Below the pieces are notes generated by a model. The model saw only the letters and a list, made by a program, of their open reading frames with translations, did not search any database and had not been told where the DNA came from. This document shows, one piece after another, positions 1 through 64,000 of a stretch of 64,000 bases of DNA. Made by a program: the position numbers and the translations under genes. Source of the DNA: Iphione sp. A-MEVVRFRX5 (taxonomy: Eukaryota); NCBI GenBank assembly GCA_976226885.1, contig OZ320322.1, positions 47,554,001 to 47,618,000 of the forward strand, written 5' to 3'. Every line of letters begins with the position of its first letter. The first letter of the stretch is position 1.

Positions 1-53
1 GGTGATGTACAGTAAGGATACGTCCGAGCTAATGCTTTCTTGATGGAACTCAC

Positions 54-170
54 CGACAAACCTCCTACTTCTCCTCCTGCTCCTCCTGTGCCTCCTGCTC
101 CTTCTGTTCCTTCTGCTTCTCATTCGCATCCTCAATAGCCGCGATATTGTGTTCAGGATGCCAGCACGTA
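54..170 (-). CDS. Candidate internal coding exon (117 nt, phase 1-1) encoding an Arg-rich, furin-site-like peptide; gene continues off the window start
   Basis: On the minus strand, a pyrimidine-rich acceptor (atctttgttttctccccggacag) precedes 170 and a consensus donor CG|GTGAGT follows 54. Length is divisible by 3. Only one frame is open: RAGILNTISRLLRMRMRSRRNRRSRRHRRSRRRSRRFV. The E/Q/K-rich alternative frame hits TAG inside the exon. Confidence 0.4.
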
Positions 171-3100
171 CTGTCCGGGGAGAAAACAAAGATGATAAAT
201 AGTTTCCCTGAGGTGATTTAGTGTTATAATACAGCAGGAATGTGTCCTGGCATTTGCTTACACTTTTTCCTGCATAACTGTGCAACATATACAATACCTG
301 TAATGTATTGAGACAGGGGAATACATTTTGTCGCCTTTGTTTGTCTAAAACAGCAAATATCTTGACTGATGTTCACATCACTGCCATATTCAATCTATGT
401 ATTTTTGTGTGTGTGTAGAAATGTATATTTTATGTTTCGTGCGGCATTTTGAGCTCTTCTTCTGTTCTCTCGTCTAGGTGTTTTTTTCAAGATAACTTCG
501 AGTGGAAAGCCTCGCGGTACTTTCACACGTTTAGTTTTTCTGCCGACTCACTCATATCTTTTATTCGTTTCAGTACTTGAAGTTTCACAAAACCGAGTGT
601 TATTTCCTTCGTTTCTGTCCCACTGTGAAGCGATCCCGTTTGCTTAACTTCCGAATTACAGGGCCCGCTAGTTTGGCACCAATGCATACAGAACTGCCCA
701 ATAATCCAGTGAAAACGCGTGCAAATGCCATCAGAGGTGCTGTGTTGAGGTTTCAGGAGCCCCGGTATACGACTTCCGTACAAAGAGCAGCTTGTGGCTC
801 GTATGGATGGCTCCTGAGCAGCTCCTGATGAAGTTACCGGGCAGCCCCTGACTCCTGCCGTGTCCCAGGTGCCTCATCCACAGCCCGCAACCTCCCCACT
901 TCCGACTAGGACCCCTTTGTTGTTAGCTCTGTAATGTGTACAATCCTTCTTCATGCGCCCGGGGCAAACATCTCGTCATCGTCCATTCAGCTTCACGCAT
1001 AAGCCTTAGTGAAATCTTTCATTTCTTTAAGGTGGGGAAACCTTTTGCATGACTCTCCCAACCTTTCAGAGGATTTGTTTTATTTGTTTCGCCCCAGTAG
1101 TCGCTGAAGCTATCGTTACTTCTCTCTCGCTAAAACAATAATATAGTATAGAAACATGACTTGATTAAGTTGGTTTCATCGATGTCGCCATAAGTGTAAT
1201 TGTAGTTCCTGAAATACGAGGTGTAATCGCATTCTGGTTGTTAGGTTAAAAGGACGTTCGCAGAAGGATTAGGTGATAGTTGGAGGCACTGAGAAACTCT
1301 ACGATAACACCACTTGACCAAGTTAATCTTAAACCCTTTCATGTTGAAGCATTCAATCCATGCTAAAAGGATGGAAAGGGAAAGGTTTTTGATTTGTTTC
1401 CTTTTCTTCCCAAATTACACGTTGAAATTAAAGAAAAGCACCTTAAATCCGTTCATTTTTTCAAATATCGACAATAAATTGTGTCGACTAACTCCGTTGA
1501 ACTCCTGCCTAACTCATTAGCGTCTTTCCAGTGGCACGTAGAAGAAAATAAATTAGATTCTCAGATCAGCGCTGTGCTTATTGCTGCCTTCATTAACACC
1601 GCCCCACCGTAATCTCGATCAGAACGTCAGTGTGCGGTCGTGACAGACATATAGAAACGACGATAGAAATAAAATATGACTCTGACTGTCGTGTTGAAAG
1701 AAAAGACAGATTTTATAGGAAGGTCCGATGGTGACATATCTACTTCTTTTAAACTTTTTTTTTCATTTGGTACCAATCAAACACAAATTTCTTGCAAAGA
1801 TGTGCTCCTGTTGTATTGATACCATATAAGTATAGGTACAAATACACAAATAAATGCAGAAGGAGTGTATAAGATAGTAAGGGCTAGAAAAGCTGCCTTC
1901 AATATAACCTATGGGCGGAAGAAGGTATGTAAAGACGAAGTAAGACAGGACTTTCGCATAAGACAATAGGGCCTTACTTAGACTAGCCTTCTGAGTAGCA
2001 AGGTATCCATCGCAGGAAAGAAAGACTAAGATGGCAGAGAGGAAGCAAATCGCTGCTATTAGGCCTAAGAAAGAGTCCTTAACCTCGATGGAATTACATC
2101 TTATTTATTGTGGCAACATTTAGAGCAATGAAGAGTAAACATGGAACTAAACAGGACAAGATAAGATCATTTCTGCGAAAATATGAAAGGGAACATTTAT
2201 TTGACTTGAAGGTACCCTGATGTAATTAATATCTGACCAATGTGGCAATGCTGCTTGATCAAGACCGACAGTGAGTGGGCTTGTGTAACCAAGTTATGTT
2301 GCAATGCAATTGACTTTGAGTCAAAGTCCCAGTGTGAAAGCTATTTTGTATCAATTTGGGGGAGGTAATATACGAGAGGGAAACAAGAAAAACGAGAAGA
2401 CCTGATCATTTAAAAACCTGAGACGAAAGTAGTAAATGTTTGGCTGATATACAAACAAGGTTGTATTATAGTGGTATTGGATGGATTTCATTTATTGCAT
2501 TTTCAGAATCATCTGTATAGTAATGGACATCTCATACCATCTCATTTAAAATGTTTGTGGAAGCTGTAAACCAGGAATATGCTGGAGCGACATGCATACA
2601 AAAATGTATACTATACCAGCGGAAATAAAGACTAAAAAATAGGTAAGTCCGGGAAACAGAACTACATCAGGAAAGACCAAAGTTCATTCAATAGCTGTGA
2701 ACGTTTAGGTCAGCGTGGAAAGTAGTGGAATACACATATTAAACTGTAGTTAACAGTAACTATCTAAGAACTAAAAAAAAATGGAGATGACTCAGGCACG
2801 CATGTTCACCAGGTAAAAAAGTAAAGCCAAGAATATCATAGGCCATGATATAATTAATATTGATGTTAGAAACAGACAATAGTGCATTTATTTTGCTGAC
2901 CAAAACGTCATTTAAACAGTATTTCTGTATGTTAGCAGCTGTTCAAGATGCATGTATGTCGTGTCGCTTACAAAAACAGCTCTCACAAATCACGAAAGGC
3001 AAAAGTAACTCTTACTTACGCAAAAATGTAAGTACAATGCACATGCATCGGGACACGATCTGATACGGTTTGATTACTGATGGCCTAGCGAAAAATAAGG

Positions 3101-4675
3101 AATATTGATAGTCTTTCAAGATTGGCCTCACACGAGAGACAAGAGAAGGTGGGTGGAGCTGGAGGGTGTGGTTCTGTAGGAGCGGGTCACAGTGAGCTGC
3201 TCGGGCTGAAGCCAATAATATAGATCCGCTCAGCACGTGCTGTCAATGAGCCCACAAGCAGTCGTATTGACAGTGTAAACTCTTGGCTAGTACTCCAACC
3301 TTGCCTTATCTCCCGTGGACTGCAGATTCTTGAAAGTGAGCTATATTTATATGTGTAAACGAACAAAAAAGAAATCTGTTCACCTGTTCCATATCTTCGT
3401 GCACAGCGTGCCTTTGAACCGTGGTATTGTTCCTCCAATACACAGGCGAATTACTCGAGCACCATTTCCAAGCAAAAGCGACCAGTCACGTAATGCTAGC
3501 AAAGTGCTGGATTCCATTATACCGGCAAAACCCGTCGCTTTCGTGCACCCCATGACTTAACTGGTCGCACTGACCGAACGGCCAATTGCCTGGATTGTTT
3601 TCTGAGGCACCACAGATGTAATAACAAAGGCATGGTGGACTTTTTTTTCTCATTGCGCTCGCTTTGCTTTTTAGCTTAGAGTATGTCAACAAACGATAGC
3701 AGAGAAGGACCGGCTCTACCGGCTTCATTTACGAATATGGACGGGTTCGCAATAAACTCTATACCATTTCTAACATCGCAGGAATGGATCTCATCACCTG
3801 AAGCAAGACCCGGACCCCACAAAACCGATCACATATATCCTCCTGCAAACACGTATACCTCTAGCTGAGCTGACACCGCGATGGTAGGACATGAGTACTA
3901 CAGACAGCTACTCCGTGAAGTATTTTCGAATCTCTCCGAGAATGTCCTTTCCTGATATATGTGCCTTGGGCACGGCCGGCTATTCTGGTCGGAATGTGAG
4001 GTATTTTAGCAGGAAATCGTTATCATTTTAACGTATCTGGACTAAGGTTTAACGTTGAAAGCTTACAAAGCTCTTGGGATCATATTTCTCCTTGCAGGCA
4101 AAAGCATTTCGTGTCCCCTTTCTCTGTAATGCATGCCTTCCTATTCTATGCTTTTTTCAGTACCATTTCAGGTAAACGCCTTACGGGAACTCTACTGGAA
4201 TATCTGGTGGAAAACTTCGTACCGCAGGCTATAATTATCAAGAGTAAACTACACGCTTCAAATTACATAATGGGTATTTTTTTTTTACACGAGAGAGGTA
4301 GGTCAGTGGAATGCCCTGTTTGCTCTACTATTCCTGATGATCGGTGGGCGGGTGGCTTGGGAGCGTAAATTATACTGGAATAGAGATCGTCCCCCGGGGC
4401 CAGCCCTGGCATCTCTGTGTACTTGGCATCTAAATGACGGGCAGTGTCCACGGCGGAAAATGGCAGCGCTACTTTGTAACCCACCTTTTGGGCTGGTCGC
4501 GCCTTGTGGTTTCATCCATAAAACATAGAGAAAGAGTCAAGTGGTTGACAGGAACCTGAATAAGCCGTGTACAACGAAGACAACGTACGTTATTGACCTG
4601 TCCTTAGAGTAGGCCTTATCGTGGGAAATAGTTGTTTGGAAAGCAATGTACATGTATTTTTATCAATGACGTGTA

Positions 4676-4783
4676 CAGTGGAACCTCTGTACTACGGCCA
4701 GCAGAACATGAACATATAGATATGGTTCTATTTCCAGCCTGTACATTATGTGGGGTTTCCTTAATAATAGAGGGGTCCCACTA
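4676..4783. mobile_element. Short pogo/Tigger-type MITE remnant (Tc1/mariner superfamily)
   Basis: TA|CAGTGGAACCTCTGTACTACGGCCAGC left end closely matches the TIR of the element at 39072-39249. The right end is degenerate (ggggtcccacta). Confidence 0.5.
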
Positions 4784-7700
4784 TGTGCTAAAATATCTCC
4801 ATCTGACTTTGAGGACCTGATTATGAAGGTTACTGGGTTTTAGAAAGGATGCTAGATGATACTGGATAGCTGGGTCTTGGTATGATCACACGAAAAAGCA
4901 CACAGCCTGCTCGTAGAGATATTCACGTTGGCGTACTATGTCGTGTTTTTACTTAATTGCTGCCTTCTTTGTGCGCCTTGAAAGTGCATGTGTACATGTA
5001 CAAAAGAAAATGAAAATTAAGTCATGAAGAACTTGTCTGATAATTATTAATGAGGCTCTGGTGGAGGCTTATCTTGGGCAAATTATAATTCCTAATAATA
5101 CTATTTCCGGTCATGAGAAATACAAATGAGCTAATTTGTATCAATAATATAAATTAGGTTATCATAGCAAGTGTAGCTCTTTAAATCCTGCTCTAAACCT
5201 GGGGTGAACATATGTGTATGTGACATATGGTGGGACAGGTATAGAATTAGACACTGGCCTTTTCCATATTCTTCAAGGCACAAAACAGATCTTCTCTACC
5301 CTGCCAGTTGTAATCGTCCACCCTGTTGCATGGTCCGGTGGAATCCTTGATTTTTCAGGCAAGGTCCTTTTGAATCAGTCTGCTTAAAATCCTCCGCTTT
5401 TCTATAGCATGCATCGCAGTCATCTCAGAAATGTCTCATTAACTCACGTTCACGTCGTTCGTAAGTTCAGTGGAGCAAATAAGAGCAATTAAAGCATCAA
5501 TGGAATCAGATGAGCTTTTTTTTAACGAAATCAAGACAGTGGACGGTACACTCTGAAGCCTTTGTAAGACAGAACAAGAGGTCAGAGATGAGCGAAGGCA
5601 AGCTATCGACAATTATTACTTAAATAAAAGTCCTCATTCACGTTACTGATTAAATGCAAAATCCTTTCCTAGCTTAAGATCAATGATGTTGTTTTTATTA
5701 CAAAATAATACTCTCAAAACACGCTCTCGACGTATTAATGCTTTACAGGTCTGTGTCGTCGAATTCTCGTTTCCATGAGATCAGTAAATGAAAGAGAATG
5801 ACAAAGATCATTATTTATAGATACTACATTGTGTAGTTGCTTATCTTTACAGTTTTACAAACCTATTCTCAGATTCAGGGCCTAATTTGCAATATTTCAA
5901 GAACGTGTTCCATGTACTGTCTCAACAAGACGTTGAATAACAGTCTTGAATCTTGAAATAGGAGATTTCAAAGGCTGTCAGATCGGTCGCTGCATGATAG
6001 CTTGTCCCAAACTAATTTGCAACTTCCTAAAAATCTACAGTTCAGGTTCTGGGCAATTACTTGTGGATGTGAGACATGTTCCGAACTGAACAGAAGAGAC
6101 GACGGCCCGACTGGAAAGCGGACGCCTACACATCGACTACGTTTGTTTCGGCTTATACGCCCACCCAGCCGCCCACCCACAGACCTTTCCTCCCTCCCAA
6201 CCACCAGTGCAAATACTCGCCCGAGACGGCCTGCCATAGATGCGGGGAATCTTTTGCACAGTGGGCGTTTGGCCTGTCATAGAGCATCTCTGAGCTGCAG
6301 TCAGCCAGGCGGCCGCCGCCGCCGCAGCCTCTGGACTACGGAGCCGAAAGACAATACCCACTGCTTGGCATGCTGCCCAGTCTCGGGAAGGTGCGAGTCG
6401 TTCCGGTGGCGGCTGGTAGCCCGAACGAGCCAGTCTGAAGACCCGGCTCAGAGCAGCTCCTGAGCGCCTGGGGAGGTGCTCGTGCCAGAGTCACTCCCCT
6501 GAAAAAAGATTGGCTGAGTGAAGCCCTGTATGTTTGCAATTGAAGAAGCTACGAGTAAGTCTTTCAAGAGTTAGTGAGGCGAGGACTGTCAGTCACACAA
6601 CCATCGGGAGTTGCTCAAGGCGGTTGCCGCCGCGGAAATAGCAACTCATTAGGAGGGAAGACTTTTACTTCCAAGGCTGACGTACGAAAGCGATAGGAGG
6701 TGCGCTGCTGGAAACTTTAGTAAGTCACCGTTCTTTATATTTAGTTCAGAAACTGTTCTGTATACGTGCGGTAGAACATGTATACACGTGTATACCAGAT
6801 AATCCATCTCATTTATATTATGTATCATATAACTTCATATTCTCAAACACACATAGGGCCTTCAAGGGTTTCTTTCCTGGTAAAACGTCTTAAGACGTCT
6901 TTTCATCTCATTTGCCAGTGCTGTTAAGCTTCCTTTTCATACTCGTTTAGATCCGCCTTCCACGGAACAAGGCATCGCACGAAAGTGTATTGTCTTTGCT
7001 CTCAAGAACTTTATACCTACAGCGCACGCCCTCGTTCCTAGTAAAAAAAAGGTGCACTTCATTGGAGAAGTCGCGGGGAGTCGTGCCTCTTGATAGTCTC
7101 CTTCTCGGCAATTGCCTTTGTTGTGGGCACTTTACGGGGTATTTTACTGTCTCGCCGGCGCCAGCATCATGGGGATGTAGGGTGGTGGGTGGGCAGGACT
7201 GTCATCCCTGCTTGTTGACTGTGCGGGACCGCTCGTACTTCCCGCGTCGTTTCCGTCAATGCCTACTCTCTGGGTTCAACCAACGAAGCAGCAATGAATA
7301 CACTATAAGAGATCCATGCAAGTCCTCTTCCACCATGCCGCCACTCAACGTCCGCTCCCCTAGTATGGCAGTCGTGTCCATACGGTTCATCTCAGTCTAA
7401 AATCTGCTCTGAATAGACGCCAATTGCAAGTGAGGTTCTGATTTTGAAAAATGGTGTGAGGAACGTATAGCCAACTTTCCTCCTGAGGTTCTTATATATG
7501 TACAATTTTTAAGTTATCGCTCTTTCGATGTACAGGGGGAGCAACAAGCTTATCTTGCGTATGGATGGAAGCCAAGTTTGCATCCCGAACAATACCAACT
7601 TACACACAAACAGGTTTGTATACTATCCACCATAAGCTAGAACATCTTGTTGATACCAATAGACGTCTTTCTCGTAATCCATATCCCCAAGAAAAACCTT

Positions 7701-8684
7701 CGCTGAACCTCTTAGCGATAGGGAGACTTGTCCGTCCATGCCAAGCTGGAAGTTTTTTTTAAATACCGTAAACAAATGTTTTAACACCAGAAGCACATCA
7801 TGAGTGAAAATGAAACCACAAAAAAAGAACAAGATAAAGAAACTTTGATGTGTCTATTTCTTTAAGGGATAGTCTTTCAATAAGGCGCTCCGGAGTTACT
7901 TTTTTGCAATGAATTTACCAAATGTTGGCGAGCAGGTTATCCTTCAGAGTTCTGCACTATTTTTTAAAGGGACGGCTTGAGATCATGCCGTTTGGAATCA
8001 TTACCAGTATCCCTGCCTCTTTAGATAGAACGTATGTAGCATATAGCTAATTGGCATTTGACAAGCTGTTAATATTCTTTTGACACTGCACAACACCATG
8101 GGTATGCATGTGATAGATGCATAACTAGTGTGTGGGTGTACGTGAAATGGTCATACAGAATGGATTAATACTCTCGCCGAAGTAAATAATACAAGATAAA
8201 ATAGGGGCATGTAAGTTCATGATTGACATATGAAGATCAGGCAATGTCAGTTACAAGGGACAAAATAGTGATTCAGCATACACCGTAGTTTTATCGAAAA
8301 AGAACTGATACAAGTTATTGTGACAAATATTGGTCCGCGGTAGATCCGCTTGACTTTTCAAAGTTGCCATGATGAATTACCGTAGGATATGATCAAAAAA
8401 GAGGAAGCACCTGCAAGACGAGGGTTTGGGTTGGATTCGGCGGATGCAATACAAAAGGCGCATTTGAGGATAACGGGGCGACAGAGAAACAATAAAACGT
8501 TACCAAACGAAGCATCCGTCAAACCGTCAGGCTACGTTAATCTGCCGGCGCTGCCATGACCGTACGGTTGGGGTTAGGATTACAATGCCAGGGTCAAAGC
8601 ACTGATTCGTTTTGGTTTCCACACGGTCGTTGTGGTGCGCACGTACAGTGGCATCAAGTTTGGATCGATCTGTCTGTGGAGAAT

Positions 8685-8686
<2 letters not shown>

Positions 8687-8723
<37 letters not shown>
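8687..8723. repeat. (CA)n microsatellite
   Basis: Direct reading: uninterrupted AC dinucleotide run. Confidence 0.97.
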
Positions 8724-8725
<2 letters not shown>

Positions 8726-9636
8726 GCTCCCCGTCCTGCCCAAGCAGATTCAACAAATGACCAGATAGTGTTAGGCCGAGAACCCTGCATGGGAAATTAT
8801 GCAATTTATATTCTGACTACGTCAACATTTCAAAGTTATTTCTCTCCGCTAGATGACACAAAGCAGGCCTCTCATTTTGCAACATAGAGTACAATATCCA
8901 TTGGAAAACGCTGTAATTATTTATATTATATGATTGCTTTTACCGGCACCGCATCCAAAGTGTCATTTTCCATGCATTCGTTACTTAGTTGCCCTGGCAT
9001 TTGTAATTGTATCTCGTAGGTACTGAATAACAAAAGCAATATATACACGTACAACGTATTCCTTGATGCATATCGTGCTGCGTTTATGCTATCAATTGCA
9101 ATGCAGTATAATTGTATTTCAACGTACCTGTCAGGTTTTCCAAATAGTATTTTTTTAAGTTATTATATTTATTTATTCACAGTGTTTATCGTTCGTTTTC
9201 GAGGATCTCGAACAATGCCTGTTGTCCAATTCACATTTTATCTACTACTTACATTATTAGTCGAATTGCAAATTTCCGGACAACTCCTTTGTGTGAAATA
9301 TAGTCCAATGAAAATTGATAAAAGTGTTACTATTATTTAGCGGCTTCAGATAGCGCCCTAGTGGAGGCTTTCTTCATACATATCCCATACATCCTAGCAA
9401 GCACAACATATATTGCAATTAGCAAGTTCGATAGTTCATGGTTATTGTTGTTGTTGTTCTTGGCAAATATTCAAGAATGTTGTTTGTCGGGCAGCTTTTT
9501 TTTCCTTGGATAATCCATAGATAAGAGCCTTCGTCATACTGTGAAGGGGCGAGACATGTGTAGGTAAGTGGATAACTTGTGAAACAGGTGGCTTGTCTGG
9601 TGCACACACCTTGGCAGAGCCGGCATAGTCCCATCT

Positions 9637-9641
9637 ACACA

Positions 9642-9674
<33 letters not shown>
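9637..9674. repeat. (CA)n microsatellite
   Basis: Direct reading: AC run with one interruption. Confidence 0.95.
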
Positions 9675-9678
<4 letters not shown>

Positions 9679-10149
9679 TCGCTCAGTGGCGATGGCACTA
9701 GGCTTAACACATATCAAGCGCACACTCACACACAGTAAGGGGCCTCGCTAGGGGGAGAAGAGCCTAGAGCCCACCAGGCGGCGCATGTTAGCCCGCCGTC
9801 GACAGCGCCCACTAGCGACGGGCGACGGCCTCTGGGATTAGCTACGTGCCTGGTAGAAGGTGTTTGCGCCATGTTGGTAATGGGGAGGTAAGGGTCATGA
9901 GCGAAGATGTGAGGCGGCGCTTGACGTACGGACCGGTTCAAGGTGTACTCAGTGCGGGGCTATCAGGTTAGGGTGAGGAATGGGAGGAACGAGCCTTTTG
10001 GTAACATCCACTCATCTGGTTAAGTTGTAACAACAGCCGTGTCTTTACGTTTTGCTGGAGTTCATGACCAGACTCCAGCACATCTGTCTATGGCGAACCT
10101 AATGTTTAATGCAGTGTGAGATTTCCGCAGTCACATCAAGTGTGATCTT

Positions 10150-10660
10150 CGTCTAATGGACGGTGCAGACTGAGTGAAAGAAATGCAAAAAGAGTTCCGT
10201 TTTCGTTGGCACGTAATGGCAGGTGTGACATGTTCCAAAGGGTTGGTGAACGAAATATCGTGGCAAAAGTTATATGTAAGGGCGGCTTGTGAAGGCACCG
10301 TTTGATTTATGTGGATTTTATGCAGGGAATTCACCTCTGACCTAGCATCAAGATGATTTAATCCATGTATGTTGTATTGCATCTCACGCGTGCGCACAAC
10401 ACAAGGCTCCTCTTAATGCGAGGGCATCAACTGCATGGAATTCATAAATGTTTGAATCGGAGCGTAAATATCCAGGTTAATGGTGCGCAGAAGGGGCCAG
10501 ATTCTAATCGATGGGACTCCGCGGGTCCTCCAGCATTCTGGTGGGTGCTCTGACTGTCGTGTTTGGGGTCAAATTAGATTCAGGCAGCTCTGGTTACTAG
10601 CACCAACACACCAAGATATGGATGCATCTCCGGTGTCTCCTGTGAGGGACGGGGGGATGT
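10150..10660 (-). mobile_element. Degenerate CR1/L2-type LINE ORF2 3' fragment
   Basis: Minus-strand MHPYLGV at ~10605-10627 resembles the YLGV motif following the RT core. Downstream LHKIHINQ...RKRNSF loosely resembles CR1/L2 C-termini. Multiple stops and frameshifts. Confidence 0.4.
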
Positions 10661-11019
10661 TATAACATGATCAACCTGAGCCAAGTGCCTTGTGCGGGAA
10701 TCCTCTTCATACAAGCTGACTCTGAGTAGGTTTAGAGGGGACCTGACGATCAATGAACACCGCCGTTCATACTATAAAACACATAGAGCTTTAAGGTTAA
10801 TGTAATCGTCTCTGGGATACACACAAAAAAAATACAACACGGTCGCATTGTGTATAATATCATCGCTAAACCACATGAATGTATAGTAAACATGCACGTG
10901 TAAACCTCATAGTCGTGGAGGTATCTCTAGGCGTTATATTGCAGAACAAATATGGCCAAATGCATATTACATTTTTGGAGTCAATCATAAACTAAATATG
11001 ACCACATGGATTTAATATC

Positions 11020-11350
11020 GTAATTAAGACCAGGTACTAATAACAAGTCCATTTTCAGATACCCATTGCAAGGTGTCCCTTATTCCAAGCTGTAATTTTA
11101 ACCTGAGGGCTGTAACATTTGAGGCAGTTGCATTGACAGTAATGTCATCGACATACATTACTGTTTTTGGTTACTATATGTTTCTCTGGTAGGTCATTTG
11201 TCAGTATGCTAAATAAGAAATACTGCTTTTCACAGCATGATTGAAAGCTTTCAAGGCCATGTAGTGGCTTTGATAATCTGGCTTCTAGGCTTCTGTCCTG
11301 GGTGTAGTTCTGCAGTGGACCTGCAACGGTTGTTGATCCAAAGGTACTTT
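11020..11350 (-). mobile_element. Degenerate LINE (CR1/L2-like) reverse transcriptase fragment
   Basis: Minus strand reads LFSILTNDLP...(1-nt frameshift)...MYVDDITVNATAS...LQWVSENGLVI, matching the non-LTR RT LFxxYINDLP/YxDD/W-x-x-x-N-x-L motif order. Confidence 0.7.
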
Positions 11351-13825
11351 CATAGGAGGGTCGAAAAAAACCACCCTTATCAACCCCCCCCCCCCTCCAG
11401 CCTTTCTTTGAGTAGCGAATAAGGATAACCCGCTGCTTGAGGTGACAGCCCTCAGTGTGGTAGGGCTCAGGTGTGACATGACTGACAGGTAGTCAGCAGC
11501 ATGAGTGATATTTGCAACCATTGTTCCAGGTGTGACGAGTTGAACCCTTGCGCACTCACCCCACAACGGCATGGGGTTACAGAAGTTGCACCACGGCATG
11601 GTGTCTGGCTGCAATCTGCCATGTAGGTGCAAGGGCAGGCTTCAATGCCAGAGAGGTGGGGCTATTCCTTCTGGTCGCTCTAGCAAGCCCAGCCTCCCTC
11701 TTGTGATTACAGGTTATCTTACTCAACTCAGGACCTACATATAGTGTTCGTGGAGACTCTAGGTAGTAGTGGGACACCACCCTTTCAACCATAGAGTCAA
11801 CCCTCGGAGAGTTACAGGCTGGTCATACCATAGGCTTGGCTCTCACGAACAAGAGCAAGGGACAATACTCATGCTACTTCTCCATGCTCCTTATATCCTC
11901 ACCATGCCACCCTTAAGGGGTCTGTTTATCACGTCTTCACACAGCTGTTATGCAGTCACCACCGACAGTGATTCATCAGTCAGAAGGCAATGATGCTCTT
12001 TATGGCCAATCACAGTCCAGGTACAGTTGGTAGAATCATTACCAGCCTATCAGGGGTTGCAATTTGTGAAGTAATACAAAGTAACAAACAATTGACCAAT
12101 GGTCAAAATCAGAATTTTCTAAACATCCCAAGTGACAGTTGTGTGATTGGTCTGAGCCAATCAGTTAACAGGGTAATAGTATCTCATAGAATATCCTAAT
12201 AATCCACAGAATGTGTGGCAGCTCCACGCAATCTGCAGGTCTGCGTTTGCTGAACCCATACTCTATGACGTCACCCTCACATTTTTGACTCTTGACTATA
12301 TTGAATAATACATAATGGCCTTCTGGATATGGTATCATTTCATAACTATATCATAAATCACTTTCGACCTCAGGTGTAAAGTATCATATTTGAAGTGGGG
12401 ATCGCAACACGTTTCGTAAGTGTCGTATCGTTTCTAGACTACGTTATAAAACAGCTAAGGCTTGTCAGCATATCGCATCTTTGATCCACATTTTATAACA
12501 AATATGGGCTAGAAGCCTGGTAAATTTTAAAAGAAAAACATGACTAATGCGCATGTCATCATCTCTAGATAATATCTCTAGATAAGATAATAGGTCAGGC
12601 TTGCATTCTGCTTACTTCAACATTCTACTGTCCCAGATAATAAAGTAATTCGCTTATCTCTTCTAAACAATTCACTAGAGCCTTGAAATTGCACATTGCA
12701 CATCTTCAACATAACTGTGGCATAAACCTTAAATGCAAATCAGGTGCCGTAAGTATAAATTAGGTGCATAGCAATAATCAAAGGTGATTGGCAAGGTGTC
12801 AACGCTGGACTACATCATAAAACATGGTTTTCCTTGTTAGTCCCGTGGGTAACTAACACTTTAGTCACACACTCTTTCCCTCTCGTTTAAGGGAATGTAT
12901 GGTCGTATTTAATTGAACACTGATAGGTTGAATCAATAGATGCCTGCCTATAGCAGAATGACAAAGGTACAGAGAGTAAATGTAAGCGTGAAACTGATAC
13001 ACATTTACATCTACAGGTAAAAAGTGAGGCAGTGATTTAGAGTGAGTATTTTCCACGGCTAAGGGAACGACAGCACATAACCGCTGACGCTGACGTGGCT
13101 GGGTTTCCTGTGCCCGCCAATGTAGATGAGATGGACTTATGCATTGGTAAATGAATTGGGTGGATTATAGCAGAGCGGCTATCTCACCATGTAAAGGACA
13201 GGGGTCGGCCCGGGTCAAGGTCACTAACAGAGGTCGCTCGTGTTCTGTGGCCGGGTGTGGCGTGTTTTGAATGGCATGCTGACAGATAAACAAAGCTTTC
13301 AGAGGCTGGTATGGGCAAAGAGATTTAAACAACTGACTGGACTGTAACATGGGAGCAAAAGCATCAGGGCCAGTGGAGAACAAACCTTGAATCCCATATG
13401 AAAGTGAAACGGTACCCCAATTGGTTTTGTCAGGTTACTGTCGACAATTAAGTCGGGTTGCCTTGTTTTTTTTATTGCACTGCTTACCGGATGAATCAGC
13501 TAAATTAAAGTGATGAGCATGGAAACCATTTAAACCGAATCAACTGTTTTTTGAACCCTCACTTAAAAAATATTGATTCTGTCGCCTCCTTGTTTGATGT
13601 CCCTATTTACATTTCTCCTGCCCTTTAACAGCATTTATCACCTGATTGTTGAGGAAGATTGTGAAATTCTATCTTCAGCTCTCAAATTTACAAAACCTTT
13701 CGACAATCGTAGTCGTTCAAATGTCCTTAACGTTATCAGGGAAGGGCGAGAGGGGGGGGGGTGCAAGATTGTTTGCTTGCGGCAGGGAAGATTCCATTCG
13801 GCCAGATTGCCTGGCGATTGACTGG

Positions 13826-13832
13826 TATAAAA
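13826..13832 (+). promoter_or_regulatory. Candidate TATA box (TATAAAA) within a CpG-rich patch
   Basis: Exact TATAAAA followed ~22 nt later by an Inr-like cagtc. TGACGC-TGACGT (13085-13096) and CCAAT (13117-13121) lie upstream. No transcript evidence. Confidence 0.3.
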
Positions 13833-25900: not shown

Positions 25901-27131
25901 TGTGTGGATTTATACAGAGAAACACAAAGTTGGACTGCCAGGTTAAATAAAATTTTAAACAGGCATCCACTCCATACTACAGAAGGTCACAGTGATGTTT
26001 CGCTAGAAATACTTTATAGGGCCTACTAAAATAATACTTTAATCTTCTAAATAGCAAAAGGCACACACATGTCATACTAACAGGATGGGCACAAGCAAAA
26101 TACGAAAGTAATATCCACCTGTAGCAAAGTACGGCTTTGAAAATAGACTTTGTACACAAATGTGTAGCATAGATGGAAGATACACGAACGCCGGGCATCC
26201 TGGAAATATGATAACCATCACGCGATCCTTCGTCTTGAATGGGAAGCATGTGGCTCGCTTAGGTATATCACCTGAATCACGACAGTTTTATTACCAGACA
26301 AACACAATTAACTTCTGAGTTTGATATTCCACTTTAGATTCAGTTTTACTTAACCATATATTCCGTGGGTAGTTATATACTCCAGGCGTTCTAAGAGTCA
26401 GACCATTTGGCTGGACTCCTCCATCAAGTCTCTTATCGCACACTGTTCCTCATCGACTTCATAAGATCATATCGGAAAAATGTATTAGTACTGTTTCAAT
26501 AAAGATACACTCTTCCACTTCCCTGTAGACCACTTCGTTTTCATATTATCCATGTGAGGAAACATCTTAATTAGAAGAGAATCTAGGCGTCTCTTTGTGG
26601 CAACAAGAAAAGATCTTTTGTAAAGGTATCTGGTAGACCTGTGCAAGTTACAATCGGGGTGGATGCGACAATCATTGTAATACTAAGCAACTCTCCTCGC
26701 CGCCCGTTCCTGTGAATAAGAATGCCTCTGAGAGAGCCCTACCTGTTGCCCGTCCCGGTAAATAGTAGTGCCTCTCAGACAGCGCTGTGGAGGCCGGGAG
26801 GAGAACGCTCGGGCAGGACTGGCCTTCATGCTCTGTTTCAGATAACCCCTCCCACCTACTACTCACAGCCAAGTGTCTCATCCGGCCTGCCCTTCCTTCT
26901 CTCCACTAACATAGCTTTATACGCCTGGCAAACACTTCTTTTGGTCCTTGGGACAAAGATTAATCCCTGCGGAGGGAATACCCCACATGGAGACAAAACA
27001 CGAAATCTTACGTCATGTAGGCTAGTGACATAGATCGACTGACTTGATGCACTCTCGTTCTGTCGGTGGAAAAAATCGTGTTATGCGACATATCGAATCA
27101 GGAAATAATCATACACATGTATGTGTCGCGT

Positions 27132-27316
27132 GGGCGCAACCGAAGACTATTCTTTGGTGTTCTACCATTTGACGTATTTCTTATTAGCTTGATTGCAGAT
27201 AATAAAAAAGATTAAAAATATATGGGCGCAACCGAAGATTATTCTTTGGTGTTCTACCATTTGACGTATTTCTTATTAGCTTGATTGCAGATAATAAAAA
27301 AGAGTAAAAAATATAT
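27132..27316. repeat. Recent 92-bp tandem duplication (2 copies)
   Basis: GGGCGCAACCGAAGA(C/T)TATTCTTTGGTGTTCTACCATTTGACG... starts at 27132 and 27224, nearly identical. Confidence 0.95.
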
Positions 27317-27479
27317 ATACGATCACAAGCGAGACGTGGTAACGACATATTTGGTACATTTAGAAAGGTCATGCCACTTTTTCCTTGATGGCCCTTCCTT
27401 CTAAATCAGTGGGGTTACCTCCACGACAGACAGAGGGCGCAGATTCAGACGGCAGTGGTACCTCGAACGGACTCGTGTG

Positions 27480-27850
27480 TATTTTCTCAAATCACGCATG
27501 CGTGGTCACATGGTTTGCCATTCTTCCACACGACAACATCCTCGGCAATATAAATCACCGTCCATTACACAGAAACAACATCACTTGAACAAATCACCTC
27601 TCCCGCATGCTCGGGCGGGCGCCCATGCGCAGTGCGCTCGCATCACGGAAGTGAAACTCTCGTGGGTTGGAGGTGCGGTGTGTGTGGGCGGGCGTGTGTG
27701 TGGGGGGGGGGGGCGGCGCAACTCATTGAAGAGGTGCCCCACAGCGACACCGTGCTGGCCAGACAGTGGCTCTACCCAACCAATCCCCACCCTGACACGG
27801 CAGCCCAGGCGTGTGACTTGCCAGATCACGTGGATAAATCTGCTACGGAA
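27480..27850. promoter_or_regulatory. CpG-rich promoter-like motif cluster
   Basis: ACGCATGCGT and CATGCGCAGTGCGC (NRF1-like), GGGCGG GC boxes, CGGAAGTG (ETS, 27646-27653) and CACGTG (E-box, 27827-27832) within ~370 bp. Confidence 0.4.
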
Positions 27851-30589
27851 GGGTGTCTGATGAAGCTTTCATATTTGTGTAGAATGTGTTTTTTTTTGCC
27901 TCGCCTAACTCTCCTTCACTATCGCTCTCTATCCCATCCCCCCCCCCCACCCCGCGCGCTATTTGTATGCTTGATGAATATTCTATTGCATCTACTGCCG
28001 TTTTAAAGACGGCCCATCATGTCATGTTGGTTGGCTGCGCTGTGCTGATGAATACAAGTGGAGATCCGTTATTACCTTCCGAGTGCAACGTTCGCTCTAT
28101 CCCAGCGACTGGGCTGTATGACAACGAGCATCAACCTGTTTATTAAGTGACGTGTGCTAGGACTCGGACTCCTGTACTTAAAGGAAAATAACATTTCACC
28201 ACCGTAGAATTTAGTATGTTATATTACTGCCTACAGTAGCAGAGCAGTTCACGCATATAGGTTTTGTAATTTTACCAGAGTAATACGAAATGTCTGAATC
28301 ACGTGAAAAATACAACAGGCCCTCCTCTTAATTTTTTTTCATCCCCGTTATGGAAATGTGGAAGTTTTCCTTTAGGGAAATCATGACTCAGCACTTCTTG
28401 GGCACAGCTGTGTGCAACAGGTGCGAGACACCGAAACGAATTTGATGTTCCTTCTATCGGGAGGCACTCAATAACATCCGAGAAGTCGCCACTGGAAGAT
28501 ACGGAAATATATACATGTACATGTACACGTATCTTACAGATAATATCCGTGCCTATAGGGATAATGTGAGGATTTTCCTGAGTTAAGTCTGGTCAATGGG
28601 ATCCAAAGGATGTTACGAAGACGTCCCGACTGATACCAGGCCGTAAGGCACAATGCGGTGGTGCCAAGTGCTCCCTAAAACAGCGAGGTGTTGGAACAGT
28701 GACATTTAAAAAAAAATACATATAATGAATAACTTCAATCTGTACCGGGTAAATCTGCTTGGAATAGTGAGTATACCGGAATAGTGAGCTAAAAGAATAG
28801 CGAGGGGTTTCTGAATAGACATTCTTCCCGATGTGAAGTGCAGGAGACGGAGAATAGTACCCGCGAAAGTGCATGAATGACAGGTGTTCCTGAGAGCAAT
28901 TCGTGTCTATTGACTTCAAAGGGGCCTGAGCACTGTTTCTTCTGCTCGTAAGGCCTCCCTTCAGCGACTGACAGCAACTCTATGTAAGTAATTTGATTTA
29001 CTAGTAACTGCTCTGTACTTGTTCATATTTATATTCAAATCGCCTTCAGATCGATCACATTTCAATTTGATAGTTCACGTAATAACCACTAGGAGGTGCA
29101 TATGTGCTTCGTATTGGAAATCAATCTGCAAACCAACCACGCCCCGACTGCGACCTGCTAAGAGCAAACGGTGATCGCATTATAGCTAGAGTTTACTGTT
29201 TGTTTCTGTACGTAAAACTTGCTTGACTCAAATAATGTATATTTTATGCATGTTTAGTAAATCCAAGCTACTGCTGCACTGGTTGTTGAAAACTGTTCCA
29301 GCAGAGAGATATTTGATCAATGCATGATATAACACTATATACACTAAGTCATTTATCATATTTATACTGCTTTGAATAATTTCTATTATGTTCACCGGTT
29401 GATATGTTGGAGAACTGCTGACAAATTGGCATCATTTCAGTATATTCCATGATTGACGGTAGTTAGCGAGGGATTTGTTTGAATTGGATCAGGTACCTCG
29501 GAGACCAGATTAATAATGTATCTGTACATTCACATATATGTACATACAAACTTTCTGCAGCTACCCAGTGTTAATTTACCTGTTCTTGATGGGAGAAAGG
29601 GTGTTTTACTCCGAATGGCACTCCTTTTAAGAAAGGAATACTCTTCTCCGAAGTTCTTCGGCACTGTTCACTGTTCAAATGAAACTTTTGCTCTTCAACT
29701 TGTAAAAAGAATATTTAGTTAGTAATTACATGATTGAAATAGGTCTATATTTTGTCATTGCGACAATGCATTTGGACGGTCTCAACGGAAGAGTTTAATG
29801 TACAAGAGTTGTCATCACTGCTGAAGAAAGCTCTTGGAATAATCCAAAATATCGAGTCGGACTACTGCCAGCTAATTAATGCCATTTAATTCAACCAAGT
29901 CTTGGACATTGGGTCTTACTTGTTTATACAAGAATTTACATTTGCGTTATACTACGTATCCACGGATTAGTGTAACCCTGAAATGTTGAAATCCCTTTCC
30001 TCCGAGGGTACATGTACACTTACTAACTAATTAAGTAATATTTTTAGGCCACGAGTTGCCTCGGAGAAGCTCAGCATATGCTCCTATAGGCGACAGGTCA
30101 AGGAAACCGCCTGGATCCATATGCTGGAAGAGAAAAGAAGTCAACCGTGTAATTAGATATTGCATCACTGTTAGACAGGAGAGGACAATGATCAATAAGA
30201 ATGTAATAAACAGGCACGAACATGACATAAGTCGGTTAACGATGGGTGACTGTAATCAAGGAAGGCCTACCCAGAGGAACCGCAGATAGACTTTCTGAAA
30301 GGGTAGCGAGGCCAATTCGTTCAACCCACCATAGTGCCGAAAAACCATGAAAAGAATCTATTCTTTTGTACCTTATGAGACACAGCATCCCTGTTTAGAC
30401 TTCTCCACATTAAGAATCACTAACAAGAATATCTAAAATCTGGACATGCATGAGATATAGCAAGGAAAAGGTCATTCAGTGAAAATATAACAACATAATT
30501 TTATAGCTATCTTTTTGTGAAAAAAAGTGTTGAAGGTACAAGTCTAATCGTCCACTCAAAAAACAAAAATAGCTAAATAGGAGTGTAGT

Positions 30590-31010
30590 AATTGATGGAG
30601 AATTGATTAAAACATTACATTCTAAGTATGACATTGCTGGTACTGAAAAAAGAATGGATATTTTCACTATAAATCTACTATATAAGATGGTTAATTTGGA
30701 TTTACTACCACTTGAAACAAACGTCCTACTACATCATTTGATAATAAATGTTTAAAATTGAAAACACCAAAATATGAATTGGTTAAAAGGTCTTTCATTT
30801 ATAACAGATATAAGGTCTGGAATGATCTTGATGTACTTTATAAGAACAGTGGAACCTACAATGAATTATGTGCGTATTGCAATATTAATTGTATGTAACT
30901 ATACATATACTGCCAACATTGAAACATTTCATTGTATTTTTCTGTACAAATAACAATGCCTTTATAAGGCGACTGTCAGAAATAAAATTTCAATCTATTC
31001 TATTCTATTG
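30590..31010 (+). mobile_element. 3' end of an L2/CR1-type LINE with polyA signal and (ATTCT)n tail
   Basis: KRMDIFTINLLYKMVN...(frameshift)...LKTPKYELVKRSFIYNRYKVWNDLD matches the CR1/L2 ORF2 terminal YKxxN...RSFxYxxxKxWNxL pattern. Ends AATAAAattt caatctattctattctattg. Confidence 0.7.
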
Positions 31011-31244
31011 TATATATCTTGTCATATGATTCAACATTATGTCATTCAAAAAACCTGAGTAATGAATTTTTCCAGTATGCACTAGTGTGTATTAGCCATC
31101 TGTTGCTCATAAATGGTCTCTGACTAATTATGTAATGCACATGGATGCCATAGGCACAGAAGTATATAGCAGATAGCCTTTGAATCAGGTGAAACTTTGT
31201 AATATGACTGAAAAACTATGATCACCACACATTTCTTCACAATT

Positions 31245-31370
31245 TTCATACTTCTTTTCAGCGACAATCACCGGTTTTTTTCATACTTTTTCCAGTGACA
31301 TTCACCAGTTTTTATACTTTTTCCAGTGATATTTGCCAGTTTCTATACTTTTTCCAGTGATATTAACCAG
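31245..31370. repeat. ~30-32-bp minisatellite, 4 degenerate copies
   Basis: Unit approximately ATACTTTTTTCCAGTGA(C/T)ATT(C/T)(A/G)CCAGTTTT repeated four times. Confidence 0.85.
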
Positions 31371-34300
31371 CCATATTGCAGGCATAACACAGCCATAAGG
31401 CAGCTCTGATGCACTATCAATAGACACCCCTATGCATTGAGGTGTGTGACTGCAAAACACATGAAAAATGCATGTTAATGTACACAGATGGCAAACGCAG
31501 GTGAACACACTTCATCGCGTGTAAGGAAACTGGCCCTAACAGATACATGTAGTTCCTGAAAATGTGTTCTGCAAACTAAACAAGGATCTCTAGTAATATA
31601 AAATGATTTTATCAAATATACACCATTGTTTATCTATATTTCAATAAAACTTGCCCATAGACAAATAATTATGTTGCATTGTGTCTGACAACCACCACAG
31701 CTGCTTTGGCTGAGGATATGGCTAACCGTAGTTCATTAATTGAATATATATATCATTAAAGAGAAAGAAGCACATCTTATAGATATATATTATTTAGCTA
31801 ACGGTAACATTTGCAATACAAACTTCCTATTCCAATACAATTTCCTATTGAGTGTTATGTTTGTTGTTCGAGTTAATAATGTCCTAATTAATACTATCAA
31901 TACGAATATAGCGAACCAACCACCCAGTATCGTAGGATATCAACTGTGGGTCACTGTGACGGGTTTATTGCTGTTTTCACGACTCGCTTACTTTGTTGAC
32001 CCAGCCGTATGAACAACTCTACATTAAGATGTTTCATAGGCTTTTAAAGGACCAAACGTTTTAAAGTCCTTTTCATCGTCCTTTACTTAGCTATGTGCAG
32101 CTGATTGCAATGGTGTTAAAGAAGCCTTATCAACTGACCTGCCTGATTTCTAAGTGAACGTTTCTTACTTCCCCTCTACATTCGTACATGTATAAACTTT
32201 TTCTCTCGGCCAGCGACTCCAACCATGTAAGATCTACACACCGATGTTCGAGGAAATCCGATAGATTTATGCTTCTGAGATAAATTTCAATGTTTCCCCG
32301 TTTGCACAGGCACTGGAGGTCACACTTAAGCTGCAGGCCCTTACATATGTAGCTGCCAATATGAGAAGGTGGCAAGCTCACATGACCTACTCAAAGTTGA
32401 CATGCAGAAACCATGACATTGCAAGATCAAATTTAGTGGCAACGTTTTGATGTTTAAAAATGAGTGCGCTGTCAAATCTCTTCAGTGTGGTTATCTGTCC
32501 GCAGGGCATTGATGACCTTATGATGGGAAGTGTATTGATTACAGGCGAGACAATACCTGATAAAGACGAAATTGGCACTTTCTGGTTTATACCGATGTTG
32601 AGATGTAAAGACAATAGCGATTTACTTATCCTTTAATATTATCTAATTTGCTAATAACCCTATCACGTAGAAGAATCACGTGAATACACTTGACACATTT
32701 AATCAGTGTCCTCAAACTAAGTGGAATTTTATCACTGTTTTATAGTTTCTTCCTTCTACAGCCGATTCATTGTCCTAACACAGTGATTTACAAGGTTTGA
32801 GACTGTCGAGTGAGGCCCGCTGAACCGAAGCGCGGACAGCCGCATTCTCAGGTCAACCGTATAGATCTTCAAGTGGTTATTACTTGTTTATTCTAATTAC
32901 TTTAGGTTAAAAGGATGCATTCATGTGGATTTACTTGAAACGCATCCTGGTTGGTTAACCGGACTTGACAGTGGAGCTGACGTAATCAGAAAAAAAGACA
33001 TCTGGGAACTCCTACTGCACCATCCCCGGGCGATGAAGCTAAACAACCGGCTTGCAACAGATCCTGGCAACCCTTGATATGTACTTAACTCTGGATAGAG
33101 TCATTTCTAAAAAGATATTTGCTTTTTTATGGTAGTGATCATAGCTTTGTGACAAGTGTAAGGAACAAGACCTCTAGTGAGGCTCGTGGTCGGCTAGAGC
33201 CATCCGACCCATCTCTCATACACATGTTGTAGATGTAATATCAGCTCTGCCGAAGCGTTTATCAGAGAACGCTATTCCGAGATTGAACAAGCGCTTTTTG
33301 TTCAGTTGATCAGTTTAGCCGTACTTGAATGAAACCAAATAAGCCAATTTGAATTCACAAAATGAGAATTCCGATATGTAAGTGCCTTTCACATTAGATA
33401 AACTCCAGTCCCAGTTCCATACATTCGGGTGATAAGGATATTTAGTTGATGCTACCGATTTTTATTGTTATAGTATTGCGATGATGGAGCAGATTTCAGT
33501 GGTAAACAGGGTTTTCCCCACCATATATATTCGATCGTTAGAAGAATGACCAAATAATATCTGAACCAGACCAAAGCAGAAACCAGATTTTAACAGAACC
33601 AAAGGCACACACTTCTATACAAAAAGAGAATACAGAGGAAACGCAGACTGCAATAGAGACCAGATTTTTTTCAGTACCGGCGATGGCCTTTTAAATGAGA
33701 GTTTACTATAGTTTAAGATGTGGAGGATGTAGTCACATCTAAAACCTGTGGCCTGTTGTTGCATAAAGGATGACGGCCTGTATGATAGATAGAGACGAAG
33801 AGGAACGTTTTCAGCAGTGAACTCAACTTTTATAGCATGTCGTCGATTATGTCGTCTGTATTTGCTAATTATAGCTCTAAGGTTTAATTAACGTAACTTC
33901 CAAATAGTCGTTCAACTGAAACAGCGACTAAAATACCGTGGGGGCTACATCTATGCCATGCAATTATGGATCCAGAGACACGTGGGGGAACAGGAGGCAG
34001 ATCGTTACATGCAGTTCGTACGTGCCTTACGGAAACGTCTCCGGTCACCGTCTGGTGGAAAGGTCATACCTGAGTATCACGAAGGAAGGCCAACAGTGGA
34101 GGATGGAGGACCTCAAGAGTTCCACAGATGATCTATTGTACGGTTCATGCTCTGAGACTTCTCATATCATGCGGGATTATTTGTGCTACAGGAGCACTTC
34201 ATGGAGGACCTTTCCGATTTACTTGTAGCTGTTTGGATGAAAATTGAAGACGCCTAATCTCTTTCAAAGCGGTGTATCTATATGGCTTTTGTTGACTACC

Positions 34301-35289
34301 ATATGAATACCAAGAGTGGCAGGTGTGGCAAGTACGACGGGGGATGTGGCCACTACCAGCACCAGGAGTTTCATGGCTTGGTCATCAGAGAAATATTCAA
34401 CCAGTTTCAAAAAAAAGATTGAAGCAACAGGTTAAGTATGGGCCGGGTTGCGATAGGCTTTAAAATAAAAGAGATGTGTTCTGCCTGGAAGTCGGAACGG
34501 ACTGTTGCAGCAGATGATTGCTGCATCCAAGAATCCAGAATCTAACGGGACACACCCAGGATGGGAGGAGGTCTGCTAGTTGTTAGATAAAACATTAGAG
34601 TGTCATTTATCACGCAACCACTTGCAAGTAGTTGGGGTTATAAAGCACCAATAGAGAAAGGTTTTGGCCAGAAGAGAACGTTTTCCTGTGTATTTTCTGT
34701 ATTTAACTTCTTTACAGAGGCAATCATTCGCCAGGAGTGACCAACTCTTGGTAGAGAACACTACTTAAGAACGAAAAAGGCATGTTTCACTCACAAGGAT
34801 GATATCCCAACCTAGAGGAGGCGCTATTCTTGCCTCTTTGATGGGGATCCACGCCCGGGAGAGGTGCGAGTGCATTACTCGACACATGAAGGAGGCACAA
34901 TTCTCGCCTCTTTGAAGAGTATCCACACCTGGCCGAAGTGCCAGCTCATTCCCCACACCTGGAGAAGCCCTGGCTGCCCAGGAGGGTACATGAACTGCAG
35001 CAGGCCACTGGAATCATTCATTCTCCTGCTGCCATCCTGCCATCTACCCCCACCATTATGCCCTCTGCCGATGTCCTCCTACCTTCTGCCCAGGTTGTCG
35101 TGCCATGTACCCCTGCCATTGCTCCTTCTGCCAGTGTCCTCATACCCTCTGCCCATGTCTTCCTGCCATCTACTCCCACCATCGTACCTTCTGCTGCTGC
35201 CCTCCTACATTCTGCCTGTGGCATCCTGTCATCTACCCTTGATATCATGCCGTCTGTCCTTGTCTGTCTATCCACCATTATGTCTCCCA

Positions 35290-36540
35290 ATAGGAATGTC
35301 TTGTTTGGCTAGTGAAGGGAGGAGTCAGAGCATGCTTGCTCAGCAGTTCAAAATAGGCAAGACATAGGTTTGCAATATCCTGAAGAAGAAGGAGTCCATT
35401 ATTGAGGATTTTGACAAGTCCTTCAATCCCAAGGCTAATAGAAAGAACCTGACCCCTAACCTCACCATCCTGGATTAGACGATGTTCACATGCAAGGGTA
35501 TGCAGGTCTCTGTGTCTGGGCCAATGATCAAGGAGAAGGCCCTGATCATCAGCAAGGACTTTGGCATGTAGATCTTCTCTACCTCCACTTAGGGAAGAGG
35601 CACTGCATCACTGGAGTCAAGGTCTTTGAAGAGAGGGCCTCTGTCCCTGAAGAGTTAGTGCAGCAGTGACTTGAGGGTTGCCCACTGTCTTTGATGGCTA
35701 CAAAGCAGAAGACATTTACAACATTGATGAGACTGGAGTATTCTTCGGAGTGCTACCTGATAATATTCTCGCTGTCAGCCTTCAGAAACCTGGATTTGAA
35801 GGACCTAATAGTAACATGAAGATTGAACAAGAAGGTCTTGATGGTCACTTCACTCTTTGATGAGTGGCTCCAGGCCTTCAACAGGAAGATGGTGTTACAG
35901 AAGAGGAAGGTGGTATTGCTCTTGGACAATGCACCATCCTACCACCATCATGTCAGCCTCTCCAATATCAGGATGGTGTTTCTGCCAGTCAACATCACTT
36001 CCCTGCTACAGAGCCTAGATTGGTGGATCATCAGATGTATCAAGAGTAACTACCACAAATCACTCCTCAGACATGTGCTCTGCAAGATGGACAGTGGTGC
36101 TGATCCCCAGACCATCATGGAAAATGTCGATGTCCACATGGCAGTTACCTAGATTAAGGTAGCTGTGAAGGCTGTGCCAGCCAGCAGAGTATACACGTAC
36201 ATCAAGAACGCTGGTGTCAGTCCCGATCCAGGTGATGCTGAACTCAGCCTCTCCCAGCCTAAAGAGGATTGTCTCCCCTGGTACAGCTGCTAAGGAGGAT
36301 GCATAATGGATGGAAACTCCCAGAAGCAGCTTCGACCAGGGAGGAGTATGAGGCTCTGACAGACTGCCCTTCTCTTGACCCTAGCGACATGGGCTTGGAA
36401 CAGTACCTCATCAAGGAGGCCAAGGAGAAGGCTGCAGGTGAAGTGGATGATGGAGATGAAGATGATGATCCCATCCCAGGAATTCAGAATAACCACCATA
36501 AGATCATGGACATGATGGAGCATGTCAGGATTTACTGTCT
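35290..36540 (+). pseudogene. Decayed Tigger/pogo-family (CENP-B-like) DDE_1 transposase
   Basis: In order: SQSMLAQQFKIGKT*VCNILKKKESI (CENP-B N-terminal HTH), VSGPMIKEKALIISKDFG (second HTH), GYKAEDIYNIDETG (first catalytic D), VVLLLDNAPSY and LPVNITSLLQSLD (DDE_1 core), and an acidic tail. Several in-frame stops, frameshifts and an internal deletion. Confidence 0.92.
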
Positions 36541-36589
36541 TTTCTTCTGTCTGTTCTTCACCAAAAATATATACACGGGGGTGGCAAGA

Positions 36590-36611
36590 GGTCACTGTAT
36601 ATACAGTGACC
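36590..36611. repeat. 22-bp perfect palindrome GGTCACTGTAT-ATACAGTGACC (back-to-back TIR-like ends around TATA)
   Basis: Direct reading; ...CACTG|TA|TA|CAGTG... resembles two Tc1/pogo termini abutting at TA target sites. Confidence 0.8.
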
Positions 36612-37919
36612 CTCAATCTACCGATTTCTGCCGTTGCCTTAAACTGTTGCATTTTATAGTAGTCAGAGGTATATGCTGATTATATAATCCATCTTTTCCA
36701 AGCAAGCAGAAACACTCTTCATAATTTGGAGGTCTTCAAGGTGTGAAGGTGTGAGGAAAGGTGCGACGAAAGTAGCCCACTCCGCTCACATCTAAAGAAT
36801 AACCCAAGTGACTGCAGGATAAGGGATATGACCCTGGGTACCTTAAAATGGCTAAAATTACTGAACAGTATCGTTACGAGAATACTGTGAAATTAATTCC
36901 TTTTCGGTTGCACTTTGCTGCAAGATTGTTGCATTACGGAGGCGATCGCAACCAGGAGTGGTGTTGGGGTTGCTGTATATACAGGGAAAGCTCTATTTAA
37001 TGACCAATCGCAGGCGGACACTGATCGCTATAATTGGTGGTTGTTTCAAAATATTTTCAATATATTAAAGTGAATTTTCCCAGTCTTTGTAAGAATGGTT
37101 GTTACACAGACGTGGTTGCTAATAGTATCCAATGTATGTATGGAATGACTCTGTCCTGAACCAAAAGCAAGGTATGAAAGCCATTCCAGCAAGATCTGAG
37201 GGCACTGACCACGGTTGAGTAGCCAACTAATTCACTGGCCCACTATCCCGTTTGTTACGGCTAACCGCAACTCAGGAGACGAAGATACTCAATGTATGTC
37301 AATTTGATACAATCTTTATACAAGGACTTCCCCAGGCTCCTTGCAACCTACCTGATGGCATTGGCCGATTAGTCAAACACACTACTGATTTCATGGAACT
37401 CACTCTCGCTGGTGGCATACCTCCATGATTGGATTATCAGTACCATCTTGTCATGGTTGGTGACCTGGCGCCTGGCGCATTATGTAAGCAGTCCCCTGCT
37501 CCCAGAGGCCAGGAGGTCGCAGCATTGGACACTCCGATTATACCTTGAGGGAATGGCTTTGCATAGAGTGATAGTGTTGTGCCAGTGAATATGCCAGAGC
37601 TGGAACAGGTGTAACGGACATTGAAGTTACATGTATTCAGTTTGGTGGCACCAGCGGGATAAGATATACAAATACGCAGTAATCATACATGTTTTTCGCC
37701 TTTACGAATAATCTCCCAATCCATTCTCTCGTTCTTTTATAATCTTCTTCCTAAAATATGATATGATAAAGAGATATATTTCGAAAGCTCGTGTGATTAT
37801 ACCACACCCCAGTTCAAAATAAAAAGCCACAGTTTAGAAACGGTCGAGTTACTAGCTGTTTATTCAAACATTGTCCTTAAAAAGTACAGATTGCATGTCT
37901 CCTTGGAAGTGGATTCGGT

Positions 37920-38200
37920 GTTTGGTGGTGGAATCTATTGCCCTCTGCCATGCAAGATCGAAGGGCTGGTGTTAACCTATATGAGGGATAGGGAGTGTTC
38001 TCCATCAAAGAAGGATCTCGCATTGCATCACTGGCCTGGAGGGCATTCTAAGAATCTGGCTGGGAGTCATGTATTTGCAGCAAGTATAAGAGTCCTGCAG
38101 GGTTCTGTCTCTCGGGCATCTTCCACTAGCACCTCTCAAGTAAGGCATCTCTCAAGGGAGGCAACCCTCAAGTCAAAGCCAGACATTCTCTCTGTCAAAA
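37920..38200 (-). mobile_element. Possible RTE-type LINE 3' remnant
   Basis: Minus strand SQILRMPSRPVMQCEILL*W...AWQRAID resembles the RTE terminal HxLRMPxxRxxKxxLxW...W motif. Weak and broken. Confidence 0.3.
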
Positions 38201-38391
38201 AGACAGGTTGAATTCAGCTTGGAAAGACAAATCTGTTTCCTTGTTGGTTCAGGAATGTTCGACCCAAATCCTAAGATGTGTTTTTGTCAAGCAAAATATG
38301 ACTGATCACCGTATAGCGGTGATCAGTCATACAACCACCACACAACCATCATACAACTACCACACCACTACACAACCATCATACAAGCAAC

Positions 38392-38792
38392 ATACAACCA
38401 CACAACTTCAACGCAATCGCAATGGTCTGTTGAACACTTTCCATGCAAGTCTTGGTATTGTGGTTGATGTAGTGGCTTACCTCATTTGGTCATATAACCA
38501 ACATACAACTACACAACCTCAACACAATTACAATGATCTTTTGTCAGCTTTCCTTGCAAATTATTTGTCTGTTTGGTAGATGTTGTACCTTGACCCATCT
38601 GGTAATACAACCACCTCACCTCAACACAATTGCAATCGTCTGTTGTCAGCTTTTGACCATGCAAAGTATTGGTAATGTGGTAGATGTAGTGGCTTGACCC
38701 ATTTGGTCATACAACCACACCACCTCAACACAATTGCAATTGTTTGTTGTCAGCTTCCCTTGCAAAGTCTTGGTAATGTGGTAGATGTGATG
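38392..38792. repeat. ~102-111-bp minisatellite, 4 degenerate copies, preceded by (ACAACC)-rich low-complexity sequence
   Basis: Anchor TCAAC(A/G)CAAT at ~38408, 38519, 38621 and 38725, each followed by ...TGTCAGCTT...TGCAAAGT...GGTAATGTGGTAGATGT. Confidence 0.85.
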
Positions 38793-39071
38793 GTTTTCCC
38801 CTTCTGGTTAGTGGTAATCTAGTAGGACTTGCTCTAGTGATCTGGTAATCAGGTGATCCAGTAAGAGTTAATGGCATTGCATGTAAATACAAGAGGAGAG
38901 GTTTAATTGAATAAACAGACACTCATGCAATGATCACTTAGAGTGAACCAGATCTACCTGTGTGGACCCTTTTTTTATTACACAGTTGTTTTGCCGGCCT
39001 CAGGCATACAGTATATTGGACCTTAAGAGAGATTGAGCAGAGGATATCACTGTGTATAATGTTTATTTATA

Positions 39072-39249
39072 CAGTGGAATCCCTCATTCATGACCAGCCT
39101 GTAATCAGAACATCCCACGTTATGCACAGACTGGAGACAAAATCTATTCTATATATTCGTGTTTAAAAACTCCTGCAATTACCGACATCCCACTTTGTGG
39201 ACAGTTTAGGGTCAGTCCCTTTGCTGTCCATATTACAGAGTTTCCACTG
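39072..39249. mobile_element. pogo/Tigger-type MITE (178 bp) with TA target-site duplication
   Basis: TA|CAGTGGAAT... left end and ...TTTCCACTG|TA right end are inverted termini. No coding capacity. Confidence 0.75.
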
Positions 39250-41164
39250 TATACACTTTTTCCACCTAAAAATGGCAGGTACAGGTATAAAGTTACAGAA
39301 TAAGTTTATAAACACTAGTATATGTCTGCATGTACTGCAATAGAGTATTGCATGCTGTGTACGTTTAAAAAGCTTCCTAGTAGCTAATGTTTTCTTCCAG
39401 GGGAGATCTCCAGGTGTAACAAAACAGATAGTATACATACGGTGTTCTTTTACCTGGAGAGACATGCTGAAAGGTCAATACTTGTACAAAAACCGCCAAT
39501 GCCACAAGCAAACTCCCCTCTGAAACTAAAATAGTTTGCGTGTCGTGCTTCGGGACTTTTTGCCACGGATCTCCGCTTTGTGCTCAAAGGGTACGAATTG
39601 TCTGTGTCACTAGATAGTCCGAAGAATGATAATCCAAAAGTATTTTATTTATAAATCGTTGGACCACTTGGTAATACCAACTGGAAAGTATTGTCTGCAC
39701 ACCTTCCATGACTAAGATTGGTACGAATGAACGAACAAATGAAATAATGAACAAATGACATATGAGATATAGATAATTAGGGTGTATGAATATGTGTGTG
39801 GACTTTATACCAACAATAAATCTTTTGCAAAAGGTTCCCAGTGTGCCTATTTCTCATTCCTATTTTGACACAATATTGACATGTTCTGCTTTTATAAAAT
39901 CACGTCAATTCGAAGGCAGACGTGTGATATTGAGGGACGCAGCGATTTATTCAGGGACGATAACGGTGCTTTGAGTGGTACAATATCAAAATGGGCAATG
40001 ATATCTGATGTGGTGAAGAAATGGTGCGCGAAAAAAAGGTTGAAATGGATGATCACCTGGATTCAGACAGTTTCGAGACTGGGCGGGTTGATGAGAAAGG
40101 TCACGAAGGTGCAGTCTCCCTGTCGGGGATGAGAGAAAGAGGCCACAGCTGAATAATACTCGAGAAAATGAGCGTTCATCATAAAATAATACCATACGGT
40201 GTGGTAGGAATGTAAAGCGGCAATACGTGTTTGTAGGGTTTAATCTCATATCACGGTAAGAGCGATTCGTTGATCAAGTGCGCGTGTTCGTATGTGTGTT
40301 TAGACGTTGCAACATTTTATTACATCGCGTGATTGGTCGTGAAGCAAACGGATGGGTAAATAAGCATGTTTACACACTTTACGTACCTCCTTTTTTTACA
40401 TGCAGTGCTGTCAGTGGTCCGTCATTCAGAATACTTACGTATATTGAGAGTTTACGAGCAGACTAAGGTTTTATTGTGAAACCATGGCATGTTATAGCGC
40501 AGGTGAATAAAGTTCTGGCAGACCTATCATCAACATCAACAGGTTACTGGGAATATATGACATTCGTGCTTTTACGACCGAAAACATGGCTTCGGCCAAT
40601 TGTCTATCCATACGTGGTATGTGGGTATGTGTGGGATGGTACATAAACGGGGGGATCATCTGGAGGTTCACTATGAATCTATGTAGGTTCACTATGAAAT
40701 AAATCTGTTTCCGCAGAAACAGACAAACATGTCCGCGTACATACAGTGTGCGCTTGAATTTACTCTCTCACTTCTTTGCTCGAATCCCCCGCCCCCCATA
40801 TCAACTTGCCTTGCACAAATGGAAACATAAACAATACAACAGTCCCTCAATAATCAACACTTTTGGTTCCTTAGGATTTCATCAGATGTATGGGAATTGT
40901 AATGTTATGGAGACATTTTCAGTTGATTTTTTTACAATTTGGTTTTGCTGGAGTGTATTATTTAAGCAGTAATGTTGATTATTAAAACTTGGGATAAGAG
41001 GGAATCATTGTAAACTTAAATGTGAAGATAATTTGTGATCACTGAGGTGGAACTGATGAAAGTAATGTTAAATACATGTGCCTATATAATCCTAACATAT
41101 AAATGTTGAAGTACGAGCCCACGGGATTACGTAATTTAAAGTACGATTTCGCAACAGAGAGAAC

Positions 41165-41166
<2 letters not shown>

Positions 41167-41209
<43 letters not shown>
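41167..41209. repeat. (GA)n microsatellite
   Basis: Direct reading. Confidence 0.97.
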
Positions 41210-41210
<1 letters not shown>

Positions 41211-44200
41211 AGGAGGGAGAGGGCAAGAGAGGGGGCAAGAGAGAGGATGTAGGGGTGGATTAAATGCATATATGGGTACACTTTATGTAAATGTCAGCCG
41301 CCATACTGCTCCATCGAAGACGCACCTTATTCAGCATGGCTTCTGTGATGGCAAGCACGACAGAAGACAAAAGCATCCATTCTGGGTGTGCACTTCCAGA
41401 AAAGGCAATCAAAAAGGTTCAACTGTACCCGTCAAGTTTCCCATGATCATGAGGTCAGCTAATTTTCCACGCTCCCCACCCCCCCACCCGCCAAATGAAC
41501 ATGATCACTATCAATCTTCCCACAGATTGCGATTGTGAGCGATGATTCACCCTAAGCGCCATGTATCTTTATCGAAATCGATGCAGCAGCAGAGGGTGCG
41601 TTTTCAATGTGAATTCCGGACGGGGGTGGGTGGAGCGGTTAGCATGCCTATGGGGCGCCATGCTTGAATTGCTGCTGTGCCGCAAGGTGATAAATACGCC
41701 GGCAAACGTAAGCGCTGTCTACTACTGAGACGGTTAATAACAGGAAGCGCCGCTTGCTACTTTCTGGTGATCTATATACCTCAGTTGGTGGAGAGAGAGA
41801 GTGTGTGTGGGGGAAAAACATCGCGGTTCAGATGGCGGTGTGGGACTAGCTGCTGGTATAACCCATCGACCGATGATTAACGCCGGGAGATTTACGGCGG
41901 GCCTTCCCAACTCCTTGCAGCTGTCCGTTTGCATCCCCCGCAGGATGCCTTTCTGGCGATTCTGACCGAATTTAGCTTTGGTCTACAATGGGGGGCGAAT
42001 GAAAGCCGAGTTGGTTTTTTGGATGCCATGTAACGCGCAGCTGTGAGATAAAAATCTGGGACGGTGAAGGTGTACTGCGGCGGCTCACGCGAAATGTGGA
42101 TCAGCGATTTTAGGTAAACGGAGACTACTTTTCCTGCGAAAAGGAGGGGGGGGGGCAAGTTAAGGCCATGGCGTGACCCTGGTCCCACTTGATGAGTTGC
42201 AGTGAGGTTTTGTTGTCGGGGGCGGGTGACAGACGCGACGGGTGCTTAGCCCGTCCTCCCTGCACCGGCCGGTTTGGAGTGACATCGGGATGAACACAAA
42301 TTTCAGCTCGCTGTACCCACCCATGCGCGACCGACCTCAGCATGAAGGATGTTAGTTGTGCACTAGGTCTCTCCTCGTTCCTGGTTTACTTTCCTTTTTT
42401 TTTTAAAAAAAAGACCAGGTGATATATTTTCCCGAGACCAAATATCATCCGATCATTACGCTTTAGATGATTATGACTGTTAGACACACCTGGGAACCTG
42501 ACGTCCATGGTCATTAGGCGAAAAACACCGTAACTTATTTCACTACCCATAGCGAATACGTTTTTTTGACTATGGAAGCGTTTGGACTGCAAATGTAGGA
42601 CACGCACTAGGAGAACAAGTTCTGCCTTCCAAGTCCTCCGTTTTAGACCTATAATTTCAAACAGTGGGTGGGAATTTTTACCGGAAATCAAAATATCCCA
42701 AGACTTCTTCGTCTACTGGATTGCGTCTGAAAACATTCATCTTTGACCAACCAACATCGTTAAGGATCGTCCTGCTCCTCAATTATCAAGGCCAGCGTGT
42801 TGTGTTCTGTGACGGACAGGGACTTCTGCTCGACGAAGGGTGACATGATAGCGCCCCCCCCCCCTTCACGCTGAGGACAACCGAGGCCAACCAAGCCAGC
42901 TATGGTGTCTGGCCAGGTAGGCGAACAGTTAGCGTCAGAGAGGCGCCCCTTACACATCAAGAAGCCCAACCGGTGCCAGCAAGGTAAGATCTTCTGCTGT
43001 CTCTACAGGCTTGGACAGGCCTGCATTTAAGTCACTCTCTTTTGTACATCTACTGACCGGTGAGTTTTCATCATCGCGTGTCATCTTTGTTCTTTTGTTT
43101 GGCTATCCTGTGTGTCCCCTCCTGAAAACACGTTCGACTCCGGTTTTGAATTTCACTTCGTGCTCGACATGGTATACGTTATCTTTTATTGGCCTTACTC
43201 TAGTTTACTTAATTAACTGTGATCGGCCAATTCTTAGCCTTCATCTTTCGTGAGGAACAACCACTTTCACCGGTCTAGAGCCGTTGTAAGCCGTGTTGTG
43301 TATATATAGAAAGATAAAATTTCATTACATTCAAAGGTCTCCTTTTTTATGTGTATTATCTCCAACTGTTAGCTACTGTTGAGCTCATTCACATGCTTTG
43401 AAAAGAAAACGACAGAATTTCTTTAAAATGTTGCCATTATTGGGGGGAGGGAGCTTCAGTAGAGGCTGTGGATACATACGTCAAAGGAACCTGTGTATCG
43501 ACTGAAACTATATACAAGGCTGCCCATCATGTGGTTAGAACCGCTGGTAAATTTACCATTTGATACCCCAAGTTTCACATGGTACCCCATTGTGTATGAC
43601 CGGTGAGGAATATGGCGAGTCCGACTGTGCATGTACAGAATGAATGATGGCATTGTGTGCTGTTTTTCATGATCGGTGAACCCTGACTTTCTAGCTGTAT
43701 GTATGTAGTTCCTATCGTAGCAACGAGGAAGTCCAGTCTCTGTTCGTAATCAGCCCTCACCAGTTTCAAGGTATAATAACCAAATATAATCACTCGACAC
43801 TCGACAGAACCCCCCCCCCCCTCCTGCTAAATGGAACAGGTTCCTACAAGTAGCAGGTCGTGACGAATAGATTCCCCCACATTTCTGTCGGCTTCATTAC
43901 TCATTTGAAGACGAGCGTTGCCGACCTGTTTTGACTCATCGCACGGCAGGTTTTGAGCGTGTGTGCGATTTTAACTGCTTCAATTATTCATGTCTTTACA
44001 GATGTGATGTTGCATGATACAGTGTGCATGATCTACATCCACTGGATATTTATTTTACGATATGTTTTCGACATGTCGGATGGTGTGCTCGTCTCTTCCC
44101 GATGATAAAGCTGTTTTGATGGTTAGATGAGGCTCGCTCTTAAACAACACAGTATACATGTATATGTATACCACACAGCTCATTCATGTTCCATTCTCCG

Positions 44201-45691
44201 CTTCAGTGGAATTTACTTCCTATCTACATTACGTTTCCTACACTGCCACGTATTACGGATGTGGCTTAGCTTGTCGTGGGTGCCGTCCTTTTTTGACGTT
44301 GTAATTCTCCACGTTTATGCCTATAAGAGTTGCCCTATTTTCACTCCTGGTTGTATTTATATAAAGGACTCTAGGACTCGCACGGTTTGAAGCTTGTACA
44401 GGTGCGATAGTACCTTTTTCTCTCCTTCGTATTCCCACCACGTTTCTAGTATAGAATCATCTCAAGATCTCCCAACGCTTCCATATGAGGCGTCTTTTTT
44501 GGCTAGGATCCCCTTCTTGAATTCTGATAGTTGAAATTGGGCTATAACGAGTGGGTGGTGGTGAGGGCAATTGGTCGAGTGGGTTGCAGACATGAATGTT
44601 TACTCCCTGTTGCCTCGGCTACTTTTCTTACTTCTCCAGGTACCAACCGACCCGGTATCGGTCTGGATCCCTCTGAGGTGGTAGTGACATAGGACAGGCC
44701 TAAAAAGGATCGCCACTAAAAGTAGACTCACCGTCAAATCATTCAACGATTAAATCATCATATGTAAACCAGTGTCAGAAATTTATCGCCAATCCCCTCG
44801 TGTCCCGGTCTTTCTCCAAGCTACACCAGACACGCTGTTTCATCTACGGTGGAACCCCGTTCGTCTGACGTCCAGCATATAGATAGGCGGAGCTACTTTG
44901 CCTATCAGCCAGTCTTTCTTTCTAGCAATTCATCAAAAAGAACTATTTTCCTCTTCCGTATCTACATACAAGTAGACTGTATCGATGTCCCTAGTGTACT
45001 CGTGAACAATTCATCAATGTACATCCATTCCAACAAGTCGATTCTTCTTTAAACAAAAAAGAAATTGGCATCAGATATGAAAAGAGGTATTGAATGACTA
45101 ATGCAATCGCCTTCGAAAACTATCCTCTTGGTATTATTCAGATGCTCCGTGAAGAGACATTTCAAAGCACCGAGGATGGGAGCCCTAGGCAATGTTGGTA
45201 CAAGTTTGTCCCCTCGGGGCCAACAAACAAATGCCTGTAATGAAATGGCGAATATGACTGGGAATTCGAGTCTCTTTGAAAGTAGTGAACTTTAATTTGA
45301 AAAGTTCTGGGATAGCCTCTGAGTCACCTTTTATCCATCCTATGATGTGAATATCCTTCCCTCGGTGTTTCCGGATTTGGGCACACATCACTCGCATGCC
45401 AAGTACGAAGGAAAAGATAAGCAATTAACCTTTTTCTCTGGCAATTGACACAGGAATGATAATATCAAAAAAATCGACTTGGAACTCTTGGTTTACCTTA
45501 ATAGCACGACCCTTTACGTTTCTTTCACCACGTGTGTCGTTGGGATGAATTACATGTTTGACCTGTCTGTTTGTAGAGTCATATATATATTCTGTTCTCT
45601 TCCCACCTATAGGTAACGAGGGGTCACGCGTGTCGATGGGTAGACGTTAGAAGGAGGTCACCACCAGGGGGTTCACTCCACGTGATCGAAA

Positions 45692-46316
45692 ATGGGGAAG
45701 AAGGACCCGATGAACCTGTACGAGACTATACCCGAGAAGGGCTCGTCGAACAAGAAGGCTGCAACGCCAGGCTCCTTCCAGCGGGAACGGGTGCGCTACG
45801 TCAAGGATCCACTGGGGGAGACCAAATATGCCTACCACATTAACTACATGGGTGACGGTCAGGGCAGCGGCCAGGGCAGCGGCGGAGGTCAGGCTGGAGG
45901 AGCAGGAGGACCGGACCAGGCCCGCTACGCCACCAACACGCCCTTCGAGCAGCAGGGCAGCCGCACGCTGCCCTCCAACATGAACAGCCGCCGGTCGGTG
46001 TCCGACGCCCCCCGGCGGGCGGTGGCCTTCTCCGGCGACGAGGTCATCCCACCGCCCAACAACTTTGTCGTGTCGGACCATGATACCTACCTGAACGATC
46101 CGCAGTCCCAGTACAACCGGGAGAACAATATGCACGGTGGGGCGACCCAGCCGTACCACCCTACCTCCTACGTGGTGGACGAGGCCGAGCAGAAGAACAT
46201 TGCCAAGGAGAAGCTCAAATCTGACAAGGGCTGCTGCTCGGCTCCACCCTGCTGGGCCTGGGTCATAATCTTTCTCTTCCTAGCCGTACTGGCCGCCGTG
46301 CTCTACCTTATATTTG
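45692..46316 (+). CDS. PAN-protein exon 1: cytoplasmic N-terminus and TM anchor
   Basis: MGKKDPMNLYETI...KEKLKSDKGCCSAPPCWAWVIIFLFLAVLAAVLYLIF, ending G|GTAAGT. Acceptor cctatag| at 45612 shows a spliced 5' UTR. Confidence 0.92.
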
Positions 46317-49300
46317 GTAAGTATACACTCCATGCTTCTATTCTATCCAGGATAAATACTGTACCACGTGGGAAAAAAGTCGTAAAACAAGTTCTACTTT
46401 TTCAAGTGTATTTTTTTGTATGTGGCCAAATGATAAAGATGTTCAAGATGCGTGTATAGATTGTAAAGGAACGAAAACTAACGAGGCTGTTCGGTGCCAG
46501 GAAACCATGTTTAAAGCACTTCCTACTAGATAGTAAAAAAGATCCGCTACAGAGACGAATAATTACTCCGATTACAATTTTGACTAATTTAAACAAGGAA
46601 CTTCAGTTAGATATGGGAAAGAGAAACGTCCCCACACATATAAGGTAGCGATAAGTCCGCCCATCCCACCCACTCCTGACGATCTAAGTGCCGGGACCTA
46701 TATTTACGGTTGGTTGCTGGGATTGCGGATCCGAAAAGGGAAAAAAGAAACACACGAAGCACGATTCTCACCTCCATTGTTCCATAACCAGTTTGGTAAG
46801 AGTCCTTCAGAACTAAGTCACCTACGCCTGGCAACCAGCATTATTCCTATGGTATACTGGGCGCGTGGTTGTCTCTGGGTACATTATATATATGACAGTT
46901 ATAATTATCCGAAGAGAAATTTTGGATATACATGTGTATTTAGGTGTAAGAAGAGGAGGTCGATAGTCTATAGCACATTCTTCGCTCACATTCGGCGAAT
47001 TCGAGCATGATTCACATATCCGATTTAATTCTTGGAACACTCTCTGTTGGGTGTGATAATTGTAGTTAATTTAAATATCTTATAATGACTTTTTCCCAAG
47101 CGTTAATTACTTGGCAGCAGTGTTTATTCCATGTATACTCCTTTACAGTATCTTATGCTTTACAAAGGAATCAATTTCGAGTGTACCAACCGACAAGCGA
47201 TAACAGTGTTATGATTCCAACAGAATTTATTTATGCTCACCTAGAATAGAGTAGGCCTAATGGTATATAAAACTAATACAACAAATTTTAGTCTACCGCC
47301 TTAGAGGACTGCTCTATTAATTTTCAACACGATTTTCTTTCTCGTTTTTCTAATGGGTCGATTTCACTGAAACGTGCCATATGACTAGTGCAATGTCATT
47401 TAGATAACATTTTGTTGTCATAGACAAGCGTCTTTGGCGATTGCACCCCCCCCCCCTTCCCACACACACACAGACACACACAAATGTAAAAAGTGTGGCT
47501 GACTGAAGGCTGATGGTTTACAACTTCGGTTCTGCATGACTGACTACAGGCTCACTGATACAAAGTGCCCTACATCAAGCTGAAGAATTAGTCCCACAAT
47601 CTGTAGTTTTTTTTCTTTCACACCCCTTCATATGTTACAAATCATATGCAATTCTTTACCATTTTAGAAGCATTGAAGTAATCAGTGGACAGAAAACCAA
47701 TTATTAAGTTTTTGATGAAGTCTCACACTTATGAGACCTCCTCCCCATGGCTCTACTACTTTCAGGCAACGTTTTATATAGGTAGTGTAACAAGATGAGA
47801 AACTGAGTGACTAAAATTAAGGAAACATTAATTATCATATGTAATAAGCATGTTTATCATATGTAATGTAAAGATGTGCATAGAGTATAAAGTGGTCCCT
47901 GCTTTAGATTGCTTTATATTTTGTTGGATATATAGGAGTTATCAGTTTATGGAACTATTTCAGCTGCTTTTTCATATTTGTTTCCCCGAGAACATTTTGG
48001 TTAAGCATTATTTATCACTTATAAAGTCATCGGATTAGAGGGGACCACTGCACACTATAGTACACGTCGTTGATTGTTTGGATTTGATTATTGTACTTAA
48101 ATAACTATGTCGTGGACAACATATCTAGAATGCTAGCTCAGGATCTGAATCATTTACTTTCAACTTTTGAATCCATCATCTTACGGAGTGAGTCAAAGGA
48201 AAGCAACTCATGGCCAAACAGCAAGAAATCAGCTTTATTGTTGTGTCAAGGAAAGGTGTTGAGAGACAATGCATTCTTTATGAATCCACAGATGAATTTC
48301 ATTCAGAAGAAAAACCTATACAATTTTACTATAAGAGCTGGTTTGTGATCTCAAAAACTATGACTTATTTTGAAGTTACTACGAAAATTATGTATATCCA
48401 TGTTATGTATTACATGTACTTTGGTTCAATAAGATTATGAACTAACACTATTTTTCTGCCATGCTATAATACTTTCAACTGTAGAATTATGACCGTTGTT
48501 TAGTGATGCCCAGTGATTTCACTTAAACACGTGGTGAAATGTCACCATTGTAACACCTCACTATTCCAGTATGATTTCAACCAAATTTACTTAGTACAGA
48601 ATGAAACCATTTGGTGTGGGGGAAAAACCCTCACAATTCTAGTACCCTCACTATTGCAGACGTAATCTTTTGGTACAAAGCAGTGTTGCAATATTGAGGT
48701 TTGCCTGTAGGCCTTCCATAGACATTACATGGGTTCAGTCTAGTAATTTTAAAATCAGTAATTAATTTTTGCATATAGTTGACAGAAAGGTTCGTTTCTT
48801 AGATGAATACTTTATAAGAATTATAGCAGTGTTCAGAATATTCTTCTCTTTCCTGATTTATATCACCATACCTGACCGTTTCCCCACGTTACATATCATT
48901 TGTGTGGAAGTTTGTTTTAGACCATTGGTCGAAATAAGGCTTTGCAGTGAATTGCTGATCCTGTTTCCCGCAAAGAACGTTTTACAGACATTAACGTTGT
49001 CCCATTTAATCTCTTTAGCGATGACTGCAAGCGTGTAAAACATACCACACGACAGCAAACCCCCTGGTGCCCCAACAGAAGGAATTAACCCCTAACAGTA
49101 GGATTCAACCCTTCGAACATAGTAACAAATCCCTTTCGATACATTACCAAAGGGAGACAAACAAAATAGGTCGACTAAATTGAGAACGTAAAACTATTCA
49201 GCGTCCGTGAATAATCGAGCCTTGACATCTGGAAAATGGATCGTCATTCCTCGATTTAACCCTAAATATTTTCATTTTTTTTTTAAAGGGATGCAACAGT

Positions 49301-52300
49301 ACTGGTATAGGTATTCTAATCGGGGATGATCTTGAACTGAGTAGACAGAAATCTGTCGCCCACTCGACATCATTTTAAAATAAATGAGGCGGTCCACTGA
49401 ATGTACCTGTCAATGATAACAAGTGAGCGAAGAAAACGTCGTTTTACAGGCTAACAGCTTCTTGTTAAAAACTTACTTTCAGTTCGAAAATGTCAGTATC
49501 TCGAGGGCATGTCATCAATCTTAAGGTACTCTGAGCAGCAGCAAGCTCTAGATACTAACAGCTTCTCTCTGCCAAAAGGCTGATTACGCTTAGATAGTTA
49601 AAAAGACATCAACGACATCTTGGTTTAGTGTGCTAGACTGCAGTAGATTCTCTCAAAGTATGGATGACATTGTTTCTCCAACACAAGAAAGGTCTTGTAA
49701 TACATCACATTTCCTGTCGCGGATTTCATATTGACTCTGAACTACATGTACATGATTTTATCTTGTTCACTCTCCTTTGCTGGTATGTAATGTCTAGAAG
49801 TATTCCAAAACCACTTTGTTATGAGATTGGCTTGAGTGGTGGGCACTTTTCAATGTAGGTGTGGGATTATGCAAATTCTTTATTACACATAAATTGAAAC
49901 TAAAAGCATGATAGACAGTTTCCATGTGAGAGGGAACCTTCAAGGACGTAACAATTCATGCTTTCTCCTACCGGTGACGTATCATCTAGCCTTTAATCAG
50001 TCAGAACCCACTGTTTCCATATCACTTCACCACGACCACTCTACTCCAAGGGCCAGTGCATTGTTCCCATTTCAGACCCTTATGCAAAGAGGTCTCAGTG
50101 ATATGTTCGAGAAAGTTGTTAGTAAATGTATTTATGTTGCGCTCCAAGGTGTTCCATCAAAAACATTGAAGTATTTCCTCCTCCAAAAATTTGGCTCTGG
50201 TTCAGCTTGCTGTGGCTGGACATCACGTGTTACATTATGCCAGCACGAACCCCAAATATTGTCCTGCTTCAGAAAATAATGTATGTGTTGCTTCTGAACC
50301 ATGAGAACATTACACATCTTTGATAAAGAAATGATAACTATATAGGTTTAAACTGCGCTACTTTCATGTCATATATGTTAGCTTACCACAATATAGTAAT
50401 CCAAGATTGTAAATTCATGCTCTTATTATCTTGCCAACACAGTGTCTGTCTTACTAAATATCTCAATATTCAAAGTCCATTACCTTCCACCTTTTGTTTT
50501 ATTGTGCTGCTCGCTCTCACATACCCTTTTAGTTTCACTAGAAGAATATCGGTACATTGTATACTGGAGAGGTGAAATAAAATATTTCATGCATTCATTC
50601 ATTCATTCATCTTGCATGGCCAGGAGATTTTATATCTATAGCATGGAGAAGCAAAACACGGTGATCAAAGTGTATACTTTGCAGTTGGCAAAATACAATA
50701 TTTGGTGCTTTTAAAATAGATATGTTGTTATTTCCAGCTCAAGTCCTAGTTCCACGCGCGCCGGGTAAGGCACTCCTTAACACGACAGTTACATCACAGG
50801 GAACAACAAAGACGACAGGGTCAAAGGGTTCTACGAGCTCGATGGGTACTTCTACCCCTGCATCAGCCCCTGATGAGACAGGTATACAAGTCCTGCTTGC
50901 ACTCTAGAACTCCCAGACTTTTACTCCTGTGTGATTTATGAGTACGTGTACATGTACCTGTGCTGGTATATGTAGTGGTAAAGAGTCTTTGGGAGAGACG
51001 GTTCCCAGTAGTACTGCCAAGTCCTTGACAAGTGGAGGGCTGCGATGCATTTAGGATTCATTGAGTTAGTTCTACCTGGACGCATTTAACTACTCGAAAT
51101 GTCTTTCCCTCATTCTCTTGGTGATTACCACCTAAAGAGTTTCAGTTAAGGGGAATGATTAACCTAAAAGGTACGAGGGTTGTCCGGGGGAAGTGGGTTT
51201 CAGCACGAGTGATCCAGTTAACTATGTCTTTCAGTCATCTAGGCCATACGTTTGGCTCTAGCATTCGACATGACCCGTGTCTAATACACTTCAATTAAAA
51301 CGAAATTACGTGCACCTTTCTGTGGTCATCAAGACCTCAATTACCTTGCCATTTGAACCTGAGGCGAACCAAGGTGTCAGTTGTAGTATTCTTGCTGCCC
51401 CAAACAGATTAAGTATACTTGAAGAACAATAAGAAAATTATTGTACTTCTTTCTTATGAAGTGTTATTTCAATCCTCCGTCTTTGTCAGAAACAAGCCAA
51501 GCCAGTAAACCAGTGCTAATCTGTTATGGTCGAGCTTTAAAGTTCCAGTGGATACGATTCAACCCAGCAGTCAATTCTTTCAGCAATCAGCCAAAAATTA
51601 ATTTGAATGACAATTAACATGATGAGTCAAGCAAGGGGAAATGCTTAAGTAGAGAAGCGATGCAGGTAATTTTCATTATACCTCCATTTCCTTGCCAGCA
51701 AATAATCATTTCCTAAATAATAATTTGCATCAGTTCATATGGAACAGGAGATTCACCTCCCTAAATAGAGGTCAGTGTTATTATTTCAAAAAGAGCATAA
51801 AGTTGCCACGTTGAGTTCTTGCCCCTGGCTGTCCTTCACCCGTGAAGGTTACGGTCGGGTAGCCATGCCTCACGAGAATATAAGACTAGATTAAGGATGC
51901 TTCCTTAGAGGGAAACTACCTCGGGTATAAGCGACAAGGGAATAAACCGGTTTTCAATATCCTCGCACTCTTTGCGGGGATAAAAACTGGCAAAAAATGA
52001 AAGAGTTTCAAAATTCTGTACTACATCTGATAATTATTTATATATCAAGATAAACAAAATATAAGACATTTACATATAAACATGTGTACACGTTCTGACG
52101 GGTGTCCACGTGCACTGATAACATCTTATGTAAATGAAAAAGTCAATCCGGTCTAGGCTGCCACTGTTTTCCCACCGATACTATAGCCATATTGCTATGG
52201 GTGACTGCACCCGCTGATGACCAAAGCATTTTGGTGTATATGCATTATTAGATATGGTTGCCAAGGTCAAATTAAGGTATTGAAACTCTTACACTTTAAT

Positions 52301-55300
52301 TATGTCCAGTCATATATCTCCGCTGCTGCATCTCATGTTTAACACGAAATTGTATCATGCTTGCCAAATGCTTCTTAAAATAACCTTTAAAAGCAGATTT
52401 CAGCACATAATAACTCGATTATCTCAGTGACAGCAGATGAAAGACATTTCCATCGTGGCACAAAAACACAGTATGCCTACACCAAACTCCCTCCTCGTAA
52501 ATCGTGACACTTTGGGCATGACCGTAAATAATAGACCTAAATCTATCTCTTCCGGAGATGAATGTACATGTAAACTACTACTAGACAAAGCGGGACTCGC
52601 TTAAAGGTGACCCTGCCTTCAAGTGTCTTTTCTATATTCTCGAGCTCTCAGAGCTAAATATCTCTCTTTTTGATATGAATGTACACAAATTTATTAAAAG
52701 CAGAATTTGCTCAGGGTTAAAGGTGCCTCTCCCTCAAATTGCAACTCTAAGACCTTTCTGAAATGAATACATATGTGCAAGTGTAACCTAAAACAAAGAA
52801 GTAACAATGACAATCATGCAAATTTGAATATTTCCTAGTTCAGATGCTATTTAAAAACACATTGTTGCGGTGGTTAACAAGTAGTTTAGGCTCAGCTTTC
52901 CACTGTCGATAAAAGGTTACAAACGCTGCCAAGCTTACATTTATATACCATTTTCCCAGCCATTATGATGGCTCCTAAAAAGGCTGCTCATATTGAGCCT
53001 GTGGATGTGGTGGGGACAGGGCCGGAGGTGGGAGGGAGATCAAAACCATTGCTGCCGTTCAAGATGCCTCGCGACAAAATGTCTCTCTTTCTCTCTACTG
53101 GCGACGCTTCTCACCACCTTTTCATGTGCCATCCGTTTAGCCTGCCATCGGTGAGCTCTGACAAGCCGGGGTTAAACCACTTTGCTTTGCCTGTGCAGCT
53201 CCGTTGCTGAAAACCTTCCTGTTGACCGAGCACACACGGAGCGTTACGCGCAGCTCGTCGACCTTGCTGGAACGGTCGGCCCGGACGGCCGCCTCCTGCC
53301 AGCGGGCCTGCGTAAGCTTCAGGGAACCCTGCTTCGGGGTGGACTTCACGACAGACGGCCAGATCTGTCAGCTTATAACCAGATACAACTACGAGCTCGG
53401 AAGGCTTGGCGGTTCGCCAAACATATCCAACTACCGCCGGTCGTTCGAAGCCAAATGTGATTACTTCCCTCTTTTTTCTCTCTCTCCTTTAAATGTTGCC
53501 TCCTGTTGCCATGGCATAGTTTGAAAGAACGGAACTTCCTGGTCCGTAAATGCCGATCTTAACATGGTTAACGACTTACCGTCGTTCATGAGAATACGTC
53601 GATTCACTGTTGTCGCTTGCATCTGCTATCCTCGTTTTAGAGTGGACAGAAGATACAGATTCAACAGTTGGATTTATACCGTACTGAAATTTAATGTAGT
53701 AAATGTAGCCGGCTGTGAACAAGAGTATCACTAAAAACAAACCGCTTACTATCTTTGAGCTTTTTATTGTCACGTTAAAACGAATTTCACAAAACCAATA
53801 AAGATCACTCCATAACTCGTTCCCTACTAACGCATACTGCTTTGCCCTTCGCCTTTTAAGATCTCAAATAGATTTCCCTTCATTATGACCTTTGAACACA
53901 AACCCACTGCTTCTCTCCAGCTTTCTGCCAGGAGTCGTTGTACTTCCACACTCACCGCACCTTTCGGAGCAGCGTACGTTTCATAGCCCAGCGAGACACG
54001 GTCAACAGCAAGGAGCTGTGCCAGGAGCGATGTCTGGGCCCGTTCAGAAACGGTCGTCTGGACTCCGGCTTCAGGTGTACGGCGGCTGCCTTTGACTCCT
54101 CGCGGAGCCGCTGTCTGCTGACGGACGCCAAGTACGACCCATCCATGCTGGAGGACTCCCAAGACTCCACGCACTTCCTGAACGATGGCATCGAATGCCT
54201 GCTACAACCCCAATCAGGTGGGTGGTGGTGGTGGTGACGGTGGTGGTGGCCGCAGCTGTGGTGCTGACGAGGTCCACCTGTGGCCTGCACTCAACACCCA
54301 AGTAGGTCCCTCTTTGACTTCACTGGCACCTTGTGACAGGAGGGTAGAAGGTGGGCGACTAAGATCAGTCACTGCCCTGATGACCGCAAGAAGGCAATGA
54401 CAAGGCGCTTTGGCTTGTCTGGGAGGGGAGAGAGAGGAGATGATGGAGAAAAAGCGCCCTTTACGCTTAGTGATCAATAATCAGGGGGCAATAGAAATAC
54501 GGCCATGTTTCATTACTTTCAGCTCACACTTTTAGAGAAATGTCAATGATGGGTGATTATATCGTCTGGCAATCCAACTGATGTTGACTAAATTTAGTTT
54601 GACACAGACGGCTAAAAAGAAATTGCCATTATTATTATTTATCTTACTATTGTTTTATATTACACGCGTTATTTTCTTCCACCTTATCTCATTCGACCAG
54701 TTTAACAGGAACGGTGTTTTCCACGATTGCTGTCAGTTTGTTAAATGGTTGTTGAGTTTTGAATCTTAAAAAGATGTAGCTGGAAGGAAGCAGGAAATGA
54801 ACCTATCGTCAAACTCAGGAAAGGTTACCCTTTCTGTGCCTGAGAACGAAGGCAATGAAGTAGAGGTGCTATTTTGCAAGCTCTTGCTGTCACTGTTCCC
54901 AGGCTTTAGGCAGTATTGTTGTAGGCCTATTTATACATGCATATTGGCAACTCGAGTAAAAAGGTTTTCCCGTCTATTCATTATTGCCAAATACCTCTTC
55001 GAGTTCTTTACCTTTATATTTCTTAGAAGATTTCTTTCTTCAATTACCTCCTTGTTTTACACGTGCATTCTGTCTCCTTTTCATCACACTTTCTGTCTCA
55101 TTACATCTTATACCAGACCTCACGATAATCATAGAAACTTACGTAAGATTTTGTGTGAACAGGCCTGATTGATCATGTCCTTCCTTTTGGCTTTACCTCA
55201 CAACGAACATCTATCTATGTGACTGTGTGTACAGAATTTCATTTCCACATGGGCGCTGGCGAAAATATCTTTGCTACCAGAGGAAATTGTTGTGTTATAC

Positions 55301-55699
55301 AGCTATTGGTAGATCGCTTTTAGAAAAAAAATGTATGGAGAGGATGCGTCGCTGAGAACATTGTACAAACTCTTTTTCCAGCGTGTTCACTACGTTTTAA
55401 TCTGCTTCGAATGAATGGGCAACCAGCGGACCTAGATGCGAGTCTCCGGCAAGACGGCCCGCTCAACGTGCCCGAGTGCGCAAGCGCCTGTGTCAACTTC
55501 CGCAACGACGATGGCGATAAATGTTCGGGTTTCGTGTTTACTTACAGCGACCAGCAGCCGTGTACTCTGTACACAGGCAAAACGACCGCCTCAGTGCAGG
55601 AGGCTGAGGGCGTCGACTTCTACGAGGCCGGGACCAAGAGATGTGGTCAGTACACATAATACATTATAAGCGCACATTGAGTGCACTCGCCGTTTGCTG

Positions 55700-55762
<63 letters not shown>

Positions 55763-58700
55763 TGTGTGTGAGACAGAGAGAGAGGGGGTGGGGTAGGTGG
55801 GTGTTTTAGGAGGAACGTTTTAATTCACTGTGTGTATAGGAGGGGGAGAGGTTTTCGCCCTCATACTATCACCGACGTCTTCCCACAATCTTCATCACAA
55901 AGTAGTTCATCTAACAGACATTATAACCACCCTAGATAAGCTTAGACGTTCTGTGCTCAAGAGCTGGAAGTCCCCAGCTTTTTCAACGTAGAAAGGCTCT
56001 CTCTTTGAAATGCTCGTCGATTCTGCACATAAAGGCCACGCCCGATTAACAGATTCCTTCAACCACCAGCGCTTCATCCACACATTCACACACATATATT
56101 CATCCGCAGTGAATAGCCCCGGCACTTTCATCATTATCAAAGGAAATCTGTATGACAGCCGTATCTCACCATCCTTTGATTATTGTACAGTCTTATCAAC
56201 TCATCGCCATGTATCTAAAGTGGGGCCTTTTTTAATCTTATCCTGCAGAGGAATGCGGCTTCATCCGACAAAGGGACAGTTCTGCCTGGGGCGGCCTTCT
56301 GGAAAGAAATGCCGTCACTCGAACCGCCTGTGCTGACGCCTGCCGTCAGAAGAACGAAGACGATCGTTGCTACGGGTATGACTTTACCACGGACAACATG
56401 TGCTATCTTATCGGCGAGAGGGGGTACACACTGAGGAATACCTCCAACACTGACAACTACCGAGCGGACCCGGCATGCCTAGGTCAGCCACCCAGAGTAT
56501 CTCTTCTTGTATATAAACATATGGAGTACTGTCTATGCGGGCAGGTCAAATGGCGCCGCCATTGTTAGTATGAACAGAGCTGAAGGCGACGAGGCCAGTC
56601 CTGTGTTACCTTCTGGTTTGTGTACATGAATGATGGGGATGGCGCATTCCAAGAGTTCCAACTAACTACATGTTCACGTATTTCCATTTCTAAAACCTGT
56701 AATGCCGTTATAAATGAAGAGCGATAAAGATTATAGGCCGTGCCGCGCATGCATCATGGCAGGAGTCCTGTCCATAAAGAAGGTGCCCAGCTTGAGTGTA
56801 TTGCTCTCATATATAACCTGAAACAGCAGCCACGCAGCTCATTCTGATCGGTATTCTCAATTTCCGGGTGGCAGCTACAATAAGGATGAAGAATAACTTA
56901 AAGCATAACGCCTAAGAATTCAAATGTCCAGGAAATGACATGGTGGGCATATGGTCCCTGCGAGGAGGGCTATTTGCTAGGCAATGTGAACGAGTTAGCG
57001 GCCATTCATAGTCACGCCCCCTACAGGGAATGTGCTAATTGACTGGCGTCCTGCTAGTCCAGGAGACCATCTCACAGGGGGACATTGCTTGTAGTATCAA
57101 TAAGTAGTATACTGATAGTTATGAACACTAAAACTAATACACTCATTATCAGGTCAGGATTTTAGAGTATAGAATAGAAGAAAAAATTAGTAACAAAAAG
57201 GTAGCTTTTCAAGTGAACCGCTATAGTACTTTATGAAGGTTGTTTAAACTGTCTTTCTGGGGAAAAATTGCTCTCTAAACAAATATATTATCAATGAATA
57301 TCAACTTCTTTCAGGCCTTCTCTCTATGTTTAATAACTGAAAGATATATCGTCATGAATCCAGTTCTCCCCTAGCATTATGTACGCAACAGAGTCAGAAT
57401 GAGTACAACAATTTCAGAATAGTGTTTGTGGATACATTTCTCCATGACAGTGCACTGTTCACCTGCGTATGCTAACAGCTATGAGGTCTTGATAAAGGAA
57501 AGTTAGGATGGAGTATGAATGGTTTTGAAAGCATTCATCAAGGCAACTCATCATAGTTTTTATGTAATCAGACAAAATGTTTGATTCAAGTTCGTTTGAG
57601 TAAAGATAGCCTTTATGTAATGCATTGGTATCAATATGAATACATGTATTCATGTATTTCCCAGATTAGTACAACAGCCTGATGACCTTCTGTGGTCCAG
57701 CACCGAAAGATCATCTCATATTCATATCAATGCTATGCCCTTGTTTTGTTTTGCTGAGTTACAGTACATCTACATGTGACATGAAACATGCATAGTGTAT
57801 ATAGTACTACTACAATGGAAAGCCACCTCTGCAACACATCTCGAATCGGGACACACTTCAAACAGGGACTCTTTTGGGAAGAACAGAATTAATTTTCCAT
57901 ATTCCGTACAAAGTGTCCAAAGAATAGGTGTCCAGAATAGAAACTTTCCATTGTATGTTTATGTATCTATAACATGTTCATTTCCTTTCATACATGTGCA
58001 TGAATATGATTTGCCTTCCTCTGAATTGATGTATCTTTACGTGTGTGAACCCCAGGTAAGCATTCTTGTTTTAGCTACCCCTGTAGTTTTAGCTTCTATT
58101 TGTAGTCCCACCTCACCCCTGTAGTCTATGCTGCCAACCCAGATTTTATTGTAGTAACAACTATGCATGCAGTACCAGCTACTTCCAACGAGTCCCCACT
58201 TTCCTAATGCAGTCACAGTTACTATCGTTACAATGGTTCTGGCTATCTACCTTAGTTCAAGTTCCCAAAGGAGCTCCAACTTCTTCTCACTGCAGTCCCA
58301 ACCATCCCTCTAGTTCTAGCTACCCAAAACAGTTTTAGCTAACCCACTCTAGTTACACCTGCCCTGTAATCCTTGCTTCCCCTTGGATTCCTATGTACAC
58401 TTCTGTCCTGGTTGTCCCTAATTGTACAAGGTACCTCATTTAGTCTAGCTACTTATTTCCCTTGTATTCTTACCTCTGTACGTAAACTAAATCACCATAG
58501 TATACTCCTGTTGCTGAGGCTACACCTGCTGTCCTACCTACTCCCTGTAGTCCCACATTGATAGTCCCTACACTCTCCCTACAGTCTCAGGAATCCTATA
58601 CTCTAGTTTCAGTTGTCTTTTGTAGTTCTTGCAAATCTACAATACTCTTAGCTACTTTTGTGTCATACCACCGACCACCGTCGTCTCACCCATAAAGTCC

Positions 58701-59950
58701 TAACCGCTCTTTCATGATCCCTTTACTTGCAGCTTCCCCTGGATTCCCATTTCACCTTGGCCCCAACCGCCCCGTCCCTGGTAGTCCCATCTCTTTCTCG
58801 ATTAAAATCTACTTCTTTCCTCGACCACAGACTGTCGGCCGAGCCAGTTCATCTCGACCAGCCTCACCGAGCCCATCGGCGGTCGCCTGCTGCGCCACCA
58901 GGGGCTGACAGCGTGCTCGCGGGCCTGCCAGAGGTCCTCCGAGTCGTCGGAGAGCGGCCACCGCCGCTGCTACGGCTTCTCCTACAACCGCCGCACCAAG
59001 GACTGCTCGCTCTTCCACAACTTCGGCTACCGCCTCAACTCCATCGGTGTCACGCCCGACGGCTACCATTACCGGCGACTGTTCTCCTGCGGTAAGTCGT
59101 CCGACTTCCACGCCAGGTCGAGTTTCCCAACTGTTTGCCATTGGCGGTGGAATCTGGAATCTTTTTTATTACCCATTGACAGATGAAAAAACAATGGAAA
59201 ACGGAGGGCACGGGTGCATTTCTAGTCTTCCTCCGCTTTTAGATATTTTCCTAACCTTTTAACCCTCTAAGATCTTCATCGGAGAAGAAACAAGTAATAA
59301 TTACCAACAGCATAATATCTTTAGTATCCGAACGGGTGGATTAGAAAAAGGCAGCTTATGCACATTAAAAGCCCTTGAGAACGTAAAATGACAGTTATAA
59401 TCTTCACATCTGAAATGCTAGAGTCAGGCGACACTTTGTTTTATAAAGTACGTGTACAGACAGCAAGGTACCTTTGGCTTAGATGAGGAATTACACAAGT
59501 AGTTTACCTGTTCATAATCCCATGTGAGAAGAATTCTGAATACAAGTACATATATGCTCGTGGCTTTCTATATGCGCATGTGTATAAGTTAGATCGAGCA
59601 ATTTATCTGTAATTAACTGCTTTATTCATCTACGAAAGTATTTTTGTGCGACTGATTGTACGATTTTGCGGTCTTTCCATTCAGACTCCCCCTCTTGTAA
59701 TGCGTACGACATGACGGCCGATACAGAGGTGACCTCTGGTGACGGTTTGGTGCAGCCTTGGGACGTGAACACGGTAGCGAGGTGCCAAGACCGCTGCTGG
59801 GGCTACGGCCTGATCACCAACTCCAGCTGTGTGGCGCTGGATTTCAACCGTCGCAAAGACACCTGCACCCTCTACACAGACCCGGACTACCAGTTAGGGG
59901 CCCTCGGTCAAGCCATGGGCGTTGACCATTACAAGAGGAAGCCATGCTAG
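45692..59950 (+). CDS. Type II single-pass membrane protein with six tandem PAN/Apple domains (782 aa); join(45692..46316,50738..50881,53199..53456,53921..54217,55382..55645,56249..56482,58831..59091,59685..59950)
   Basis: Eight exons with GT-AG boundaries, all introns phase 1, summing to 2349 nt = 783 codons in one open frame. In-frame upstream stops and the gaaaATGG context support the start. One TM helix near aa 187-208. Six domains carry the PAN pattern C-x3-C...C-x2-(F/Y)...C-x-L...Y. Confidence 0.88.
50738..50881 (+). CDS. PAN-protein exon 2: Ser/Thr-rich stalk
   Basis: ttatttccag| acceptor, phase 1. AQVLVPRAPGKALLNTTVTSQGTTKTTGSKGSTSSMGTSTPASAPDET, then AG|GTATAC donor; 144 nt. Confidence 0.75.
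53199..53456 (+). CDS. PAN-protein exon 3: PAN domain 1 (4-Cys type)
   Basis: cctgtgcag| acceptor. ...AASCQRACVSFREPCFGVDFTTDGQICQLITRY...NYRRSFEAK. Donor T|GTGATT is weaker but is the phase-1 site that fits exon 4. Confidence 0.82.
53921..54217 (+). CDS. PAN-protein exon 4: PAN domain 2
   Basis: cttctctccag| acceptor. FCQESLYF...LCQERCLG...FRCTAAAFDSSRSRCLLTD...GIECLLQPQS, then AG|GTGGGT; 297 nt. Confidence 0.88.
55382..55645 (+). CDS. PAN-protein exon 5: PAN domain 3
   Basis: ctctttttccag| acceptor. ACSLRF...ECASACVNF...KCSGFVFTYSDQQPCTLY...VDFYEAGTKRC, then G|GTCAGT; 264 nt. Confidence 0.92.
55703..55770. repeat. Compound (TG)n-(TGCG)n microsatellite in intron 5
   Basis: Direct reading. 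Confidence 0.95.
56249..56482 (+). CDS. PAN-protein exon 6: PAN domain 4 (not in ORF track)
   Basis: cttatcctgcag| acceptor. EECGFIRQRDSSAWGGLLERNAVTRTACADACRQKNEDDRCYGYDFTTDNMCYLIGERGYTLRNTSNTDNYRADPACL, then AG|GTCAGC; 234 nt. Confidence 0.9.
58060..58790. repeat. Highly degenerate ~18-bp minisatellite in intron 6
   Basis: Recurrent units resembling GTAGTTTTAGCTACCCCT / GTAGTCCCA...CCT with strong C/T strand skew. Confidence 0.55.
58831..59091 (+). CDS. PAN-protein exon 7: PAN domain 5 (coding frame not in ORF track)
   Basis: ctttcctcgaccacag| acceptor. DCRPSQF...TACSRACQRS...RRCYGFSYNRRTKDCSLFHN...YHYRRLFSC, then G|GTAAGT; 261 nt. Confidence 0.93.
59685..59950 (+). CDS. PAN-protein exon 8 (terminal): PAN domain 6
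   Basis: tctttccattcag| acceptor. DSPSCNAY...RCQDRCWG...SSCVALDFNRRKDTCTLY...VDHYKRKPC-stop (TAG 59948-59950). Confidence 0.92.
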
Positions 59951-60099
59951 CATACCAGCCAGGAGTCGTATAACGAACGCTTCTCTGTCTGTGTGGAAAG
60001 CATGATTGACTGCGCGGTGTTGCTCCTGTCTCTCAGCCCTAGGCTTAACGACGGCTGCGCCGCCGCGGACGTCAGACCATGTAATTGGTCAGTGTAAAT

Positions 60100-60105
60100 A
60101 ATAAA
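60100..60105 (+). terminator. Candidate polyadenylation signal of the PAN-domain gene
   Basis: First AATAAA, ~150 nt after the stop. Confidence 0.5.
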
Positions 60106-63100
60106 TGGAGAGATGACCAAGTGAATCCTGAGACAATGTAATGAGACTCCTCTTGTGAATTACTCTGAGCGTGTGTGACGTCATAGAGACATAGGGGGCT
60201 CTCCCGGTATAAAAAGCAACGGAAGTCGCTGCCTTTGATAGAATGTGCCGTCCAGGACGAACCAGCCGTACTTTTTATCAGCAGCATTTTTTTTTAAAAG
60301 CCGTACTTGTTGATTGTTTATAAGCTGGATTACCGTGACAGTCTGGAAACCCCGTTGTTAAACCCCCAAGAATTACCTTCAAGTTCGACTCCGAAGCGTC
60401 AGACGTCTGAAGTCGTGGCTTGTCGACGGTGATACTGGCCGCTCCACGCACAAGGACCAGCAACGCGATAACAAATGTCGCCTTTGCAGTAGGCAGCGTT
60501 AGGGAAGGTCAGGAAAAGTGTTCTAAATGCTTGCTTATTTCTCGAGGGTCATGATTTTCTGGTGAGTGACTGTCACTTTAAAGCATTTCAGAATGTTCGA
60601 CCTCGACCAATGGTATATACGCTTAAGTTTCACAAGACTATGTTTCCATGATCTATTTAAGTCTGCTTGCGGAAAGTGAGCAGAGACTTTTGAGGAGATG
60701 TCATGAAAAAAAAAGCTTGAGGTGATGAAAAAACATTTTTATTAGAACATTTGTAGAGATGCAGTGCTATGGAAATAAAAAGGTCATATTCATCCATTGA
60801 TGTACATAGAGGCTACTTTTACGAGCCCGAGGATTAATCAAAACAGGCATCCAGGACATTCTCGAGAAGGGACCACGGTACAGCACTCCCACGAACTGGG
60901 CTATTTGAGCAAGACACCTTATTTTGATAGCAGGTCGATATTCATCAAGTCTTGTTTTTCCTTGCTTCTGGTTATGAATGACAAATTATAAATTGTATAT
61001 ATAAACATATACTTGCTTCTCAGTATTCATCAGAATACCTACTGAACGTCTTCAATGATGTTCTACCAAGTTTCACACCTACAATGTAATTATAAGGCTC
61101 GGGTTATTAGATGTATCTCCATGCCTCTAACTTCATGTAAATATCAATAGACGTTTAGTTGAACACCGCTACGACGACGTATTTTTGTCCTTTTCTGACG
61201 TCATAACACACCATTCACCAATGGAAATGAGTTATATTTGTGATTTTTCTTGTAAAGGTTGCACTGTAGCGGATTCTTTCGGCCACCGACGATGGGCCAA
61301 TTATACATGTATCCCTCATAGCTTTACATTTCGTCACATAAAAGAATAGGTTCCCTGAAACAAACGAAGACCTCTCACTATGCTCATAAAAGTGGTCAGT
61401 GCGCTATGCCATTGATAATTGTTAGCTGTAATGGCCACTTGATTAATACAATTTAGTCCATAGGGAGAGGCGCGCCTATTCTATAGCAGTAGGGCATTGC
61501 GCAGTGCTTATGACATACATTTAATACACCCAGCAGATCAATCTTTTCCGCAGTTCGAGGAATAGCATTTTTTCCTATGAAGGTCATGCTTTATAAAGGC
61601 GGTTCATCGCCAACGTATTACATTAGGAATTGCCAAAAAAACACGCTTCATGATGAAAAGAGCTAAAATCACACACATCCTGTTTTTCCATTTGATGGCA
61701 AATGAATCGTTTACAAGTCAAGTGCAGTGTCCTCTCGCCAACACGACCACCATTGGTTCTGACTTTAAATGGTCTCAATTCAGAGTGATCTTACTAGACA
61801 GGGGTATGTATGGACATGAATGTAATTCTGCTACTTAAAATGGTCTTATTGTGGAGGTGGTTTAGTTACAGGGGTGGTCCCGGTTTGAGGGGACACACTT
61901 GTATAATATTGTGCTACAGCACGCTTTATTCAGATGACAGAATTCTTGGAGTGTCTGGTGTAATTGAGTCAATGTGCCAGTGGTGCCTGGGAAGCGTGCA
62001 GTTTCTTTTTGTTCAGAGTGCTGTATAAGTTATATTTTCTTCGTATTTATGTTGTTGTATTTATGGTGGCCGGTCATACCTTCGTTAAATACAAAGAAAA
62101 AAGTGAATATATAGTTCTTTTGTTAACTTCGTCTGGTGTGCTGTATATCAGCTCCTTTTAAGGCGAAGGGATAACTTAATCCGTGCCATCTAATGTTAGT
62201 TTTCTGACATCAAAAACTTCAAGTAGGTGTGCTGCGAGTTTGAAATGAAATGATAGTTTCTTGTCGCAAGTTTGAACGTTATGCTGCGCTGTATGTAGTG
62301 CTGAGTGTGGCTTCGCAGGTCCGGTTGGATTATTTTTTGTATTTATTGCTCGAGGTAGGACCCATTCCATTTTAAGAGAATATAGCAGCAGTGATTACGG
62401 TGCCATGATTGCAAACTATGTGTGCTTGCGCCTCCCTGTGCGCCGCAACAAATGCTCTCTTCGCAACAAATAGTTTATTTTCTACAGTGGTATCAATAGA
62501 AATTCCATATGAAACGATTTATATGTACATGTAACGTGCGCACATTGACTACGTGATGATTTAGTTACATGTATTTCATTAGGATGTATGATGGAAAGAT
62601 TTGCACACAACAGTGAAGGGAGTCTACCCAGGAAAAGCGGGGAAACTATTTGGGAATGTTACGTTACACTGTAAAGATTTTCGGATTTATGACAATACGC
62701 TACAGGTATACATAATATTCAGATTAAATTCTACGCATCGCAGGGACTAGCCCTATTTACGAAGGATCGATTAAGGTTATGGGATTTTCTACATCACTCC
62801 TGACTTAGGTTCACTTAGGGAATGTTTCAAGTGACTGAATTTCAATCCATTATAAATATCGACATAAGAACGTAGTTGTAATGAACTACAAGTTACATTC
62901 TCCGGAGAGATTCTTCAGAAACCTTCATGGACTAAATTCAAGCGATAAACAGCACAGCCAAGATGATGAGGGGTGTTAGTTACTACATAATACACACATA
63001 CATCAGGCTCGCAAACTTCAAATTGCAGCATTTTAACGGGGCATTAAATCTAATATTTCTCATAAAAATGGAAGTTATCAGTGAGAAATTATATTCATAG

Positions 63101-63810
63101 GCAACGAAACCTGCCATTCTAAAGATTCGTCTTGGTCGCGATGCTAATTTTATTTTGATGTGACATCAACTTGTATAGATATACATGTACGTGAATTATT
63201 TATAGAAATTATTTTGTATTTTCATACATGGTTATTTCCAGTAAGTGTTTTGGACGGTATAAATCGAGGACATATGAACTTCTAATGGCAGTTGTCAATA
63301 ATCGATCGAACACTTTGAGTGTGTATGTTCCTAAATTGACTCATATACTATTCATTAATACATTTGATGAAGCCAAACTGTGTGGAAGAAATGATGATGG
63401 AATTAAAAGCTATGATTTAGGATTCCTACTGTGTTGATATCTGTTGACACGGACTTGTACATTAACGGATAAACTATCCCTCGTTGTGTAAAACATTTAC
63501 AATTGAATGATAAATAACAAAGGTACAGTTAACATAAGTGTCTAAATTGATGTTCTACTTCTATGGTCTCCAACTACATGATAAATCGCATAAAACTGTT
63601 TTTTACAGGGGAATAAACTCACATTCTGTACACCGCCTTTAGGGGCAAGCATGTTCGAACATTATGTCTAGCAAAATACTTTTAAAAGTTGAAATTGGAG
63701 TCACAGAATGATCTAACTAGATATAGAGAAGTAATCTAAGGTAATCATGTGAACTTTTCGTGTTTTTTTAAGTAACTTTGGTTCACAAGAGACGACTGGC
63801 CTTCGTCTCT

Positions 63811-64000
63811 CTATAATTCTGTCACCGGGGAGTCCTCTTGGTGGTTCTGGTCGAGAGTAATCGTCTCGCGCGACGCCTTCACCATGGCGAGGTCGTTGGG
63901 CTTCAGGTTATTGCGCCTGGTTATGAAGTTACAAAACTGACAGAGCATATGCCAGTAGGCCTGTCTAAAGGCAATGCAGCGTGAGGCATAGATGATGGGA
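63811..64000 (-). CDS. C-terminal part (TM7 end, helix 8, tail) of a second class A GPCR, paralog of 21740-22897; truncated by the window edge
   Basis: Minus strand reads PIIYASRCIAFRQAYWHMLCQFCNFITRRNNLKPNDLAMVKASRETITLDQNHQEDSPVTEL-stop. 14 of 20 residues are identical to PIIYAARSAAFRQAYWKVIC of the first GPCR. Confidence 0.9.
   Translation of the reverse strand, partial: PIIYASRCIAFRQAYWHMLCQFCNFITRRNNLKPNDLAMVKASRETITLDQNHQEDSPVTEL

What the first reader, a model, noticed from the sequence alone, without database searches (positions are those of the whole stretch)
45692..59950. Type II membrane receptor-like protein with six tandem PAN/Apple domains and no protease or ZP domain
Seen in sequence: no signal peptide, ~185-aa N-terminal tail, basic residues plus a Cys cluster before a single TM, sequons only in the stalk and PAN domains cited (NTT, NIS, NTS, NSS), six PAN domains, and a stop immediately after the last Cys. 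Established: animal PAN/Apple domains are best known in secreted proteases and growth factors (plasminogen, HGF, factor XI, prekallikrein) and in type I PAN-ZP matrix proteins (NompA, NOAH, LET-653), and mediate protein or glycan binding. Inference: an inverted-topology, PAN-only surface receptor or adhesin, analogous to type II C-type lectin receptors. This is an architecture I do not recognise as a characterised family; it may act in recognition (immunity, gamete or self/non-self, symbiont binding).
Basis: partly seen in the sequence, partly recalled or inferred. Interest (0 to 1): 0.78.

Follow-up and report, generated by a model that had tools for sequence, protein, structure and literature searches.

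The report
Membrane-anchored six-PAN-domain surface protein gene
This is a real, intact animal gene for a cell-surface protein anchored by its front end, with six PAN/Apple binding modules outside the cell. The layout is kept in two related genes of another species, matches no named family, and its job is untested.

Summary
Window 45692-59950 (+) gives an 8-exon, 782-codon model. All junctions are GT-AG and all are in phase 1.

- Exon 1 encodes a 186-residue hydrophilic tail and one membrane helix, with no signal peptide.
- Exon 2 encodes a Ser/Thr-rich stalk.
- Exons 3-8 each encode one PAN module.
- TAG follows the last Cys directly.

All six modules are PAN-like, by Pfam, a left-out profile test, PDB profile hits and two AlphaFold models.

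The exon-1 peptide has two detectable relatives among 1.84 billion representative proteins. Both are exon-1-only reading frames from one other eukaryotic assembly (ENA ERZ25767047). At both loci the same layout follows on the same strand: tail and helix, six PAN modules in the same order, then a stop right after the last Cys. The splice junctions I compared sit at the same positions. Two alleles of one relative differ with dN/dS 0.13, which indicates purifying selection.

No protease, ZP or other domain is present. A convergent GPCR gene ends 3.9 kb downstream.

I read it as a type II PAN-repeat surface receptor or adhesin of a narrow lineage; earlier scan notes call the genome an annelid. This is a new variant of a known kind. 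Transcripts, ligand and function are untested. The joined protein was not searched or folded.

The parts
45692..46316 (+). Exon 1: start codon, 186-residue hydrophilic cytoplasmic tail and the membrane helix; ends in phase 1 at donor TTTG|GTAAGTA
   Evidence: ORF and junction. Single copy in the window's own genome. Two relatives, P0001 and P0002, with the same donor position.
45719..45730 (+). Tail motif YETI (residues 10-13). Tyr10 and Thr12 are invariant in the three genes; the full YETI is present in two of the three.
   Evidence: Alignment A2. Reading it as a YxxI sorting or docking motif is inference.
45800..45847 (+). Conserved tail block VKDPL ... YAYHINY (residues 37-52)
   Evidence: Invariant columns V37 K38 D39 P40 L41 E43 Y46 A47 H49 I50 Y52.
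46013..46030 (+). Conserved RRAVAF (RRVGF in both relatives), residues 108-113; fits the loose RVxF-type docking pattern
   Evidence: Invariant R108 R109 V111 F113. The link to phosphatase PP1 docking is inference from general knowledge and was not tested.
46250..46315 (+). Single transmembrane helix (residues 187-208), acting as a signal anchor; Cys cluster just before it
   Evidence: Hydropathy maximum 2.98. The PPxWAWxII...AVxY core is conserved in the relatives.
50738..50881 (+). Exon 2: Ser/Thr-rich stalk with the NTT sequon, phase 1-1
   Evidence: 38% Ser+Thr. A longer mucin-like exon that also ends at a phase-1 donor lies between exon 1 and PAN1 of relative B. No equivalent was found in relative A.
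53199..53456 (+). Exon 3: PAN module 1 (four core Cys only; NIS sequon)
   Evidence: Left-out profile E 6.8e-10. 41-43% identical to module 1 of the relatives. Donor AAAT|GT is conserved.
53921..54217 (+). Exon 4: PAN module 2 (six Cys)
   Evidence: Pfam PAN_1 23.9 bits against a cut-off of 21.4. 42-54% identical to module 2 of the relatives. The junction codon is Ser in all three genes.
55382..55645 (+). Exon 5: PAN module 3 (six Cys)
   Evidence: Weak PAN_3 match. A profile of the relatives' module 3 alone hits it at 9.4e-21. AlphaFold pLDDT 82; the top 50 fold matches are almost all PAN/Apple-type domains, TM-score up to 0.69.
56249..56482 (+). Exon 6: PAN module 4 (six Cys; NTS sequon)
   Evidence: Left-out profile E 1.3e-5; profile of the relatives' module 4 alone E 1.2e-12.
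58831..59091 (+). Exon 7: PAN module 5 (six Cys)
   Evidence: Pfam PAN_1 23.9 bits. 49-55% identical to module 5 of the relatives.
59685..59950 (+). Exon 8: PAN module 6 (six Cys; NSS sequon), with TAG directly after the last Cys
   Evidence: Pfam PAN_1 22.6 bits. 56-57% identical to module 6 of the relatives, which also stop right after that Cys. AlphaFold pLDDT 87, TM-score 0.72 to the HGF N domain.
60100..60105 (+). AATAAA, the likely polyadenylation signal

Best explanation
An intact, conserved gene encodes a 782-residue type II (N-terminus inside) single-pass membrane glycoprotein.

Shown by sequence and comparison:
- a start codon without a signal peptide;
- a 186-residue, low-complexity cytoplasmic tail with several short blocks conserved across three genes;
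- one membrane helix preceded by basic residues and cysteines;
- a Ser/Thr-rich stalk;
- six PAN/Apple modules that are not interchangeable, since each is closest to the same-numbered module in the relatives;
- an end directly after the last disulfide cysteine.

Inferred:
- the helix works as a signal anchor, so the disulfide-rich, sequon-bearing PAN array faces outward on a glycosylated stalk;
- the array binds a protein or glycan partner, as PAN/Apple modules do in HGF, factor XI, leech anti-platelet protein and the apicomplexan MIC4 and SML-2 proteins;
- the best-conserved, membrane-distal modules 5 and 6 are the likeliest contact site;
- the partner is a conserved one, not a fast-changing one;
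- the conserved tail blocks (YETI, VKDPL..YAxHIxY, RRVxF-like, cysteines next to the membrane) couple binding to sorting, endocytosis or signalling inside the cell.
For: Gene model: eight open exons, all GT-AG, all junctions in phase 1, 2349 nt with no stop.

Topology features.

PAN identity: Pfam; the profile of the six modules hits the HGF N domain and plasminogen in the PDB; left-out profile test; AlphaFold models of modules 6 and 3 match the HGF N domain, plasminogen and leech anti-platelet protein.

Conservation:
- The exon-1 peptide finds only P0001 and P0002 among 1.84 billion representatives.
- At their loci, six PAN exons follow on the same strand and end with a stop after the last Cys.
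- Module-by-module orthology is clear: diagonal alignment scores 106-284 against 23-108 off the diagonal.
- Conserved junctions: the donor after the helix, the PAN1 donor, and a PAN2 acceptor that gives Ser as TCT, TCC or TCA in the three genes.
- Relative B has a mucin-like stalk exon.

Selection: two alleles of relative A have a dN/dS of 0.13 over the PAN exons and only synonymous changes in exon 1. Their introns differ by 4-15% with indels.

No further domain. A convergent GPCR gene ends 3.9 kb downstream.
Against: - No transcript evidence was available, so the joins exon 1 to exon 2 to PAN1 rest on splice signals, phase and conserved linkage only.
- Exon 2 has an in-frame ATG (50722) followed by a short, weakly hydrophobic stretch.
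- No stalk exon was found in relative A.
- Flanking charge does not decide the helix orientation: about +2 on each side in the window protein.
- Net charge of the modules is not conserved, so no ligand class can be read from it.
- The ligand, the tissue and any tail partner are unknown. The tail motifs are short and could match by chance.
Confidence: 0.6

Rival explanations
1. The protein and topology are as described, but the role is structural. It would be a membrane anchor tying the epidermal or other apical cell surface to an extracellular matrix such as the collagen cuticle or mucus, not a signalling or endocytic receptor.
For: - PAN modules are common in apical-matrix proteins (NompA, NOAH, LET-653), and the leech PAN protein LAPP is known as a collagen binder (general knowledge).
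- LAPP is among the fold matches.
- The modules are conserved, under purifying selection and keep their positions, which fits a fixed endogenous partner.
- Earlier scan notes report giant cuticle-type collagens in this genome (not tested here).
Against: - There is no ZP or other polymerising domain.
- The long tail carries several blocks conserved at 38-46% overall identity, which suggests specific intracellular partners. A cytoskeletal linker would also have such blocks, however.
Confidence: 0.25
2. A fast-evolving recognition receptor for immunity, gamete recognition or self/non-self discrimination.
For: - The family is confined to a narrow lineage: only two relatives were detected.
- PAN domains are greatly expanded elsewhere in this genome.
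- Modules 3 and 4 are the least conserved, at 29-37% identity.
Against: - There is one copy in this genome and two in the other assembly.
- All six modules keep one-to-one orthology.
- The allelic dN/dS is 0.13, with 0-3 amino-acid differences per module. That is not the pattern of hyperpolymorphic recognition genes. It rests on one allele pair only.
Confidence: 0.1
3. Two separate genes: exon 1 belongs to a small membrane protein, and a secreted six-PAN protein starts at the ATG inside exon 2 (50722).
For: - An in-frame ATG at 50722 is followed by MLLFPAQVLVP.
- No transcript data exist.
- A phase match between two exons has a 1 in 3 chance.
Against: - That ATG lies inside the pyrimidine tract of a strong acceptor, and the hydrophobic run is only about 9 residues.
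- In all three genes the sequence diverges right after a perfect TTTG|GTAAGTA donor that follows the helix, so exon 1 must splice onward.
- Exon 1 is linked to the six PAN exons, on the same strand and in the same order, in three genes with very different intron sizes of about 7 to 15 kb.
- No other coding-like ORF lies in between.
Confidence: 0.07

Closest known systems
N-terminal PAN domain of hepatocyte growth factor and plasminogen
   Same: They are the nearest solved structures and sequence-profile hits for the modules: profile E 2e-6 and TM-score 0.70-0.72. The helix-on-sheet fold and the core disulfides are shared.
   Different: Those proteins are secreted, carry one PAN domain, and continue with kringles and a protease-like domain. 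Here there are six PAN modules, a membrane anchor, and no kringle or protease.
Factor XI / plasma prekallikrein (four Apple domains plus a protease)
   Same: Tandem six-Cys Apple-type modules used as a binding platform; weak fold matches.
   Different: They are secreted zymogens with a trypsin domain. The sequence similarity here is weaker than to the HGF type.
Apicomplexan multi-Apple adhesins (Toxoplasma MIC4 with six Apple domains, Sarcocystis SML-2)
   Same: The proteins consist almost entirely of tandem PAN/Apple modules and act as lectins or adhesins; weak fold matches.
   Different: They are secreted from micronemes with a signal peptide and have no membrane anchor of their own (general knowledge). 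They are protist proteins. No specific sequence kinship was seen.
PAN-ZP apical matrix proteins (NompA, NOAH-1/2, LET-653)
   Same: Animal PAN-repeat proteins at the cell surface or in the matrix.
   Different: They have type I or secreted topology and a ZP polymerisation domain. There is no ZP exon here, and the stop right after PAN6 is conserved.
Type II C-type lectin receptors (e.g. ASGPR, Dectin-1, CLEC-2)
   Same: The working layout matches: an N-terminal cytoplasmic tail with Tyr-based motifs, a signal-anchor helix, a stalk and a C-terminal binding ectodomain.
   Different: The binding fold is unrelated (C-type lectin domain against PAN). This is an analogy, not membership.
Leech anti-platelet protein (LAPP)
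   Same: A PAN-fold protein from an annelid; fold match with TM-score 0.70.
   Different: It is a small, secreted, single-module salivary protein. The sequence match is insignificant (E 0.88).

Membership tests
PAN/Apple domain superfamily (Pfam PAN_1 PF00024 and relatives) | HMM match at or above the curated threshold | tested here: met
   Modules 2, 5 and 6 score 22.6-23.9 bits against a cut-off of 21.4. Modules 1, 3 and 4 fall below the Pfam threshold, but a profile built without them recovers them at E 6.8e-10, 1.3e-3 and 1.3e-5.
PAN/Apple domain superfamily (Pfam PAN_1 PF00024 and relatives) | Four core cysteines in the C-x3-C ... C ... C pattern, with an optional outer pair | tested here: met
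   The four core Cys are invariant across 17 modules, and the outer C-terminal Cys is present in 90% or more. PAN1 has the core four only.
PAN/Apple domain superfamily (Pfam PAN_1 PF00024 and relatives) | Fold with a helix packed on a curved antiparallel sheet | tested here: met
   AlphaFold models of module 6 (pLDDT 87) and module 3 (pLDDT 82) match the HGF N domain, plasminogen and LAPP at TM-scores of 0.66-0.72. The alignments used for folding held only modules of this family.
Type II (signal-anchor) single-pass membrane proteins | No cleavable N-terminal signal peptide, and one internal hydrophobic helix | tested here: met
   N-terminal hydropathy is about -1, and the single peak of 2.98 lies at residues 187-208. 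An upstream in-frame stop rules out an N-terminal extension.
Type II (signal-anchor) single-pass membrane proteins | C-terminal part outside the cell | not testable with these tools
   This is inferred from 34 ectodomain cysteines in disulfide-type modules and from sequons found only after the helix. Flanking charges are about equal. Glycosylation mapping or protease protection is needed.
PAN-ZP apical matrix proteins | ZP domain C-terminal to the PAN modules | tested here: not met
   The stop follows PAN6 directly in all three genes. No Pfam hit was found in downstream ORFs. A convergent GPCR gene ends 3.9 kb downstream.
Plasminogen / HGF / factor XI protease-type PAN proteins | Kringle and/or trypsin-like domain | tested here: not met
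   There are no such Pfam hits in any exon or in the downstream and intronic ORFs.
Apicomplexan MIC4-type Apple adhesins | Signal peptide and soluble secreted protein | tested here: not met
   The N-terminus is hydrophilic and there is an internal membrane helix.

The most novel reading that the evidence does not exclude
This would be the founding member of a lineage-restricted family of type II PAN-repeat signalling or endocytic receptors. It would be a PAN-fold counterpart of the type II C-type lectin receptors. Its orphan tail would recruit kinases, adaptors or phosphatase PP1 through the conserved YETI, YAxHIxY and RRVxF-like blocks when the distal PAN modules bind their ligand.
Probability: 0.25. 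Interest if true: 0.6.

Novelty: new variant of a known kind. Interest (0 to 1): 0.4.

Why it matters
PAN/Apple modules are known mostly from secreted proteases and growth factors, from matrix proteins and from parasite adhesins. A conserved protein that presents six of them on a front-end membrane anchor, with its own conserved cytoplasmic tail, would add a receptor-type use of this fold. It would also give worm biology a candidate surface receptor or matrix anchor that can be tested directly through expression, ligand and tail partners. The finding is solid as a gene but modest as a discovery: new domain arrangements are common in invertebrate genomes, and nothing yet points to a specific function.

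Tried and rejected
- Word-index protein searches with exon 1, with a three-sequence PAN6 profile and with a three-sequence exon-1 profile found nothing beyond P0001 and P0002. These searches see only proteins of 0.55-1.75 times the query length, so full-length annotated relatives of the PAN part could not be sought.
- ESM Atlas look-alikes of the tail gave only scores below 0.8, which are uninformative.
- Pfam on the tail gave only sub-threshold hits, most of them over the membrane-helix end.
- Three literature searches for a type II or annelid PAN family found no such family. The PAN review PMC9249922 does not discuss membrane architectures.
- Rfam on the whole window gave no match.
- The bacterial promoter/terminator scan is irrelevant for an animal gene.
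- Net charge and pI of the modules are not conserved among the three genes, so the idea of a heparin-like polyanion site was dropped.
- GPCR synteny was not found in the fetched parts of the other assembly.
- A stalk exon was not found in relative A with my composition filter.
- N-myristoylation of the MGKK start was considered and rejected: Lys right after the Gly does not fit the usual pattern (general knowledge).
All searches were done exon by exon, by reference.
- Only one joined computation was run. It was an in-script dN/dS over the concatenated PAN exons of the two alleles of the other assembly.


Full report
**What is in the sequence.** The window is animal DNA with long introns and no Rfam match. 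On the + strand between 45692 and 59950, eight open segments join through canonical GT-AG sites:
- 45692-46316
- 50738-50881
- 53199-53456
- 53921-54217
- 55382-55645
- 56249-56482
- 58831-59091
- 59685-59950

Every junction is in phase 1. The sum is 2349 nt, that is 782 codons plus TAG. An in-frame TGA lies 9 nt before the ATG with no acceptor in between, so this exon cannot carry a longer N-terminus. AATAAA lies 150 nt after the stop.

**Topology features.**
- The first 186 residues are hydrophilic and 65% disorder-promoting. They contain ten tyrosines and no N-x-S/T sequon.
- Residues 187-208 are the only hydrophobic helix (mean hydropathy up to 2.98). It is preceded by KEKLKSDKGCCSAPPC.
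- The four sequons (NTT, NIS, NTS, NSS) lie in the stalk and in PAN modules 1, 4 and 6.
- The ectodomain has 34 cysteines: 4 in module 1 and 6 in each of the other five.
- The charges flanking the helix are about equal. The N-in orientation therefore rests on the missing signal peptide and on the disulfide and glycan content of the C-terminal part. This is inference.

**Are there six PAN domains?**
- Pfam PAN_1 passes its curated threshold for modules 2, 5 and 6. PAN_3 touches module 3 weakly. Modules 1 and 4 get no Pfam hit.
- The profile of all six modules matches each of them by construction, so I built a profile from modules 2, 5 and 6 only (window plus relatives). Searched against all 1684 ORF segments of the window, it ranks modules 1, 4 and 3 next, at E 6.8e-10, 1.3e-5 and 1.3e-3. 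Noise starts at 0.24.
- Profiles of the relatives' modules 3 and 4 alone hit the window's modules 3 and 4 (9.4e-21, 1.2e-12) and then cross-hit module 6.
- The six-module profile finds the HGF N domain and plasminogen among solved structures.
- The AlphaFold model of module 6 (pLDDT 87) superposes on the HGF N domain at TM-score 0.72, and also on plasminogen and leech anti-platelet protein.
- The model of module 3 (pLDDT 82) has almost only PAN/Apple-type domains among its top 50 matches, with TM-scores up to 0.69 but weaker Foldseek E-values.
- The four core cysteines are invariant in 17 aligned modules.

**Relatives.** Exon 1 is single-copy in the 1.18-Gb genome. That genome has large PAN arrays elsewhere (C1 near 143.84 Mb, and C13 near 16.6, 79.2 and 97.05 Mb). 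They score far lower than the six exons here: 54 bits or less against 80-111.

The word-index search with exon 1 found nothing. The exhaustive phmmer search of 1.84 billion representatives found three hits at E 0.001 or better. Two are relatives, P0001 and P0002. The third is a 1850-residue repetitive protein that looks like low-complexity noise.

P0001 and P0002 are exon-1-only reading frames called on long contigs of one ENA assembly, ERZ25767047. I walked along those contigs and scanned them with the PAN profile.
- Gene A (L005, +) has exon 1 at 931-1476 and PAN modules 1 to 6 from 8724 to 17352. An extra intron splits module 2.
- Gene B has exon 1 at L006 19534-20111 (-) and PAN modules 1 to 6 at L007 12718 down to 5025 (-).
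- In both genes the open frame ends directly after the last Cys of module 6.

Each window module is most similar to the same-numbered module of A and B. Diagonal alignment scores are 106-284, against 23-108 off the diagonal. Identities are 41-43% for module 1, 42-54% for 2, 35-37% for 3, 29-34% for 4, 49-55% for 5 and 56-57% for 6. The six-module array is therefore older than the split of these three genes, and the modules are not interchangeable.

**Splice conservation.**
- All three genes have TTTG|GTAAGTA right after the helix, and their read-through translations diverge at once.
- All three have AAAT|GT at the end of module 1.
- The module 2 acceptor completes that split codon as TCT, TCC or TCA, which is always Ser.
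- Gene B has a long mucin-like Ser/Thr exon that ends at a phase-1 donor between exon 1 and module 1. This matches the window's short stalk exon in composition and phase.
- I found no such exon in gene A.

These points support the joined model, but they do not replace transcript evidence, which I could not obtain.

**Selection.** Gene A is present on two contigs that look like the two haplotypes of one individual.
- Exon 1 differs at 4 of 543 nt, all synonymous.
- The PAN exons differ at 2-8 nt each, without indels and with 0-3 amino-acid changes per module. The three changes counted in module 2a lie in residues that probably read into the intron.
- Over the PAN exons dN is 0.011, dS is 0.086 and dN/dS is 0.13.
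- The introns differ by 4-15%, with indels.

The exons are thus under purifying selection. This one allele pair shows no sign of the hyperpolymorphism typical of self/non-self genes.

**No further domains.** The largest ORFs between the stop and 63810, and in the first two introns, have no Pfam hit. An intronless rhodopsin-type GPCR gene runs on the minus strand, with its stop at 63811, and continues beyond the window. It is 61% identical to the GPCR at 21734-22897 (+). There is no ZP, kringle or protease exon.

**The tail.** The three tails are 38-46% identical and share several short blocks:
- the start MGKKxPxNxYETI (Tyr10 and Thr12 invariant);
- VKDPL;
- E-x-x-YAxHIxY;
- RRVxF (RRAVAF here);
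- Y(L/M)NDP in two of the three;
- a cysteine and PPxWAW at the helix entry.

Pfam and the ESM Atlas give no family for the tail. Three readings are my inferences from general knowledge and are untested: YETI as a YxxI sorting or SH2 motif, RRVxF as a PP1-docking motif, and the cysteines as palmitoylation sites.

**What it most likely is.** It is a type II membrane glycoprotein that presents six PAN modules on a glycosylated stalk. It would bind a conserved protein or glycan partner through its distal modules, and connect to intracellular partners through a conserved but otherwise orphan tail. Whether it signals, internalises its ligand or merely anchors the cell to a matrix cannot be decided here. 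I put the receptor/adhesin reading first and the matrix-anchor reading second.

**Lineage.** Earlier notes of this scan call the genome an annelid. I did not test that. The leech PAN protein among the fold matches and the collagen notes make a matrix partner worth testing.

**Novelty.** No named relative and no paper describing a type II PAN-only family was found. The length-limited searches could not look for full-length annotated relatives of the ectodomain. I therefore rate it a new variant of a known kind, not a new kind.

**Limits.** Every tool query was a single exon given by reference.

Noticed in passing
window 21734-22897 (+) and 63811-64000 (-), continuing to about 64941 in L008: Two intronless rhodopsin-family GPCR genes, 61% identical to each other, bracket the PAN gene. 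The downstream one is convergent with it, and its stop lies 3.9 kb after the PAN stop codon. No GPCR was seen next to the related genes in the fetched parts of the other assembly.
   Followed up: partly
own genome, outside the window: G000:C13:79208710-79220816 (-): At least 25 near-identical PAN-like units lie at a regular spacing of 457 bp, all with the same profile score. This looks like a young tandem array or an intronless PAN-repeat gene.
   Followed up: no
own genome: G000:C1:143835886-143855178 (+), C13:97038513-97068459 (+), C13:16600977-16632729 (+): These are large clusters of PAN exons, 25 or more on C1 with short introns. PAN domains are strongly expanded in this genome. The C1 cluster is the nearest paralogue of the six modules here (about 54 bits against 80-111).
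   Followed up: no
L005 9728-10810: In relative A of the other assembly, PAN module 2 is split by an extra intron that the window gene and relative B lack. This is an intron gain or loss inside a domain.
   Followed up: partly
L002/L005 versus L003/L009 (ENA ERZ25767047): The two contigs carrying relative A look like haplotypes of one highly heterozygous individual. The synonymous difference is about 0.09, the intron difference is 4-15%, and there is a 1.9-kb length difference between exon 1 and PAN1. A file labelled as a metagenome assembly thus holds long host (animal) contigs.
   Followed up: partly
window 55702-55770: A (GT)n microsatellite of about 17 four-base units lies in the intron after PAN module 3.
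   Followed up: no
window 21809-23134 (-): A 441-codon antisense ORF overlaps the GPCR gene. Its Arg/Ala/Gly-rich translation looks like a by-product of the G+C-rich coding strand, not a gene.
   Followed up: no
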